Notes under the pieces: model-generated
The model's input: the letters and a program-made list of their open reading frames with translations, nothing else
Databases searched by the model: none
What the model was told of the DNA's origin: nothing
Part shown: piece after piece, positions 1 to 64,000 of the stretch
How positions within the stretch are numbered: the first letter of the stretch is position 1
Layout: every line of letters starts with the position of its first letter
Made by a program: the position numbers and the translations under genes
Origin: a candidate division TM6 bacterium GW2011_GWF2_28_16
Lineage (GTDB): Bacteria; Patescibacteriota; Microgenomatia; UBA1400; PJMF01
Direction of reading: 5' to 3'
Assembly (NCBI GenBank): GCA_001029715.1
Contig: CP011212.1
Location: 131,407-195,406 of the forward strand
Length of the DNA stretch: 64,000 nt

Positions 1-484
1 CAGAACCTTTTCCTATTGTTGTTGTAGCCCATTCTCCAACGCCATCTATGGTCACGATACTAGCTGTTTCAAAAGGGGATAAATAAAAGCTACTAGCAGC
101 ATGAGACAAATGATGATCTACGAAATTTATTTTTCCAAAATAATTAATTTCTTTTTCTAGAATTTTTTTTAATTGTAACTTAGAGCCAAGCCAAGGCCCC
201 ATTGTTTTAATAAATTGCCTGTAACTTTTAGGAAAATTATCAATGTGTTGATATAAAACTCTCTCAAATTTAATCAATGGTTTCTCATAAAATGAAATCA
301 AACTTATTTCATTAGCTGCTATTTGAAGGCTGTCTAAGCAAAACTCAATTGCTTTTTTGGGGAAATTGTTATCATGTTTAATTCTGGTAAATCTTTCTTC
401 GGCAGCAGCAGCAATAATTTTGCCATCTTTAATTATGCAAGCAGCACTGTCGTGAAAATAACAAGATATTCCGAGAATGATCAT
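1..484 (-). CDS. Carbamoyltransferase (NodU/CmcH/HypF-like family), N-terminal part. The gene continues beyond the window start.
   Basis: The reverse-strand translation from the ATG at 484-482 reads MIILGISCYFHDSAACIIKDGKIIAAAAEERFTRIKHDNNFP. This matches the conserved N-terminus of carbamoyltransferases (ILGIS..HDS.A......G.I.AA.EERF.R.KH). The reading frame stays open to position 1. Confidence 0.6.
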   Translation of the reverse strand, partial: MIILGISCYFHDSAACIIKDGKIIAAAAEERFTRIKHDNNFPKKAIEFCLDSLQIAANEISLISFYEKPLIKFERVLYQHIDNFPKSYRQFIKTMGPWLGSKLQLKKILEKEINYFGKINFVDHHLSHAASSFYLSPFETASIVTIDGVGEWATTTIGKGS

Positions 485-492
485 AAAAATTC

Positions 493-966
493 CTAATACA
501 TTTTATTATGGTTATTATTTTGCAGATATTTTTCCCAAGTGGAGCTATTTATTTTTTTATTTAGAAAGTTTTTAGAAAAAATTTTTGCAATTGTAGCAGA
601 AATAGAGATTCCCAAGAAGAAAATAAAAAAGAGAGCTATTGGCTCAATTTTAGTATTAATTTTATTACTGATTTTTTTTAACTTTTCAATTACAGACATG
701 CATTTTATATTAACATATTTTATTGAGGCCATCTCGTTTTGTGTATTTTGTGTTTTTGCTCTTAGGTATCTCTTGCATTTGTCTAAAAAGCATATATAAT
801 CACTCTTTGTCTCTAAGGCTTTTCGGGAAAGTCTACAAGAGTATACGCGACAATCCGTTTTTAGGATTCCCTCCGTCTCAAGAAAACAGCCATTAAATTG
901 GCTAAAAATAGAAAAAACATGAAATTTATTTGATTTTTTGTTTTTTTTGCACGTTAAATTGAACAA
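493..966 (-). CDS. Hypothetical small protein with one predicted TM helix. Doubtful.
   Basis: A 157-aa ORF on the same strand and immediately upstream of the carbamoyltransferase. It contains a hydrophobic stretch, IALFFIFFLGISISATIAKIF. It is low-complexity and AT-rich, and it lies where an rRNA/tRNA promoter region would be expected. Confidence 0.3.
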   Translation of the reverse strand: MFNLTCKKNKKSNKFHVFSIFSQFNGCFLETEGILKTDCRVYSCRLSRKALETKSDYICFLDKCKRYLRAKTQNTQNEMASIKYVNIKCMSVIEKLKKISNKINTKIEPIALFFIFFLGISISATIAKIFSKNFLNKKINSSTWEKYLQNNNHNKMY

Positions 967-996
967 GCAAGTGAAAAGTCTCCGAAAGACTTATAA

Positions 997-1070
997 GGGC
1001 CCTTAGCTCAGTTGGCTAGAGCGCCACATTTGCAATGTGGAGGCCAAGGGTTCGAGCCCCTTAGGGTCCA
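997..1070 (+). tRNA. tRNA-Ala (anticodon UGC)
   Basis: A cloverleaf is readable: acceptor gggccct/agggtcc with the G3:U70 alanine identity pair, D-arm gctc-agttggcta-gagc, anticodon stem ccaca/tgtgg with loop tttgcaa (UGC), and T-arm aaggg-ttcgagc-ccctt. No CCA is encoded. It sits about 215 bp upstream of the 23S. Confidence 0.85.
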
Positions 1071-1287
1071 CTTTGATTAATAAAGCCGTTTGCTAATTAT
1101 TAGGCTTTGGATTTTCCTTCCGGGATTTCTAGAGGCTAATAACTAGCAAATTGCTAGACTTTGACGCGTAAGTGTCAAATTTTGTTCTTTAATAAGTGAA
1201 GAAACTTTTTAACTTAAATTTATTTAAGTTAAAAACTAACTGTTACTCAATATGACTGAGTAAGAGAACATTTCAATGATAAATATT

Positions 1288-4210
<2,923 letters not shown>

Positions 4211-4366
4211 ATTTATTAGTTTTCACAAAGGTCTTATTGAGTAGGTTAGTAGTGAAAGATTTATCTTTTACTACTAACCTTTATATTTCGATATAAAGCA
4301 GTTAGCTTCACTTATTAGCGAGCAAAATCGCTAATTAACATAAAATACGTGCATAAAAACGTTTTA

Positions 4367-4485
4367 TTCTGGTCTCTAGAGCGAGGTGGTACCAACTCTT
4401 CCCATCCCGAACAGAGTCTTGAAACGCTTCAGCGCTGACAATAGTTGGGGGTTCTCCCCCTGCAAAGATAGGTCGAGGCCAGAAT
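4367..4485 (+). rRNA. rrf: 5S ribosomal RNA
   Basis: ttctggtctctagagcgaggtggtaccaactcttcccatcccgaacagagt...ctgcaaagataggtcgaggccagaa. A terminal helix (ttctggtc/ggccagaa) and the conserved cccatcccgaac loop motif are present. It lies about 155 nt downstream of the 23S. Confidence 0.85.
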
Positions 4486-4500
4486 AAAGCGTTTTTTTTG
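4486..4500 (+). terminator. T-run after the 5S terminal helix, possible intrinsic terminator
   Basis: The 5S closing helix is followed by taaagcgttttttttg, a run of eight T. Confidence 0.4.
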
Positions 4501-4600
4501 TGCCCGAGCTTATGCGAGGGTACGTCTGAAGCACAAGCGGAAGACGAGCCAGTCCTTCTTTAAGAAGGTGTGTCCGAAGTGGAAGCGGAGGACGCGACTA
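4500..4600 (+). ncRNA. GC-rich structured element with two tandem hairpins. Function unknown; possibly an rRNA 3' processing structure or a small RNA.
   Basis: Hairpin 1 is cgtct-gaagcacaagcgga-agacg. Hairpin 2 is gtcc-gaagtggaagcgga-ggac. The loops share the consensus gaagNNNaagcgga, and the stems differ by a compensatory change (t:a to c:g). A palindrome, ccttctttaagaagg, lies between the two hairpins. Confidence 0.35.
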
Positions 4601-4626
4601 TTTCCCAATTTTACAGAAATTTTTCT

Positions 4627-4848
4627 TTACAAAAATAGTAAAAACCCAACAAAAACCGCTAGGGCTAGTAATAAATTTATTAGGCCAAGCAAGCTTACGC
4701 TTGAGGAAAAACCAGTAATAAGGGTTTTTTTCATGAGATTGATCTGACGAGAAACTATAAAGATATAGACTAGATTAAAAAAAGCGGCGACAACAAAAGC
4801 AATTTTGAGAGCACCATCTAATAGTTCTGCATTAAAAATATTATTCAT
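4627..4848 (-). CDS. Hypothetical small membrane protein (73 aa, 2 TM)
   Basis: The ORF has two strongly hydrophobic segments (IAFVVAAFFNLVYIFIV and LLGLINLLLALAVFVGFLLFL). It sits tightly upstream of the next minus-strand gene. Confidence 0.4.
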   Translation of the reverse strand: MNNIFNAELLDGALKIAFVVAAFFNLVYIFIVSRQINLMKKTLITGFSSSVSLLGLINLLLALAVFVGFLLFL

Positions 4849-4854
4849 TTTTCC

Positions 4855-5493
4855 TTAATTGACTCTGCCTTCTATTTTTTCTTTTTCTTCTTCTAAGAGA
4901 AGTTCACTTATTAACTTAGTAACTTTGGCTGGCTGGGGAACATTCCCGAACTCGAATTCAGTCTTTTCTCCAGCTGTTTGAATTAGAATGGTTCCATAAT
5001 TGAAAATTGCAGCTAAAGGTCCAGTGGTGCGAGCAGTAACGTCTTCAATATTTTCAATTTTAGCGTAAGAAATATTGTGATAGATCATCGAGGCGAAGTC
5101 GACATCGATAATTCTTTCATCAGTGATAATGTAAACATTAAAGAACCAAATTAAAAATGTTCTAGTGAAAAGACCAAAGGTTAAAACAATCCAAAAAATA
5201 TAAAAAGCGCCTATAAATTTATCTGGAAAAGTTTCTATAAATCCGGAAAAATTGAGCAAAATAGGAATAAGCAAAATAATCATACATAAGAAAAGAAATG
5301 ATTTTAACTGAGTAATTAAATGCTGTCTCAAAACCAAAATAATTTTTTCATCTTTGTTTTGAATATCAAGATGAATGTTTTTTGGTTTAGAAATAAAAGT
5401 ACGAAAGAAATTATTGGTAGATTTTTCGTTTTTCATTACTTCTGAATAATCTTCAACGTTTCTTCTCGCGTGGTGTTTATTTTGATCAGTCAT
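4855..5493 (-). CDS. Membrane protein with a bacterial PH domain (bPH_2 / YdbT-YdbS-like)
   Basis: 212 aa. Two TM helices (FLFLCMIILLIPILL, FYIFWIVLTFGLF) are followed by YIITDERIIDV...GTILIQTAG...FEFGNVPQP, which fits the bPH_2 pattern. Confidence 0.6.
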   Translation of the reverse strand: MTDQNKHHARRNVEDYSEVMKNEKSTNNFFRTFISKPKNIHLDIQNKDEKIILVLRQHLITQLKSFLFLCMIILLIPILLNFSGFIETFPDKFIGAFYIFWIVLTFGLFTRTFLIWFFNVYIITDERIIDVDFASMIYHNISYAKIENIEDVTARTTGPLAAIFNYGTILIQTAGEKTEFEFGNVPQPAKVTKLISELLLEEEKEKIEGRVN

Positions 5494-5618
5494 ATTTCTT
5501 TCTAATTATACCATTATATACGCCTTATGATTCCTACTTTGATTTTTCTCTAAAGTTTGCTATCTTATGACACAGATAAGTTTAGTATATTTGTTAGCAA
5601 AAATTATAAAAAGGAAAC

Positions 5619-6359
5619 ATGCCAGTTAAAAAAACCAGTAAAAAAGCAGTCGCAAAAAAAGTGATAAGTAAGCCAGCTGTAAAAACTGTTAAAAAAACAG
5701 TAGTTGCACCTAAGGTTATGCCTAAGATGGTCATGCCAAAAGTTCAGACAATGCCTATAAAAAAGCTTGACTCCAAAAAACTAATTAAGCCTTTAATTTT
5801 TCTACTTATTCTAGCTACTGTTTATTTACTCAAAGATGAGGTGATCGTCGCTAGCGTTAATGGTAAACCAGTGACACGCTGGGCTTTAACACGTAATCTA
5901 GAGAAACAAAGTGCTTCAACTGTTTTAGAAAATATGACCTTACAAATGTTAGTTGAACAAGAACTCAAAAAGGCTGGCATAGAGGTTACTGATGAAGAGA
6001 TGGATGCAGAAATCAGCAAGATTGAGGAGCAATTAGCTGCTCAGGGTCAAAACTTAGATGATTTATTAGCTGCTCAGAATTTAACCAGAACAACTGTTAG
6101 AGAGCAACTGGCCCTCAGTAAAGGCATGGAAAAACTTTTAGCTGGCAATATCATTGTTACCGATGAAGAAATCACTGCCTATTTCGAGCAAAACAAAGAA
6201 ATGATGGGCGCAGACGTTGCTTTGGAAGATATTAAAGCTGACATTGAAGCTCAATTGAAACAAGAAAAGTTAGCTACAGAGCAACAAAAATGGTTTGCAG
6301 AAATTAAGAAAAATGCAAAGATCAATTACTTTAAATTTGCTCCAAGCGTTAATCTTTAA
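5619..6359 (+). CDS. SurA N-terminal domain-like periplasmic chaperone. A Lys-rich N-terminus and one TM are present, and there is no PPIase domain.
   Basis: It has a K-rich tail, a TM segment (LIKPLIFLLILATVYLL), and then VNGKPVTRWALTRNLEKQ...LENMTLQMLVEQELKKAGIEVTDEEMDAEI, which resembles SurA_N. Confidence 0.55.
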   Translation: MPVKKTSKKAVAKKVISKPAVKTVKKTVVAPKVMPKMVMPKVQTMPIKKLDSKKLIKPLIFLLILATVYLLKDEVIVASVNGKPVTRWALTRNLEKQSASTVLENMTLQMLVEQELKKAGIEVTDEEMDAEISKIEEQLAAQGQNLDDLLAAQNLTRTTVREQLALSKGMEKLLAGNIIVTDEEITAYFEQNKEMMGADVALEDIKADIEAQLKQEKLATEQQKWFAEIKKNAKINYFKFAPSVNL

Positions 6360-6415
6360 AAATTAAAATAATAAATATTGAATCCCTCAAGCTTTTAGTT
6401 TGGGGGATTTTTTTA

Positions 6416-8236
6416 TTAAGTTTCAAGAACTGCCAAAAAAGCATCTTGATTAAGTTGTACTTGACCAATTTGTTTCATTCTTTTTTTGCCTTTGGCTTGT
6501 TTATCCAAGAGTTTCATTCTTCTAGTGCGATCGCCGCCGTAAAGTTTAGCAGTCACATCTTTACGCCAAGCTTTGATGGTTTCTCTAGCGATAACTTTTG
6601 CCCCAATGCTGGCCTGAATTGGAATCTCGAATAATTGACGAGGAATAACTTCTTTTAATTTTTTAACAATTGCTCGAGCTTTTGCTTCAACGTTATCTGC
6701 CACAGTAATAAAACTGAGAGCTTCTATCGATTCTTTGTTGACTAAAATTTCTACTTTAACAGCATCCACTTCTCTAAAATCTTGGAGGACATATTCCATA
6801 GAAGCAAAGCCCGAGGTAACAGACTTAAGCTTGTCGTGGAAGTCAGTAATGAGTTCAGCTAAGGGAATTAGATATTCCAAACGATTGCGGTTGCCAGTGC
6901 CAATACTGTTTTCCAAAGTGGCTCTTTTTTCATGACAAAGCTTCATGACTGCAGAAACATAATCTTCTGGACAGAAAACACTCAATTTAGCAATCGGTTC
7001 AAGTATTTTTCTCACTCTACTTAAATCTGGCATTTCTGCTGGAGAGTGAATTTCAATTATTTTGTCATTAGTGGTTAAAATTTGGTAGGTTACAGATGGA
7101 GCAGTGGCGATGAGGTCCAAATCAAATTCTCTCATTAATCTCTCGCGAACTATCTCAGCATGAAAAATACCTAGGAAGCCAACACGCAAGCCATTTCCCA
7201 AGGCAATGGAGTGGGTAGACTGATATTGCAGCGCACTATCATGCATGGTCAATTTTGCCATGGCGTCCTTTAGATTGGAAAAATCTTTGCTATCCACTGG
7301 ATAGATTTCCATAAAAACCATGGGAGTTGGTTCTTTGTAACCAGGTAAAACCTCAATCATTTCTCTGTCTTCAAAGCTAGTAATTGTGTCACCTACTTTA
7401 AGTAGAGAGATGTCCTTCAGTCCTGTAGCGATGTAACCAACTTCACCCTCTTTAAGAACAGCTCTTTTTTCTTTTTCTGGAGCAAAAATGCCAATTTCTA
7501 CTGGCAAGAATTTAGTTTTACTAAAACTTAAGTACATATCCTTTTTGCTCATTTCACCATTAACCACTCTCATATAAGCAATGGCGCCCTGATGGTTGTC
7601 AAATTTAGAAGTAATGATCAAAGCTCTTAGTTTATCGCTTTCTTGAACATGATCCTCTTGGATAAGTTTTTTTCCTGGCGCAGGTACTTCTTCGATAATT
7701 CTTTGTAAAACCTTTTCCACGCCTTGCCCAGTTTTGGCTGAGACCATTAGAACTTCTTCTTCATTTAGTTCAAAAAACTCCATGATTTCAAGAATGCTTT
7801 GCTCAACATTGGCTGATGGCAAATCAATTTTGTTAATGACAGGAATGATTTTAAGTTTCAAATTTTTAGCTTTTTGATAATTAGCCAATGTTTGAGCTTG
7901 TACTCCTTGAGTAGCATCGATGAGCAAAAGAGCTCCTTCACAAGCAGCGAGTGAGCGATCTACTTCATAACCAAAATCAACATGTCCTGGAGTATCAATT
8001 AAATTGAGGATATATTTTTTGCCTAAATGTTCATAGTTCATGCGAACAGGGGCTAATTTGATAGTTACACCCTTTTCTTGTTCAATTGGATTTGAGTCCA
8101 TCATGCGAGCATGAAAATTGAGGTCAGAAACGGCACCAGTGAGACGCAGAAAAGCATCGGTCAAAGTAGTTTTGCCGTGATCTATGTGAGCGATGATAGA
8201 AAAATTTCTAATCAAAGAAAGATCACTGTTTGTCAT
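6416..8236 (-). CDS. lepA: Elongation factor 4 (LepA)
   Basis: The N-terminus reads IRNFSIIAHIDHGKTTLTDAFL (LepA GTPase G1). It also has NLIDTPGHVDF, the domain order of the translational GTPase family, and a LepA-specific C-terminal domain. It is 606 aa. Confidence 0.95.
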   Translation of the reverse strand: MTNSDLSLIRNFSIIAHIDHGKTTLTDAFLRLTGAVSDLNFHARMMDSNPIEQEKGVTIKLAPVRMNYEHLGKKYILNLIDTPGHVDFGYEVDRSLAACEGALLLIDATQGVQAQTLANYQKAKNLKLKIIPVINKIDLPSANVEQSILEIMEFFELNEEEVLMVSAKTGQGVEKVLQRIIEEVPAPGKKLIQEDHVQESDKLRALIITSKFDNHQGAIAYMRVVNGEMSKKDMYLSFSKTKFLPVEIGIFAPEKEKRAVLKEGEVGYIATGLKDISLLKVGDTITSFEDREMIEVLPGYKEPTPMVFMEIYPVDSKDFSNLKDAMAKLTMHDSALQYQSTHSIALGNGLRVGFLGIFHAEIVRERLMREFDLDLIATAPSVTYQILTTNDKIIEIHSPAEMPDLSRVRKILEPIAKLSVFCPEDYVSAVMKLCHEKRATLENSIGTGNRNRLEYLIPLAELITDFHDKLKSVTSGFASMEYVLQDFREVDAVKVEILVNKESIEALSFITVADNVEAKARAIVKKLKEVIPRQLFEIPIQASIGAKVIARETIKAWRKDVTAKLYGGDRTRRMKLLDKQAKGKKRMKQIGQVQLNQDAFLAVLET

Positions 8237-8244
8237 GGACGAAT

Positions 8245-8490
8245 TTATTTACCAAGCAATTTGCTTAGAGAGGCTTTAACGCGGGCAGCCTTGTTTTTCT
8301 GTACGATATTTTTCTTGACACTGCGGTCAACCGCGGAGAAGGCAGCACTGAGTTTGTCAGCAGCTGGACTTTTCTTCATTTCATCAATAGCAGTCTTCAT
8401 TTTTGATCTCAACTGAGTATTGATAACAGTTTTTCTCTGGCTAGCTCTAAGAGCTTTTTTGGCGTTTTTGAGTATCGGCATAGGCGACAA
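8245..8490 (-). CDS. rpsT: 30S ribosomal protein S20
   Basis: An 81-aa basic protein reading NAKKALRASQRKTVINTQLRSKMKTAIDEMKK..., which fits the S20 family pattern. Confidence 0.85.
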   Translation of the reverse strand: MSPMPILKNAKKALRASQRKTVINTQLRSKMKTAIDEMKKSPAADKLSAAFSAVDRSVKKNIVQKNKAARVKASLSKLLGK

Positions 8491-8550
8491 TTATACTAGA
8501 GGTGTTGCCTTTAAGCAAGCAAGCCTTCGCATTAAAAGCTTTTACAGTAT

Positions 8551-10246
8551 AATGTTATCCGTGATCTCTTTGACTAAAATATTCAATAGTAATGGCAAAT
8601 GGCTGGAAAGAAAGCAAAATTCTATTCTTTCTGCCGCTTTGGTGATTACTTTGGCCAACATTTTTTCTTCAGTTTTTGGTTTATGGCGAGAAAGAGTTTT
8701 AATTAACCAATTTTTTAGCACTGATGTTTCTCAAAAGGCCTACGAGGCTTTTCAAGTAGCTTTCCAAATTCCGGACATGATTTTTCAATTGATTGTCATG
8801 GGTGCTTTGGCAGCTTCATTTATTCCACTTTTCACAGAGCTTAAAAAGAAAAATGAAAAAGATGCTTTTCACTTTACTTCAATCGTTATGAATTGGGTGC
8901 TTTTAGTTTTTTTAGTTGTTTCAGTTTTAGCTTTTATTTTTGCAGAACCAATTACGGCTTTTCGCACAGGTGTAGAATTTACCCCAGAACAAATCGCTAC
9001 TGCAGTTAAATTAACTCGTCTAATGCTTTTTGCGCAGATTTTCTTTGCGATCTCAAACTTTTTGACTGGGATTTTACAAGCTTACCAGCGTTTTGTCGCT
9101 CCAGCTCTTGCTCCAATTTTTTATAACCTAGGTATTATGTTGGGAACAGTTTTCTTGGCTAAATATTTTGGCATTTATGCTGCTGGACTAGGTGTTTTAA
9201 TCGGTGCATTTTTGCATATGGCTATTCAGTTGCCTCTAGTTTGGAAGATGGGCTTTCGCTTTAAGTTTGATTTTAATTTGAAATTTACTTCAGTTAAAAA
9301 GCTTTTTTCTTTGATGCCACCGCGTTTATTAACGGTAGGAGTGACTGAATTTCAGAATTTAGCTATGGGCTTTTTTGCTACCACAATCGGTGATCTCAGT
9401 TTCGTAGTGGTTAAACTAGCCAGTCGTTTAATGAGTTTACCAATTCGTTTTTTTGGTGTGCCGATTTCGCAAGCTTCCTTGTCATTTTTGTCTGAAGAAT
9501 CAGCCGTTGAAAATCGACAGAAATTTAATCGTTTGTTACTGCAGTCTTTGAATCAAATTGCCTTTTTTGCTATGCCAGCTTCAGTGCTTTTGTTAATTCT
9601 GCGTGTGCCAATCGTTCGTTTAGTTTTTGGTACTTACAACTTCCCTTGGGGGACTACTGTCTTAACTGGAAAAGTAGTAGCTATTATTGCCATCTCGATC
9701 ACTGCTCAAGCAATGGTTCAACTTTTAGTGAGAGCTTTTCATGCTCTTAAAGATACCAAAACACCTTTTATAATCACCTTAGTTACAGTGGCTTCTTATT
9801 TGTTAGTTTCTTATCTTTCAGTTTTTGTTTTTTCGCTAGATGTTTTGGGCTTGGGTTTGGCAATTTCTTTTTCAGCTTTTTTAGAACTGATTTTGTTTTT
9901 ATTTTTACTAAATAAAAAATTGGCTTGTTTTAATAATAAAGAATTTTGGGGGCCACAAATAAAAATATTAGCATCAAGCTTTTTTATGGCTGTTTTTCTT
10001 TATTTGCCATTTAAAATACTTGATGAAGTAGTTTTTGATACCTCTAAAACTATTGACTTGATTGCCCTAACCGTTTCAACAGCAAGCGTCGCAAGTCTGG
10101 TTTATATATATTTTTCAGTGCTTTTTGATGTTAAAGAATTAACTTATTTTCGCAATATTTTGGGCAAATTTGGCAAGTGGAAAGAAGCGATTGAGGACTC
10201 CTCAGAGGTGCTTTTGGACAGTTCTACCACTGACAGCGAACGATAG
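8551..10246 (+). CDS. murJ: Lipid II flippase MurJ (MviN family)
   Basis: A polytopic membrane protein with about 14 hydrophobic segments. Its N-terminus fits the MurJ pattern. The ORF track begins at 8420, but that overlaps rpsT on the opposite strand. The ATG at 8551 (MLSVISLTKIF...) is the more likely start. Confidence 0.75.
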
Positions 10247-10287
10247 CGAATTGTAAAAACTTGGCGAAACCCTTATTATAGAGATGA

Positions 10288-10860
10288 ATGTCAAAAAAGC
10301 CTGCCAATAAAAAATTGGACATTACTGTTAATCTAGTTCCTCAAGATCCTTTTTTTGAGACGGCCTTGGGACGTTTTTTGAAATGGGCACTTTCTATTGG
10401 GCGTTATATTGTTATTTTTACAGAAATGATTGTTATTTTAAGCTTTGCTTCTAGATTTACTTTAGATCGCATGGTCACTGATCTCAACTCTTCAATTAAT
10501 CAAAAAGAAAACGTGATTAGTTCCTATGGTGATTTAGAGAAAAAGTTTCGTTTTATTCAACAACAAATTGGAGATTATCAGCAATTTAAGCAAGAGTCTA
10601 ATTTAATTGATATTTTTCCGATTTTAAATAAAAATGTTCCAGATGACGTTGTTTTTGAAACTCTCTTAATCAGAGCAGACGCAATTAATTTTACTGGCTC
10701 AGCTTTATCTCAAAATGCCTTAAACGTTCTGATTAACAATTTACAGCTTAGTCCATCATTCCCAGAAGTAAGTGTTAACAAAATTGAATCTAGGGGTGAA
10801 AAAACCTCTGGTTTTAATTTTGATATTAGATCAACAATTAATTTAAATGCCAAAAACTAG
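10288..10860 (+). CDS. PilN-like type IV pilus assembly protein (tentative)
   Basis: 190 aa. It has ITVNLVPQD (similar to the PilN INLLP motif), then a TM (YIVIFTEMIVILSF), then coiled-coil and a C-terminal domain. The size and architecture fit PilN. Confidence 0.5.
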   Translation: MSKKPANKKLDITVNLVPQDPFFETALGRFLKWALSIGRYIVIFTEMIVILSFASRFTLDRMVTDLNSSINQKENVISSYGDLEKKFRFIQQQIGDYQQFKQESNLIDIFPILNKNVPDDVVFETLLIRADAINFTGSALSQNALNVLINNLQLSPSFPEVSVNKIESRGEKTSGFNFDIRSTINLNAKN

Positions 10861-11458
10861 ACAAGAACAAATTCAGCGTGTTTTATTTGATTTTTATAAA
10901 AATCCAGTGGCTAGGGTATCTCTAGAGTTAGTTTTTTCTATTTTAGCCATAATTTTCTTTGCTATTTTTGCAATTAAGCCAACTTTGCAAACCATGACCG
11001 AATTAGTTAAAGAAATAAACGATAAAAGAGCTCTCGATGAACAATTAAATCAAAAAATTGCTAGCTTAAATACTGCTCAAAGTCAGTACGAAAAGTATAG
11101 TTCTCAATTTTATTTATTAGATGAGGCCATTCCTAAAACCGCTAATTTAGTTGAGAGTTTGAAAATAGTTGAAAAAATCGCTAGTGAGAATAACTTGGCA
11201 ATTCAGGGGATTACAATCTCATCTGTTCCAGATGAACTAGTCAAGGCAAATGCTAATCAGTCCAAAAGAGAGTCTTTAACTTTTAATATCGATTTAGTGG
11301 GTGACTATGTAAATATTCGTCAATTTATTGAGGGTTTAATGGATTCTCGTAGAATGATGATTGTTGATCAGGTTAATTTCAGCATGGGTAGCAATCGTTA
11401 CCAAAAAAACTTAAATGCTATTGTTAGAATTAATTTGCCTTACTATCTTAATGAATAA
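10847..11458 (+). CDS. PilO-like type IV pilus assembly protein (tentative)
   Basis: 203 aa. It has an N-terminal TM (LELVFSILAIIFFAIFAI), a coiled-coil, and a C-terminal alpha/beta region. It overlaps the upstream PilN-like gene by 14 nt, which suggests an operon. Confidence 0.5.
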   Translation: MPKTRQEQIQRVLFDFYKNPVARVSLELVFSILAIIFFAIFAIKPTLQTMTELVKEINDKRALDEQLNQKIASLNTAQSQYEKYSSQFYLLDEAIPKTANLVESLKIVEKIASENNLAIQGITISSVPDELVKANANQSKRESLTFNIDLVGDYVNIRQFIEGLMDSRRMMIVDQVNFSMGSNRYQKNLNAIVRINLPYYLNE

Positions 11459-11943
11459 TGAAAAAAACAGATAATAACAGTATTAGCAAACAATTAAATA
11501 AATTGCGCCGCGATAAGAGATTTTTATGGCTTGGAATTTTATTTTTTGTTTTAGTAACTTTTTGGATCTTACTTAGTCTTTTTGCTACTACTAAGACGAG
11601 CTCAATTTCTCCAGAATTACAGATCTTAGCTAAGCCTTTTGTGCCGAGACTAGAGTCTAAAGTTTTTGATGAGATTTTGCTAAAGAGATTTTTTTCTAAA
11701 GAAGAGCTTTCTCGTTTTTCTATTTATATTTTAGATAAAAATAATACGGGAGAAGAATCCCAACTAATTGATATTACTACTGAGAGTGATGGATTACTAA
11801 AAGAGCAATCTATGGCAGAAGAATCAACTACATCGCCAACACCAACACCAGCATCATCGCCAACACAAGCAGCAGATCCTGGGAGTTCAAATATAGACAA
11901 TATTTTAGAGGCAATTGAGGGTGATAATAAACCTCAAAACTAA
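11458..11943 (+). CDS. Hypothetical membrane-anchored protein with a Ser/Thr/Pro-rich C-terminus, in the pilus-like operon
   Basis: 161 aa. It has a TM (FLWLGILFFVLVTFWILLSLF) and ends with TTSPTPTPASSPTQAADPGSS. Its start overlaps the stop of the preceding gene (ATGA). Confidence 0.45.
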   Translation: MKKTDNNSISKQLNKLRRDKRFLWLGILFFVLVTFWILLSLFATTKTSSISPELQILAKPFVPRLESKVFDEILLKRFFSKEELSRFSIYILDKNNTGEESQLIDITTESDGLLKEQSMAEESTTSPTPTPASSPTQAADPGSSNIDNILEAIEGDNKPQN

Positions 11944-12015
11944 AGTCTAATACTTGTTGCTTTGCTCAAGATCATGTAAATTTAATGTAAGGATATTTAT
12001 AGCTGTTATTTTTTT

Positions 12016-13818
12016 ATGCAGGTTCAAAACAACTCACAAACCAGCAAACCTTCCCAAAGTATAAATCCACCACTGGGTGCTAGCCCTGTTGTGCCTAGCT
12101 CTAGTCCTGTTGCAACTAGACCTGCGACAACTCAAGCTAAGCCAATTTTAGCAACTCCGTCAATTCTAAATAAAACTGATTCAGTTGTTCCAACTGCTAG
12201 AGCCACTTCTGTTGCATCGGCAGAGAAAGACTCTTTTTCTGAAAAAGATCTTAAAGTTAAACTCAATAAATCAAAGGGTCCTAGATCAAAAAAACAAATT
12301 CCTACTATTCTTGGTTTGTTAATTTTGTTTGTGGCTTTGATTTCTGGAGTTTTACTTTTTGGTCAGGGAACTGGAGTTTTTGCTCCGCGTGCAACAGCTC
12401 AAACTACCCCCAAAAACATTCGAATTAGCAATGTGACAGATAAAACTTTTACGATCTCTTTTTATACCGATGAAAGCACTACTGCTTCTATAAAATATGG
12501 TGAGTCGGAAAAATCTTTAGACAAGCAAGCCAGTGATGATCGCGATCAGCTTTCAGGAGTTGTTAAAGATTACAGATTACATCAAATAACAGTAAGAGCT
12601 CTTTCACCCAACCAAGATTATTTTTATGAACTAATTGTTAATTCAAGCTCTTTTGATAACGAAGGACAGCCATATGTATTAAAAACAGCCCTCAAACCAA
12701 GCCAATCACCAAATAATAGTCAGACTATTTATGGCAATGTTTTTAACACAGATGGTTCAGCTGCAGAAGGAGCCATTGTTTATTTATATAGTGAGGGCAT
12801 GGGTACTTTATCAAGTTTAGTTAAATCATCTGGAAGCTGGGGAATTTCTTTATCCAATGCTTTTAATACTGAAAAAAGTGGCTACGCTGTGGTGACTGAC
12901 GAAAGCCCACTAGACATCAAGATCCAAGGTATTGAGCCAGATCTGTTAAGTAGTTTGCAACTTACTGTAGTAGCAGCTCAGCCAGTTCCAAATATAACTT
13001 TAGGTCAGAATGAAGTAGTTGCCGATGCCTCATCATCATTGGTTGATAAAGAAGAGCTTTTGGCTGATGCAGAAACCTCTTCCTCAAGCACCCTTTTAGA
13101 ATCTACTCCAAGTGCTGAGGGTAGCGAAAGTGCTGTCTTAATAGAGCAATCTAGTTCATCTGGAGCTTTGCAAGATTTGTTATCAAATGACGGCATTAAT
13201 GAAGAACCAGAAGTTTTAAACTTAGATGAACTCAGTGAATCTCAAGAAGCTTCAGCTACAACTATTACAACAACTCAGCCTCAAATAAAAGCTACTTTGC
13301 CAGCCAATACTATGGTTAGAGTAATCATTCACTCCGATACTCAAATTGATGAAACCGTTCAAACAGATGCTAATGGTGATTTAATTTTAGATGTTGCGAG
13401 TCTTGGTAAGAATTTAGAGCCAGGAGTACACACTGCTTCTTACACTTACATTGATCCTACAACAGGTGAAGAGATCACTAAAACTTATAGTTTTACAGTC
13501 GATCCAAGCGCTGATTCTAGACAGCTGGCGGCGGTGGTTACAACTCCTACTCCAACTACAATTCCAACAGTAACCCCAACTGTAGCAGTGCCTTATGGCT
13601 CTGGAAATCCTTATGTTCCAACTATTTCTGCAACTCCAACTGCTATTATTTCTTCAGCTGTTAGTACTAGATCAGCCGTAGTTTCTACAACGAGCGGACA
13701 ATATAGTGCTGGTTCTGTGGGTACCACGATAGCTTTATTATTTGGTGGATTATTTTTTGTGGCGGCTGGTGTTTGGAGCTATCTATTGGCTAATTCTTTT
13801 GAAGAAAAAAGAAGCTAA
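12016..13818 (+). CDS. Large surface protein, doubly membrane-anchored. It has a disordered S/P/T-rich N-terminus, a TM, an FN3 / purple-acid-phosphatase-N-like domain, a T/P-rich linker and a C-terminal TM.
   Basis: 600 aa. TM1 is ILGLLILFVALISGVLLF, around residue 100. TM2 is IALLFGGLFFVAAGVWSYLL, at the extreme C-terminus after TTPTPTTIPTVTPTVAVP. A beta-rich domain (IRISNVTDKTFTISFYTDESTTASIKYGESEKSL...YRLHQITVRALSPNQDYFYEL) resembles the FN3-like N-domain of metallophosphatases. Confidence 0.55.
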   Translation: MQVQNNSQTSKPSQSINPPLGASPVVPSSSPVATRPATTQAKPILATPSILNKTDSVVPTARATSVASAEKDSFSEKDLKVKLNKSKGPRSKKQIPTILGLLILFVALISGVLLFGQGTGVFAPRATAQTTPKNIRISNVTDKTFTISFYTDESTTASIKYGESEKSLDKQASDDRDQLSGVVKDYRLHQITVRALSPNQDYFYELIVNSSSFDNEGQPYVLKTALKPSQSPNNSQTIYGNVFNTDGSAAEGAIVYLYSEGMGTLSSLVKSSGSWGISLSNAFNTEKSGYAVVTDESPLDIKIQGIEPDLLSSLQLTVVAAQPVPNITLGQNEVVADASSSLVDKEELLADAETSSSSTLLESTPSAEGSESAVLIEQSSSSGALQDLLSNDGINEEPEVLNLDELSESQEASATTITTTQPQIKATLPANTMVRVIIHSDTQIDETVQTDANGDLILDVASLGKNLEPGVHTASYTYIDPTTGEEITKTYSFTVDPSADSRQLAAVVTTPTPTTIPTVTPTVAVPYGSGNPYVPTISATPTAIISSAVSTRSAVVSTTSGQYSAGSVGTTIALLFGGLFFVAAGVWSYLLANSFEEKRS

Positions 13819-15044
13819 ATTCCATCAGCAATTACTTGCCATAATTCTCGATCGTTATCTTCATAACCAAGTGCCCAAATGGCTATTCCCGCCAAGTTTA
13901 ATTGTCTAGCATACTCTAATTTGTAGGAGATGGATTCTGAGTCTTCATAATAGATTGTGTAAAATTCACCATCTTGTTTGTAAGTGATGTATGGAGAAAG
14001 AGCGTCACTGTCGAATGACTTTTTAATTTGAGTGGCTCCTTTCCAGGTATTTTCATCAGTATTGCCATTTTCACTTAGGGTCAACAGTTCTTTGGCTTTT
14101 TTATAACTTACCGTGAAGCCGGTATCTTCAAATGTATTAGCTTTTGGATTGTTTGAGTCAGTTTGCCAGCCATAGCCATAAAAAGGAATGCCGAGAAGAA
14201 TTTTTTCACGAGGAATTTGATCTAAAAATAATTTTAGATTTTGATTAATGTCTTTATTCCATTTACTATTTTCACTTTCGCTAAAAAGAGGAGCAACTGG
14301 GCCAGCTTGACTACTGCTTCGTTGATGAAAGTCATAAGCCATAACAACAACGTAGTCGACATATTGGCCAATTGTGGCAATATCCCAGAGACTTTGTGAG
14401 TTGCTGGCAGCGCTAGCATAAACGTCTACGCTTATTTGCACATCTTTGTATTTAGTATCCAGATACCAATCAAGCTTACGCATAAAAGTTACAAAATTTT
14501 CTCGCAGAGCTTGGCTGTTTTCACCACTATACTCAATGTCAATGTTAATTCCAGAAACAGGATAAGCTAAAAGCAAAGAATCTAGACTTTGAAAAAAAGT
14601 AAGATGGGCTTTTTCGTTATTAAGAAAAGCACTAATATCTGCTGAATTAAACTGTTTAAGCACTAGCTCTACTTTGCCACCTTGATTTTGCATTTGTTCT
14701 GCTAGTTCCGTGAACTTTTCTTCATTAAGGGTGCGATAGCCAGGATCTAAATTGCCATCTTCATCTTTAATAGAAATCTCTCCATTAGCAGCGATATTCA
14801 ATCCAAAATAAGAAAGATGAGTCAACTCTTTTTCTAAAATAAAATCATTGACATTCCAGTATGGCAAAAACCCATAAACAATCTTGCGTTCTTTTTTGGG
14901 GATAATCAATTCTTTGAGATAACGCAAGCGACTATTGTTATCTATCGAAGAAAAAAGAGGGGCGTCGTAGAAAACATTAATTGATAAAAGTACTACAAAA
15001 ATCAGTAGCAAAAATAAAAAAATGCTAAAAAATATTTTTGACAT
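13815..15044 (-). CDS. Glycoside hydrolase family 18 protein (chitinase / peptidoglycan hydrolase-like), secreted
   Basis: It has an N-terminal signal/TM and the GH18 catalytic motif SGINIDIEY (DxxDxDxE-like). The YGFLPYWN start is typical of GH18 YaaH/YdhD-like enzymes. Confidence 0.7.
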   Translation of the reverse strand: MSKIFFSIFLFLLLIFVVLLSINVFYDAPLFSSIDNNSRLRYLKELIIPKKERKIVYGFLPYWNVNDFILEKELTHLSYFGLNIAANGEISIKDEDGNLDPGYRTLNEEKFTELAEQMQNQGGKVELVLKQFNSADISAFLNNEKAHLTFFQSLDSLLLAYPVSGINIDIEYSGENSQALRENFVTFMRKLDWYLDTKYKDVQISVDVYASAASNSQSLWDIATIGQYVDYVVVMAYDFHQRSSSQAGPVAPLFSESENSKWNKDINQNLKLFLDQIPREKILLGIPFYGYGWQTDSNNPKANTFEDTGFTVSYKKAKELLTLSENGNTDENTWKGATQIKKSFDSDALSPYITYKQDGEFYTIYYEDSESISYKLEYARQLNLAGIAIWALGYEDNDRELWQVIADGI

Positions 15045-17406
15045 CTATCATTTGTTGTTCATAAATAGTTTTGCCTTCTTCATCAACTGGTCTGGCACAA
15101 TCGGCACAATAAAGCTTGGTGAGTGGATCGTAGTAAAAGGCATGTTCTTCAAGATTCAGATCAGTAGCTTCTTCGCCCTCAGCCGGTGGTAAACCAGTTT
15201 CAGCACGAATCCAGTACTCTTTACGGAAAGTACCTGAATAGCTAGGTTTAGAACTCTCCCAGTACAGCTCTTGACCTTTAGATTCACAGCTAGCCACTGG
15301 ATCGGTATCAGTATTTACCGTGGCAACACTGGTTTCATTGTCTCCAGTGCTAATTAATAAACTTCCCAAACCTGCTTGAGGGGGCATGCCGGTTAAGCAA
15401 ACATTACCTATTTTGATATCTGCTGGTTTTTCTGGCCAAACAGTTTCTTCATCTTGCAAAATATATTGCATAATATCGTGCCAAATTGGAGCTGCGCCGG
15501 TAATACCAGAGGCTAAGTAGCTCATTGATTTACCATCATTATTACCTACCCAAACAATGGTCAAATATTCTGGAGTGTAACCGACGGTCCAGTTATCTTT
15601 AAGATCATTGGTGGTACCAGTTTTGGCAGAAACGATTTTATTTTTAATGACTAATTCAGAATTTGAGCCAAAAGCTGCTTGACGAGCATTGTTATCTTGG
15701 AGGATGTGGCTAGTCAAATAGGCAGGAGCGCGATCCATTACCCTTTTTGCTAAATTTTCTTCTTCAGCCAAATCATTTTCATTTAAATAAGCTAAATCAG
15801 CTTTAGCTTCTTCAGAATCATATTCTTCTAAAACTTCACCTTTATAATTGCTAATTTCTAAAATTCCAGTTAAAGGAATTTTGACACCCTGATTGGCCAG
15901 AACGCCAAAAGCCTCAGCTAATTCAGTCATTTTTACTTCACCTCCTCCTAAAGTTAATGACAAGCCATAATTAGCAGGATCAGTCCAAGTAGTAATGCCC
16001 ATCGCTGTGGCTTGGTTAATAAATTTTTGAAGGCCAATTGTAGTCAAAGCTTTGACGGCAGGAATATTAAGTGAATTTCCCAAAGACTGACGAATTGTTA
16101 CTGGTCCTAAAAAGGCTCCGGTGTAGTTTTTTGGACAATAGTCTTTTTGTCCAGCTACCTTGAAGCAAGTAGGAATGTCTAAAATCATTGAGCCAGGATT
16201 GAGGGTTTTTTCGGCAAAAGCTGTTGCATACATAATTGGTTTAATCGATGAACCAGGCTGTCTAAGTGCCAGAGCTACATTAACTTGACCATCTTCTTCA
16301 CTATCAAAATAGTCTTTGGAGCCAATCATGGCTAAAATTTCGCCAGTGTTCGGCTTGGTAACTAGAGCCGCGCCATTACCGACTTTAAGGTTGGCTAGTT
16401 TGGCTACTTCTGCTGACAGAGAGGCTTGAGCAGTTTCTTGCAAATCTAGATCCAGGGTAGTTTTAACACGTAGTCCACCAGTTTCAACCATTTTCTCGCC
16501 ATATTTTTCATAAAGCAGATCTTTAATATAAAAAACAAAATGAGGAGCTTTAATGTCTGTTCTAGAAATCGCAAAAGTCAGCACTTCACTTGCAGCGTCA
16601 TCAGCCTCTTTTTGGCTAATGTATTTATCTTCCACCATGCGACGTAAAACTTCTTTTTGACGTGCTTTGCCTTTTTCTGGATTTGATCCAAAAGGAGAAT
16701 AAGTGGTTGGAGATTGAGGCAGACCAGCTAGAAGTGATGCTTCAGCTAAAGTTAGATCTTTGGCTGATTTGTCAAAATATTTATTAGCAGCAGTCTCGAT
16801 TCCAACGGCAGTGCCACCGTAGGAAATGTAATTCAAATACATCCCTAAAATTTCATTTTTACTATAAAGAACTTCGGTCATAATAGCTAAAACAGCTTCT
16901 TTAATTTTACGTTTAAAAGTTTTTTCATTGGTGAGTAGGGCATTTTTGACTAATTGTTGAGTAATAGTCGAGCCACCTTGTAAGCTACCACTACTGAAAT
17001 TATTAAAACTAGCTCTAATAAGACCAGTAATATCTAAGCCGTGATGGGAATAAAATTTTTTGTCTTCAATAGCGACGGTTGCTTGAAGTAAATGCTCTGG
17101 AAGTTGGTCAATTTGGACAGGAATGCGGTTCTCATTGCCATAGATTTCATAAAGTAATTCTCCATTGCGGTCGAAAATCTGAGTGCTGACTGGGAAATTT
17201 TCGCTAGAAGTTAAATTATTTGGTGAAGGAAGTTGTTTATATAGATAGATAAGTGTAATTAAAATAGCAGTAGCGATAGCAATCAAGGAAATTTGCAAAG
17301 GGCGACTTGTCTTTAATCTTTCCAAAAAAGGAGGAGTCATGGGTCTTTTTTTCTTTGTTTGTTTTTTCTGGGCAAGAAGGAAAGGATTCATGGGATTATT
17401 ATACAT
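15025..17406 (-). CDS. Penicillin-binding protein 1A family (bifunctional transglycosylase/transpeptidase) with a C-terminal extension
   Basis: GT51 motifs are present: ATVAIEDKKFYSHHGLD, GGSTITQQLVKN and RKIKEAVLA. The transpeptidase SxxK motif appears as PGSSIKP, and the KTGT motif is also present. It has an N-terminal TM. Confidence 0.9.
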   Translation of the reverse strand: MYNNPMNPFLLAQKKQTKKKRPMTPPFLERLKTSRPLQISLIAIATAILITLIYLYKQLPSPNNLTSSENFPVSTQIFDRNGELLYEIYGNENRIPVQIDQLPEHLLQATVAIEDKKFYSHHGLDITGLIRASFNNFSSGSLQGGSTITQQLVKNALLTNEKTFKRKIKEAVLAIMTEVLYSKNEILGMYLNYISYGGTAVGIETAANKYFDKSAKDLTLAEASLLAGLPQSPTTYSPFGSNPEKGKARQKEVLRRMVEDKYISQKEADDAASEVLTFAISRTDIKAPHFVFYIKDLLYEKYGEKMVETGGLRVKTTLDLDLQETAQASLSAEVAKLANLKVGNGAALVTKPNTGEILAMIGSKDYFDSEEDGQVNVALALRQPGSSIKPIMYATAFAEKTLNPGSMILDIPTCFKVAGQKDYCPKNYTGAFLGPVTIRQSLGNSLNIPAVKALTTIGLQKFINQATAMGITTWTDPANYGLSLTLGGGEVKMTELAEAFGVLANQGVKIPLTGILEISNYKGEVLEEYDSEEAKADLAYLNENDLAEEENLAKRVMDRAPAYLTSHILQDNNARQAAFGSNSELVIKNKIVSAKTGTTNDLKDNWTVGYTPEYLTIVWVGNNDGKSMSYLASGITGAAPIWHDIMQYILQDEETVWPEKPADIKIGNVCLTGMPPQAGLGSLLISTGDNETSVATVNTDTDPVASCESKGQELYWESSKPSYSGTFRKEYWIRAETGLPPAEGEEATDLNLEEHAFYYDPLTKLYCADCARPVDEEGKTIYEQQMIDVKNIF

Positions 17407-17470
17407 TAAAATTTTAAGGCTTTATGATCAAGGTATTTTTATTTGATGAGAATTCCATTATAATCACTTC

Positions 17471-17947
17471 ATGGAACTTCAAAAAAATGCTGATTGGTAT
17501 CAATACTTGGACGAGTGCCAAAAAGAGCTAGTGGTGGTTAGTTTTTCCCTTTTAAACAAAAAAGAAGCTTTAGCTGATCTTAAAGATTATTCTTTTATTG
17601 TTTTTTCAATGGCGAAGGCTTATGAAGGTTTTCTCAAGAAAGTCTTTTTTGATCTTTATTTGATTAATAAAGAGACTTATGAAGGGCGTCGTTTTCGTAT
17701 CGGTCGAGCTCTTAATCCAGACATTCGCGATAATCAAAGAGATCAAGATTGGCTTTATGATGACGTTGCTCATAAATTTGGCAAGGAAATCGCTCGTCAA
17801 TTATGGGACACTTGGCTAGTTTGTCGTAATCGAGTTTTCCATTATTTTTCAGACTGTACTCAATTTCTTAGTTTTGATGAGGCTGCCGAACGGGTCAAGA
17901 TGATGGAAGAAGCAATGCAATTAGTTACAAATCAATTAAAAAAATAA
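17471..17947 (+). CDS. Hypothetical protein with a HEPN-like RNxxxH(Y) motif (possible HepT-like RNase domain)
   Basis: 158 aa. The C-terminal third carries LVCRNRVFHYF, which is R-N-x3-H-Y. This resembles the R-x4-H-x-Y motif of HEPN/DUF86 toxins. The size fits. There is no adjacent minimal nucleotidyltransferase partner. Confidence 0.45.
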   Translation: MELQKNADWYQYLDECQKELVVVSFSLLNKKEALADLKDYSFIVFSMAKAYEGFLKKVFFDLYLINKETYEGRRFRIGRALNPDIRDNQRDQDWLYDDVAHKFGKEIARQLWDTWLVCRNRVFHYFSDCTQFLSFDEAAERVKMMEEAMQLVTNQLKK

Positions 17948-17964
17948 ATTAATAGAAGGAAACT

Positions 17965-18588
17965 ATGACGACGAATTATAAATATAACAACATCACCATC
18001 TCTGGTTTGCCTGGTTGCGGTTCAACTACTTTATTGAGCTTGCTTAAAGAAGAGTTGGAGGCTGAAAACTGGGTGGGTTTCTCTGGTGGAGAATTCATGC
18101 GCTCTTATGCAATTGAAAAAGGTTTGTTCAATCCAAATAAATCTGTTCATCACAGTGCTACTGTTTACAATGATGATTTTGATCGCCAAGTAGATTATGG
18201 CATTCGTGAAAAAGTCAGTGAACATGAAAAATGGATTATTGAGTCATGGCTATCTGGTTTTATGGCCCAAAATGTTCCAGGTACACTTAAAGTTCTCATG
18301 ACTTGCAGTGATGATGCCGTTCGCATTGATCGGATTGTCAATCGCGATGATGTTGATGTTGAAGAAGCCAAGCGTAGTATTCATGATCGTTATCAGGGTA
18401 ATTTAGAGAAATGGCAACGTGTGTACTCTAAAGAATGGCAAGAATGGGTAGTAGAGACCGGTAAATTGCCAAAGTCAGCTGAGATTGATTTTTGGCGTCC
18501 AGAGCTTTACGATTTAGTTATTGATACTTTCTCAAATAATAAAGAAAAGACTCTAAGGCTTGTCCTAGATGCCATCAAAAAAACTTAA
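17965..18588 (+). CDS. Archaeal-type cytidylate (CMP) kinase family protein (P-loop NMP kinase)
   Basis: It carries ITISGLPGCGSTT (Walker A), ESWLSGFM and YDLVIDTFSN. These match the archaeal Cmk-type consensus (ISGPPGSGKTT ... EGRLSGWM ... YDLVIDTS). Confidence 0.65.
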   Translation: MTTNYKYNNITISGLPGCGSTTLLSLLKEELEAENWVGFSGGEFMRSYAIEKGLFNPNKSVHHSATVYNDDFDRQVDYGIREKVSEHEKWIIESWLSGFMAQNVPGTLKVLMTCSDDAVRIDRIVNRDDVDVEEAKRSIHDRYQGNLEKWQRVYSKEWQEWVVETGKLPKSAEIDFWRPELYDLVIDTFSNNKEKTLRLVLDAIKKT

Positions 18589-19240
18589 GAAAACTGTTAG
18601 GTCACACAAACACGAAGCTTTTTTGCCGATTTTGCTTCTAACTTTTTTATTGTGGATTTTTTATAGAAGCATTTTTCATTTTTCAGTTTTGTTCGATGAA
18701 AGCATTGGTAAACTGGTCTTTTTTGCCTTGCCAGTCCTATTATATGTTTCGATCTCTGGTAGTACTGAAATCTTTGAAACTTTCTCTCTCAAGAAACTTA
18801 AGCCAGGTTTACTATTGGGTTTGGCTATAGGTGGTGTTTTTGGTTTTGCAGCAGCCTTTTTAGGAGCTTTGAGTCGAGGGGGTCTTGTTAGTTCAATTCC
18901 TTATTATTTTGCTGATTGGTTTTGGCAAGAAATGTTTTTGGCAATTTTAACTGGATTTTGGGAAACTTTGTTTTTTTACAGTTTTGTTATGGTCATTATC
19001 AATGATAAGTTTCGTCATCTTTCACTATTGAAAAGAATCGGCATGGTTGCTCTAGTCTTTTTATTTTTTCATTTGCCGAACATCTTTGCTCGTTTTAGTT
19101 TTACCGAATCTTTATTTCAGATTTTACTTATTTTTGCTTTTGCCTGTGGTCAAGCGCTGATTTTTTATAAGAGACGCAACGCTTATCTATTGATATTGGT
19201 GCAAGCTATTTGGGGAATGGTTCTACTAATTCACTTCTAA
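18569..19240 (+). CDS. CPBP-family (CAAX protease / Abi-like) intramembrane protein (tentative)
   Basis: A polytopic membrane protein. It has the motifs GFWETLFFYSF (a degenerate EExxxR), FLFFHLPN (FxxxH) and a C-terminal H. It overlaps the preceding gene by 20 nt. Confidence 0.45.
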   Translation: MPSKKLKKTVRSHKHEAFLPILLLTFLLWIFYRSIFHFSVLFDESIGKLVFFALPVLLYVSISGSTEIFETFSLKKLKPGLLLGLAIGGVFGFAAAFLGALSRGGLVSSIPYYFADWFWQEMFLAILTGFWETLFFYSFVMVIINDKFRHLSLLKRIGMVALVFLFFHLPNIFARFSFTESLFQILLIFAFACGQALIFYKRRNAYLLILVQAIWGMVLLIHF

Positions 19241-19246
19241 TTTTTT

Positions 19247-19825
19247 ATGAAAAAGATTAATTATTTATGTATCTTGTTTGCCGTCGCTTTCTCTGTTTTT
19301 ATTTTACTTATTTCGCTACAGTCGGCCAACAAAGCTCGAATGACCAATGAAGGTAGATTGGTTTCTGGCAAATTTTATATCGCCAAAGAAATTTTGCCAG
19401 ATCATTCTTTATATCCTATATTAATGGTTGTCGATCGTTTACGTTTAGAGTTAGCTGGTCCAGAAAGAAGAGTGTATTTGTTGAGTTCCTATGCTAATCG
19501 TCGTCTTTTTTATAGTAAAAAGCTTCTAGAAAAAAACGATCAAGTTTTGGCACTTACTACTCTGAGCAAAGCAATCAAGTATATAAATCAAGCTTTGGAA
19601 GAGAACATTGGCTTAATTGAAAAGGCCAGTCCAAGTAAAACAGAGGAATATCAAAAGCTAGCCTTTTTCACTTTAGAGAATTTTAATCAAGACATGACTT
19701 TTACTGCAGAATACAAAAACCAATTCAACGATGAGGGGCAAGCAATCTTAGATTCACTTTCCACAGAAGGTTTATCCCTAGCAGAAAAATTGCGCAGCCT
19801 GATGAATCAATCAATTCAAAACTGA
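19247..19825 (+). CDS. Hypothetical secreted or membrane-anchored protein
   Basis: 192 aa. It has an N-terminal signal/TM (YLCILFAVAFSVFILLISL), and the rest is predicted helical. It lies 6 nt after the preceding gene. Confidence 0.45.
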   Translation: MKKINYLCILFAVAFSVFILLISLQSANKARMTNEGRLVSGKFYIAKEILPDHSLYPILMVVDRLRLELAGPERRVYLLSSYANRRLFYSKKLLEKNDQVLALTTLSKAIKYINQALEENIGLIEKASPSKTEEYQKLAFFTLENFNQDMTFTAEYKNQFNDEGQAILDSLSTEGLSLAEKLRSLMNQSIQN

Positions 19826-19875
19826 TCTATTTTGTTATATTGACAAGTACCCATTCCGCATGAGATTCTTCTATT

Positions 19876-19930
19876 CCTCGTTTCTTTGAACCACTATAAG
19901 TTGTGTTCAAGGAAACGAGGAAATACTATA
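19876..19930 (+). promoter_or_regulatory. Putative NrdR operator: an NrdR-box-like palindrome embedded in a 16-bp-arm hairpin, with a possible second half-box 32 bp downstream
   Basis: The hairpin arms are cctcgtttctttgaac / gttcaaggaaacgagg, with one mismatch. The loop, ccactataagttgtg, matches the NrdR box consensus acaCwAtATaTwGtgt at about 13 of 16 positions. ACTATA recurs at 19925-19930, a 32-bp spacing. A TTGACA sits at 19840-19845. The element lies immediately upstream of nrdR-nrdJ. Confidence 0.45.
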
Positions 19931-19951
19931 GGTAGCGATTTAAGGCATATT

Positions 19952-20404
19952 ATGCAGTGTCCATTTTGCAAAGGCAGCGAAACAGCCGTTATCGATTCAA
20001 GAGAGACGGAAAATGGGGATACTGTGAGGCGTAGGCGCACCTGTGAAGATTGCGGCAAGCGCTTTACCACCTACGAAAGAGTCGAAGGCGTAGATTTAAA
20101 AGTCATCAAAAAAGACGGTAATCAAGAAAATTTTGATAGAGAAAAAATCAAACGAGGTTTGATTAAAGCAACTTGGAAACGTCCTGTCAGTATGTTGCAA
20201 ATAGAACTACTAATTGAGGATGTTGAGGCCAAGCTGAGGCAAAGAGAATTGGTTGAAGTTAAGAGTTGGGAAATTGGCAATCTAGTGCTCAATCGTCTCA
20301 AGAAACTCGATCCACTTTCTTATTTGCTTTTTGCCACTGTTTATCGAGACTTTGGTGAACTAGCAGACTTTGAAGCAGAAATTAAGAAATTGAAAGAAAA
20401 CTAA
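19952..20404 (+). CDS. nrdR: Transcriptional repressor NrdR
   Basis: Read from the internal ATG, the protein begins MQCPFCKGSETAVIDSRETENGDTVRRRRTCEDCGKRFTTYERVE, which is the NrdR zinc ribbon, and is followed by an ATP-cone. The ORF-track start at 19886 would lie inside the operator hairpin. Confidence 0.9.
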   Translation: MQCPFCKGSETAVIDSRETENGDTVRRRRTCEDCGKRFTTYERVEGVDLKVIKKDGNQENFDREKIKRGLIKATWKRPVSMLQIELLIEDVEAKLRQRELVEVKSWEIGNLVLNRLKKLDPLSYLLFATVYRDFGELADFEAEIKKLKEN

Positions 20405-20407
20405 TCT

Positions 20408-22588
20408 ATGAAAGTAAAAAATACTCTCCCCAAAATAAAAATGAAATTCATTGACAGAAAACTGTCTAAGGGCTTGGGGGAGGCAGTAGCCAAGCGTACA
20501 ATTTTGCGTACTAAGGCTGATGGCGAATTAGAAACTTGGGCTGATGTGGCTCATCGTGTGGCTCTTGGTAATTCCTCTTTATTGCCTAAGAAATTTGAAA
20601 AAGATCGTCAAAGTGAATATGAAATTTTGCGCAAACATATTTCTAATGCTTCATTGTTAATGAGTGGTCGCCATCTACAGCATGGTGACGAAACTCAACC
20701 GGGTCGCAACATGGAAGTTTTCACCAACTGCAGCACTGCTTCATCTTCTTTTCTTCTGTTTTATTTACTGCTAAATGGTTCCGGTGTTGGTCGTGCTTAT
20801 GACGATGCTTTAATGGTGGTGGACTGGGACTACATGCCAATTATTCGTTGCGTACTAAGTGAAGATCACGGAGATTTTGTTTGGGGTGATGATGAGAGTG
20901 TCCGTGAAGCTCGTCATAAGTATGAGAATGCTCATTGGTTTGAAATTCCAGATACTAGAGAAGGTTGGGCTCAGGCAGTCGAAAAGATTGAAGAAATGGC
21001 TCATGAGCGCAAATTCAAGAATGATACTTTGATTTTGGATTTTACTAAAGTTCGGCCAAAAGGCTCACCAATTGGTGGTATGCAGGGACGTCCTGCTTCT
21101 GGTCCTCGTCCTTTAATTAAAGCTATTCAGAAACTAGCGACCATCAAAGGTTCAGGCATGAAACCTTGGAAACAAGCTCTTTATGCCGATCACTATTTAT
21201 CTGAATGTGTTCTAGTAGGTGGCGCGCGCCGTGCTGCTCGTATTGCAGTTAAAACTTGGACCGATCCGGATATTTTTGAGTTTATTAGTATCAAAAAAGG
21301 TGGCTTTTTATGGTCAGCTAATAACAGCGTAGCCGTTGATGAGAAATTTTGGAAACAGCGTAGTTTACACTCCATGAAGGTTTTGGATGCTGTAATGCGT
21401 GCTTCTTATTTTGATAAAACTGGCGAGCCAGGTTTTGTGAATCAACATAAATTAGTCCAAAACGATGACGGTTTTGATGGTTATCTTGATGGCAAATATG
21501 CTCAAAGCAAAAAATTTATGCCAATGAAAAAAACAATCAAGATGTTGGCTGAAGTGGCAAAGCATGCTGGAGCAAAATATTACACTCAAATTCCAAATCC
21601 CTGTGGTGAGATTACTTTAAATATGCTGGGTGGTTACTGTGTAATTGCTGATGTGGTACCTTATCATGCTCCTGATGTTGACAGCGCAGAAGAGGCTTTC
21701 CGTGCAGCTACTCGTGCTTTGATGAGAGTTAATACTTACATGGATAGTTTGTATTCTCGCGAGGTTAAAAGAACTAATCGTATTGGTGTTGGCATGACTG
21801 GTATTCATGAATATGCTTGGAATGCTTTTGGTTTAGCTTTCCGCGATCTGATTGATGAAGAAAAGGCCAAAGATTTTTGGATGACCATTGCTCGTTTTAA
21901 ACGCGCCGTCGAAGAAGAATCAGTTAGCTATGCCAAGAAAATTGGTGCGACCGTGCCTCATACTAATACGACTATCAAACCAGCTGGCACAACCTCTAAG
22001 CTTTTTAGTCTTTCTGAGGGTGCTCATTTGCCAGCCATGCGCGAATATATCCGCTGGGTACAATTTCGCGAAGATGATCCTTTGGTTAATAAATATAAAA
22101 AAATGGGTTATCCAATCAAAGAACTCAAGAGTTATCAAGGCACTACCGCAATTGGTTTCCCAACTCAGCCAGAAATTTGTCGTTTGGGCATGAATAATAA
22201 ACTAGTGACTGCTAGCGAAGCAACTCCTGAAGAGCAATACAAATGGTTAATGTTGATAGAAAAATATTGGATTGTGGGTGTTGATGAGAATGGTAAGTCT
22301 TTAGCAGAAGATAAGGGTAACCAGGTTTCTTACACTCTTAAATATGATCCAGAGCAAGTTTCTTATCGTAAATTTTCAAGTATGATTCGCAAATATCAGC
22401 CAATGATTAAAACTTGTAGTGTTATGCCTAAGATTGATGTGACTGCTTATGAATATCAACCCGAAGAAGCAGTGACCATTGGTCAGTTTATGCAGGTGAT
22501 CAATGAAATTAGTGATGATGAGGCTGGCGTGACCGAGGATATTAGTATGGAGCATCTAAAGTGTGACAGCGGTGCTTGTCCTATTTAA
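20408..22588 (+). CDS. nrdJ: Ribonucleoside-triphosphate reductase, class II (adenosylcobalamin-dependent, monomeric NrdJ-like)
   Basis: 726 aa. It carries the RNR active-site motif QIPNPCGEITL (NxCxE with the thiyl-radical Cys). The C-terminal Cys pair HLKCDSGACPI matches the class II reductant-accepting tail. The size matches monomeric class II RTPR. It follows nrdR 4 nt later. Confidence 0.8.
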   Translation: MKVKNTLPKIKMKFIDRKLSKGLGEAVAKRTILRTKADGELETWADVAHRVALGNSSLLPKKFEKDRQSEYEILRKHISNASLLMSGRHLQHGDETQPGRNMEVFTNCSTASSSFLLFYLLLNGSGVGRAYDDALMVVDWDYMPIIRCVLSEDHGDFVWGDDESVREARHKYENAHWFEIPDTREGWAQAVEKIEEMAHERKFKNDTLILDFTKVRPKGSPIGGMQGRPASGPRPLIKAIQKLATIKGSGMKPWKQALYADHYLSECVLVGGARRAARIAVKTWTDPDIFEFISIKKGGFLWSANNSVAVDEKFWKQRSLHSMKVLDAVMRASYFDKTGEPGFVNQHKLVQNDDGFDGYLDGKYAQSKKFMPMKKTIKMLAEVAKHAGAKYYTQIPNPCGEITLNMLGGYCVIADVVPYHAPDVDSAEEAFRAATRALMRVNTYMDSLYSREVKRTNRIGVGMTGIHEYAWNAFGLAFRDLIDEEKAKDFWMTIARFKRAVEEESVSYAKKIGATVPHTNTTIKPAGTTSKLFSLSEGAHLPAMREYIRWVQFREDDPLVNKYKKMGYPIKELKSYQGTTAIGFPTQPEICRLGMNNKLVTASEATPEEQYKWLMLIEKYWIVGVDENGKSLAEDKGNQVSYTLKYDPEQVSYRKFSSMIRKYQPMIKTCSVMPKIDVTAYEYQPEEAVTIGQFMQVINEISDDEAGVTEDISMEHLKCDSGACPI

Positions 22589-22679
22589 TTCGATCAATCT
22601 TTGCACGAGCTTTACTTTTAGTGGAACGTGATTAATTTAACACTTTATGTTTGTATTTCCATGCTAAAATAACGCCACT

Positions 22680-25133
22680 GTGGCTACTAAAAGAAAATAT
22701 AAAATTCTTAAAAAAAATAAATCAAAACAAGAAAAAAATGTTTTAGTAGTCAATCAGCCAGTTAAAAAGTTAAAAGAAATTAAGCGAGGTCGCCCGAAAT
22801 TAGCATTTCACATTAAGTGTCAAAGAACAGTCAAGAAATATTTTCTTAGCATTGATAAAAAAATAAATAAATCAATAAAAAAATTGAATTATCAATATAT
22901 TTCAATTTTAAAATTTCTGAAAATAAAGAAAGGTCGTGGTCGAAAGAAATTAGCATTTTATATTAAATGGCAGCGATTAGTTTTAGACAATCACGAAACT
23001 TTTTTAAAAAATAAAAATAGATTTATCAAAAAATATCATTTTAGAAAACAGCAAGTTCTAAAATTTTTTCATTTAAATAAAAGAGTTGGTAGACCAAAAA
23101 ATAAAGTGCTTCGTTTTACTTATTTTTTCTCTATTTTTCTAACAATTTGTTTTTTAGCTTTTACTTATTTTAGTTATGATATAGCAATTAAAGATTTACC
23201 ATCACCAACAGATTTATCTAATAAAGAACAAAATGTAACTACTAGAATTTTGGATAGAGATGGCAATCTTCTTTACCGAATTTATGAGGATGAAAATCGT
23301 ACTTTAGTTTCTTTACCAATGGTTTCGCAATATCTCAAAGATGCCACTGTTGCTATTGAGGATCAACAGTTCTACAAACACTTTGGCTTTTCTTTTAAAG
23401 GTATTTTCAGAGCTTTGCTTAAAAATTTTTCTGGAGAAACAGTCCAAGGTGGCTCAACTATTACTCAACAATTAATTAAGAATCGTTTGCTTAACAATGA
23501 AAAAACTTACCGTCGCAAAATTCGTGAGCTACTTTTATCACTTATCGCGGAACGTATTTATAGTAAAGATCAAATTCTAGAGATGTATCTAAACACCGTG
23601 GCTTATGGTGGCTCTACTTATGGAATTGAGGAAGCTTCGTGGCGATATTTTAATAAATCCTCTGCGAATTTAAGTTTGGGTGAAGCAGCTTTATTGGCTG
23701 GTTTGCCACAAGCGCCTTCAACTTACACCCCTTTTGGTTCTAATCCAGAGTTGGCTTACACCAGACAGGCAGAGGTTCTGCGTCGTATGGTCGAAGATGG
23801 TTATATTAGTCAACTGCAGGCTGATCAAGCAAAACAAGAAAAATTAGTTTTTAATCAAGATAGAATTGATATTCAAGCTCCTCACTTTGTGATGTATGTA
23901 CGCAAACTTTTGGCAGAGAAGTATGGTGAGGATGTGCTTTCTAAAGGTGGTTTAGAAGTTAGAACTACTCTTGATTTGTCATTGCAAAACCAAGCTCAAA
24001 CAATTGTTAGTAATGAAATTTCCAAACTAACATCTTTCCAGATCAGCAATGGAGCAGCTCTAGTTACTAATCCTAAAACTGGAGAAATTTTAGCGATGGT
24101 AGGAGGAGCAGATTATTATGATTTTATTCACGATGGACAAGTTAATGTGACTATTAGACCACGCCAACCAGGTTCTTCAATTAAACCCTTAACTTATGCA
24201 ACTGCTTTTGAACAAGGTAAAACTGCTGCTTCAACTATTGAGGACTCGCCAGTAATTTACCAAATTCCTGGCAGTAAGCCTTATGCTCCTAAAAACTATG
24301 ATGGTAAATTTCATGGTAAAGTAACTTTGAGAGATGCTTTGGCTTCTTCTTATAATATTCCAGCAGTTAAGCTTTTGGCTGAGCTAGGCGTTAAAAATCT
24401 TATTGATAAAGGTGAAGCTTTGGGAATTAGTACTTGGCAGGATCGCAGTCGTTTTGGTCTATCTCTAACTCTTGGAGCTGGAGAAGTTTTGATGACCGAC
24501 ATGGCTGAACTTTACAGTAGCTTTGCTAACCTTGGCTATCCGGTTTCAGTTAATCCATTTTTGGAAATTTCCAACTATAAAGGAGAAATACTTTATCGCA
24601 ATAGTTGTGCTTTGGATAGTGATAATTGCTATGAGGATTTAGAACTTAGTCCAAAAGCTGCTTATCTAGTTACTGACATTTTATCTGATAATAAAGCGCG
24701 TTCTGCTGCTTTTGGAGCGTTTTCAGTGCTGAACATTCCTTTGCAGCAAGTAGCGGTCAAAACAGGCACCACTAACAGCATGAAAGACAACTGGACGATT
24801 GGTTATATCAGCGACCGCTTAGTGGCTACTTGGGTAGGCAATAATGATAACACCCCAATGAGCTATGTCGCTTCTGGTATTACTGGAGCTTCACCGATTT
24901 GGAATAAAATTATGCTGCTTTTATTAGATGACAAGAGCCCGCATAAATTTGCTGTGCCAGAAAATATGATTAAGGTTAAAATCTGTGCCAGTACCGGTAC
25001 TTTGCCATGTAGTGCTTGCCCTAGGATTAGTGAAGAGATTTTTGTTAAGGGCACGGAGCCACAAAAGGCTTGTAACGATCAGTATTTCATTGATCTTAAA
25101 ACTGCAGAAAATTCAGTTGGACAAGTTTTATAA
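22680..25133 (+). CDS. Penicillin-binding protein 1A family paralog with a K/R-rich repeated cytoplasmic N-terminal extension
   Basis: A probable GTG start. GT51 motifs are present: ATVAIEDQQFYKHFGF, GGSTITQQLIKN and RKIRELLLS. The transpeptidase motifs PGSSIKP and KTGTT are also present. The N-terminal 150 aa contain repeats RGRPKLAFHIKCQR / RGRKKLAFYIKWQR / RVGRPKNKVLRF before the TM. Confidence 0.85.
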   Translation: MATKRKYKILKKNKSKQEKNVLVVNQPVKKLKEIKRGRPKLAFHIKCQRTVKKYFLSIDKKINKSIKKLNYQYISILKFLKIKKGRGRKKLAFYIKWQRLVLDNHETFLKNKNRFIKKYHFRKQQVLKFFHLNKRVGRPKNKVLRFTYFFSIFLTICFLAFTYFSYDIAIKDLPSPTDLSNKEQNVTTRILDRDGNLLYRIYEDENRTLVSLPMVSQYLKDATVAIEDQQFYKHFGFSFKGIFRALLKNFSGETVQGGSTITQQLIKNRLLNNEKTYRRKIRELLLSLIAERIYSKDQILEMYLNTVAYGGSTYGIEEASWRYFNKSSANLSLGEAALLAGLPQAPSTYTPFGSNPELAYTRQAEVLRRMVEDGYISQLQADQAKQEKLVFNQDRIDIQAPHFVMYVRKLLAEKYGEDVLSKGGLEVRTTLDLSLQNQAQTIVSNEISKLTSFQISNGAALVTNPKTGEILAMVGGADYYDFIHDGQVNVTIRPRQPGSSIKPLTYATAFEQGKTAASTIEDSPVIYQIPGSKPYAPKNYDGKFHGKVTLRDALASSYNIPAVKLLAELGVKNLIDKGEALGISTWQDRSRFGLSLTLGAGEVLMTDMAELYSSFANLGYPVSVNPFLEISNYKGEILYRNSCALDSDNCYEDLELSPKAAYLVTDILSDNKARSAAFGAFSVLNIPLQQVAVKTGTTNSMKDNWTIGYISDRLVATWVGNNDNTPMSYVASGITGASPIWNKIMLLLLDDKSPHKFAVPENMIKVKICASTGTLPCSACPRISEEIFVKGTEPQKACNDQYFIDLKTAENSVGQVL

Positions 25134-25141
25134 AGTTTTTA

Positions 25142-25348
25142 TTAATTAAAAATTATAGAAACAAGAAAACCTAGTAAGAGAGTAATAATAAGCAAAAGTG
25201 GTGCCACCCATCTCTGACTCAATTCTTCTTTTTCAGTTTTATTTTGTCGTTTTTTGCTTTGTTTGGCTAGATAAGCTTTTTCAATACGCTCTGTATTTTT
25301 AGCGACATCTCTAATTAGTTCTGGATCTTGTTGGTAATTTTTCCCCAT
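25142..25348 (-). CDS. Hypothetical small tail-anchored membrane protein
   Basis: 68 aa. It has a basic, charged N-terminus and a C-terminal TM (WVAPLLLIITLLLGFLVSIIF). It is tightly packed downstream of cmk. Confidence 0.35.
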   Translation of the reverse strand: MGKNYQQDPELIRDVAKNTERIEKAYLAKQSKKRQNKTEKEELSQRWVAPLLLIITLLLGFLVSIIFN

Positions 25349-25350
25349 TT

Positions 25351-26046
25351 TTAATCTCTGAGCTCATCAACTCTTTTAGCAATTAAGTCGACTACTTCGT
25401 CAATTTCTAGTTTGCTGGTGTCCACGAGCCAAGCCTCAGGAACAACTTGCAGTGGATCGTTTGTTCTATTACTATCTCTCAAATCTCTTTCTTTTATTTC
25501 TTTGGTTACTTCTTCAATAGAAGTATTTGTTCCTTTAATTAGGTATTGAGTATGTCTTCTTGCAACTCTAGCTTCAATGCTGGCAGTTAAAAATATTTTT
25601 AAATTTGCATCTGGAAGGACACGGAAAGTGATGTCTCTACCTTCCATAACTACATTTTGTTTAGTAGCTATTTCTTGTTGTTTCTTGACAAGTACTTTTC
25701 TTAGTTTTTTCAAAACTGCCACTTTGGAAGATCCTTCGCTGCATTTTTGAGTACGAATAGCCCAAGAAACATCTTCACCATCTAAAATGACCGTGGTTAA
25801 TCGACCATCAGTTTCTTTTGGAGGGAGTGGGTTTCTCATTTCTAGTTTACTTTTTTCGAGCAAAGCAACAACCTTATCTTCTTCACTAAAATCAACTCCG
25901 TTTCTAATGGCTAGTAGGGCGGCAACTCGATACATAGCTCCAGTGTCGACGTAAAGAAAACCTAACTTTTGAGCAAGTAGGCGAGAAACGGTCCCTTTGC
26001 CAGCAGCAACTGGACCATCGATAGCAATTTGAAAAAAATCACTCAT
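25351..26046 (-). CDS. cmk: Cytidylate kinase (bacterial type)
   Basis: It begins IAIDGPVAAGKGTVSRLLAQKLGFLYVDTGAMYR, which carries the canonical Cmk P-loop and NMP-binding motifs. Confidence 0.9.
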   Translation of the reverse strand: MSDFFQIAIDGPVAAGKGTVSRLLAQKLGFLYVDTGAMYRVAALLAIRNGVDFSEEDKVVALLEKSKLEMRNPLPPKETDGRLTTVILDGEDVSWAIRTQKCSEGSSKVAVLKKLRKVLVKKQQEIATKQNVVMEGRDITFRVLPDANLKIFLTASIEARVARRHTQYLIKGTNTSIEEVTKEIKERDLRDSNRTNDPLQVVPEAWLVDTSKLEIDEVVDLIAKRVDELRD

Positions 26047-26048
26047 GA

Positions 26049-26279
26049 TTATTTTCTAGAGGTTTTTTTCTTTTTACTGTCAGTTTTTTTAACTTTTGGC
26101 TTTTTTATTTCAGTTAGCCATTCTTCTCTGTCAGAGGTAATTAGACCACCTAGTCCAACTACTACTAAGATAAGAGGCCATAGATTCCAAAAGGCTTTTG
26201 GCAAATAACCAAGATTGGAAGCCATAAAGATGAGTCCCATAATTACTAGAGTGATTGGCCAAAAAGTTCGTTTAGGCAT
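26049..26279 (-). CDS. Hypothetical small membrane protein (2 TM, Lys-rich C-terminus)
   Basis: 76 aa. The hydrophobic segments are FWPITLVIMGLIFMASNLGYL and LWPLILVVVGLGGLI, followed by a KKPKVKKTDSKKKKTSRK tail. Confidence 0.4.
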   Translation of the reverse strand: MPKRTFWPITLVIMGLIFMASNLGYLPKAFWNLWPLILVVVGLGGLITSDREEWLTEIKKPKVKKTDSKKKKTSRK

Positions 26280-26321
26280 TTTTGATTTTCCTTATAGTTT
26301 AATTAAAGCGTAAATTTATTC

Positions 26322-26771
26322 TTAGGACAAGTGTACTTTTTTGTTTTCGCTGTCTAATTCTCTTTTCAAATCTCTTTTTTTAATTGTTTCTCTTTTTTCA
26401 AACTCTTTTTTACCTTTAGCTAAAGCGAGTTCCAATTTAATTCTGTTGTGAGAAATAAAGAAAGTGAGAGGAACAATGGCAAAGCCTTTTTGTTTACTAG
26501 CTTCGACAAGCGCTTCTACTTCACTTTTTTTAAGCAACAGTTTGCGAGATCTTTTTGGATCGTAATCTTCTTGTTTCGCAAAAGAGTAGGCGTTAATTTG
26601 TGAGTTGATGAGAAAAAGCTCGCCTCCAATTTCCTTGATGTAGCTGCCATTTAGACTAGCTTGTTTAAGACGAAGACTTTTGACTTCGCTCCCACTTAAA
26701 ACAAGACCAGCAATAAATTTTTTGCTGATGGTGTATTCGTACTGGGCTTTTTTATTAAAAACGAGTGACAT
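26322..26771 (-). CDS. smpB: SsrA-binding protein SmpB
   Basis: 149 aa. It has NKKAQYEY.I...F.AG..L.G.EVKSLR...ASL..SY and a basic C-terminal tail, which fits the SmpB family pattern. Confidence 0.9.
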   Translation of the reverse strand: MSLVFNKKAQYEYTISKKFIAGLVLSGSEVKSLRLKQASLNGSYIKEIGGELFLINSQINAYSFAKQEDYDPKRSRKLLLKKSEVEALVEASKQKGFAIVPLTFFISHNRIKLELALAKGKKEFEKRETIKKRDLKRELDSENKKVHLS

Positions 26772-26799
26772 TTATAAGCTTCATTTTAGCATTGAAGGC

Positions 26800-28590
26800 T
26801 TAGATTTCTACTTCATAAATCACTGAGCCACTCACGGCGTAGATTTTTGTGCCATCTTCGTTAAAAGCGATACTGCTCACTCCAGCCAATTCATTACTTT
26901 TAATTTCGCTGATTAATTGACCATCTTTGGTGAGAATTAATAATCTTTTGTTTTGTTTTTCTAAGATTGCCAAAGAATTAATTTGGTCATTAGCGCTGAG
27001 AATAATTTGGTTATTTGGCAAATTTTCTAAGCCTTTGATGGAAAATTCAGCAGTTGAGCCTTTAGTGAATTTAAGCAAATTGCCACTTTTAAAAGCCATC
27101 CACAAATCTCCATCTACTATTAGGTCGCTAACATTTTCAAAATTAATACCTTGTTTGTCAACCAACCAACCAATTGGCTCGCTCAATTCTTCATCTTTGT
27201 AATAGTAGCGATAAATGTTTCTTTTTTCTTTATTTAATAAGTATAGGTATGGGCCAAAACTAGACAAAAACTCGCCAGTTTTATCTGATTCGCCCTCTGC
27301 TTTTATTTCTCTGAAGCCACTCTCGGGTTTTGCCAAATCAAGAATTTTGATGCCATTACTTAGAACAAATAAATTGCCTTCACTAACAGTAAAATCTCTA
27401 ATTAGATCTGAGCCTTCTACTTTAATTCTCGATTGAGAATCGTCAGTTTTGATATGTAAAATTTCTTGACTATTATTTTCTAGGGCAAAAATTTCGCCAT
27501 TTTTGAATTCAATTTTGTTGGCTAAAAAATCATTTAAGTTGTAAGCAACGGAGAGTTGATCTAGAGAATTTTCTCCAGAAATTCTTTCAATTAATTGATT
27601 CAAGCGTTCAATTTCTGCATCAATTAGTTTAAGACTGTCTTTGTTATTTTTTTCTTGTTTTAGATTTTCCACCGCCTGTAAACTTTTTTGGGCATTCTCT
27701 CTAGCACTGATGGGTTGTTCAAGAAGCAATTGTTCAATATCATTTGTATTGCGACTAATTTCTGTGATTTGTTTTTCTATATTAGTGACAATTTTTTGAT
27801 TTTGATTTCTGCTAACCGTTGCCGTGGTGAAAATAATGGCAACAGCTCCACAAATTACAAGAAATGTAATTAGTAATTTCTTTTTATCTTGTTTTTTTAA
27901 TATGTAAATAATTTTATTTGAAAATTTTAGAATTTTTTTTAGAAAAACTGGAATTTTTTTAAGTAAATATTTTAATTGCCAAATCTTTAAAACAACTTTC
28001 TTGAAATCAAATTTTTCTTTTGCTACTTCGTCTTCTTGTTCAATGTAAGTTAAGAAAGCCAAGCTTGTTTCAAGATTGCCATTTTCTCCTTGTAAGAGAG
28101 TGCTGTCACTAATTAATTTTTCTAGACTGACTCCTTTTTCAAGCATTTCCATGACGAAGCTACTAATTAGACTTGAAGATTTGTTTATCAAGATAATTTG
28201 GTCATTTCCTTTGAAATTACCGGTCACAATCTTGACTTCTTTGTTGCTGGCTAGAATTTTTCTAGCTTGGTCATTTCTTTTAAGAATAACCTCTCCAGAA
28301 TAAGTGGCGAAAATTATGCCCTCTGTTTTTAATAGACTGAGAGAAAATTCTAAATCAAGTTTTTGTTCTCTGACAAAACTAAGTAAGTCTAGAATTTTTT
28401 GGTGGAGTTGTTCTGGATTTTCGATTTGCCAAGTTAAAAATTCAGCTGTTAGATCTTTGCAGAAGCCAGTCGCGTCTTGACCCTTAAGAGAGAAAGCGAT
28501 ACATAGCTGTTTATTTTGACTTGAAACGACTTCGCTACAGAAGTCTAAGCGAGGATGAGCTAAGATTGATACAAATTGAGCCTCTTTCAC
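26800..28590 (-). CDS. Hypothetical bitopic membrane protein. It has a cytoplasmic N-domain, a TM, an extracellular coiled-coil and a beta-propeller-like C-terminus.
   Basis: 596 aa. It has a single TM near residue 230 (LLITFLVICGAVAIIFTTATV). The downstream region is rich in heptads. The C-terminal 250 aa are beta-rich with repeated hydrophobic/Gly/Asp patterns. No catalytic motif was recognised. Confidence 0.55.
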   Translation of the reverse strand: MKEAQFVSILAHPRLDFCSEVVSSQNKQLCIAFSLKGQDATGFCKDLTAEFLTWQIENPEQLHQKILDLLSFVREQKLDLEFSLSLLKTEGIIFATYSGEVILKRNDQARKILASNKEVKIVTGNFKGNDQIILINKSSSLISSFVMEMLEKGVSLEKLISDSTLLQGENGNLETSLAFLTYIEQEDEVAKEKFDFKKVVLKIWQLKYLLKKIPVFLKKILKFSNKIIYILKKQDKKKLLITFLVICGAVAIIFTTATVSRNQNQKIVTNIEKQITEISRNTNDIEQLLLEQPISARENAQKSLQAVENLKQEKNNKDSLKLIDAEIERLNQLIERISGENSLDQLSVAYNLNDFLANKIEFKNGEIFALENNSQEILHIKTDDSQSRIKVEGSDLIRDFTVSEGNLFVLSNGIKILDLAKPESGFREIKAEGESDKTGEFLSSFGPYLYLLNKEKRNIYRYYYKDEELSEPIGWLVDKQGINFENVSDLIVDGDLWMAFKSGNLLKFTKGSTAEFSIKGLENLPNNQIILSANDQINSLAILEKQNKRLLILTKDGQLISEIKSNELAGVSSIAFNEDGTKIYAVSGSVIYEVEI

Positions 28591-28613
28591 TGAGTCTATC
28601 TTAGCATAGCTTT

Positions 28614-29798
28614 TTAAATTCCCAAATTTGGTTTTCTGTCTAGATCGTTCTTTTTAGCATCATCTTTAGCAAACTCACCTCTAGCAAATTTAAAACTAGC
28701 CACTAAGCCAATCATGGCAGCATTGTCACCACAGAGTTTTTTGCTGTAAGGCACTTTGAGTTCAATTCTTTTGCCACTTAATTGTTGGTATTTACGTAAA
28801 AGTTTTCTAATTTTGCTACGCAAATTAGTATTGGCGGCTACGCCGCCTCCAAGCCAAATCTGTTCGATTTCGCTTGGTATAATTTGATCTTTATCTAGGT
28901 GTTTCATGAAGTTTCGATCAGGATAGAGGTGCTTACTAAGATCTGGACTAAATAGAATTCTTTCCAATTTGTAAATAATCTGCTCAAAAACAGCCTCCTG
29001 TAGTGCCAAAGCTAAATCATAGATTGCTTGTTTATCTAACTTCTTCTTTTTTTCTAGATCAGCAATCAAATTGCGAGCGGAAGTTTTTAGTCCTGAAAAG
29101 CTTAAATCAAAATTAGCCTGTGAGGTCATTGCTTTTGGAAAAGTAAACTTACTAAGATGACCTTTTTTAGCGAATTTTTCCATTAGTGGGCCAGCTGGAT
29201 AACCAAGATTTAATAGACGGCCAACTTTATCTAAACATTCGCCTGCCGCATCATCAATAGTTTGACCAAGTTTTTGGTAGTGGCCGATTTTGTCTATCAG
29301 AATAAATTCGCTGTGTCCGCCAGAAATAACTAATGCTAGGGCTGGCAGATTTTTTTCTAGTTCGGATTTTTTTTCGCCATTTTCGCCATTAGCAAGTGCT
29401 AGAGGTGAAAGGGCATGAGCCTCAATATGATTAACGGCGATCAGTTTTTTTCCGTATTTAAACGCCAACTCTTTAGCTTTTTCAATGCCAACTTCCAGTG
29501 CTGGAGCAAGACCTGGTCCCACGGTAACAGCAATCGCATCGATTTCCATCCAAGAAACTTTAGCTTGTTTCATCGCTAAATTAATGGCAGGATCAATGTT
29601 TTCTTTATGTGCTTGTTTTGCGAGAGTAGGAAAAACTCCACCATATTTTTTGTGAATTTGGTTTTGTGAAGCGACTATATTACTTAGCACAACTTTGCCC
29701 TCAACAATGGCGGCGCTACTATCATCACAGCTGGTATCAATGGCTAAAATTTTAGGCATTGTTTCCAATCTGAATTTTTCTTTGACCATTTTCTTCAC
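28614..29798 (-). CDS. tsaD: tRNA N6-adenosine threonylcarbamoyltransferase TsaD (Kae1/Gcp family), with insertions
   Basis: It has ILAIDTSCDDSSAAIV, GVFP..A...H and the AVTVGPGLAPALEVG motifs of the Kae1/TsaD/Qri7 family. At 394 aa it is longer than typical TsaD (about 340 aa). It overlaps the upstream tsaC-tsaE fusion by 47 nt. Confidence 0.9.
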   Translation of the reverse strand: MKKMVKEKFRLETMPKILAIDTSCDDSSAAIVEGKVVLSNIVASQNQIHKKYGGVFPTLAKQAHKENIDPAINLAMKQAKVSWMEIDAIAVTVGPGLAPALEVGIEKAKELAFKYGKKLIAVNHIEAHALSPLALANGENGEKKSELEKNLPALALVISGGHSEFILIDKIGHYQKLGQTIDDAAGECLDKVGRLLNLGYPAGPLMEKFAKKGHLSKFTFPKAMTSQANFDLSFSGLKTSARNLIADLEKKKKLDKQAIYDLALALQEAVFEQIIYKLERILFSPDLSKHLYPDRNFMKHLDKDQIIPSEIEQIWLGGGVAANTNLRSKIRKLLRKYQQLSGKRIELKVPYSKKLCGDNAAMIGLVASFKFARGEFAKDDAKKNDLDRKPNLGI

Positions 29799-30816
29799 TA
29801 AAATCTAAAGTTACAAGCTTCTTTTTATCTAAGTCGAGCCATTTTTCGATTTGCTCAAACCATTCAATGACTATGACGTTATTTTCTTTGACCAGTTTTT
29901 CAATTTCTAAGAGCGCGACTTCTTCCTTCGAATCTATTTTCCAGGCATCAACGTGATAAAAAACACCTTTACTTTGCAATCTTTGATAATCGTATTCATT
30001 AATATAAGAGTAAGTTGGTGAATTGATGACTTCCTTAATACCAAGGAATTTCCCGACTCCTTTGGCAAAAATAGTTTTACCCATGCCCAGTGGACCATTA
30101 AGCGCAAAAACCAAGCCATTTTTTTCTAATTGGTTAAGATGATTGAGCATTAGGCGACCAGCCAACTCAATAGTTTCTTGTTCAGAATCGCTGTACAAAA
30201 TTTCGCCATTTTTTTGATGCAAAGAACCGCGCAAAGCAATTGGAGTAGAAAGAGTGGTGTCGATGACGATCGAAGGTTCATTTCTTGGCAATTCGCCGGC
30301 ATCAATCACCAGATCAATGAGGCTTTTTTGTTGCTTTGATAAATTGTCCAGAATGTCAGCAATTTTGTATGGTCTCTTTTTACCAGAAGCATTGGCGGAG
30401 GTACTGGTAATGGCTTGACCAAAATTTTTGATAATGTCAATAATCATGGGGTAATCAGGAATGCGAATCCCTAAGGTGCCGAATTCAGAATTAACTCGAG
30501 AGTCAACGATATTTTTGCTTTTGGAAATGACGGTAAAAGGTCCAGGTAAAAAGTTTTTATAGAATTTCAAAGCTTGTTCATTGATTTTAACGTATTTTTC
30601 AGCCATTTCTTGATCAGCAACAGCAATGGAGAGCGGTTTTCCTTGGCGGCGGCCTTTATATTTAAGCAATTTATCAATAGCTTTGGTACTAGAAGCACTA
30701 GCCCCAATTCCATAAACGGTTTCAGTTGGATAAATTAGCAAACCATCATTTTTGAGACATTTTTTTGCCTCGTCAACGACTGCTGCTCGATTAGAATTGA
30801 GCTTTAATATTTTCAT
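29752..30816 (-). CDS. Fusion protein: L-threonylcarbamoyladenylate synthase TsaC (YrdC/Sua5 domain) followed by the TsaE (YjeE) P-loop ATPase
   Basis: The N-terminal 190 aa read IYPTETVYGIGASASSTKAIDKLLKYKGRRQGKPLSIAV, the YrdC fold signature. The C-terminal 150 aa read ALNGPLGMGKTIFAKGVGKFLGIKEVINSPTYSYINEY...VFYHVDAWKID, which matches the TsaE motifs GDLGAGKTT...V.SPTF......Y....HFD.YR. Confidence 0.8.
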   Translation of the reverse strand: MKILKLNSNRAAVVDEAKKCLKNDGLLIYPTETVYGIGASASSTKAIDKLLKYKGRRQGKPLSIAVADQEMAEKYVKINEQALKFYKNFLPGPFTVISKSKNIVDSRVNSEFGTLGIRIPDYPMIIDIIKNFGQAITSTSANASGKKRPYKIADILDNLSKQQKSLIDLVIDAGELPRNEPSIVIDTTLSTPIALRGSLHQKNGEILYSDSEQETIELAGRLMLNHLNQLEKNGLVFALNGPLGMGKTIFAKGVGKFLGIKEVINSPTYSYINEYDYQRLQSKGVFYHVDAWKIDSKEEVALLEIEKLVKENNVIVIEWFEQIEKWLDLDKKKLVTLDFSEENGQRKIQIGNNA

Positions 30817-30848
30817 GTTATTCTGTAAGATAGTAGCCCAATATTATA

Positions 30849-31217
30849 ATGCCAAAAAACAATAATCGTCAGCATATTTTTGATGTACTCGATTCACCAA
30901 GTCCAGTTTTAGTTGAGGATCAAAATGACCTCAAGTTCAGTCTTTACTTACGTTCAAGAGAAGTTAGCCAAATTGTGCTTTATTTGGAAAAAATCATGCT
31001 CAAGAAAAAAAGTGAACGTGAGCTTTTTGCTAGCGAGAACAAAGCATTTATTGATTCTTTAATGAAGGCTTTCGTTGAAGATTCTAACCTTACTTTAGAA
31101 GGCATGCAAATGGATCAAGAATCAGCTCAGCTTTCAATGCAATTGGCGACCGATCTACGCAAGTCTGTTTCTTTAATTAACGCTTTATTTCATGGAGTTG
31201 AAGGTTTGATAAGTTGA
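30849..31217 (+). CDS. Hypothetical protein (122 aa)
   Basis: An ORF divergent from tsaCE and upstream of groES, predicted helical. No motif was recognised. Confidence 0.4.
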   Translation: MPKNNNRQHIFDVLDSPSPVLVEDQNDLKFSLYLRSREVSQIVLYLEKIMLKKKSERELFASENKAFIDSLMKAFVEDSNLTLEGMQMDQESAQLSMQLATDLRKSVSLINALFHGVEGLIS

Positions 31218-31220
31218 TAA

Positions 31221-31270
31221 TTAGCAGTTCAATAACAGTATTGCTAAAAAAATATTTTTGTGTTAAATTT
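31221..31270 (+). promoter_or_regulatory. CIRCE-like inverted repeat (HrcA operator variant) overlapping a putative sigma70-type promoter of groES-groEL
   Basis: The element is ttagcagtt-caataacag-tattgctaa. Canonical CIRCE is TTAGCACTC-N9-GAGTGCTAA, so the outer TTAGCA/TGCTAA halves are conserved. A -35 TTGCTA lies at 31241-31246. An extended -10, TGtTAAATT, lies at 31261-31269, a 17-bp spacing. Confidence 0.45.
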
Positions 31271-31319
31271 TCGCTTAAAGACTTATTACTAAATTATTTT
31301 CAAAAGAAGGGTTTTTGTC

Positions 31320-33355
<2,036 letters not shown>

Positions 33356-33364
33356 TTCAAAAGC

Positions 33365-33506
33365 AATTCTTGATTCAAGACACGTTTACTAAAAGTCTTG
33401 CTACATTGAAGTTACAATCTTTTTAAACTCAGAGAAGTCGCTGTATTTACTTTGTTCTTAGAACAAAAAACAATCAGCGACTTCTAATGGTCTTTCATCA
33501 AGAATT
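33365..33506. mobile_element. MITE-like IR-bounded element, copy A (142 bp), immediately 3' of groEL
   Basis: Terminal inverted repeats are aattcttgattcaagac (33365-33381) and gtctttcatcaagaatt (33490-33506), matching at 15 of 17. An internal 11-bp IR, agaagtcgctg/cagcgacttct, encloses the palindrome ttgttcttagaacaa. The core block acaatcttt...ctcagagaagtcgctgt is shared with copy B at 36703-36868. Confidence 0.5.
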
Positions 33507-33529
33507 ATCTTTTTCACTTGGAAAAAAAG

Positions 33530-33603
33530 TAGCGGGACTGAGATTCGGACTCAGGACCTTGGGTTTATGAATCCCACGCTCTAACCAGCTGAGCTATCCC
33601 GCC
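33530..33603 (-). tRNA. tRNA with anticodon CAU (elongator Met or lysidine-modified Ile2)
   Basis: The reverse complement reads GGCGGGA-TA-GCTC-AGCTGGTTA-GAGC-G-TGGGA-TTCATAA-ACCCA-AGGTC-CTGAG-TCCGAAT-CTCAG-TCCCGCT-A. This is a full cloverleaf with anticodon CAT. There is no C1:A72 mismatch, so it is not the initiator. Confidence 0.8.
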
Positions 33604-33640
33604 ATTTTATTTGAGACTGGTGTATTTTAGCGCAGCTTGC

Positions 33641-33669
33641 TTGATAATACCAGATTCTTTTGTTACAAT
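33641..33669 (+). promoter_or_regulatory. Putative sigma70-type promoter for the initiator tRNA
   Basis: A -35 TTGATA lies at 33641-33646. After a 17-bp spacer, an extended -10, TGtTACAAT, lies at 33661-33669. The tRNA 5' end is about 15 nt downstream. Confidence 0.45.
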
Positions 33670-33683
33670 AACTGCCTAACATA

Positions 33684-33752
33684 CGCGGGATAGTGTACGG
33701 TGCACGTGGGGCTCATAATCCCACAGGCTAGGTTCGACTCCTAGTTCCGCAA
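33684..33752 (+). tRNA. Initiator tRNA-fMet (anticodon CAU). It is compact, with a short D-arm and a 4-nt variable loop.
   Basis: The 5' end is CGCGGGA and the 3' end is TTCCGCA-A, giving the C1:A72 mismatch and A73 typical of bacterial initiator tRNA. The anticodon arm TGGGG-CTCATAA-TCCCA has a loop identical to E. coli tRNAfMet (CUCAUAA) and G:C pairs in the stem. The T-arm is ctagg-ttcgact-cctag. It is 69 nt because of the reduced D-loop. Confidence 0.7.
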
Positions 33753-33766
33753 ATTAAATAAAGAAA

Positions 33767-33789
33767 ACGACCTTGAGTCGTTTTTTTTA
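33767..33789 (+). terminator. Intrinsic terminator after tRNA-fMet
   Basis: The hairpin acgac-cttga-gtcgt is followed by a T run of eight. Confidence 0.5.
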
Positions 33790-33867
33790 TTTAATTTTGC
33801 ATCAACTATGAATTGTTGACTCTGACCGAGTTTATAACGAGGGAATGTCCGGAGTGGAGACGGAGGA

Positions 33868-33884
33868 CCTAGTTCCGCAAATTA
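33868..33884 (+). repeat. 17-bp direct repeat duplicating the 3' end of tRNA-fMet (att-like). The first copy is at 33740-33756, inside the tRNA.
   Basis: cctagttccgcaaatta occurs at 33740-33756 (T-stem 3' strand, acceptor 3' strand and discriminator, plus 4 nt) and again at 33868-33884, 128 bp downstream. This is the pattern left by tRNA-targeting integrases (attL/attR). Confidence 0.5.
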
Positions 33885-33894
33885 CAAAAATAAG

Positions 33895-33917
33895 TCTGGC
33901 ATTTGCCAGATTTTTTG
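33895..33917 (+). terminator. Hairpin plus T-run immediately after the second att-like repeat
   Basis: tctggca-tt-tgccaga is followed by tttttt. Confidence 0.45.
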
Positions 33918-33957
33918 TTTATGTTTACAATGATAACTAAATTAACAAAAAGGAAAA

Positions 33958-34164
33958 ATGAGTGAACAACCTAAATCAGCAGAACAAGAGAGTCAAGAAA
34001 AAAAAGATGAGGCTTTAAGTGATGTTCCCGATTACGTTCCTGCTGAGCGAGGGACACTTAGTTTAGGATCTTTTACTGAGTCTTTGAGAAAAGCATTAAT
34101 TAGTAGTGCGAGTTCAGAAAGTTCTGAATCTCCCTCAAAAACAGATTTGCCTGATTCCAAATAA
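33958..34164 (+). CDS. Hypothetical small acidic Ser/Glu-rich protein (68 aa). Doubtful.
   Basis: The ORF is MSEQPKSAEQESQEKKDE...SSASSESSESPSK. It is low complexity. A reasonable RBS (aaaaggaaaaATG) supports expression. Confidence 0.3.
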   Translation: MSEQPKSAEQESQEKKDEALSDVPDYVPAERGTLSLGSFTESLRKALISSASSESSESPSKTDLPDSK

Positions 34165-34182
34165 TGTTTATATAATGGACTA

Positions 34183-35364
34183 ATGGAAGATAATAAAGAC
34201 CAGGTTAAATACGCTAACTTCAAATACGAAGGTGACAAGCCAATTCTTCCCCTAGAGAATCATTCTCTAAAAAAAGAGCAACAATTAGGTTACGGAGCTG
34301 TTTCTTCTGTTTATGAATTAAATAATGATAAAGTTTTAAAATTAACTAGCAGCGTGGTCGACATATCTTCTGGAAAAGTAATAGCTTCAGGTATGACTCC
34401 GCCTTTAGTTGAAAATAATCTTCACGAAGACGCGAATACTTCTAGAGAAAAAGCAATTGCTAAATTGATGGATTATGCCAAAGAAAAAAAGCAAACTTAC
34501 GATTTATTAAAAAAATATTTAGGGGCTCATGTTACTAATGTTGATGTTTTCGCGATAGTTGATGCTCCACTTAGAGAAATATATAAATTACGCTACTCGT
34601 TTAAAAATGACATCGATGTATTGAACATTCCGGTTTCCGAATTATCAGTCATGGAAGTAGGAGATAAAATTGATAAACAAAACGAATTGTTTAATACGGA
34701 TTTTGATTTTCTAAAAGAGTTGTATAGCAATTCTTCTTTTCAAGAAAGAGCGACTGATTTTTCCAAAAAAGCCTTAGAACTTTTTCAAAAAGAACGAGTA
34801 ATGTTGGACATTTCTGGCCAGGATCGTATTTTTGTTGTTGATAAAAATAATTCAGGTAGATACGACTACGCTGCTAATGTAGATGAACTTTTATCATTAA
34901 TGAATAGTGATGATAAATTACCTCTTTTCAATAATTTAGCTTTTCACAATCAAGAATTACAAATTTTTGACTCTTTTCCTATATATGAAGTTCCCCTAGA
35001 AATTTCTGATGCAGATGTCGCTGAGGCTATAGAAGTTGTTGAGTCGAAAGATCCAGAAAAAATTAAAGAATTTTTTAATAAACCTCTAGAAAAATTTAAA
35101 ATGATTAGCGATGAATTTATTGACGATTTTATTAAAATGGTAAGGAGTAATGACAAAGCTGAGGCTTCTAAGCTATTTAAATATATTTATCCAGACAAAA
35201 ATGAATCAGAAATACAAATTTTGATAGAGTCTGGCATAGAAGAATGCGACCAAAATTATACAGATGATGAGATGAGATCTAATTTTGTTCAGATGAGGGC
35301 AGGTCAAAAATTTGAAGTATTGAAATACGCTTATCAGCTAAATTTTCTTTCAGAGAAACATTAA
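34183..35364 (+). CDS. Hypothetical protein with a protein-kinase-like N-terminal ATP-binding motif (possible atypical kinase or pseudokinase)
   Basis: 393 aa, with no signal peptide. LGYGAVSSVYELNNDKVLKL resembles the kinase Gly-rich loop (GxGxxSxV) followed by a VAIK-like Lys. A possible degenerate catalytic region is MLDISGQDRIFVVDKNNSG. The C-terminal half is acidic and helical. Confidence 0.4.
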   Translation: MEDNKDQVKYANFKYEGDKPILPLENHSLKKEQQLGYGAVSSVYELNNDKVLKLTSSVVDISSGKVIASGMTPPLVENNLHEDANTSREKAIAKLMDYAKEKKQTYDLLKKYLGAHVTNVDVFAIVDAPLREIYKLRYSFKNDIDVLNIPVSELSVMEVGDKIDKQNELFNTDFDFLKELYSNSSFQERATDFSKKALELFQKERVMLDISGQDRIFVVDKNNSGRYDYAANVDELLSLMNSDDKLPLFNNLAFHNQELQIFDSFPIYEVPLEISDADVAEAIEVVESKDPEKIKEFFNKPLEKFKMISDEFIDDFIKMVRSNDKAEASKLFKYIYPDKNESEIQILIESGIEECDQNYTDDEMRSNFVQMRAGQKFEVLKYAYQLNFLSEKH

Positions 35365-35727
35365 CTTTTTCCATTCTTCTAGAGGTCCATTTTTCTCAAG
35401 TGTCATCTCGTTATTAATTTCCTCATTAAGCTCTTCTTTTTCAGGAATCTGTAAAATAATTTCACCTTCTTTTTTTTGCAAAAGTTCATTGCGCATAATT
35501 TTTTCTGTAGCTAATTCGTCCTGACTATCAGCAAACTTTTTTTCTTCCTCTTTGAATTCGTTTTCCATTATTTCAATATTTTTTTCCAATTTTTGAATAC
35601 TTTCTTTGGAGACCAAGGCTTTGCGACTACTCTCGCGCAAAGAAAAGATGCCTAATAAGCAAAGACAGGTAAAAATGAAGATTAGCAGGGGGTGACCGAA
35701 GAGATTTTGGATTTTTTCTTTATTCAT
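35350..35727 (-). CDS. FtsB/DivIC-like septum formation protein (TM plus coiled coil)
   Basis: 125 aa. It has an N-terminal TM (LLIFIFTCLCLLGIFSL), a coiled coil, and a C-terminal ...EKIMRNELLQKKEGEIILQIP that resembles the FtsB end motif (AR.eLg..kpgE.v..i). Confidence 0.5.
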   Translation of the reverse strand: MNKEKIQNLFGHPLLIFIFTCLCLLGIFSLRESSRKALVSKESIQKLEKNIEIMENEFKEEEKKFADSQDELATEKIMRNELLQKKEGEIILQIPEKEELNEEINNEMTLEKNGPLEEWKKLMFL

Positions 35728-35839
35728 TTTGATGTCTTTATATGTTCTCAGGACTTGTTTATAAACCGAGTTTATGATATTATAAGACCCTATTATTCGA
35801 TAAATAAAAACTTATCTGTCCAAATAGGTTTAAATAATT

Positions 35840-36706
35840 ATGCACACAAACTTACTTGACGCGCAAGCAAAGTTTACAGAGAGCTTAAAAGCCGCAGGCA
35901 AAGCTCATGCTACTGTAATTGCTTACAGCAAGGACATCGAACAACTAGCTGATTTTCTTAGTAAGAGATCTAAAAATCTCCTTGCTGAGGTAGTGGCAGA
36001 AGACCTAGAGTCTTTCAAAGAGTTGCTTAGAAAACAACGTTACACCAGTAAATCTATCTCCAGAAAAATTAATTCTATTAAATCTTTCTTTCGTTTTTGC
36101 GTGAGTGAAGGTTTACTAGAGGGCAATCCAACTGAAGACATTACTCAGCCAAAATTTGATCAAACTCCTCCACGTATTCTATCCCGTTTAGAGTATCGCG
36201 CTTTGCGTGATTCTTGTCGCGCTGACATCAGAATGCACGCTATTGTCGAAATTTTACTTCAAACTGGTATGAGAATTAGTGAGCTAGCTGCTTTGCAACA
36301 AAGCGATATTGATCTTGAGAGAGAATTGATTTATATTCAAGCTCAAAATTCTCGTGAAGCTCGCCGTATTCCTTTGAATGCTGCCGCTAAAAAAGCAGTT
36401 TTGGATTATTTCAAAATGCGTCCTCGTGCCAAAGAAAAGACTTTGTTTTTGACTAAAACCTGTCGTCCTTTTTTGGTCAGAAATATTCGCACTGCTATTG
36501 ATCGTTATTTCCGTTTAGCTGGTATTAAAGATGCCAAAGTTAATGATCTTCGTCATACCTTTGTAGTTGAACAGCTTAAGGCTGGCACTCCTTTGGTTTA
36601 TGTTTCTCAATTGGTTGGTCACAAACGCATTACCACCACTGAAAAATATTTACATTTAATTGAAGCTCCAGAAATGCAGCCAAATATTAAAATCGAAGAA
36701 TTGTAA
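35840..36706 (+). CDS. Tyrosine site-specific recombinase, XerC/XerD-like (phage-integrase family)
   Basis: 288 aa. The N-terminal core-binding domain reads AYSKDIEQLADFL...SISRKINSIKSFFRF. The catalytic motifs are MRISELAAL (R), DLRHTFVVEQL (HxxR) and LVGHKRITTTEKYLHL (H...Y). Confidence 0.85.
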   Translation: MHTNLLDAQAKFTESLKAAGKAHATVIAYSKDIEQLADFLSKRSKNLLAEVVAEDLESFKELLRKQRYTSKSISRKINSIKSFFRFCVSEGLLEGNPTEDITQPKFDQTPPRILSRLEYRALRDSCRADIRMHAIVEILLQTGMRISELAALQQSDIDLERELIYIQAQNSREARRIPLNAAAKKAVLDYFKMRPRAKEKTLFLTKTCRPFLVRNIRTAIDRYFRLAGIKDAKVNDLRHTFVVEQLKAGTPLVYVSQLVGHKRITTTEKYLHLIEAPEMQPNIKIEEL

Positions 36707-36868
36707 TTCTAGATTATCTTATTTAGCCAAGCTCCACTAAAATTGTTTATTTTTTAATATAGACAATCTTTGTTTCGCTCAGAGAAGTCGCTGTTTATTA
36801 GCAGTTAGCTAATTTGTGCATGTTGATCAGCTCCTTCTATGGGCTAAAGTAAGATAATCTAGAATTAC
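36703..36868. mobile_element. MITE-like IR-bounded element, copy B (166 bp), overlapping the xer stop codon. It is homologous to copy A.
   Basis: The terminal IRs are gtaattctagattatcttat (36703-36722) and ataagataatctagaattac (36849-36868), matching at 19 of 20. The first 11 nt, aattctagatt, match copy A's aattcttgatt. The internal block acaatcttt...ctcagagaagtcgctgt at 36764-36794 matches copy A. A degenerate partner, cagctccttct, lies at 36829-36839. Confidence 0.5.
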
Positions 36869-36946
36869 TTTTTAAAGAATGGTTTTTCATTTCTTCTTGA
36901 GCCATTCTCGTGCTAAGATATTTTCTATAAGAAGTAGAGGAAATAT

Positions 36947-38071
36947 ATGGCAAAAATTAATCTAGCTCTAATTTGTGGTGGTAAATCTGCAGAACACGAA
37001 GTGTCTCTGATTTCGGCTAAAAACGTGATCGTTGCTCTAGATTTTAATAAATATAATCTTTTTCTTTTTGCGGTGACTAAAGACGGAGCTTTTCGTTTTT
37101 ATGCTGATAAGCAGAATTTTTTAGACAATCAAGATAATCCAGACATAGTTTCCCTCAAGGAAAGTGGTTTTTCTGAAGTTGCTTGGCTTAGTGCTGATCA
37201 GCGTGGGCAAGCGATGTTGCTTGGCGATAAAGAGCAATTTTTACAATTAGATGTGGTTTTTCCAATTATGCACGGTTCCTTTGCTGAAGATGGCAAAATG
37301 CAGGGCTTTTTGGAAATGTTGGATTTGCCTTATGTTGGCCCAGATGTTTTAGCTTCGGCAATTTCTATGGACAAGGAAATTACTAAAAAATTATCTGTAG
37401 CAGCAGGTGTCAAAATTTCTAGATATTTATCTTTTGATACTAACACTAAAGAAAAAATCAATTTTCAAGAAATCAAATCAGCTCTATCTATGCCTGTTTT
37501 TATCAAGCCAGCTAATGCCGGCTCTTCTGTGGGAATTAGTAAAGCTGATGATGAAAAATCTTTTATGGTTGCTATCGATCAGGCTTTCCATTTTGATCAT
37601 AAAATTTTAATTGAAGAAGCAATTGTTGGCAGAGAGTTGGAGTGCTCCGTTTTAGGAAACAGAGAAAAATTAATTGCTGGTGAAGTGGGTGAAATTATTC
37701 CAAGCGCTAAGCATGGCTTTTATTCTTATGAGGCAAAATATCTTGATGAATCAGGCGCAGCTCTACTTATTCCAGCTCCGCTCGCACCAGCCAAGAAAAA
37801 AGAAATCCAAGAATTATCTAAGAAAATTTTTGCAGCTTGCCAATGTGAAGGCATGGCGAGAGTAGATTTTTTCATGACAAAAAATGGTGAAGTTGTTTTT
37901 AATGAAATCAACACCATTCCTGGATTTACCAAGATTAGTATGTATCCTAAATTAATGATGAGTGAAACAGGTATGACTTATGGAGAATTAATTGATGAGT
38001 TGATTAATTTAGCTATAAAGCGCTACTCAAGAAATTCTAAGATTTTGTTTGTGAAAAAAATGGTAAAGTGA
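36947..38071 (+). CDS. ddl: D-alanine--D-alanine ligase
   Basis: It has INLALICGGKSAEHEVSLISAKNV, an ATP-grasp fold, and the terminal motif FNEINTIPGFT. It is 374 aa. Confidence 0.9.
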   Translation: MAKINLALICGGKSAEHEVSLISAKNVIVALDFNKYNLFLFAVTKDGAFRFYADKQNFLDNQDNPDIVSLKESGFSEVAWLSADQRGQAMLLGDKEQFLQLDVVFPIMHGSFAEDGKMQGFLEMLDLPYVGPDVLASAISMDKEITKKLSVAAGVKISRYLSFDTNTKEKINFQEIKSALSMPVFIKPANAGSSVGISKADDEKSFMVAIDQAFHFDHKILIEEAIVGRELECSVLGNREKLIAGEVGEIIPSAKHGFYSYEAKYLDESGAALLIPAPLAPAKKKEIQELSKKIFAACQCEGMARVDFFMTKNGEVVFNEINTIPGFTKISMYPKLMMSETGMTYGELIDELINLAIKRYSRNSKILFVKKMVK

Positions 38072-38072
38072 G

Positions 38073-38295
38073 CTTTTTCTGATATAAAATAAAGCTTCCT
38101 TAAGCTATGCACAGCATCTTTTGCACCAGCTACTTTTTGTGTTGCAAAAAGGCAGGGTTCAAAATATCTTTTAAACATTTTAGTCTTTTTCTTTTTCCTC
38201 AAGTAGATTAAACTACTATCGTCATCAGAAAAGACCAAAATGTGTTAAAATCTATACTTAATTAATCAATTATTTTATATCAGAAAAAGCTCGAA
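38073..38295. repeat. 20-bp perfect inverted repeat pair bounding a 185-bp intergenic segment
   Basis: gagctttttctgatataaaa at 38073-38092 and its reverse complement ttttatatcagaaaaagctc at 38276-38295. The sequence is unrelated to the copy A/B family. Confidence 0.35.
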
Positions 38296-38303
38296 GACCT
38301 CCT

Positions 38304-38639
38304 ATGGCAGAAACTATTCAATTCAATGATTTCCTCAAGGTAGAAATGCGCGTCGGTCGCGTTATTGAAGTTATAGTCCCAGAGTGGAGCGAAAAACTTC
38401 TGCAATTCAAAGTTGATCTTGGCTCGGAAGTAGGTGAAAAGATAATTTTATCTGGAGTCAAGAAATGGTACAGCGAAGCTGACTTTTTGAATAAGAAATT
38501 TCCATTTGTCGTTAATTTAGCTGAGCGCAAAATGGGTCCAGCTGTTAGTCAAGGAATGATGATGATGGTCGATAATCAAGAAAAACCGATACTAATTGTT
38601 TTAGATGATCAGGCAGAGCTCGGCGCAGTCTTGTGCTAA
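38304..38639 (+). CDS. tRNA-binding protein (CsaA/Trbp111-like, EMAP-fold OB domain)
   Basis: 111 aa. FNDFLKVEMRVGRVIEV...KLLQFKVDLGSE...ILSGVKKWY matches the tRNA-binding domain pattern (F...d.RVG.I......pdadkLy...vD.G......ivsG). Confidence 0.7.
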   Translation: MAETIQFNDFLKVEMRVGRVIEVIVPEWSEKLLQFKVDLGSEVGEKIILSGVKKWYSEADFLNKKFPFVVNLAERKMGPAVSQGMMMMVDNQEKPILIVLDDQAELGAVLC

Positions 38640-38665
38640 ACTAGCCACAAATAGAAAGTAAACAT

Positions 38666-40564
38666 ATGAACAACAAAAAAACTGAACCAAAAGCTCCTCA
38701 AGAAGCTCCAAAAAAGCAAGATCCAATTAAGCGCATTGAATTAAAAATTAATTTAAATAAATTTTTTAGTAAAACCTTAATTTATATAATCATTTTATTC
38801 TTATTTGTTCCATCGCTACTGGGAGCTCTTGGAGCAGGTGGTAAGCGCGAACAAATTACCATTAGTCAAATGGTGACAGATATTCGTAGCGAAAAAGTCA
38901 ACAAAATGGAGGTTTATGGCCAAGAGTTGCGTTTAACTTATAAAGATGACTCCAAAAAAGTTGCTAAAAAAGAAGAAGGACAGCAAGCTTTGCAAGTTCT
39001 TGAAGCATCGGGAATTGATTTAGCTACTGTAGACACAGAAATTCATGATGCCACAGCACTACAGATGCTTTGGGAACTAATAATTAACTTTTTACCAATT
39101 ATTTTGATGTTTGTTTTTTTGCTAGTGGTTTTTAGACAGGCTAAAGGCGGCGGTGACGCCATGTTTGGCATGGGCAAAAGCAAAGCAAAAGTTTATGTCA
39201 AAGGCAAGCAAAATATTTCTTTTAAAGATGTTGGTGGCATGAATGAAGCCAAGAAAGAATTGGAGGAAATTGTTGATTTTCTCAGACATCCAAAAAAATA
39301 TACCAAAGTTGGCGCCCGCACTCCAAAAGGTGTTCTTTTAGTTGGTCCAGCTGGCACAGGTAAAACTTTATTGGCTAGAGCCGTTGCCGGTGAGGCAGGT
39401 GTGCAATTCCTTTCGATAGCTGGTAGTGAATTTATGGAAATGTTAGTTGGTGTGGGTGCTTCCAGAGTGAGAGATTTATTTGATACCGCTAAAAAACTTG
39501 CTCCATCAATTATTTTTATTGATGAAATTGATGCGATTGGTCGTATGAGAGGACGCAATAGCATGTCTTCTAATGATGAGCGTGAGCAAACTCTCAATCA
39601 AATTTTGGTAGAGATGGATGGTTTTACTCAGAATGACAATGTGATTGTTATGGCCGCCACTAATCGTGGCGACATGCTTGATCCAGCTTTGGTGAGACCA
39701 GGTCGCTTTGATCGTCGTGTTCAAGTTAATTTGCCAGATTTGGAAGAACGCAAATTTATTTTAGGTATTCACGCTAAAAATAAAAATTTTACCAAAGGTC
39801 TTGATTGGGCTAAGGTTGCGAAACGTACAGTTGGTTTTTCTGGAGCAGATTTGGAAAATATGCTTAATGAATCAGCGATTGCTATTGCCAGAGAAAGTCG
39901 CGAAGAAATCACTTTGGAAGATATTGAAGAAGCTTCACTTAAGGTTAAATATGGTCCAAGCAAGAAGCGTCTCCAAGATGATAAAGAGAAAAAAATGACG
40001 GCTTATCACGAAGCAGGACATGCAGTTTTATCTCATGTTTTACCTTATGCTGATCCAGTTCACCGTATTTCTATTGTTTCTAGAGGTCAGGCTTTAGGCT
40101 ACACTTTTACTCCTCCAGAAAAAGATAAATTACAGGTGCTCAAATCTGAATTAGTAGATGACATGACTGTCATGCTTGGTGGCAGAGCTGCTGAGATGTT
40201 GATTTTTGATGAACAAACCGCTGGAGCTAGTAGTGATATTGATCGAGCCACCAGAATTGCTCGTAGTATGGTTGTTCGTTTTGGTATGAGTAAATTGGGC
40301 CCAATGAATTTTGGTTCACAATATGAAAACGAAGATTATAACCGAGCTTGGGGTGAAGCAGACAAGCCATCAACTAAAATTCAAGAAAGAGTTGACGAAG
40401 AGATGATGAATTATATTAATGAAGCAGAAAAGAGAGCCATGGACTTGCTGAAGAAATATAGAAAAAATCTCGATGTTATTGCTGAAAATTTACTCGAAAA
40501 AGAAACTTTAGATTCAGATGAATTTGCTAAGCTAATGGACATGCCAAAAGCCAAAGCTATATAA
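38666..40564 (+). CDS. ftsH: ATP-dependent zinc metalloprotease FtsH
   Basis: It has an N-terminal TM, a periplasmic domain and a second TM. The AAA module reads GVLLVGPAGTGKTLLARAVAGEAGV, with SRH. The zinc-binding motif HEAGHAV is present. It is 632 aa. Confidence 0.95.
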   Translation: MNNKKTEPKAPQEAPKKQDPIKRIELKINLNKFFSKTLIYIIILFLFVPSLLGALGAGGKREQITISQMVTDIRSEKVNKMEVYGQELRLTYKDDSKKVAKKEEGQQALQVLEASGIDLATVDTEIHDATALQMLWELIINFLPIILMFVFLLVVFRQAKGGGDAMFGMGKSKAKVYVKGKQNISFKDVGGMNEAKKELEEIVDFLRHPKKYTKVGARTPKGVLLVGPAGTGKTLLARAVAGEAGVQFLSIAGSEFMEMLVGVGASRVRDLFDTAKKLAPSIIFIDEIDAIGRMRGRNSMSSNDEREQTLNQILVEMDGFTQNDNVIVMAATNRGDMLDPALVRPGRFDRRVQVNLPDLEERKFILGIHAKNKNFTKGLDWAKVAKRTVGFSGADLENMLNESAIAIARESREEITLEDIEEASLKVKYGPSKKRLQDDKEKKMTAYHEAGHAVLSHVLPYADPVHRISIVSRGQALGYTFTPPEKDKLQVLKSELVDDMTVMLGGRAAEMLIFDEQTAGASSDIDRATRIARSMVVRFGMSKLGPMNFGSQYENEDYNRAWGEADKPSTKIQERVDEEMMNYINEAEKRAMDLLKKYRKNLDVIAENLLEKETLDSDEFAKLMDMPKAKAI

Positions 40565-40578
40565 TAAAAGCACTTTCT

Positions 40579-41004
40579 ATGAGAAATATACTTGCCCAAT
40601 TATTTCGTCAGCGCACCCTGCGTAAAATTATTGTTTCTTTATTTTTTATCTCTTTTTCTTTGGCAATTTTAGTAGTGCCTTTAGAGTCTGGTAAACCTAA
40701 TGCCAGGATTCATAATCTTGAAGATTCTATTTGGTGGACAGTCTCCACAATTACTACAGTTGGTTATGGTGACATAGTTCCCGTTACCACCGAAGGCAGA
40801 GCGCTGGGAATTGTTTTGCAAATAATTGGGGTTATCATGTCGAGTAGTATTATTGGTAGTTTAGTTGTGCAATTAAATCGTAAAAAAGATAGTTACGAAT
40901 GGGAAAAAATTTCCAAAAAATTAGACTTAATTAGTGAAGACATTGATGAGACGAAGAAAAAAACTGACTTCATTATTTTGCAAACTGGAGAGAAAAAAAA
41001 GTAA
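40579..41004 (+). CDS. Small 2-TM potassium channel (KcsA-like pore domain)
   Basis: The selectivity filter TVGYGD appears in WWTVSTITTVGYGDIVPVT, flanked by two TM helices. It is 141 aa. Confidence 0.7.
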   Translation: MRNILAQLFRQRTLRKIIVSLFFISFSLAILVVPLESGKPNARIHNLEDSIWWTVSTITTVGYGDIVPVTTEGRALGIVLQIIGVIMSSSIIGSLVVQLNRKKDSYEWEKISKKLDLISEDIDETKKKTDFIILQTGEKKK

Positions 41005-41007
41005 GCT

Positions 41008-41940
41008 ATGTCTCGTAAAAAATTTCTGTTAGTCGATGCCCATGCTTTAATTTATCGTGCCTATTATGCTATGCCCAACCTAACTGACTCCGACGGTCAC
41101 CTGGTGAATGCTGTTTTTGGTTTTAGTAAAATGTTGCTCAATGCGATTACTTATTTTGATCCAGAATATGCAGCAGTTTGTTTCGACCATCCCAAGCCAA
41201 CTTTTCGTCACAAAAAGTTTGATGGCTATAAAGCTCAGCGAGCTAAAATGCCAGATGATTTAATTCCACAAATTCAAATTGTCAAAGACGTCGTTACTGC
41301 ACTTGGAATTCCCAAATTTGAAATTGAGGGTTTTGAAGCTGATGATTTAATTGGTACCGTTAATTGCAAAGTTGAAGATCTGGATCGCCAATTGCTGACA
41401 GTGATTGTCACTGGAGATCAAGATTCTTTTCAATTGGTAGATGATGATACGCATATTTGGATGCCGGCGCGCGGCAAACAGCAAAGAGGCGACATTGAAT
41501 ACGATGCAGCTTTGGTTGAAAAGAAGCTAGGCATTAAGCCTCTTCAAGTCATCGATCTTAAAGCTTTAATGGGTGATAATTCCGACAATATTCCTGGCAT
41601 CAAAGGGGTTGGACCAAAGACAGCGGTTGCCTTGGTTAAAAGATTCAACACGGTTGAAAAAATTTATGAGTTTTTGAAAGAACATCCAGAAGGTGATGAA
41701 ACAATAAAAGGTGCATTGTTACAAAAATTGCTGAATGGGGAAAAATCTGCATTAATGTCTAAAGATTTAGCAACTATTGAATGTGCCGCACCAATTGATT
41801 TTGATTTAGAAAACTGTCGGGTAACTGCTTATGATAAAAATAAAGTTATCGAAATTTTTCAGAACTTAGGTTTTAAATCTTTAATTAATACCCTGCCGAA
41901 AGATGCTTTTGAATCATCAGTTCAGGAGGCTTTATTTTAA
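41008..41940 (+). CDS. Stand-alone 5'-3' exonuclease / flap endonuclease (Pol I N-terminal domain homolog)
   Basis: LLVDAHALIYRAYYA, acidic clusters (FDHPKPTFRH...EADDLIGT...TGDQD), and a helix-hairpin-helix motif (GIKGVGPKTAVALV). It is 310 aa and no polymerase domain follows. Confidence 0.85.
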   Translation: MSRKKFLLVDAHALIYRAYYAMPNLTDSDGHLVNAVFGFSKMLLNAITYFDPEYAAVCFDHPKPTFRHKKFDGYKAQRAKMPDDLIPQIQIVKDVVTALGIPKFEIEGFEADDLIGTVNCKVEDLDRQLLTVIVTGDQDSFQLVDDDTHIWMPARGKQQRGDIEYDAALVEKKLGIKPLQVIDLKALMGDNSDNIPGIKGVGPKTAVALVKRFNTVEKIYEFLKEHPEGDETIKGALLQKLLNGEKSALMSKDLATIECAAPIDFDLENCRVTAYDKNKVIEIFQNLGFKSLINTLPKDAFESSVQEALF

Positions 41941-41941
41941 T

Positions 41942-43075
41942 ATGTCAAAAATTGCTTTAGTTCACGATTACTTACGCGAATACGGTGGAGCCGAAAGAGT
42001 TCTTGAAGCTTTGCATGAAATTTTTCCGCAAGCGCCAGTTTATACAGCTTTTGTTGACTCCAAAGCTATGGGCAAGAATTGGCACCGTTTTGCTAATTGG
42101 GACATTCGTCAAAGTAAAATCACTCAGTTGCCTTTTTATAAAAAACTTTTTTCGCCGATGCGCATTTTTGCAAAATGGGCTTTTGAGCAATTGGATTTAA
42201 GTGAATATGATCTCGTTATTAGTTCCTCCAATGCTTATTTTGCCAAGGCAGTTAAAGTACCCAACGGTAAGCATCTTTGTTATTGCCATACGCCACCTAG
42301 AGTTTTGTATGGTTATAGTGCTAAGAGCAATTGGAGGTCTAATCCTTTTACTCTTTTTGCTGGTAATTTACTTAATCATTTTGTTAGACAAATGGACTTT
42401 GTCGCTGCACAAAACCCTGATGTTTTTATTGCTAACTCTGAAGAAACAAAATTGCGAATTAAGAAGTTTTATAAAAGAGACAGTACCGTCATTAATCCAC
42501 CCATCAAAATTTATGATCAAGCAAAAACTTTTTTTGATAAACTGAATAAAAAAGATTTGGCAGATTTTACTCAACAAAAAAACAGCTCCTACTATTTATA
42601 TGTTAATCGTTTGGCTAAAGCCAAACATCCAGAATTAGCAGTGCAAGTAGCAAGTGAATTAAACTTGAAACTCAAAGTAGTTGGTGATGGTGCCATGCTA
42701 GAAGATTTGAAAGAAATGGCTGGCGAAACAATAGAGTTTCTCGGTGCAGTTGATGATAAAAAATTGATAGAACTTTATAAAAATGCCAGAGCTTTGCTCT
42801 ATCCAGTTGAGGATGAAGATTTCGGTATGGTGCCAGTTGAAGCTATGGCTTTCGGTACACCAGTAATTGCCCATCAATCAGGTGGTCCCAAAGAAACAAT
42901 TAAACAAGACAGAACGGGTTTGTTTTTCAAAAGTTTAACAGTCGAAAGTTTAGCTGAAGCCATTATCGATTTTGAGAAAAATTTTATTTGCAAACCACTA
43001 CAAATTCACCAAAGTAGCAAGATTTACTCCTTTACCACTTTTAAAGAAAAACTCCAGAAATTAATTCTTGCTTAG
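41942..43075 (+). CDS. Glycosyltransferase family 4
   Basis: IALVHDYLREYGGAERV at the N-terminus. The C-terminal EX7E motif appears as EDFGMVPVEAMAFGTPVIA. The ATG at 41942 is used because the ORF-track start at 41903 would overlap the previous gene. Confidence 0.8.
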   Translation: MSKIALVHDYLREYGGAERVLEALHEIFPQAPVYTAFVDSKAMGKNWHRFANWDIRQSKITQLPFYKKLFSPMRIFAKWAFEQLDLSEYDLVISSSNAYFAKAVKVPNGKHLCYCHTPPRVLYGYSAKSNWRSNPFTLFAGNLLNHFVRQMDFVAAQNPDVFIANSEETKLRIKKFYKRDSTVINPPIKIYDQAKTFFDKLNKKDLADFTQQKNSSYYLYVNRLAKAKHPELAVQVASELNLKLKVVGDGAMLEDLKEMAGETIEFLGAVDDKKLIELYKNARALLYPVEDEDFGMVPVEAMAFGTPVIAHQSGGPKETIKQDRTGLFFKSLTVESLAEAIIDFEKNFICKPLQIHQSSKIYSFTTFKEKLQKLILA

Positions 43076-44496
43076 TTTTTAATTAGTCTAACTTTAGCCA
43101 CCTCATTGGCAGGCATAAGGATTTCTACTCTTAAAGCGGCAGCATCAGTAGCAACCTCTTGGTTTTGTTTGGATCCGCTAAGGAATTCTTTATTTAAAGT
43201 GTAATTTCCTGGTTCAATATTGATAAAAGTAATGGGCACTGTTTCACTGTGTGAGCCCTTTGGATCGAAATTGGCGATGACCATTTCAGTTTCGTTGTTA
43301 TCATTTTTAGCAGCTAAAGCTTTGACCCAAGAGCCCAATCCAGTAATTTGTAGGCGTTGATCGGCGATGCTGTCTAGCATTTTTAAAGCTCGATAACGTG
43401 GTTTGCTATTAGCGCCAAAGTCATTATGAGTGAATAAGCCCCAGCGTCCCCAGTAATTTTTGCCTTCAGGATCTTTGCCATCTTGAATTTCAAAAGCAAA
43501 GGCTCGTTCGACACGATTGCTCATGGAAATAGCGGCAGCAACAGTGTGAGCTGCGCCATATTTTGAATCGTATCCAGCATTATTATTACTATCATGACCC
43601 CATTCGGTGATTTGGAATTCAAGAGTTGGCTCTAGTTTTGGATATTTTTGAACCCAAGTTTTTGCCAATTGCATGTCTTCGGCATATTGATTTAGATCAT
43701 TGGTATATCGATGCCAAGAAAAGAAGTCACAGCGCCAATCGTTTTCGCTGCAACCTTTAGCCCAAGCATTAAACCAGTTCTCATAGAGAGCTGTGATGGC
43801 TGGACCACCGAGCTTGAATGGTAAAGCCCCGCGAGCATTTTTTGCACCTGCACTGGCGTAGGCGTAAAGAGTTAGATAATTTTTATCGCCGTAATATTTA
43901 AAAGAGCCAAAAAGATCTGGTTCATTCCAAACTTCATAATAAACATCACGAATACCCTTAGTGCCACTAACGTGTTCAATGGTTTTTTGTACTACCAATT
44001 GCCAATCAGCCCAATTAACTGGATAAGCCAAAATATCTCCAGAAGAAATCGCTGGAGGCATATAAGTTAAGGCAAGATATGGCTTAGCACCAGTTTTATT
44101 GATGTCATCCAAAATCAAGTCAAACTTAGTCCAATCAAAACTAACATTGCCAGGACTGCCCTGAACAATGTCATAAAAATCATAAATATGATCTAAGCGA
44201 ATATATTCTGGTTTGAGAGCGGCAATTTGACCAACTAAATTATCAATGCGCCAGGCGTGATCTTCGCCACCCTGTGCAAGATTGCGCCAAGGCCGTGGCA
44301 TTGGTCCAAGAACAGCTTTAGTATCAACAGTTAAATTAGCTGGAACACCATTAGCTTGACCGAAGAACTGCCTGACAACTTTAATTTGCCAAGCTCCAGC
44401 CATGATTCCTCCAATTAAAATTAGCAAGCCAAGAAAAGAAAAGAAAATTTTTCTTTTTCTCTTTAGCCTTGGATTTATTGGGTAGTTTTGTTTCAC
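43072..44496 (-). CDS. Membrane-anchored glycoside hydrolase, clan GH-A (GH5/GH39-like (beta/alpha)8 barrel)
   Basis: It has an N-terminal TM. The acid/base motif YYEVWNEPD and the nucleophile motif QITEWG are spaced as in GH-A enzymes. It is 474 aa. Confidence 0.6.
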   Translation of the reverse strand: MKQNYPINPRLKRKRKIFFSFLGLLILIGGIMAGAWQIKVVRQFFGQANGVPANLTVDTKAVLGPMPRPWRNLAQGGEDHAWRIDNLVGQIAALKPEYIRLDHIYDFYDIVQGSPGNVSFDWTKFDLILDDINKTGAKPYLALTYMPPAISSGDILAYPVNWADWQLVVQKTIEHVSGTKGIRDVYYEVWNEPDLFGSFKYYGDKNYLTLYAYASAGAKNARGALPFKLGGPAITALYENWFNAWAKGCSENDWRCDFFSWHRYTNDLNQYAEDMQLAKTWVQKYPKLEPTLEFQITEWGHDSNNNAGYDSKYGAAHTVAAAISMSNRVERAFAFEIQDGKDPEGKNYWGRWGLFTHNDFGANSKPRYRALKMLDSIADQRLQITGLGSWVKALAAKNDNNETEMVIANFDPKGSHSETVPITFINIEPGNYTLNKEFLSGSKQNQEVATDAAALRVEILMPANEVAKVRLIKN

Positions 44497-44668
44497 TCCA
44501 ATACTAATGTTAGCAAAAAAGCAGGGGCTTGTCTTATTTGCTTTGTCTATTTATAATCAACACCAGAGTCGAGATTTAGTATCTTAAATAGATTTGTGGG
44601 GAAATAAAAATAAGAATTATATTTTTTTCTTATTTTTCCACAAATTTAAATATAAGAAAGAATATGAA

Positions 44669-45541
44669 ATGAGCAATCAAAGCTTACATGTTTCTATTTC
44701 TGCTGAACCAATCTTCCGTATTTTTGGATTAGAAATTAGCAACTCGATTTTTACCAGTTTGATAGTTAGTTTTCTATTAATTGTTTTTGCAATTTTTTTC
44801 AGATCTAAGTTTAAGAATACAGACAAACCAAGTTCCCTGCAAAATTTTGTCGAAATGATTGCAGAGGCTCTATATAATTTTGTTTATTCCATTACTGAGA
44901 ATACCAAGAAGACTCTTCTATTTTTCCCAGTTATCTCAACTTTTTTTATTTTCATTATTTTAAATAATTACATTGGACTATTGCCTGGAGTTGGATCGAT
45001 TTTGACTAAAGAGGCAGAGGCTCAGACTGAAATAACTCAAGTTGCTTCAGATCAAGAAATATTGGAAGCAGTAGCGGAAGAGGAAGAGATTGTTGAGTCA
45101 GCTGTTCATGGTGAACCCATCCATGCCAAAATGGTTCCAGTTTTTAGAGCTGCCACTGCAGATTTGAATACCACTTTAGCTTTAGCGATTGTTTCAGTGA
45201 TGTTGACTCAAATCTTTGGTATTTCTCATCTTGGTTTTTCTTACTTTAAAAAATTTATTGATTTTTCCAATCCGGTTAATTTTTTTGTAGGTATTTTAGA
45301 AACGGTGTTGGAGTTTGCCAAAATTGTTTCTTTTGCTTTTAGATTATTTGGTAATATTTTTGCAGGTGAAGTTCTACTAGTAGTAATGACTTATTTAATT
45401 TCCATTGCTGTGCCAGCTCCGTTCTATGCACTAGAACTTTTTGTTGGCTTTATTCAGGCTTTAGTTTTTTCAATGTTATCTTTGATTTTCTTCAATTTGG
45501 CTACCAAAGGCCATCATGAAGAAGACCATGTAGTAGCATGA
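44669..45541 (+). CDS. atpB: F-type ATP synthase subunit a (with a long hydrophilic insertion)
   Basis: The C-terminal FRLFGNIFAGEVLL motif carries the essential Arg. It is polytopic. Start chosen at ATG 44669 (MSNQSL...), in frame with the ORF track. Confidence 0.85.
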   Translation: MSNQSLHVSISAEPIFRIFGLEISNSIFTSLIVSFLLIVFAIFFRSKFKNTDKPSSLQNFVEMIAEALYNFVYSITENTKKTLLFFPVISTFFIFIILNNYIGLLPGVGSILTKEAEAQTEITQVASDQEILEAVAEEEEIVESAVHGEPIHAKMVPVFRAATADLNTTLALAIVSVMLTQIFGISHLGFSYFKKFIDFSNPVNFFVGILETVLEFAKIVSFAFRLFGNIFAGEVLLVVMTYLISIAVPAPFYALELFVGFIQALVFSMLSLIFFNLATKGHHEEDHVVA

Positions 45542-45595
45542 AAGCAAATAATAGTAAAAAATATAAATTAATAAAAACAATAAAAAGGAGTTTTT

Positions 45596-45808
45596 ATGCA
45601 AGATTTAGCAATAGGTTTAACCATGGGACTGGGAGCACTTGGACCTGCCATTAGTATTGGAATGTTGGTTTCCAAAGCTTTGGAATCAATTGGTCGCAAT
45701 CCAGAGGCTAGTAATAAAATCCAGACAAGCATGATTCTTGGTATGGCTTTTGCTGAAGCAATCGCTATATATGCTTTAGTCGTAGCTTTGATTATTAAGT
45801 TTGTCTAA
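45596..45808 (+). CDS. atpE: F-type ATP synthase subunit c
   Basis: 70 aa. It is a hairpin of two TM helices with the GLGALGPAISIG Gly motif and a conserved carboxylate in helix 2 (AFAEAIAIYALV). Confidence 0.9.
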   Translation: MQDLAIGLTMGLGALGPAISIGMLVSKALESIGRNPEASNKIQTSMILGMAFAEAIAIYALVVALIIKFV

Positions 45809-45819
45809 GGTTAAATAAC

Positions 45820-46305
45820 ATGGATATACAACTAAACCAAATTATTTTTCAAATGATTAATTTTGGCGTAGTACTTGGTGTCTTGACGTATTTCATCTAT
45901 AAACCAGTTCTTAAATTGCTCAATGATCGTCGCGAGCGAGTGGCCGCCGCCGCCGCTACTGCTGCAGAAATGATGCAAGAAAAAGAAAAATTAGAGAGTC
46001 GACACGAAAGTATTTTGCTCAAAGCTAGTCAGGAAGCCAAAAAAATAGAAGATGAAGCGAGAAAAGAATCTCGTGAACAAGCCAAACTTGCTTTGGAACA
46101 AAGCAAGCAAGAAATTGTTGCTCGCGAAGCTAAATTCTCAAGTGAGCTTGCCAAAATGAAGAAGCAAGAAATTGCTTCCATGCAAGATGAAATCAAAAAA
46201 GCAGCTCTTCTAATGGCAGAAAAAGTGCTCAACGAATCAATTGATGCAAAAAAGCATCAAAAATTGCTTGATGAGCAAATTACTAAGATTATCGAAAAAC
46301 TTTAA
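45820..46305 (+). CDS. atpF: F-type ATP synthase subunit b
   Basis: 161 aa. It has an N-terminal TM followed by a long charged helix (KLLNDRRERVAAA...EAKKIEDEARKE...). Confidence 0.85.
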   Translation: MDIQLNQIIFQMINFGVVLGVLTYFIYKPVLKLLNDRRERVAAAAATAAEMMQEKEKLESRHESILLKASQEAKKIEDEARKESREQAKLALEQSKQEIVAREAKFSSELAKMKKQEIASMQDEIKKAALLMAEKVLNESIDAKKHQKLLDEQITKIIEKL

Positions 46306-46311
46306 GTTATT

Positions 46312-46698
46312 ATGTTAAAGATTACTGTTGCCAGTGCAACTCCTTTGAATAGTACGCAAAAGAAAGAGCTTGAGCTATCTGTTGCCAAAAAATACGAAGG
46401 AGAAGAATTAGTTTTTAATTATCAAGTCAAAGCAGACCTTATTGCTGGTTTGAGTGTTAGCGTAGGACGGGTTGAAGATAAAAGGCTTAAAGTTGATATT
46501 CTAAGCGCCATCGCTTTAAACGCGACTCAACAGAAAAAAATCGAGCAAGCCATTGCCAAAAAATACGAAGGAGAAGAATTAGTTTTTAATTATCAAGTCA
46601 AAGCAGACCTTATTGCTGGTTTGAGTGTTAGCGTAGATAGCAAGCTCTATGATGCTAGCTTGCGCGCTCGCCTAGATCAGTTAATCAAACAAATGTAA
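46312..46698 (+). CDS. atpH: F-type ATP synthase delta subunit, truncated (128 aa) and internally duplicated
   Basis: Its position between b and alpha fits delta. The C-terminal motifs VKADLIAGLSVSV and DASLRARLDQL resemble the delta C-terminal domain (VDPSLIGG..DGSV...L..L). A 78-bp nucleotide-perfect tandem duplication lies at 46381-46458 and 46558-46635, and the encoded segment AKKYEGEELVFNYQVKADLIAGLSVSV appears twice. Confidence 0.7.
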   Translation: MLKITVASATPLNSTQKKELELSVAKKYEGEELVFNYQVKADLIAGLSVSVGRVEDKRLKVDILSAIALNATQQKKIEQAIAKKYEGEELVFNYQVKADLIAGLSVSVDSKLYDASLRARLDQLIKQM

Positions 46699-46701
46699 AT
46701 T

Positions 46702-48219
46702 ATGCCAAAATCAGATATTTTCGCCAACCTCTATTCAATTAAAGAAGCTGATCTCAAAGTCAGCCAGTCTTCCGTGGGTAAAGTAATTTCTTATGCTGAT
46801 GGCATTGTTTTTACTGACCAGCTTGAAGATGTGCAATCAGGTGAACTAGTAACTTTTGGTGAGAATGCTTATGGTTTGGCACTTAACTTAGAAAAAGAAA
46901 AGGTAGGTATCATTGTTTTGTCCGGTGGCGAGCAAATTAGGCCTGGAGATCTAGTCCATCGTACGGGTAAAATTTTATCCATCAACGTTTCCGAAGATAT
47001 CATTGGTAGAGTCATCGATGCGATGGGTAATGCTATCGATGGTAAGGCGGACATTGCTCGTGGCAAAGACATGTTTTTGGAAAAAATCGCTCCAGGCGTG
47101 ATCGCTCGTGAGGCAGTTAATCAGCCAATGCAGACAGGTATCAAAGCCGTTGATGCTTTGATTCCTATCGGTCGTGGTCAGCGCGAGCTGATCATTGGTG
47201 ATCGCAACACAGGCAAATCTTCCGTTGCACTAGGCAGCATTTTGAACCAAAAGGGTCAGGATATGATTTGTGTCTATGTTTCTATTGGTCAGAAGAAATC
47301 AACTTTAGCTCAATTCATCCAAGTTTTAGAGGATAAGGGTGCGATGGAGTATACGATTGTCGTTGCCGCTTCAGCTTCCGACGCAGCTTCTCTGCAGTTT
47401 TTAGCTCCTTATGCTGGCCAAGCAGTTGCAGAGTACTTTTTGGATAAAGGTAAGGATGTGCTCATTGTTTTCGATGACTTAAGTAAACATGCTCAAGCAT
47501 ATCGTGAAATTTCTCTATTACTCAAGCGCCCTTCAGGCCGTGAAGCTTATCCAGGTGATGTTTTTTACTTACACTCTCGTCTTTTAGAGCGATCTTGTAA
47601 ACTCAATCAAGAACATGGGGGTGGCTCCATCACTGCTCTCCCTATCATTGAAACCCAAGCCAATGACGTCTCAGCATATATTCCTACCAACGTTATTTCC
47701 ATCACTGATGGTCAGATTTATTTAGAAACTGATCTTTTTAATTCAGGTGTTAGACCTGCCATTAACGTCGGTCTTTCGGTTTCTCGTGTCGGTTCAGCCG
47801 CCCAGGTAAAAGCCATGAAACAAGTAGCTGGTAGTTTGAAACTTGATCTTGCTCAATTCAGAGAACTTGAAGCTTTTGCTCAATTCAGTTCAGATCTTGA
47901 TGCAACCACCAAGAAACAACTTGAAAGAGGCAAAAGAGTCAGTGAAATTCTCAAGCAAGCTTGGGATTTACAAATGTCAGTTGCCGATCAGGTTTTGATG
48001 ATTTATGCGGCAGTTAATGGTTTCTTGGACGAAATCGAAATTACTCAGCTGACTGAATGGGAGCAGAGTTATTTGAACTTCGCCAAGAGCAAACATGCCA
48101 AACTAGTTAGTACCTTATCGACTGGACCAAAAATTGAAAAACAAGAGGCAGAAGCTTTGCAAAAGCTGGTCAAAGATTTTGCAAAATCCTATCCTCATTT
48201 TTATAAGAAAGAGTCTTAA
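46702..48219 (+). CDS. atpA: F-type ATP synthase alpha subunit
   Basis: It has GDRNTGKSSVA (P-loop) and the family-wide conserved blocks. It is 505 aa. Confidence 0.97.
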   Translation: MPKSDIFANLYSIKEADLKVSQSSVGKVISYADGIVFTDQLEDVQSGELVTFGENAYGLALNLEKEKVGIIVLSGGEQIRPGDLVHRTGKILSINVSEDIIGRVIDAMGNAIDGKADIARGKDMFLEKIAPGVIAREAVNQPMQTGIKAVDALIPIGRGQRELIIGDRNTGKSSVALGSILNQKGQDMICVYVSIGQKKSTLAQFIQVLEDKGAMEYTIVVAASASDAASLQFLAPYAGQAVAEYFLDKGKDVLIVFDDLSKHAQAYREISLLLKRPSGREAYPGDVFYLHSRLLERSCKLNQEHGGGSITALPIIETQANDVSAYIPTNVISITDGQIYLETDLFNSGVRPAINVGLSVSRVGSAAQVKAMKQVAGSLKLDLAQFRELEAFAQFSSDLDATTKKQLERGKRVSEILKQAWDLQMSVADQVLMIYAAVNGFLDEIEITQLTEWEQSYLNFAKSKHAKLVSTLSTGPKIEKQEAEALQKLVKDFAKSYPHFYKKES

Positions 48220-48224
48220 GCTGT

Positions 48225-50545
<2,321 letters not shown>

Positions 50546-50551
50546 ACAGTT

Positions 50552-50968
50552 ATGAGTAACAAATTGAGACTTATCATCGTTTCTCAGGAAGAGCAACTGC
50601 TCGATCAGGAAGTCGATTCGGTTTCCCTACTGACTCAAAATGGCGTGATTACTATTCTCAAGGATCATCAACCCCTTATTAGTAAGCTGGAGTTTGGTGA
50701 ATTGGAATACCAAGTTGGTAATCAACGCCATAACATACTTTTGACTCAGGGTTTTGTTAACAAAAAACCAAACAACCAAGTTTTAGTCGTAGTAGACTCC
50801 GCTTTTAGTGCTCGAGAGTTGAATAATGAAAAGATCAAGGTAGCTGTAGCCAAAGCAAAAGAAGCCTTCAAGATCACAAAAGACAAGCGTGAGCTGTTGA
50901 TGATCGAAAGTTCTCTCAAACAACTTTTCTGGGAATTACAGTTGGCGAATAAGAAAAAGAAGAGCTAA
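50552..50968 (+). CDS. atpC: F-type ATP synthase epsilon subunit
   Basis: 138 aa. It is the last gene of the operon, with a beta-sandwich N-terminus and a helical C-terminus. Confidence 0.8.
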   Translation: MSNKLRLIIVSQEEQLLDQEVDSVSLLTQNGVITILKDHQPLISKLEFGELEYQVGNQRHNILLTQGFVNKKPNNQVLVVVDSAFSARELNNEKIKVAVAKAKEAFKITKDKRELLMIESSLKQLFWELQLANKKKKS

Positions 50969-50995
50969 GTTAGTTTTTCAAACCTCATCTTCTAA

Positions 50996-51031
50996 TTGAC
51001 AGCTTAGCAAACTATCGATATGATTGCTAAT
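50996..51031 (+). promoter_or_regulatory. Putative sigma70 promoter with an embedded CIRCE-like operator upstream of hrcA
   Basis: A -35 TTGACA lies at 50996-51001. After a 17-bp spacer, a -10 TATGAT lies at 51019-51024. An inverted repeat ttagcaa-N13-ttgctaa at 51004-51030 overlaps the -10. Its TTAGCA/TGCTAA half-sites match the outer halves of CIRCE. Confidence 0.5.
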
Positions 51032-51748
51032 ATGATCGATCTAGTTGCTCGCCAAATCCAAATTTTACGTGCCATTATCGAAGAATTTATTGAGACGGGT
51101 GTGCCTGTTGGTTCTGAAAAGATCGATAAGAAATTCAACATTGGTGTTTCTCCAGCCACCATTCGTAACGAAATGGTTTATCTTACTAAACAAGGTTATC
51201 TGATTAAATCTCATATTAGTGCAGGTCGTGTCCCAACCGCTTTAGCTATGCGTCTTTACATTAATGAGTTAGTCAAAGAAAAAGAACTTTCAGTTGCTGA
51301 TGAAGTTGGTGTTAAGGAAAAAATTTGGCGCTATCGAAACCAAATGGAAGATTTGCTTTATGAGACCTCCAAGGTTTTAGCTGATAAATCTCATGCTCTT
51401 GGGATTGCTATGAACAGCGAAGGTAGAATGTTTCACTCTGGTTATTCCAATTTGCTACAAATGCCAGAATTCTATGACATCAATTTGACTAGACAAGTTC
51501 TACACATGATTGAAGAAGATCAGTTGATGGATCAAATCTTTGAAAGTAATCATAGCGAAAACGCAGTTAAAGTTATTTTTGGCCAAGATTTAGGCAATAA
51601 AGATCTTGATCAAATTAGTATTATGTTTGTTGAATTACCAAACACTAATTGTCGCTTTGGTGTTTTGGGTTCAACTAGATTCGATTATTCCTATGTTTTG
51701 CCAATCATGAAATATTTCAAGGGTTTGATTGAAAGCATGGCGGATTAA
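51032..51748 (+). CDS. hrcA: Heat-inducible transcription repressor HrcA (short form)
   Basis: MIDLVARQIQILRAIIEEFIETGVPVGSEKI matches the HrcA winged-helix N-terminus. The ATG at 51032 is preferred over the ORF-track start at 51020, which lies inside the promoter and operator. It is about 238 aa. Confidence 0.8.
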   Translation: MIDLVARQIQILRAIIEEFIETGVPVGSEKIDKKFNIGVSPATIRNEMVYLTKQGYLIKSHISAGRVPTALAMRLYINELVKEKELSVADEVGVKEKIWRYRNQMEDLLYETSKVLADKSHALGIAMNSEGRMFHSGYSNLLQMPEFYDINLTRQVLHMIEEDQLMDQIFESNHSENAVKVIFGQDLGNKDLDQISIMFVELPNTNCRFGVLGSTRFDYSYVLPIMKYFKGLIESMAD

Positions 51749-51796
51749 TTTTTTCAAAATCTAGAAAATCATTATTATAAGAAATTAAATAATATT

Positions 51797-52273
51797 ATGA
51801 AAAATAAAAATGATGATCAAACTGTTCCTAACGAAAAGACTGAAGAGGTAATTAGCGAGGAGCAAAGAAAAATTCAGGAGTTGCAACTTTTATTAAATGC
51901 ATCTTTGGAAAGAGAAAAGAGAGTTTTGGCTGATTATCAGAACTTACAGCGTCGTTCTCAGACAGAAAGATTAGCTTTCATCAAAATGGCTAATAAAGAT
52001 TTTTGCCAGGTTTTACTTCAACCCTTAGAACATTTATCTATGGCCGCTGCTAATCTCAAAGATCGCGGTTTAGACATGGTAGTTGAACAATTTTGGAAGG
52101 AGCTACGAGATTTTGGTTTAGAAGAAATTGAAGTCTTAGCTAAGAAATTTGACCTAGAAACAATGGAAGTAGTGGATAAAAAAGGTGATGGCGAAAAAGT
52201 TGTCGAAGTTGTGCGTAAAGGTTACAGCTTAAACGGCGAAGTTATTCAACATGCCCAGGTAATTTTAGCTTAA
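51797..52273 (+). CDS. grpE: Nucleotide exchange factor GrpE
   Basis: LADYQNLQRRSQTERLAFIKMANKDF, followed by a long paired helix and a small beta-domain, matches GrpE. It is 158 aa. Confidence 0.85.
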   Translation: MKNKNDDQTVPNEKTEEVISEEQRKIQELQLLLNASLEREKRVLADYQNLQRRSQTERLAFIKMANKDFCQVLLQPLEHLSMAAANLKDRGLDMVVEQFWKELRDFGLEEIEVLAKKFDLETMEVVDKKGDGEKVVEVVRKGYSLNGEVIQHAQVILA

Positions 52274-52345
52274 ATTGCTACTAGCAGTCTACACTCTCGT
52301 CTGCTAAAATAATATGAATTAAGAAAATAAAAGGAAGGACAAATT

Positions 52346-54277
52346 ATGTCGAAAATTATAGGTATTGATCTTGGAACTACCAATTCAGCCATTGCAGTTA
52401 TGCAGGGTGGTAGCTCTGTAATTATCCCAACCAGCGAGGGAAGAAACACTTTTCCTTCGATTGTTGGTTTCAAAAATAATGAATCTATCGTTGGTGATCC
52501 AGCCAAACGTCAAATGGTTTTAAATGCTAAAAAAACTGTTAATTCAGTTAAGAGGTTTATGGGTCGTAAGCTTAATGATGAAGCTGTCAAAAAAGCTATT
52601 AAGCACGTATCTTATGAAGTCGTTGAGGGTAAAGATGGTATGGCTGTCGTTAATATTGATGGTAAGAAATACACCCCTCAAGAAATTTCTGCCAAGATTT
52701 TGTCTAAAGCAAAAGCTGATGCTGAAAGTTTTTTGGGTGAAAAAGTGGATCGTGCTGTCATTACTGTCCCAGCTTATTTTAATGATGCTCAGCGTCAAGC
52801 TACTAAGCAGGCCGGTGAAATTGCCGGTTTGAAAGTAGAGCGCATCGTTAATGAACCAACCGCTGCCGCTTTGGCTTATGGTCTTGATAAAAAAGGCTCT
52901 CAAACCATTGCTGTTTATGATCTTGGTGGAGGTACTTTTGATATTTCCATTTTGGAAATTGGTGATGGAGTTTTTGAAGTCAAATCTACCAACGGTGATA
53001 CTTTCCTCGGTGGTGACGACTTTGACAGTGTCATTATCGAATGGATTGTCAGTGAATTTAAGAAGGATCAGGGAAAAGATTTAAACAAAGATCCTCAAGC
53101 CATGCAACGTATTAAAGATGCTGCAGAAAAAGCTAAGATTGAATTATCTGCCTCTGCCAGCACTGAAATTAATCAGCCATTTATTACTCAAGGTGATGAT
53201 GGTCAGCCTTTGCATTTAACCTTGACTCTAACTAGAGCCAAATTAGAAGAATTAGTGGATGATTTAATCAAAAAATCCATTGAACCAGTCAAAAAGGCTC
53301 TCAGTGATGCTAAGTTAACAGCCAAAGATATTGATGAAGTAGTTTTAGTAGGTGGTATGACCAGAATGCCAAAAGTGCAAAAAGTTGTTGAAGAGTTTTT
53401 TGGCAAAGAGCCTCATAAAGGTGTTAATCCAGATGAAGTAGTCGCTATTGGTGCTGCTGTTCAAGCAGGGGTTATTTCTGGAGATGTCAACGACGTGGTT
53501 TTGTTAGACGTCACACCTTTAACTCTTGGAATTGAGACTTTAGGTGGCATTCGCACTCCTTTAATTGACAGAAATACCACTATCCCAACCAGCAAATCTC
53601 AAGTTTTTTCCACTGCAGCTGATAATCAGACTCAGGTGGAAATTAATGTTTTGCAGGGTGAGCGTGAAATGGCTGTCGACAATAAGAGTTTAGGTCGTTT
53701 CATTCTTGATGGTATTCCAGCTGCAATGCGTGGAGTACCTCAAGTAGAAGTCACTTTTGACATTGATAGTAATGGCATTTTGCATGTTACTGCCAAGGAC
53801 AAAACATCTAATAAAGAACAAAAAATTACTATTGCCAATAGCACTAACCTTTCAGAGGAAGAAGTAGAAAAAATGAAGGCTGAGGCTGAAAAATACGCTG
53901 AAGATGATAAAGCTAAAAAAGAGCTCATTGAAAGCAAAAATAAAGCTAATAGCATTGTCTTTGAAATGGAGAAACAACTCAAAGAATATGGCGATAAGTT
54001 AGAAGAAGCTGACCGTAAAAAAATTGAGGAAGATCTCAAAGCACTTCAAGATTTAGCTGCCAAAGAAGATGTCACTAAAGACGAACTTGAAAAAGCCATT
54101 GAAGCTACCATGACTTCTAGCCAAAAAATTGGCGAAGCCATGCAAAAAGCCCAAGCAGAGCAAGCAAAGAATGCTTCAGCTGAGCCTGGTAAAGATGGTG
54201 AGGCTAAAGGCGAGGAAGACGAGAAAAAAGAAGCTGACAAGAAAGATGCTGAGGAAGGCGAAGTAGTTAAAGAATAA
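52346..54277 (+). CDS. dnaK: Chaperone DnaK (Hsp70)
   Basis: [20 protein letters not shown] and [10 protein letters not shown], with an acidic [19 protein letters not shown] tail. It is 643 aa. Confidence 0.97.
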
Positions 54278-54336
54278 AATCATAAGCTTAGAGGCGCTGG
54301 CAATAGCCAGCGCCTCTAATATTTGTTGAAAAATTT

Positions 54337-55203
54337 ATGTCAGCTAAACGAGATTATTACGAAGTTTTGGGAGTTAAAAAAACTGCAAGTGCTGCAGAGA
54401 TTAAATCTGCCTATCGCAAGTTAGCTCTCAAATTTCATCCCGATCGCAACAAAGAAACTGGGGCTGAAGATAAATTCAAAGAGATCAACGAGGCTTACCA
54501 AGTTTTATCTGATTCTAAAAAGAAGCAAACTTATGACCAATTTGGTCACGCTGCTTTCGATCCGTCTTCTGGTATGGGCGGTGGTCAGGGTCCGTTTGGT
54601 GGTTTTGGTGGACAAGGTGGTGGTTTTAATTGGTCGTCTTATTCTAGTTCTGGTGGGCAAGGTGGAGCTGATTTTGACTTTGGCGATCCTTTTGAAATTT
54701 TTGAACAATTCTTTGGTGGTGGTTTTTCTGGTAGAGCCAGACAGCGCCGCCCACATTATTCTCTAAAGATAGATTTCATGGAGGCTGTTAAAGGTGTCGA
54801 AAAAGCTGTCGAGATTGATGGCAAAAAACAAACAATCAAAGTTCCAGCTGGCGCCAATAATGGCACTCGTATTCGTTTTACGGATTTTGATATTTCCATT
54901 GATGTTGGCACTAATCCTCGATTTAAGCGTGATGGCTATGACATTTTTGTCGATGAGAAAATCTCTTTTAGCACAGCAGCCTTGGGAGGTGAAATTAAGG
55001 TAAAAACTCTAACCGGAGAACTAAAGTTAAAGGTTAGACCAGGAACTTTATCTCACTCTTTAATTCGTTTGCGCGGGGAAGGCGTTCAGCACTTACAGAG
55101 CCGTGGTAAAGGCGATTTATATGTGCGTTTAATTATTAATGTTCCAGAAAAATTAAGCAGAGAACAAAAAAAAGCTCTTGAAGAATTAAGAGAACTTGAA
55201 TAG
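54337..55203 (+). CDS. dnaJ: DnaJ-family co-chaperone lacking the Cys-rich zinc-finger domain (type II / CbpA-like)
   Basis: The J-domain reads DYYEVLGV...[12 protein letters not shown] Gly/Phe-rich linker and C-terminal substrate-binding domains follow. There are no CxxCxGxG repeats. It is 288 aa. Confidence 0.85.
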
Positions 55204-55352
55204 CTTTTCCTGATTCAAGCATCCTTTTACTTTTTATCCCTTATTTGCTATAATGAACTTTAGTTGTTTAGTAAGAGGAGGACTGTTGAAAGACAAGTCC
55301 TTTTTTCTTATCAGACGCTTTTAGAAGAATTTAATTAAAAAGAAAGATTTTT

Positions 55353-56600
55353 ATGTCTACAGTACAGAATGCTAATTTAGTTAGAACTGAATTTGCTGCT
55401 GCTATCAACCAAATCGCCACTGAGCGCAAAATTGAGGCAGAAGATATTTATGAGGCTATCCGTCAGGCTTTGGTTTCAGCTTATCGTAAGCAAATCGGTG
55501 ATATTGATGAAACTTTTCATTACTATGTTGATTTAGATAAAAGTAACGGTTCGGCTCGTATTCTTAGAGCTCCAATGACCAAAAGAGATGAAGAAACCTT
55601 AGAGATTTTGGAATGGGATGAAAAGAAAACTGAGGATGTTACTCCAGCTGGTTTCGGTCGTATTGCTGCTCAGACTGCTAAGCAAGTTATTTTGCAACGT
55701 ATTAGAAGAAGTGAGCGCGATACTATTATTGCCGCTTATCGTGATCGTATTGGTGAAGTTGTTACAGGTCAAGTTTTGCGCATGCAAGGTCGCAATGTCA
55801 TTTTAGACATTGGCCGTGGTCAGGCTTTTATGCCACCAGAAGAACAGATGCGTGGCGAATTTTATCGTCTCAATCAACGTTTAGCAGTGCTCATCAAAGA
55901 AATTAGTGAAACTGTTCGTGGTGAACAAATTATTGTAACTCGCGCCAGTGCCGAACTTGTCAGCAAACTTTTTGAAAGAGAAGTTCCAGAAGTTTCTTCA
56001 GGTGCTGTTGAAATTGTTGCTATTGCCCGCGAAGCTGGTGTCCGTACCAAACTAACTGTCAAATCTACTCAAGAAGGAGTTGATCCAGTTGGTTCTTGTG
56101 TCGGTCAACGTGGTGTTCGTGTGCAGAAGGTTATCGAAGAATTAAATAACGAAAAAGTTGATATTATTCCTTACTCAGCAGATTCTCGCTTATTACTTCA
56201 AGCATCTTTGGCTCCAGCTGAAGGTCTGCAAATTGAAGTTGATGACAAAATTAGATTGGTAACTGTTACTGCTCCAGATGACCAATTATCTTTAGTCATT
56301 GGTCGCGGTGGACAAAATGTTCGCTTAGCTGCCAAGCTAACTGGTTATCAAATCACCGTTAAATCTGCTTCTGGTCAGGTGCAATCATCCGTCACTGGTA
56401 AAGAAGATTATGAAATTGATACCTTTGGTTTAGAAGATGACTCTAGAGAAATTCTAATTCAACATAAACTAACCACTCTAGCTGACTTAGTTCGCTTCAG
56501 AGATAAATGGGTTAATATGAATGAAGTAGCTGAAAAAGATCAGAAAATTTTATTAGCCAAAGTCGAAGAATATCTAGAACAAGAAAGTAAACGCGAATAA
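55353..56600 (+). CDS. nusA: Transcription termination/antitermination factor NusA
   Basis: It has the N-terminal domain, an S1 domain and two KH domains (GVRTKLTVKS...GSCVGQRGVRVQ...IGRGGQNVRLAAKLTGYQI). It is 415 aa. Confidence 0.9.
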   Translation: MSTVQNANLVRTEFAAAINQIATERKIEAEDIYEAIRQALVSAYRKQIGDIDETFHYYVDLDKSNGSARILRAPMTKRDEETLEILEWDEKKTEDVTPAGFGRIAAQTAKQVILQRIRRSERDTIIAAYRDRIGEVVTGQVLRMQGRNVILDIGRGQAFMPPEEQMRGEFYRLNQRLAVLIKEISETVRGEQIIVTRASAELVSKLFEREVPEVSSGAVEIVAIAREAGVRTKLTVKSTQEGVDPVGSCVGQRGVRVQKVIEELNNEKVDIIPYSADSRLLLQASLAPAEGLQIEVDDKIRLVTVTAPDDQLSLVIGRGGQNVRLAAKLTGYQITVKSASGQVQSSVTGKEDYEIDTFGLEDDSREILIQHKLTTLADLVRFRDKWVNMNEVAEKDQKILLAKVEEYLEQESKRE

Positions 56601-56602
56601 TT

Positions 56603-58087
56603 ATGTTATTGAAAAGAGCGCCAATTATTACCATTATGGGTCATGTCGACCACGGCAAGACTTCGCTCTTAGATTTTATTCGTCATTCTAGTATTGCAGC
56701 TCGTGAAGCTGGTGGCATTACTCAGCACATCGGTGCTTACCAAATTGAATTTCAAGATCAAAAAATCACTTTCATTGATACTCCTGGTCACGCTGCTTTT
56801 AATAAAATGCGTCAGCGTGGTGCTCAGGTTACTGATTTAGTAATTTTAGTTGTAGCTGCTAACGACGGAGTTAAGCCTCAGACTCTAGAATCCATTCGCT
56901 TCATTAAAGAAAGCAAAGTACCTTTTATTGTGGCAATCAACAAAATTGATTTACCAGATCTTCATTTAGAAGTGGTTAAGGGTCAACTAGCTGAAGCTGA
57001 TGTTCTACTCCAAGAATACGGTGGCGATATTGAAGCTGTCGAAATTTCTGCAAAAACTGGCAAAGGTGTTGATAAATTACTTGAGACAATCGCTGTAATG
57101 GCTGATCTTCTTGAGCTAAAAACTGATCCAGCAGCTCCTCTTGAAGCAGTAGTCATTGAATCCAGTAAAGAAAAAAATAAAGGTCCAGTGGCTCGCGTGA
57201 TTGTTCGTTCTGGCACTCTCGCCGTTCGCCAAAATTTAATCGTTGATGAAATTACAGGTAGAGTTCGTTTGCTTGAAAATGAAAAAGGTCAGGCTATTAA
57301 CCAAGTCCTACCAGGTGAGCCAGCAGAGATTATTGGGCTCGATGAAGCTCCAGAAGTAGGTAGTGTTATTCGTGATGCTGATGCCAATTATGATGAGGAT
57401 TTAACTGATGAATTTAGCAAAACTGGTAGTTTGGAAAAATCTTTCCGCCTTAGTGATGAAACTAATTGGGAAAAGATGGATCTAGATTTCATGCTTGGTG
57501 ATAAAGAAAAAATTAAATTAATTGTCAAAGCTGATGTTAAAGGTACTCTTGAGGCAATTTTGCAAAGTTTAGATACAGAAACTGTCGATGTCATTGCTTG
57601 TGGAGTGGGTCAAATTACTGAGCAAGACATGGAAATTGCTCGTGATGGTAAGGTTTTACTGATTGCTTTTAACGTTAAAGTTAACAATACCCAGAAGAAA
57701 ATTGCCAAAAACATGGGCGTCAAAATCAAAGAATACAACATTATTTATCATCTCATTGAAGATTTGCAACAAAGCATGCTCAAGCTGATGGACGCTACTT
57801 TTGATGAAATAGTCACTGGTGAGGCTGAGGTTTTGCAGATTTTTACAATGAAAGGCGAAACTATTGCCGGCGTCAGAGTCAAAACTGGCGAATTGAAGAA
57901 AAGTGATCTTTTCCATCTTAAACGTGGTGAAGAAATTATTTCCAACCCAGTTCTTAAAACCATGCGTCACGGCAAAGACGAAATTGATCGCATTGGTACT
58001 AAAAATGAAGGTGGTTTAACTTTCAAAAATAAAAAACTCGATTTTCAAATTGGTGACACCATCGTCGCTTATAAAAAAGAGAGCTAG
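56603..58087 (+). CDS. infB: Translation initiation factor IF-2, short form lacking the N-terminal domains
   Basis: It begins directly at the G-domain: RAPIITIMGHVDHGKTSLLDFIR ... DTPGHAAF ... NKID. It is 494 aa. Confidence 0.9.
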   Translation: MLLKRAPIITIMGHVDHGKTSLLDFIRHSSIAAREAGGITQHIGAYQIEFQDQKITFIDTPGHAAFNKMRQRGAQVTDLVILVVAANDGVKPQTLESIRFIKESKVPFIVAINKIDLPDLHLEVVKGQLAEADVLLQEYGGDIEAVEISAKTGKGVDKLLETIAVMADLLELKTDPAAPLEAVVIESSKEKNKGPVARVIVRSGTLAVRQNLIVDEITGRVRLLENEKGQAINQVLPGEPAEIIGLDEAPEVGSVIRDADANYDEDLTDEFSKTGSLEKSFRLSDETNWEKMDLDFMLGDKEKIKLIVKADVKGTLEAILQSLDTETVDVIACGVGQITEQDMEIARDGKVLLIAFNVKVNNTQKKIAKNMGVKIKEYNIIYHLIEDLQQSMLKLMDATFDEIVTGEAEVLQIFTMKGETIAGVRVKTGELKKSDLFHLKRGEEIISNPVLKTMRHGKDEIDRIGTKNEGGLTFKNKKLDFQIGDTIVAYKKES

Positions 58088-58185
58088 ACTTTTTACCAGA
58101 TAAGACTTACAATATCCTCCTTATTAATTAATGCTTACTTTAATTCTTGGTTAGCTGACTAGGAATTCAAAGGCGAAAGGAAATC

Positions 58186-58455
58186 ATGGCATTAGCAAAA
58201 CAAAGTAAAGCTTCAATCATCAAAGACTTCGCTCTTTTTGAAGGCGACACTGGATCTCCAGAGGTACAGGTGGCTCTTTTAACTATTTCAATCGAACAGT
58301 TGACTGAACATCTTAAATTACACAAGAAAGATAATCACTCTCGCAAAGGCTTGCTCAAGCAAGTTTCCAAGAGACGTCGTTTGTTAAATTTCTTGCTTTC
58401 AAGAAGTGAAGATAGATACCGCAAGCTAATTGGAAAATTAGGCTTGAGCAAATAA
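58186..58455 (+). CDS. rpsO: 30S ribosomal protein S15
   Basis: 89 aa. It has [38 protein letters not shown], the S15 signature. Confidence 0.9.
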
Positions 58456-58558
58456 GTTATTTTTCTCATTGCAAAGCAAAAAAAATTCTTTTACACTAAA
58501 ACACAGTGATATTTGTGTATTGTTTTGTATCTAGAATACAAAGAAAGTAAAGGAATAT

Positions 58559-60220
58559 ATGTTGGAATTTTCTCCTAATGTGGATTTCAAGAAAGAGAAT
58601 GTAAAAAGTGTTGCAGGTTTTACTGATAACGTAGCTGACACAAATCTTAGACTTAGAGAAAAAAGCATGAGTACGGCAGGAAACTTAAAAGAAATTGCCA
58701 AATCAGAATTTAAGGTTAAGGCTGATGGTGTCCTCAGCGAAGAAGAACAAGACGATCAATCTCCGTATACAGAACAAGAAATGAATGCCTTTAGTGTAGA
58801 AGATAAGAAAAAATTCTTAACTGAGTTGCAGAATACAGCTAAGGAACAAGATTCTTTTAAAAAATTAGAAAACCAAAAAAATAAAAAAGAAGGTAAGGCT
58901 TTTGAATTAGCTTTGGAAAAACGCAAAATAGAAGAAGAATTAAAAGCAAAGTTTAAAGAATTTGAAGCTAAAAAAGAAGCTATAGAAAATCAACGTGAAG
59001 TAAAAATAGCTAGAACAGAAGCGAGATATCAAAGAAGTGAAACAAGATTGCGCGAAGGTACAAGCAAGGAAAGACATTATTTAACCAATGAAATTAGAAA
59101 TAATTCAGCTGTTAGTGAATTTTCAGAAAATTCCCAGAAACTAAAAGACTTAGAAAGTTACCTTGGTTTTCAGAGAACTGATGAAATTCAACAAGGGCTT
59201 ATAGCTAAAAGAGATGAGGCTAAAGTAAATCCAGACGTTAATGAATTGATGCAGAAGATAGCTGAATTGCCAGCTAAGTTGGAAGAACAAATTCAAGCAC
59301 GTAAGCAAGGTTTGATTAATAGACTGGGGATAATAGAAAAAAATACCAAGGAAGAATTGAACCAACTTAAAGGTTTAACGTTAACCGAGGTTAATGAAAT
59401 TAAACAGCGTTTGTCACAAGTTGAACAAGAGCAAGCTAAAGTTGAGCAAGAGTTTGATGATCTAGAGATGCAGATTGCAGACAAACAACGCATGCAAGAT
59501 TCAGTGGATATTCTAAAAGATGATCTACGTGAATTCAGTTTTAAAGATGCAAAAAAAGTTACTGCAGATCTTGAAAAAAGATCAGCTAACACTGTTAGTT
59601 TGGAAAATTTATCCGATAGTGAAGAACTCAATAAAGAACAACTCGGTGGTATTATCGAGAGAGCTCAGAAAATACTTACGTCTTTAATAGAGGTAGGAGA
59701 TGCTTCAACAAAGGCTAATGAAAATGCTTATTTAGAACAAGAAGCAGTTCTTGATGATGAAAAAACAAAATTGCTAGGTGAGAAAGAACAAACTCATAAA
59801 GATTTGATTGGTGAATTAAGTAAGCCATTTGCAGATGCACTCAAGAAGGCAAAAGAAATTCCTGATGCAGAATTAGAAGAAGGCGCCAATGCTATTGAAG
59901 CATTTTCTAAATTAAACCTAAAGGCTTTGGGCGAAGAACAAGAAAAAGCTGAGAAAAAGATTGATAAATCCACTGAGGCTTTGAATAAGTTTACTGCTAA
60001 AGTTGAAAAGCGTTTTGCAAAATTAACTGCAAAATTAGACAGATCAAGAGTAAATGCTAATAATGAAGTATATGATTTACTTAATGATAAGTATAAAGAT
60101 ACCTCAGAAGTTAAGAAAATGGCTCAAGAATTTCAAAGTACTGATTTTGACCAAATGGTTCAGGCAGGAAGTCTCTTGAAAAGAGTTTTTTCTAAAATTT
60201 TTGCGAGCAGACAGGCTTAG
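58559..60220 (+). CDS. Hypothetical large coiled-coil protein (553 aa, E/K-rich, no TM) inserted between rpsO and pnp
   Basis: The protein is helical/coiled-coil throughout. No catalytic motif was recognised. A strong terminator follows it. Confidence 0.55.
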   Translation: MLEFSPNVDFKKENVKSVAGFTDNVADTNLRLREKSMSTAGNLKEIAKSEFKVKADGVLSEEEQDDQSPYTEQEMNAFSVEDKKKFLTELQNTAKEQDSFKKLENQKNKKEGKAFELALEKRKIEEELKAKFKEFEAKKEAIENQREVKIARTEARYQRSETRLREGTSKERHYLTNEIRNNSAVSEFSENSQKLKDLESYLGFQRTDEIQQGLIAKRDEAKVNPDVNELMQKIAELPAKLEEQIQARKQGLINRLGIIEKNTKEELNQLKGLTLTEVNEIKQRLSQVEQEQAKVEQEFDDLEMQIADKQRMQDSVDILKDDLREFSFKDAKKVTADLEKRSANTVSLENLSDSEELNKEQLGGIIERAQKILTSLIEVGDASTKANENAYLEQEAVLDDEKTKLLGEKEQTHKDLIGELSKPFADALKKAKEIPDAELEEGANAIEAFSKLNLKALGEEQEKAEKKIDKSTEALNKFTAKVEKRFAKLTAKLDRSRVNANNEVYDLLNDKYKDTSEVKKMAQEFQSTDFDQMVQAGSLLKRVFSKIFASRQA

Positions 60221-60249
60221 TTGGTAGAAAACAATTAAATTTATATTTA

Positions 60250-60277
60250 AAACCCGGCTCTTGAGTCGGGTTTTTGC
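60250..60277 (+). terminator. Intrinsic terminator
   Basis: aaacccggctc-ttga-gtcgggttt is followed by a T run. Confidence 0.6.
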
Positions 60278-60436
60278 CTTTATCATGTTATAATAGACAA
60301 GTTATTTAATTAGGAAACTCAAAGAGAGTTTTTGAGGATTCAAAAAAGACGAGAATTTTTCTCCTCTTTTCAGAATACTCGACTCTCCTGAATTTCCCAA
60401 ATCGCCCTAATATAAAAAGGGCAAGAAAGAAAAAAT

Positions 60437-62734
60437 ATGTCTTATCCAAAGTATGGAAATACTTATAAGAAAGATATTCTCGTGGGTGATAAAGTTATCC
60501 ATCTGGAAATCGGTAAATTTAGTGAACAGGTCAGCGCCGCTGTCCTCGCCACTTGCGGTGAAACTATCGTTCACACCACCGTCGCTTTAGGCAGAAAAGT
60601 CAATCTTGGCTATTTTCCACTCTCAGTGGAATTTGTTGAGAAGCTTTATGCTGGCGGTATTATTAAAGGTTCTCGTTGGGTCAAGCGCGATGGTCGTCCA
60701 ACCGATGATTCCATCTTGCGTGCTCGTGTGATTGATCGCACCATGCGTCCACTTTTCCCAGAGGGAATTACCAACGAAGTGCAAGCAATCAGTACAGTTT
60801 TATCTTATGACGGTGAAAATGAGCCAGATATGATGGGACTTTTGAACACTGCTATTGCTTTGCAAATTTCAGATATTCCTTTTGACGGTCCTGTTTCAGG
60901 TATGCGCTTAAGTTTAGATGAAAAAGGTGAATTTATTATTAATCCACTTCGTAGTCAAATTGAAGGCAATGATTTAGATTTGATTGTTTCTGCTTCTGCC
61001 AATTCAATCGTCATGGTTGAGGCTGGGGCTAATGAAGTTGCTGAAGACGTGATGGTCGAAGCTTTGCTTCGTGCTCAAGATGAATCTAAAAAAGTTTGTC
61101 AGCAAATCGAAGCGATCGCTACTGAAGTTGGCAAAGAAAAAGTCAATTTACTTGATGCTGAAGATCCAGATAAAGTAGCTGCTAAGCAAGCTATTGTTGA
61201 TCGTTTAGCTAGTACTTACAAAAAAGAAGTTAACGAGATGACCAATAAAGAGGGTCGTTTAGAGAAAACTGGTTTGGATGAGTTGATCGCTAAAATTCTT
61301 GAAGAAGACAAAGCTAAACTCAAAGAAGGCGAAGAAAGTGAATTGAGCGAAGGAATGCTTAAAGGTATTTTCCATGACCTAATGAAAGCTGAGGCTCGTC
61401 GTATGATTTTGGAAGATGGCATTCGTCCAGATGGTCGCACCACTACTGAAATCCGTCCAATCTGGTGTGAAGTTGATTTATTACCTAGAGTTCATGGGAG
61501 TGCTATGTTCAAACGTGGCGCCACTCAAGCTCTCACAGTTGTTACCCTTGGCGATCCTTCTCTTGGACAATTGGTTGAAGACATGGCTGGTGAAAAAACC
61601 AATCATTATTTCCACCACTACAATATGCCTCCTTATGCTTCAGGTGAAGCTGGACGTATTGGATATCCAAAGAGACGTGAAATTGGCCATGGTGCACTTG
61701 CACAGCGCGCTATTGAACCAATGCTCCCAAGTCAAGAAGATTTCCCTTACACCATTCATGTGGTCAGTGAGATTATGAGTTCAAATGGCTCAACTTCTCA
61801 GGCTTCAGTTTGTGGTTCTACTTTATCTTTAATGGCTGCCGGCGTTCCACTTAAGAAACCAGTCTCTGGTATTGCTATGGGATTAATGTCCGATGGCGAG
61901 AAATTTGTGGTTCTCTCTGACATTCAAGGTTTGGAAGATCACGTGGGTGATATGGACTTTAAAGTAGCTGGTACCAAAGAAGGTATTACTGCTATTCAAA
62001 TGGACATCAAGCTTAAAGGTATTCCAAAAGAAGTTTTGGTCAAAGCTCTTGGTCAAGCTCGTGAAGGTCGTATGCATATTATGGGCGAAATGCTCAAATG
62101 CATTGCAGAGCCAAGAACTTCTTTAAGTGTCTATGCTCCAAAAGTAGCTCAAATCACTATTCCAGCTGAAAAGATTGGAGGAGTGATTGGCTCAGGTGGC
62201 AGCGTGATTAAAGATATCATTGAAAAATCTGGCGCAGAAGTCAACGTTGAAGAAGATAAAGAGAACAAAACCGGTATCATTAACGTTTCTTCTCCAGATC
62301 AAGCTTCTATTGATAAAGCTATTAAAATGATTGAAGACATTGTCAGAGAAATTAATATTGGCGATGAATTCGATGGCACCGTCACTCGTGTTGAAGGTTA
62401 CGGAATGTTTGTCGAATATTTACCAGGTCGTGAAGGCTTGGTTCATGTTTCCAATATGTCTGGCGAATACGTCAAAGATGCTAATGATCTTTACAAAGTT
62501 GGCGACAGTGTTCACGTTCGTGTTAAAGAATACAATCCAGAAGGCAAAGTAGCTTTAACTATGTTAACTGCAGATCAGGAAGCAGAGCAAAAAGAAAGAG
62601 CTGCTGCTCGTGGTGATCGCGAAGATAACGGTCGCAGCAATGGTGGCTACAACGGCGGACGTCGTTTCGATAACAATCGTGGTGGAAGTCGTGGTAATGA
62701 TCGCGGCGGAGATCGCGGTGGTAGAAGATATTAA
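60437..62734 (+). CDS. pnp: Polyribonucleotide nucleotidyltransferase (PNPase) with an RGG/GGR-rich C-terminal tail
   Basis: It has two RNase PH domains plus KH (IGGVIGSGGSVIK) and S1 domains. The C-terminal tail reads RGDREDNGRSNGGYNGGRRFDNNRGGSRGNDRGGDRGGRRY. It is 765 aa. Confidence 0.95.
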   Translation: MSYPKYGNTYKKDILVGDKVIHLEIGKFSEQVSAAVLATCGETIVHTTVALGRKVNLGYFPLSVEFVEKLYAGGIIKGSRWVKRDGRPTDDSILRARVIDRTMRPLFPEGITNEVQAISTVLSYDGENEPDMMGLLNTAIALQISDIPFDGPVSGMRLSLDEKGEFIINPLRSQIEGNDLDLIVSASANSIVMVEAGANEVAEDVMVEALLRAQDESKKVCQQIEAIATEVGKEKVNLLDAEDPDKVAAKQAIVDRLASTYKKEVNEMTNKEGRLEKTGLDELIAKILEEDKAKLKEGEESELSEGMLKGIFHDLMKAEARRMILEDGIRPDGRTTTEIRPIWCEVDLLPRVHGSAMFKRGATQALTVVTLGDPSLGQLVEDMAGEKTNHYFHHYNMPPYASGEAGRIGYPKRREIGHGALAQRAIEPMLPSQEDFPYTIHVVSEIMSSNGSTSQASVCGSTLSLMAAGVPLKKPVSGIAMGLMSDGEKFVVLSDIQGLEDHVGDMDFKVAGTKEGITAIQMDIKLKGIPKEVLVKALGQAREGRMHIMGEMLKCIAEPRTSLSVYAPKVAQITIPAEKIGGVIGSGGSVIKDIIEKSGAEVNVEEDKENKTGIINVSSPDQASIDKAIKMIEDIVREINIGDEFDGTVTRVEGYGMFVEYLPGREGLVHVSNMSGEYVKDANDLYKVGDSVHVRVKEYNPEGKVALTMLTADQEAEQKERAAARGDREDNGRSNGGYNGGRRFDNNRGGSRGNDRGGDRGGRRY

Positions 62735-62756
62735 AATCTTTTAAATCTAAAAGTGA

Positions 62757-62786
62757 AAAGCTCCAGCTAAAACTGGAGCTTTTTTG
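62757..62786 (+). terminator. Intrinsic terminator after pnp
   Basis: gctccag-ctaaaa-ctggagc is followed by tttttgtttt. Confidence 0.6.
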
Positions 62787-62824
62787 TTTTCCATAGTTTC
62801 CGCTATACTAATGATAATAATTAT

Positions 62825-63703
62825 ATGAACACTGCTAATTTACAAAGCACAGCCGGATTTTTTGCCATTCTTGAATTGGATAATAATCGTGATTTAGCAC
62901 AGAGTTTAGGTTTGGATTTATCTTTATCTGACAATGTGGAATTGCTTGATCAGATTAACCAGCAACTTTTATTTTTGAGCAAAGAAGTCACTGGGGTGAT
63001 TTTTGATCCAATTTATACTTTCAAACTTTTGGCGCAAAAAGCTAGTACGACGGGCGCTCTAATTCGCTTGGAACAAGATAAAGAAAATATGCCGAATAGC
63101 ATGCCACTACTTTTCCCCAACTTTAGTCTAGAGGAAATTAGCAATAATTATGCTTTGGCTAAATTAGAATTAAACTATCATCCACAAGAAAGCAAAGCGA
63201 TTGAAAAGAAACAGCTCTTGTCTGAAATCAGAGAATATTCCAAAGTTCTTAAAATTGATTTTTTACTAAAATTAAAAATTTATGATCCTAATCAATTTGC
63301 AACAAAAGAAGAACAAGTTGGAAGCAAGATTGCTTTCAACTTAGAGAATGATCAGCTAAGCGCCATCCAAGAATTGAGATCCCTAGCGGACATTCTAGTC
63401 ATTCAAAATCCCTCCGATCCTTTAGCAATGGCAACTATTATCAGTGAGTTAGATATACCCTGTTTAGTGATGGCAGATGAGCAAGACACTTACGAGCAAT
63501 TCAAAGAAAAATTCCGCATGGCGATGGAAAATGGAGCCAAAGGTTATTGTATAGGTCAAATCTTATGGAAAGAGTTATCCGCATATCGCAGCGACAATCA
63601 AAGTCTAGATCTAGAAGGTCTTCAAAAATATTTAAATACCACCGTTAGAGATCGTTTGATAGAGCTCAATCGCATTGCTTCAGAAAGCCTAGCGACAAGA
63701 TAA
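62825..63703 (+). CDS. Hypothetical protein, possibly a class I aldolase-like TIM barrel (LacD/DUF2090-like). The assignment is tentative.
   Basis: 292 aa. It has alternating beta/alpha periodicity. Weak resemblance to tagatose-bisphosphate aldolase family blocks is seen in GFFAILELDNNRD and GAKGYCIGQILWKE. Confidence 0.4.
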   Translation: MNTANLQSTAGFFAILELDNNRDLAQSLGLDLSLSDNVELLDQINQQLLFLSKEVTGVIFDPIYTFKLLAQKASTTGALIRLEQDKENMPNSMPLLFPNFSLEEISNNYALAKLELNYHPQESKAIEKKQLLSEIREYSKVLKIDFLLKLKIYDPNQFATKEEQVGSKIAFNLENDQLSAIQELRSLADILVIQNPSDPLAMATIISELDIPCLVMADEQDTYEQFKEKFRMAMENGAKGYCIGQILWKELSAYRSDNQSLDLEGLQKYLNTTVRDRLIELNRIASESLATR

Positions 63704-63742
63704 GACTTTATAAGCCACAGAAAATATGATAGTCTCGCAACT

Positions 63743-64000
63743 ATGAAAATCAAAAAAGCAATTATTGCCTGTGCTGGGTTTGGCACTCGTTTCTTGCCAA
63801 TTACCAAAACTATCCAAAAAGAAATGCTACCAGTTTTAGAACGACCTCTTATTGATTATGTTGTTGAGGATTGTGTTAAAGCAGGTATTGAGGAAATAAT
63901 TTTTGTTATTAGTGAGCATAATTATCAAATTTTGCATTTTTATCGTGAGAACAAGCGACTTCATGAATATCTGGAAAAAAATAAAAAATTAGATTTATAC
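63743..64000 (+). CDS. galU: UTP--glucose-1-phosphate uridylyltransferase (GalU), N-terminal part. The gene continues beyond the window end.
   Basis: MKIKKAIIACAGFGTRFLPITKTIQKEMLPVLERPLIDYVVEDC matches the GalU signature (KAV.PAAGLGTRFLPATK..PKEMLP..DKP.IQY.VEE). Confidence 0.8.
   Translation, partial: MKIKKAIIACAGFGTRFLPITKTIQKEMLPVLERPLIDYVVEDCVKAGIEEIIFVISEHNYQILHFYRENKRLHEYLEKNKKLDLY

Follow-up and report, generated by a model that had tools for sequence, protein, structure and literature searches.

Structured repeats in terminator position in Candidatus Pacebacteria, with a putative role at mRNA 3′ ends

Two homologous elements in a 64-kb stretch of DNA (hereafter the window), copy A behind groEL and copy B behind xer, are best explained as two old, diverged copies of a dispersed structured repeat family. 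The family consists of hitherto undescribed folded DNA/RNA repeats of about 140–165 nt in Candidatus Pacebacteria; its members occupy the position of terminators and may act as such or otherwise at the 3′ end of the message, and this reading, in which A and B are not the ends of an island, is given a probability of roughly 55% on sequence evidence. Coordinates are collected in Table 1.

The homology of A and B had been predicted and was borne out, positions included. Both contain the blocks ACTAAAA and ACAATCTTT, an exact 17-mer (CTCAGAGAAGTCGCTGT, at 33428 and 36778), a block ATCAGC..CTTCTA(A)TGG and ends of the form AATTCT.GATT / ...AGAATT, and a profile of the core finds them at E = 1e-14 to 1e-18. 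When as many as 3 mismatches are allowed, the 17-mer matches only A and B in the window (shuffled sequences have a mean of 0.13 matches, and 2/100 reach two), and the gapped motif ACAATCTTT-N(2-12)-CAGAGAAG is found twice, as against none in 100 shuffles. Compared with shuffles, the folds have z = -6.7 (copy A) and z = -9.4 (copy B); the covariance model scores the copies at 102.7 and 106.4 bits, respectively. Their cores are 73% identical and their stems unrelated. Copy A is separated from the groEL stop (33353-33355) by 9 nt, while the xer stop (TAA, 36704-36706) lies inside the 5′ arm of the first stem (P1) of copy B, an overlap that had also been predicted.

Table 1. Positions in the window of the two copies, their parts and neighbouring features
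Feature	Position	Strand	Basis or remark
Possible decayed, reversed remnant (TCACGTTCCACTAAAAGT...)	22583..22631	-	nrd-PBP spacer; tentative
A-run TTCAAAAGC, 5′ of copy A	33356-33364		sequence
Copy A	33365-33506	+	142 nt; sequence, inverted repeats, fold, covariance model
Copy A, P1 arms	33365-33381 and 33490-33506	+	inverted repeats
Copy A, P2 hairpin	33384-33428	+	
Copy A, closing pair and P3 arms	33433-43 (AGAAGTCGCTG) and 33475-85 (CAGCGACTTCT)	+	
Copy A, junction AATG	33486-89	+	
T-run ATCTTTTTC, directly 3′ of copy A P1	33507..33515	+	sequence
tRNA-Met (CAU)	33529..33603	-	convergent with groEL; context, outside the element
tRNA-Met (CAU)	33684..33752	+	3′ end is attachment site of integrative element
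17-nt direct repeat CCTAGTTCCGCAAATTA	33740-56 and 33868-84		duplicated tRNA 3′ end
Scar of integrative element, 128 nt	33757..33884	+	bounded by 17-nt direct repeat
68-aa ORF			within bracketed segment
393-aa ORF, function not assigned	34183..35364	+	only strain-specific gene of the segment
DivIC/FtsL-like gene, 125 aa	35350..35727	-	core gene adjoining xer in all relatives
Xer-family tyrosine recombinase, 288 aa	35840..36706	+	core chromosomal gene
Copy B	36703-36868	+	166 nt; sequence, inverted repeat, fold, covariance model
Copy B, P1 arms	36703-36728 and 36842-36868	+	inverted repeat 22 nt, 95% complementary
Copy B, P2	about 36729-36779	+	
Copy B, P3 arms	36783-93 and 36828-38	+	TC/TC internal loop
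T-run TTTTT and short linker 3′ of copy B	36869..36884	+	alignment of filled and empty sites

In both copies a long stem closes off a three-way junction from which two hairpins project. The closing stem (P1) is AT-rich, 17-26 bp long and varies in sequence between copies; the conserved core starts with ACG and ends with A(A)YGG before the stem closes. Hairpin P2 has ACTAAAA or GACGGAAA on one side and CAATCTT on the other, and is followed by CTC, a closing pair and then hairpin P3. The conserved motifs of the core are ACG, CAATCTT, CTC, GCTGT and AYGG; conserved stretches lie mostly within helices, and the total length is nearly constant (142-166 nt). Base pairing in the element is under selection: in an alignment of only 8 sequences, three of them orthologous, 14/31 pairs are changed on both sides, as compared to 8.0 in shuffles (0/500 reach 14). 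Paired cells amount to 82.6% versus 73.5% in shuffles, a percentage lowered by the 3′ arm of P3 being one column out of register in 4 copies; slid controls pair at 54% or less. Orthologous copies behind groEL, designated A″, differ by compensatory changes in P3 (TGAGACCGTTG/CAACGGTCTCA in a sister strain versus TGAGGCCGCTG/CAGCGGCCTCA in relative L050) and in P2 (GTTTGA/TCAAAC versus GCTTGA/TCAAGC), and the closing pair alternates between CA..TG and CG..CG. The folded form is probably RNA; the antisense strand folds about as well as the sense strand, and neither is singled out by the G-U counts (28 against 22).

Nine copies or remnants beyond A and B were found in about 260 kb of sequence from related Candidatus Pacebacteria. 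With A and B included, the covariance model gives eight full copies 96-128 bits, and three partial or decayed ones score 27-43 bits or are detected by nhmmer only. The groEL locus holds A (window) or A″ (sister strain, L053, L050); the xer locus holds B (window), B′ (L053), a decayed copy (L050) or a 12-nt relic, AAGTCGCTGTTT (L049); the nrd locus (ribonucleotide reductase) holds C (sister strain) or a reversed relic (L052), the ftsH locus D (L050), and a spacer between divergent genes in L020 a copy without half of P3. Since paralogues occupy non-homologous sites, the family has at some time been copied to several loci. The window itself contains only 2 copies by covariance model and motif scans; the tentative remnant in its nrd-PBP spacer is a weak nhmmer match (E = 0.6-2.8) that shares 16/18 bases with the start of the core of copy C, and it lies at the spot where the sister strain has the full copy C. 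Both relics in this spacer have the opposite orientation. A further 80 kb of scanned sequence and the 21 kb each of L047, L048, L049 and L051 yielded no copies, and Rfam gave no match for the element, even at E up to 10.

Copies have been lost, replaced or swapped between lineages, and the family is variably present in close relatives. The sister strain, with 91-97% DNA identity to the window, has no copy B in its xer-ddl spacer, has copy C, which is absent from the window, and carries after groEL both A″ and an A-type copy of which only the right half is present. In its empty xer site, TTAA is found at the stop codon, and TTTTTCATTTCTTCTTGAGCC, which follows the copy B linker in the window, stands there directly after the xer stop; filled and empty sites differ by more than a simple insertion.

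All 8 full copies are co-oriented with the upstream gene, a housekeeping gene, and start 0-9 nt 3′ of its stop; a T-run begins ≤3 nt downstream in 6/9 copies, while B′, D and the L020 copy have no good T-run. After groEL, L048, L049, L051 and L052 have classic terminators of GC-stem and T-run in place of the element (AAAA-stem-TTTTTT at the position of copy A in L049 and L051). The fallback in the original prediction, which tied the elements to terminator-like sites, is the best fit to the data. The element would be transcribed as the tail of the upstream mRNA, where P1 and the U-run might end transcription and/or protect the 3′ end, and it would replace the plain terminator present in relatives. 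With its flanking A-run and T-run, copy A has the layout of a putative two-way terminator, groEL and the tRNA-Met gene converging on it from either side. Place, orientation and the succession of stem and T-run are shared with ordinary intrinsic (Rho-independent) terminators; however, the stem is 2-3 times longer and AT-rich, whereas nearby plain terminators have GC-rich stems, the “loop” is a conserved 110-nt two-hairpin domain, and the element is a repeat family where a terminator is a locus-specific hairpin. A simple terminator scanner did not call it. The L020 copy between divergent genes and the reversed nrd-PBP relics also speak against a terminator role; further, a terminator needs no conserved three-way junction, so that the conserved core is left unexplained by such a function and points to some specific recognition.

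The closest analogue is the pneumococcal SPRITE repeat, a small AT-rich interspersed repeat of a few tens of copies in which an 18-bp duplex is followed by a U-rich tract near gene 3′ ends; no target duplication and no IS with matching ends have been established for it, and co-option as a terminator has been proposed (PMC3049150, 2011). AT-richness, duplex with U-rich tract and location near 3′ ends are common to both, as is the lack of a clear target duplication and of a partner IS. SPRITE, however, is essentially a stem and T-tract with AAAA/TTTT ends, whereas the Pacebacteria element encloses a sequence-conserved three-way junction of about 110 nt (P2, P3) within a stem that differs in sequence from copy to copy; the two repeats share no sequence similarity and come from different phyla. 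ERIC/IRU elements, enterobacterial imperfect palindromes of about 127 nt (Hulton 1991; Wilson & Sharp 2006; as reviewed in PMC10969869), lie in transcribed intergenic regions and are patchily distributed between strains and species; in Yersinia, those inserted at the 3′ ends of genes change the fate of the mRNA (PMC10969869). Their consensus is conserved over the full length, ends included, and they occur in both orientations, while in the Pacebacteria element conservation is confined to the inner core and every full copy lies in sense orientation immediately behind a stop. ERIC elements, too, have been reported to show compensatory changes preserving an RNA fold. Correia elements have conserved 26-bp terminal repeats, a TA duplication, promoters and an IHF site, none of which was seen in the Pacebacteria element. 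They are hairpin-forming repeats of 100-200 nt in Neisseria, co-transcribed with genes, whose long duplex is an RNase III substrate and which can be inverted (PMC10969869).

One alternative is a classical MITE, a non-autonomous transposon with TTAATTC...GAATTAA ends and TA/TTAA targets, mobilised by a DDE transposase elsewhere in the genome, whose location after stops would merely reflect tolerated insertions. We consider this rather unlikely. The label “MITE-like” in the original prediction is apt insofar as 5/9 copies (A, B, B′, D, L020) have AATTC...GAATT as an outer motif, often flanked by TA/TTAA; near-constant length, paralogues at non-homologous loci with strain-dependent presence, and the TTAA of the empty xer site also agree with it, and Correia, ERIC and QMITE2 behave similarly (PMC10969869). 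But TA/TTAA is self-complementary and thus indistinguishable from an extension of the stem, and the end motif varies in depth (D has 14 extra paired bp outside it) and is missing in A″ and C. Neither a target-site duplication nor a transposase backs the label: 6/8 copies have no flanking direct repeat, the two hints of one, of 19 and about 30 nt, are long, match imperfectly and have p = 0.047 and 0.017 when uncorrected for the eight tests, no long terminal repeat is conserved, the xer sites differ beyond simple insertion, and no transposase gene was found in any related locus examined (about 260 kb). Paralogue cores are only 55-79% identical, hence without sign of recent transposition, and the compensatory changes between orthologues show that pairing is under selection, for which a dead MITE would have no need.

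A further alternative is a family of functional non-coding RNAs, trans-acting or protein-binding, processed from mRNA 3′ ends, with the three-way junction as the active part and the terminator position only the means of expression. The conserved core, the covariation of all three helices and the sense orientation of all full copies behind expressed housekeeping genes can be cited for it, as can the 88% identity between the B core and the L020 copy, in a genome whose coding DNA is only about 75% identical. It is nevertheless unlikely: no Rfam family matches, copies are freely lost in close relatives (the four copy-free stretches of 21 kb included), conservation falls mostly on helices and not on target-pairing loops, strand asymmetry is lacking, and the L020 copy is without half of P3.

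Very unlikely is a role at the DNA level, in which the hairpins, as single-stranded or cruciform DNA, would be recognised by a recombinase or nucleoid protein after the model of integron attC sites, REP/BIME elements or Xer sites. Both strands do fold equally well, the inverted remnant pair at one locus is what recombination between inverted arms predicts, and arms pair perfectly despite unrelated sequences, something that template-switch repair of palindromic DNA can bring about as well. Neither attC R/L boxes, a GTAG/CGTC REP tag nor a 28-31-bp dif-like core is present, however; apart from the core Xer, the sole recombinase close by is a phage-type serine recombinase present in some relatives, and the strong sense bias after stop codons together with the T-runs better fits a role of the structured repeats as RNA.

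The idea that A and B delimit a composite island of 3.2 kb moving as a unit, perhaps via its internal Xer, was suggested by two homologous elements in the same orientation around a segment with tRNAs, a repeated tRNA 3′ end and a tyrosine recombinase. It is practically untenable, as the divIC-like gene and xer stand side by side in 9/9 relatives (sister strain and 8 others) with elements on both, one or neither side, the sister strain has an identical Xer protein without copy B, DNA homology to it resumes within the segment (at 35356), the duplicated tRNA end is part of a serine-recombinase element, A and B have diverged in core and stem, and single copies occur at unrelated loci. A and B do not define a mobile unit.

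The contents of the segment were largely predicted correctly, namely both CAU tRNAs, the 17-nt duplicated tRNA 3′ end (33740 and 33868) and a Xer-like recombinase. The latter matches Pfam Phage_integrase (4.6e-28) and the XerA, XerD and XerC models at 160-168 bits, below their cut-offs; it has 288 aa at the same position in 8 relatives and 296 aa in L051. The three predicted ORFs (68, 393 and 125 aa) exist, but “poorly conserved” does not apply to the 125-aa ORF, which is DivIC/FtsL-like (Pfam DivIC, E = 4e-4; NCBIfam ftsL_broad, E = 7e-4), with the DivIC match recurring in L051 and L052. The 393-aa ORF, absent from the sister strain, had been called kinase-like, a label that finds no support in Pfam, NCBIfam, PHROG or PDB sequences, where it has no match. 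The variable stretch from tRNA-Met to the divIC-like gene is explained by an element that integrates site-specifically at the 3′ end of tRNA-Met: between the same 17-nt repeats the sister strain carries a serine-recombinase block of 10.7 kb, the sequence ahead of its right repeat is homologous to that of the window, contig L034 is without the 128-nt scar, and assemblies break or have N-gaps at this site. The phage-type serine recombinase has its own att site in the tRNA.

The two homologous repeats, copy A behind groEL and copy B behind xer, lie where the original prediction had placed them (see table); the start of A is separated from the groEL stop codon by 9 nt, and the xer stop codon, TAA, is part of the first stem arm of B. 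The similarity claimed for them is real: they have in common the ends AATTCT.GATT/AGAATT, the blocks ACTAAAA and ACAATCTTT, an exactly identical 17-mer (CTCAGAGAAGTCGCTGT), and ATCAGC..CTTCTA(A)TGG. With up to 3 mismatches allowed, the 17-mer occurs within the 64 kb at the sites in A and B only (shuffle mean 0.13), the gapped core motif is found twice in the window vs 0 times in 100 shuffles, and each copy folds into one long AT-rich closing stem (P1) round a three-way junction with two hairpins, P2 and P3 (z = -6.7 and -9.4), so that the similarity is beyond chance. The opposite strands of A and B fold about as well, and neither folding energies nor G-U counts prefer a strand.

The element has further copies. 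A profile of its conserved interior, the core, and then a covariance model identified eight full copies (142-166 nt; 96-128 bits) at four loci and partial ones elsewhere. The GroEL protein encoded in the window is identical to the one of Candidatus Pacebacteria bacterium GW2011_GWF2_38_9. Compared were a sister strain (GCA_018817305.1, a 751-kb contig with 91-97% DNA identity to the window), obtained from exact-protein look-ups that also returned the window strain itself from several assemblies, and seven further relatives found via GroEL homologues of 87-96% identity, 21 kb of each. A further 80 kb from the genomes of the window strain and its sister, scanned with the covariance model, had no additional copy. 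The gapped core had one true copy in 185,579 species genomes (L020, about 75% identical to the window), and a slightly looser core had nine matches in JGI metagenomes, all of them due to chance, as were the nine of an exact scan of viral contigs with the 17-mer; the model confirmed none of 20 matches of a degenerate core pattern in viral contigs, and a BLAST search of B against phages and plasmids gave nothing. A'' and C, members present in the sister strain, differ in the 17-mer and the patterns are thus too strict, so these scans do not bound the copy number. Neither A nor B matched Rfam at gathering thresholds; at E up to 10 there were chance-level matches far below threshold on B and none on A. 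The repeat family is real and new, and it is of a known kind of element. The sequence containing the L020 copy (CAZIBP010000010.1) is titled 'uncultured Pseudomonadales' yet has 36% GC and is syntenic with the window (rRNA end, SurA-like, LepA); the Pseudomonadales label looks wrong.

Members of the repeat family and other features, with coordinates in the window or in fetched sequences of relatives (L-numbers)
Feature	Locus	Genome	Coordinates	Remark
Copy A	after groEL	window	33365-33506	
Copy A''	after groEL	sister strain, L053, L050		member differing from A
Right-half A-type remnant	directly downstream of complete A''	L038, L053, L050	3105-3173, ~11796-11860, ~11792-11860	P3 loop, P3 3' arm, P1 3' arm; in these three genomes the newer copy (A'') adjoins the stop codon
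Copy B	after xer	window	36703-36868	
Copy B'	after xer	L053		
Decayed copy	after xer	L050		
12-nt relic AAGTCGCTGTTT	after xer	L049		
Copy C	after nrd (ribonucleotide reductase)	sister strain		
Decayed copy	after nrd	L052		reversed
Possible relic	after nrd	window	22583-22631	reversed
Copy D	after ftsH	L050		
Copy without P3 3' arm	between divergent genes	L020		
Equivalent of L020 copy site	spacer	window	5494-5618	empty
Region syntenic with L020		window	4078-6870	
xer-stop region	xer stop to GATCTCGTGCTAAGATAT box	window, L002, L049	36869-36905, 10868-10887, 15857-15880	
Scar	variable stretch after groEL	window	33740-33884	128-nt segment between 17-nt repeats
Attachment site	tRNA-Met(+) 3' end	L034, L038, L002	3973, 2889, 9220	
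393-aa ORF	bracketed segment	window	34183-35364	
Terminator hairpin	SurA-like/LepA terminator	window (L078), sister strain (L079)	~6360-6415 (4903-4958), 4842-4958	
GroES		window	31320-31691	

The structure of the element is, as judged from the aligned copies, under selection. With the eight copies aligned by the model, 82.6% of cells pair vs 73.5% in shuffles, 14 of 31 pairs are changed on both sides vs 8.0 in shuffles, and 0 of 500 shuffles reached the observed values, for a sample of eight sequences only, three of them orthologous, in an alignment that was fitted to the covariance model and that understates pairing, one P3 arm being one column out of register in four copies. When the partners are slid out of register, pairing falls to 35-54%. 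The cleanest compensatory cases come from the orthologous A'' copies, whose P3 reads TGAGACCGTTG/CAACGGTCTCA in the sister strain vs TGAGGCCGCTG/CAGCGGCCTCA in L050, that is, two double changes, and whose P2 changes from GTTTGA/TCAAAC to GCTTGA/TCAAGC. P3 consists of AGAAGTCGCTG/CAGCGACTTCT in A, TGAAGGCG/CGCCTTCA in D, and CGAAG..GTTG/CAAC..TTTCG in B', and its closing pair alternates between CA..TG and CG..CG. P1 pairs perfectly or nearly so in all full copies; the sequence of this stem is unrelated between paralogues.

All eight full copies are co-oriented with the upstream gene and start 0-9 nt past its stop codon, leaving a spacer of 20-80 nt behind them; a T-run starts no more than 3 nt past P1 in 6 of 9 copies (ATCTTTTTC in A, TTTTT in B, CTTTTTC in C and, in A'', TTTCTTTT twice and ATTTTT in L050). 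Relatives without the element after groEL have a typical textbook terminator at the same place, which is AAAAGGGAGTC-TTTTTA-GACTCCCTTTTTT in L049 and similar to it in L048, L051, and L052. Given the position after stop codons and the terminators found there in relatives, the fallback of the original prediction, an association with terminator-like sites, was right. On the simplest reading, which we infer from sequence and position, the element would do the terminator's job with P1 and the U-run as the working parts. A consensus terminator scanner leaves it uncalled because the stem is AT-rich and has a 110-nt interior. A terminator role leaves the sequence conservation of the inner core unaccounted for.

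There is perhaps one chance in five that the three-way-junction core constitutes a novel functional RNA domain on a self-spreading terminator module, which would land at stop codons and displace older copies; the core might then be bound by, for instance, a dedicated protein or nuclease. Landing and displacement are suggested by the groEL locus, where every A'' has the right half of an A-type copy behind it, and A'' thus lies 5' of a half-deleted A. If this were true, a mobile structured RNA/DNA element would allow these tiny CPR genomes to trade and renew their transcription terminators, and it would be copied in a way that leaves none of the classical transposon signatures. Insertion of the core into the loop of an existing terminator is improbable: no hairpin of this type is seen at the unfilled xer site in the sister strain, and the P1 stems are unlike the GC-rich terminators of the relatives; the 14 extra paired bp of D outside its AATTC motif keep this idea alive.

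Behind xer, copy B is missing in the sister strain, where the gap to ddl is only 63 nt and the Xer protein is identical; copy C of the sister strain corresponds to a 92-nt spacer in the window, and after groEL the sister strain has A'' where the window has A. Core identity between paralogues is low (55-79%; A vs B 73%), which argues that the copies are old; for B vs the L020 copy it is 88%. The strain differences may have arisen when whole intergenic alleles were lost or swapped, rather than by fresh insertion, a view supported by the flanks of filled and empty sites, which differ beyond a simple insertion, at xer among other changes by three synonymous ones in the last two codons. What is found behind xer suggests repeated gain and decay of the element at this spot. 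The 20-24 nt between the xer stop codon and the conserved GATCTCGTGCTAAGATAT box are different in every relative; in L049 this region contains a 12-nt piece of the element core.

The description of the element as MITE-like held in part: it is dispersed, shorter than 300 bp, non-coding, and variable between strains (the sister strain lacks B, the window strain lacks C), but conserved terminal inverted repeats are lacking. The motif AATTC...GAATT, often seen as TTAATTC...GAATTAA, occurs in 5 of 9 copies, where its depth within P1 varies, and is missing from A'' and C; outside this motif the stems are unrelated. Between paralogues, P1 has 25-69% identity over its inner 8+8 nt vs 55-79% for the core. 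Local alignment of the flanks gave no direct repeat in 6 of 8 copies and imperfect ones for the L020 copy (19 nt, p = 0.047) and B' (about 30 nt, p = 0.017), both p values being uncorrected and marginal; flanking TA or TTAA is self-complementary and therefore indistinguishable from an extension of the stem. The gene tables of the approximately 260 kb fetched contain no transposase, and phage, plasmid, and viral collections gave no matches to the element. That a P1 arm might be a copy of the native flank (B, C, and L020) was considered and dropped, as the resemblances were weak and AT-rich with marginal statistics. Membership in the REP/BIME class (20-40-nt palindromes tagged GTAG or CGTC, plus a RAYT gene) or among attC sites (R''/L''-L'/R' boxes with GTTRRRY, and an IntI with an extra domain; cf. 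PMC3733652) is unlikely, since neither REP tags nor attC boxes are visible in the element sequences. The sole tyrosine recombinase is the 288-aa Xer-type protein, which scores 69 bits with the integron-integrase model vs a cut-off of 265. The likeness of the stretch AATTTTCTTGA in A'' to the XerS difSL arm was put down to low-complexity coincidence.

Small structured repeats are well known from proteobacteria and firmicutes, and the sub-megabase genomes of CPR are thought to hold very little repeated or mobile DNA; full-text literature searches brought up no description of repeats like these in Patescibacteria/CPR. The nearest described analogue is the pneumococcal SPRITE repeat, which is AT-rich, has an 18-bp duplex and a U-rich tract, lies near the 3' ends of genes, and for which neither a target duplication nor an IS partner is known (PMC3049150), while ERIC, Correia, and QMITE2 resemble the element less closely (PMC10969869). 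Unlike all of these, the Pacebacteria element has a conserved two-hairpin domain within a stem of freely varying sequence. A family that stands in for plain terminators downstream of groEL, xer, nrd, and ftsH would provide a handle on how transcription ends in uncultured organisms, and its elements break assemblies and vary between strains and so matter for binning and strain typing.

The idea that A and B bracket a composite mobilisable island proved wrong, for the segment does not behave as one unit; its predicted contents, two tRNA-Met(CAU) genes, a duplicated tRNA 3' end, three ORFs, and a Xer-type recombinase, were all found. The gene order in all relatives is groEL, a variable stretch with two tRNA-Met genes, a divIC-like gene, xer, another variable stretch, ddl, the gene of a tRNA-binding protein, and ftsH. 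In 9 of 9 relatives xer lies next to the divIC-like gene, and Xer, whose best model matches are XerA, XerD, and XerC, is 296 aa long in L051 and 288 aa in the other eight; by this fixed order and conservation, both are core genes. DNA homology to the sister strain starts inside the bracketed segment. The variable stretch is accounted for by tRNA-Met, the 3' end of tRNA-Met(+) being an attachment site. In the window, the 17-nt repeat CCTAGTTCCGCAAATTA flanks a 128-nt segment (the scar), which a population variant (L034) does not have and at which assemblies break; in the sister strain, the same repeats flank a 10.7-kb block with genes for a 574-aa serine recombinase, Bro-N, HTH, and Macro proteins, and the last 45 nt ahead of its right repeat are homologous to the scar. 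A similar block, about 10 kb long and with a large serine recombinase at its head, is present in L052, and L049 has a scar like that of the window. In practical terms, the apparent island of the window is an ordinary variable spot beside a tRNA integration site. The only strain-specific gene of the segment, the 393-aa ORF, is absent from the sister strain; the label kinase-like found no support, as searches of Pfam, NCBIfam, PHROGs, and PDB sequences all came back empty. The 11-mer ACCGAGTTTAT, common to the scar and the region upstream of xer, is no more than chance allows in 64 kb.

In the sister strain, the terminator hairpin lying between the convergent SurA-like and LepA genes has an extra 40-nt hairpin inside it, and the terminator hairpins of these genomes seem prone to nested insertions. 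GroES carries a cysteine-rich insert, and the GroES proteins of close relatives are between 105 and 189 aa long, which makes the insert loop highly variable; this loop may bind metal.

Follow-up and report, generated by a model that had tools for sequence, protein, structure and literature searches.

The atpH gene of this genome encodes a delta subunit of F-type ATP synthase that is made of one partial and one complete C-terminal module and has no N-terminal domain. The missing N-terminal domain is the norm of the lineage, because all 48 related Pacebacteria clusters encode a delta of about 71 aa that contains the C-terminal domain only. The internal duplication, by which the subunit reaches 128 aa, is real and present in two strains of a single species, the only one to carry it among 49 clusters. 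These features probably arose from a 71-aa ancestor that already lacked the N-terminal cap, through an old in-frame tandem duplication and a later conversion of the core of the repeat in this species.

Operon context and domain content of the delta subunit

In the window, that is, the whole 64-kb stretch of DNA that was analysed, the ATP synthase genes follow the order atpB-E-F-H-A-G-D-C on the + strand, with atpH in its canonical position between atpF and atpA. The features, with the evidence for each, are as follows.

44594 to 45541, + strand: atpB, a subunit (Pfam ATP-synt_A, E = 3e-40; gene calls)
45596 to 45808, + strand: atpE, c subunit, 70 aa (Pfam ATP-synt_C, E = 1e-19)
45820 to 46305, + strand: atpF, b subunit, 161 aa (Pfam ATP-synt_B over residues 8-137; open reading frame list)
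46312 to 46698, + strand: atpH, delta subunit, 128 aa (open reading frame; Pfam OSCP; TIGR01145; local C-terminal-domain HMM)
46702 to 48219, + strand: atpA, alpha subunit, 505 aa (Pfam; comparison of N-termini)
48225 to 49130, + strand: atpG (Pfam; open reading frame list)
49145 to 50545, + strand: atpD (open reading frame list; precomputed Pfam on gene calls)
50552 to 50968, + strand: atpC (Pfam; open reading frame list)

The 128-aa reading frame given for atpH in a first-pass annotation of this DNA is confirmed. An upstream extension of the gene is impossible because only 6 nt separate the end of atpF from the atpH start codon, and the atpF stop codon (46303-46305) is in frame with atpH; relatives are equally compact, and a frameshift or a mis-called start was ruled out. 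Downstream, the atpH stop codon (46696-46698) precedes an ATG at 46702 that belongs to atpA itself, so the delta C-terminal domain and alpha are not translationally fused. The atpF product is of normal length and carries no delta-like extension, and the comparison of N-termini indicates that alpha retains a segment of about 24 residues ahead of its beta-barrel. The atpB reading frame starts with TTG at 44594 (290-293 aa in the gene calls of other assemblies). An acidic loop of about 40 aa is inserted in atpB at 45005-45133.

In canonical enzymes, the two domains of delta have distinct roles. The N-terminal helical domain (about 100 aa) caps the alpha3beta3 crown and binds the N-termini of alpha, and the C-terminal domain, which consists of a sheet of four strands and two helices, fastens the b-dimer C-termini to the N-terminal helix of alpha. 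The Pfam OSCP profile (PF00213) matches the atpH product at 89.6 bits (cut-off 22.3; E = 3e-25) in two stretches, the better of which aligns residues 56-128 with profile positions 100-172 of 172. TIGR01145 (NCBIfam) scores 77.8 bits against a cut-off of 57.5, likewise at C-terminal positions (about 100-172); with this model, the score of the 71-aa relative by itself is 49.8 bits, which is under the cut-off. Because the OSCP matches sit at profile positions 100-172, both units represent the delta C-terminal domain and the N-terminal domain is absent. Profile positions 1-99 are unmatched by the 128-aa delta in both PF00213 and TIGR01145, and a local C-terminal-domain HMM resolves two domains in it, at residues 1-56 and 59-128.

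An HMM of the delta N-terminal domain detected nothing in the six frames of the window, which covers 64 kb of a genome of about 850 kb; the best E was 0.17, whereas positive controls reached 1e-19 to 1e-23. A separate gene for the N-terminal domain close by, or its fusion to b or alpha, was rejected for the window, where b (161 aa) and alpha (505 aa) have normal domains. A profile of the 71-aa family finds solved delta/OSCP chains at their C-terminal domains (E values down to 2e-12), and an AlphaFold2 model of the 71-aa form, predicted with moderate confidence (pLDDT 69), has a beta-alpha-beta-beta-(beta)-alpha topology. In a Foldseek search, the top 32 PDB matches of this model are all delta/OSCP, with TM scores of 0.53-0.69 normalised to the query. 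The AlphaFold2 model of the 128-aa protein (pLDDT 62, pTM 0.38) was set aside as evidence of fold; with it, Foldseek gave nothing at E <=1e-3, and the MIF/tautomerase entries at the top of its matches superpose with an rmsd of about 15 Å, which is meaningless.

The internal repeat and the 71-aa relatives

The first-pass annotation had described a perfect tandem repeat of 78 bp within two units of about 59 aa, sharing 26 identical residues. The perfect repeat is real, but its dimensions are different. The maximal exact repeat is 84 nt long, with 46382-46465 equal to 46553-46636 (the ranges first proposed, 46381-46458 and 46558-46635, differ in sequence), and the offset between the copies is 171 nt, or 57 codons. 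Both copies specify the identical 27-residue peptide AKKYEGEELVFNYQVKADLIAGLSVSV, at residues 25-51 and 82-108. No other exact direct repeat of at least 30 nt exists in the 64-kb window; Tandem Repeats Finder did not report the atpH repeat (two copies, 79% identity overall). On either side of the core, the units have diverged, with identities of 56% over 70 nt on the 5' side and 24% over 17 nt on the 3' side, which gives the gene a mosaic structure with the following parts.

46312 to 46381, + strand: N1, 5' segment of unit 1 (residues 1-23 and one further base; beta1 and helix), diverged, 56% nucleotide identity to N2
46382 to 46465, + strand: core copy 1 (84 nt; residues 24-51, beta2-beta3), exact match to 46553-46636
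46466 to 46482, + strand: linker GRVEDK, 24% identity to the start of the tail
46483 to 46552, + strand: N2, 5' segment of unit 2 (residues 58-80 and one further base), diverged, from the alignment of the units
46553 to 46636, + strand: core copy 2 (84 nt; residues 81-108), exact match to core copy 1
46637 to 46698, + strand: tail, DSKLYDASLRARLDQLIKQM (beta4, C-terminal helix and stop codon), single copy, from the alignment to 71-aa relatives and the AlphaFold2 secondary structure

Unit 1 stops at profile position 57 of 71 and continues into GRVEDK, which replaces beta4 and the last helix. In N2, the codon at the position of the start ATG is AGG. The linker agrees with 46295-46311 at 8 of 17 positions, which is not significant (p about 0.05); the idea that it descends, with divergence, from a copied 3' end of atpF together with the stop codon, the spacer and the start codon, TAA having become GAA and ATG having become AGG, is therefore suggestive only.

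The identical 128-aa protein is encoded on 16 contigs, mostly of 0.2-0.85 Mb, under four NCBI accessions. Two loci from separate deposits (L002 and L003), 97.75% identical over 10.4 kb, specify this same protein, and their atpH genes differ at three positions, all synonymous, one of them within a single core copy. A shorter form of 71 aa (P0002) consists of exactly N1, core and tail between flanks that are 100% identical to the window. Such deletion-type, single-copy atpH contigs exist only in fragmented, low-coverage short-read assemblies from the same project, and the form could be either a real deletion or an assembly collapse. Haplotypes do not mark the 71-aa allele as a distinct sub-lineage, given that two of its contigs (L007 and L009) carry two to three unshared changes to T, clustered at 44444-44566 and error-like. 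The flanks of the 71-aa contigs, identical to the window, are what would speak for an assembly artefact, in which a 71-aa gene was lengthened by a false expansion of the repeat or by the merging of two strains. The probability of such an artefact is close to negligible. The 87 nt between the cores (linker and N2) are unique and, because they are in frame and contain no stop or start codon, are not the atpF-atpH junction of another strain. Moreover, the same structure recurs in the separately deposited strain, which is 2.3% diverged and has its own synonymous SNPs inside the repeat unit, and the large contigs that carry the 128-aa form span four accessions.

Comparison with related genomes places the compact gene in context. 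In the 48 related clusters, the product is exactly 71 aa long in 47 and 70 aa long in one; across the 22 other matches and these clusters, the exceptions to 70-71 aa are one 83-aa entry and one 101-aa contig fragment. The atpH gene lies between atpF and atpA in those relatives that were examined, and in two of them (L010 and L019) the 71-aa gene is flanked by a 161-aa b and a 505-aa alpha, with no delta-alpha fusion. The sampled relatives stand at 97.7% nucleotide identity and then at about 80% alpha-subunit identity, with none between. A delta of normal length is encoded in none of them, nor is the present gene a frameshifted version of one. The earlier description of atpH as truncated, with its implication of a defect in this genome, therefore does not hold, since the N-terminal domain is missing in all sampled relatives. 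The other possibility raised at that time, a remodelled minimal delta built from the C-terminal module, is genuine and extends across the lineage. The literature search returned nothing on C-terminal-domain-only or tandem delta in candidate-phyla-radiation bacteria.

Age of the duplication and role of the extra module

The two units carry contrasting signals of divergence. Between N1 and N2, synonymous sites are saturated (pS 0.85), with pN 0.32 and dN 0.42, and of 10 conserved residues, 7 are specified by different codons. Because synonymous sites outside the core are saturated, the duplication appears to be old rather than recent, a date that is based on 22 codons only. The core copies, in contrast, show no differences in 84 nt and no synonymous differences over 17.5 synonymous sites. 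Such a core, free of any difference amid diverged units, is best explained by intragenic gene conversion, an event that would be read from the pattern it left. Of the 'recent duplication or gene conversion' first suggested, conversion thus survives as the best account of the perfect tract; the recent date does not, and the same 128-aa protein is found in the strain 2.3% diverged.

A young and transient tandem duplication, that is, a recent slip in an essential operon with neither history nor function, would readily produce 84 perfectly identical nt, a distribution limited to one species among 49 clusters, and an apparent single-copy allele in the same project. It is nevertheless very improbable. 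Elsewhere in the unit, identity is 56% and synonymous sites are saturated, the differences are strongly biased to synonymous positions (Fisher's exact test, p = 2e-4; 0 of 876 stop-free neutral simulations reached the observed values), and the duplication predates the 2.3% strain split.

The divergence of the 5' parts could also reflect a chimeric origin, in which recombination with foreign DNA introduced the linker and N2 from a distant delta homologue, with the resident core serving as the anchor or being copied. N2 is as distant from N1 (56% nucleotide identity) as it is from the N parts of other species (49-59%), and it has ancestral residues that are missing in N1; N1 in turn retains ancestral residues gone from N2. 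However, N1 and N2 have in common the derived residues K3, N13 and T15, which are absent from orthologues, and a donor-like sequence was not found among the 49 clusters or 10 genome loci. The chimera also requires an illegitimate junction that fell in frame by chance, and on balance it is quite improbable.

According to the favoured history of duplication followed by conversion, the N-terminal cap domain would have been lost across the Pacebacteria-type clade, leaving an ancestral gene of 71 aa. A 171-nt in-frame tandem duplication in this species would then have placed a partial module, comprising beta1, helix, beta2 and beta3 and lacking beta4 and the last helix, ahead of a complete one. Both N1 and N2 would have been kept under purifying selection after the duplication, and the 84-nt core would later have been homogenised by intragenic gene conversion, before the two strains split by 2.3%. 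The perfect direct repeat may now allow the 71-aa form to be regained by in-frame deletion.

Because the differences between N1 and N2 are biased to synonymous positions, both parts, and with them the extra module, appear to have been constrained since the duplication, and the extra module is presumably functional. It could still be dispensable, because it has no terminal helix, because a 71-aa delta serves all relatives, and because a variant of that length may coexist. A further reading accepts the duplication as real and old and regards the partial module as a functionless, tolerated N-terminal appendage on the 71-aa module. The lack of beta4 and the last helix in unit 1, the use of a 71-aa delta by all relatives, and the possible coexistence of the deletion variant are what this reading would predict. 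It is unlikely, however, in view of the strong synonymous bias that separates N1, in the partial module, from N2, in the complete one. Further, N1 keeps all seven invariant positions of the N part of the family, N2 keeps the family-invariant S8, L12, Q16 and E21, and the protein is unchanged across the 2.3% strain divergence. An arrangement of a 57-aa partial unit followed by a complete unit has also originated independently in the Christensenellaceae, whose protein has 131 aa and is found on 359 contigs, and in another protein cluster, P0087.

Stalk number and comparison with known delta systems

Delta's N-terminal domain restricts F-type ATP synthases to a single peripheral stalk and a single a-subunit, and altered delta subunits permit two or three stalks together with an increased H+/ATP ratio (PMC12002316, PMC12229609). 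The natural candidates found by those authors are delta-alpha fusions only (PMC12002316, PMC12229609). The locus reveals a delta that is free-standing and reduced to the C-terminal domain across a whole clade of ultra-small bacteria from groundwater; in one species, a second, partial module has been added to it. In our survey, the copy number of the delta C-terminal domain is one, two or three, with or without an N-terminal domain, which puts natural enzymes at hand for testing variation in stalk number and may point to a bioenergetic adaptation of candidate-phyla-radiation bacteria. The locus also offers a clean, small case of what is probably intragenic gene conversion and a deletion-prone perfect repeat in a normally essential gene.

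We infer, rather than observe, how a cap-less delta holds the stalk and what the duplication does to it. A bold proposal, which we consider distinctly unlikely as a whole, is that the cap-less or tandem delta determines stalk number and raises the H+/ATP ratio, with the 84-nt repeat acting as a switch of stator architecture. If this were true, the Pacebacteria F1Fo, with no N-terminal domain on the three-fold axis, could bind the assembly of delta C-terminal domain, b dimer and a subunit on more than one alpha. Tandem forms (the 128-aa protein, the class of about 145 aa, and the 131-aa Christensenellaceae protein) would fix or stabilise two stalks. The higher H+/ATP ratio would suit the synthesis of ATP in ultra-small fermentative cells, where a low proton-motive force is expected, and the 128-aa/71-aa polymorphism would act through the 84-nt repeat as a genetic switch.

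Canonical delta/OSCP proteins (PF00213, TIGR01145; for example, E. coli 6oqr_W and Bacillus PS3 6n2y_I) occupy the same operon slot between atpF and atpA. Their C-terminal domains are homologous to the modules described here, with solved structures matched at 2e-12 to 1e-4, and superpose with the 71-aa model. They differ in having an N-terminal helical domain of about 100 aa, which is absent here, whereas the C-terminal module is present here 1.7 times. A delta without its N-terminal domain has been described in fusion with alpha, both as an engineered Bacillus PS3 protein (PDB 9jc1) and as a natural protein of Acidaminococcus fermentans (Nat Commun 2025, PMC12229609). In that work, the delta C-terminal domain alone, tethered to alpha, binds b2 canonically, and removal of the N-terminal domain lifts the limit of one stalk (PMC12229609). 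The fused delta is likewise a C-terminal domain only, and 9jc1 is a weak sequence match of the 71-aa profile. The delta described here differs in being free-standing and internally duplicated.

The best solved-structure match of the 71-aa family (E = 2e-12) is the two-stalk F1Fo of Chloroflexus aurantiacus (PNAS 2025, PMC12002316; PDB 9itj). This enzyme contains two delta C-terminal domains, each anchoring a b dimer, on two chains joined via a four-helix dimer of delta N-terminal domains (PMC12002316). A tandem delta would likewise present two C-terminal modules held together. It differs from the C. aurantiacus subunit in that its first module is incomplete and in that no N-terminal domain precedes the C-terminal domain in either the 71-aa or the 128-aa form. 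The N-ATPase b subunit, which has a delta-like C-terminus (TIGR03321), represents another natural route to an enzyme without a separate full delta. Positions 178-246 of TIGR03321 are homologous to the 128-aa delta (36.6 bits, far under the cut-off of 224.7), but b here is a normal 161 aa and the operon order is canonical.

Tandem C-terminal domains without an N-terminal domain, a type of protein that has no name in the literature searched, occur in 17 of the 150 best representative clusters, and examples of 145 aa (L024) and 131 aa (L025 and L026, Christensenellaceae) are encoded between atpF and atpA. The Christensenellaceae protein and P0087 have the same order as the protein described here, a 57-aa partial unit followed by a complete one, and a truncated first unit is common only to P0087 and to P0039/P0174 within the tandem class. 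In the other tandem proteins, most of which have two complete units, the repeats have diverged over their full length, in contrast to the nucleotide-perfect core found here. The present duplication is an event independent of these other tandem forms, inside the clade of 71-aa delta subunits.

Domain content of the delta subunit and its lineage context

A canonical atp operon lies on the + strand of the window, with its genes identified from the ORF list and Pfam domains.

Genes of the atp operon (window coordinates, strand, gene, basis of identification)
44594-45541, +, atpB (a subunit); ORF list, Pfam
45596-45808, +, atpE; ORF list, Pfam
45820-46305, +, atpF; ORF list, Pfam
46312-46698, +, atpH (delta); ORF list, Pfam
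46702-48219, +, atpA; ORF list, Pfam
48225-49130, +, atpG; ORF list, Pfam
49145-50545, +, atpD; ORF list, precomputed Pfam domains
50552-50968, +, atpC; ORF list, Pfam

The atpB start is ambiguous (44594-44680): the mechanical ORF from TTG 44594 encodes 315 aa, and other assemblies give 290 or 293 aa. The a subunit contains an acidic loop insertion of ~40 aa (45005-45133; TKEAEAQTEITQVASDQEILEAVAEEEEIVESAVHGEPIHAKM), and those of two homologous loci, L010 and L024, carry an insertion of different sequence at the matching position. Elsewhere in the window, two tRNA-Met (CAT) genes, one of just 69 nt, lie ~80 nt apart on opposite strands (33529-33752).

As the first-pass annotation stated, atpH encodes 128 aa. 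The protein scores 89.6 bits against Pfam OSCP (cut-off 22.3) and 77.8 bits against TIGR01145 (cut-off 57.5), in each case over two stretches confined to profile positions ~100-172. This delta therefore consists of two copies of the C-terminal domain module of delta/OSCP (delta-C), and the N-terminal domain is absent. Unit 1 (residues 1-57) comprises beta1, a helix, beta2 and beta3, followed by the linker GRVEDK, and unit 2 (residues 58-128) is complete, with beta4 and the terminal helix as well. An N-terminal domain could not be concealed in an upstream extension of atpH, because the atpF stop is 6 nt 5' of its ATG. By Pfam, the domain content of b (161 aa) and alpha (505 aa) is ordinary. An HMM of the delta N-terminal domain, made from 53 canonical deltas, found no match in a six-frame scan of the window (best E 0.17; positive controls 1e-19 to 1e-23). 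Its C-terminal domain and operon position place the protein in the delta/OSCP family, whose N-terminal domain it lacks. Identity as an N-ATPase b subunit was rejected (36.6 bits vs a cut-off of 224.7).

The exact 128-aa protein is annotated as the delta of Candidatus Pacebacteria bacterium GW2011_GWF2_38_9, a candidate-phyla-radiation bacterium. All other close-family members, comprising 22 initial hits and the 48 clusters of a later profile search, have a single delta-C module and are 70-71 aa long; the exceptions in length are an entry of 83 aa and a 101-aa fragment on a 561-nt contig. What had been read as truncation of the window's delta is thus typical of the lineage, rather than damage particular to this genome. 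At two relatives' loci, L010 and L019, the 71-aa gene is flanked by a 161-aa b and a 505-aa alpha. The alpha of the 71-aa relatives is 79-82% identical to that of the window, and a wide unsampled gap thus separates them from this species.

The repeat, its reality and a 71-residue allele

The maximal exact repeat in atpH is 84 nt (46382-46465 equals 46553-46636), with an offset of 171 nt, or 57 codons; the ranges originally proposed as identical, 46381-46458 and 46558-46635, mismatch on direct comparison. It is the sole exact direct repeat of at least 30 nt in the 64-kb window. The 57-codon unit is a mosaic, in which identity between units is 56% over the first 70 nt, 100% over the next 84 nt and 24% over the last 17 nt. 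Tandem Repeats Finder reported a single array in the window, an AT-rich 21-nt unit in 3 copies with 71% matches (27910-27974).

Parts of atpH (window coordinates, + strand)
46312-46381, N1
46382-46465, core 1
46466-46482, linker
46483-46552, N2
46553-46636, core 2
46637-46698, tail

The duplication is real. Sixteen contigs, of which ten are 0.2-1 Mb long, encode the 128-aa protein, and it has four NCBI accessions. A diverged strain, represented by L002 and L003 (GCA_018817305.1 and an ENA assembly), shows just 97.75% identity to the window across 10.4 kb (231 mismatches), yet shares the duplicated structure and encodes an identical protein; its three atpH differences (one each in N1, N2 and the first core copy, but none in the second) are all synonymous. 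The splicing of another strain's atpF-atpH junction by an assembler is ruled out, because the 87-nt stretch separating the cores is unique, in frame and free of stop and start codons. Divergence between L002 and the window is uneven by gene (0.8% in atpH and 1.1% in atpG, vs 4.6-4.7% in atpE and hrcA); the low atpH value, based on small counts, is compatible with constraint or recent exchange.

A shorter form occurs in another Pacebacteria bin of the same project, probably GW2011_GWF1_36_5 by the taxonomy list, a name that under the project's naming convention would presumably imply ~5x coverage. Its protein, P0002 (KKQ09129.1), corresponds exactly to N1 + core + tail, the structure that, as read from the sequence, recombination between the two cores would produce. 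Contigs with P0002 are identical to the window on both sides, bar a few unshared changes to T upstream of atpB (44444-44566). Two contigs with the 71-aa form, L007 and L009, have 2-3 such changes, which look like sequencing or assembly errors, and atpA is frameshifted in L007. This allele may be a real variant, since, in several assembly pipelines alike, the 71-aa and 128-aa forms come from different samples, and the final k of MEGAHIT (127 or 141) exceeds the 84-nt repeat. It may instead be an artefact of repeat collapse, as at low coverage small-k collapse can persist into larger k. Every contig with the 71-aa form is <50 kb, and most of those that encode 128 aa span 0.2-0.85 Mb. Given that the duplication is present in the diverged strain too, a genuine 71-aa variant would by parsimony be a derived deletion.

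Age and mechanism of the duplication

Over codons 2-23, N1 and N2 use different codons at 7/10 conserved residues, with a saturated pS of 0.85, a pN of 0.32 and a dN of 0.42. The synonymous excess is significant (Fisher p = 2e-4), and these values were reached by 0/876 neutral simulations (stop-free, with an equal number of changes). N1 and N2 have therefore long been separate, both under purifying selection. The two share derived residues K3, N13 and T15, which are absent from orthologues; N2 keeps ancestral I6, I10, A11 and K19, lost from N1, and N1 keeps I4, A7, K17, L20 and S23. N2 could in principle be an imported segment rather than an in-place duplicate, but besides sharing these derived residues it is no closer in DNA identity to any sampled orthologue (49-59%) than to N1 (56%). 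Residue pattern and DNA distances thus favour an old intragenic duplication.

The cores show 0 differences over 17.5 synonymous sites. This 84-nt identity had been taken as the possible mark of a recent event; the saturated N parts beside it point instead to a gene-conversion footprint, and conversion between the two cores, which would have erased their divergence, is the most economical explanation. The tract boundaries are unchanged in the strain 2.3% diverged, and the conversion is therefore older than the strain split. The 3' tract edge coincides with the end of detectable inter-unit homology. A junction originally at that point would make 46295-46465 the duplicated segment, taking in the atpF stop, the atpH start codon and the spacer between them. 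In that case the linker would be a diverged copy of these elements (TAA to GAA, ATG to AGG), an origin faintly suggested by its 8/17 matches to the presumed source (p ~0.05).

Delta architectures elsewhere and comparison with known systems

The 71-aa family profile was searched against 1.84 billion representative proteins and the 150 best hits were classed with a local HMM; the counts come from a list ranked by query similarity and hence are no census.

Delta architectures among the 150 best hits (clusters)
N-terminal domain + one delta-C (canonical): 62
Single delta-C only, 68-107 aa: 41, and three more with C-terminal extensions, including the delta-C-alpha fusion P0058
One delta-C + short N-terminal extension of 35-79 aa: 15
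Tandem delta-C, no N-terminal domain, 121-186 aa: 17 (P0028-P0165)
N-terminal domain + two delta-C: 6
N-terminal domain + three delta-C, Clostridium, 360-412 aa: 3
Leftover: three, a 253-aa protein (short N-terminal extension, then two delta-C) and 2424-aa and 6096-aa proteins without a clear domain

Tandem delta-C genes occupy the atpH slot, between atpF and atpA, in ordinary operons at three homologous loci. L024 encodes a 145-aa form (4001-4438) and an alpha with 64% identity to that of the window; L025 and L026, from Christensenellaceae, encode a 131-aa form (4001-4396) found on 359 contigs. In the Christensenellaceae protein and another homologue, P0087, a partial unit of 57 aa precedes a complete one, as in the window's delta, and this layout therefore arose more than once. 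Outside the window, P0031 (annotated in Clostridium argentinense and C. faecium), P0037 and P0047 (360-412 aa) carry three delta-C modules behind a normal N-terminal domain. P0058 (337 aa, ending at a contig edge) is a natural delta-C-alpha fusion with a long linker between, of the same kind as the Acidaminococcus delta-alpha fusion noted in PMC12229609.

In canonical enzymes, one alpha N-terminus touches delta-C, which holds b2, and the other two touch the delta N-terminal domain on the pseudo-threefold axis (PMC12229609). The alpha N-terminal helix is retained in these lineages, with its pattern conserved. We infer by analogy that the 71-aa delta would anchor b2 to this helix in an enzyme without an axial cap. 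In the 128-aa form, the additional partial module is under constraint but has no terminal helix; it may make a second crown contact in place of the N-terminal domain, act as a tether to a second stalk or be a tolerated appendage. Single-chain structure models are weak (pLDDT 62 and 69). A search of an incomplete library found no account, for these bacteria, of tandem delta-C deltas or of free-standing ones limited to delta-C. The window's delta makes natural variation in stalk number directly testable.

Two known systems offer comparisons. A Bacillus PS3 enzyme with delta-C fused to alpha binds b2 canonically and forms up to three stalks with three a-subunits (PMC12229609). The 128-aa delta resembles such delta-alpha fusions in lacking the N-terminal domain, but it is unfused. 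The best solved-structure match of the 71-aa family is the delta of Chloroflexus aurantiacus (E = 2e-12), whose enzyme naturally has two stalks, with two delta-C modules paired via a delta-N dimer (PMC12002316); the 128-aa delta is like this arrangement only in presenting two delta-C modules.
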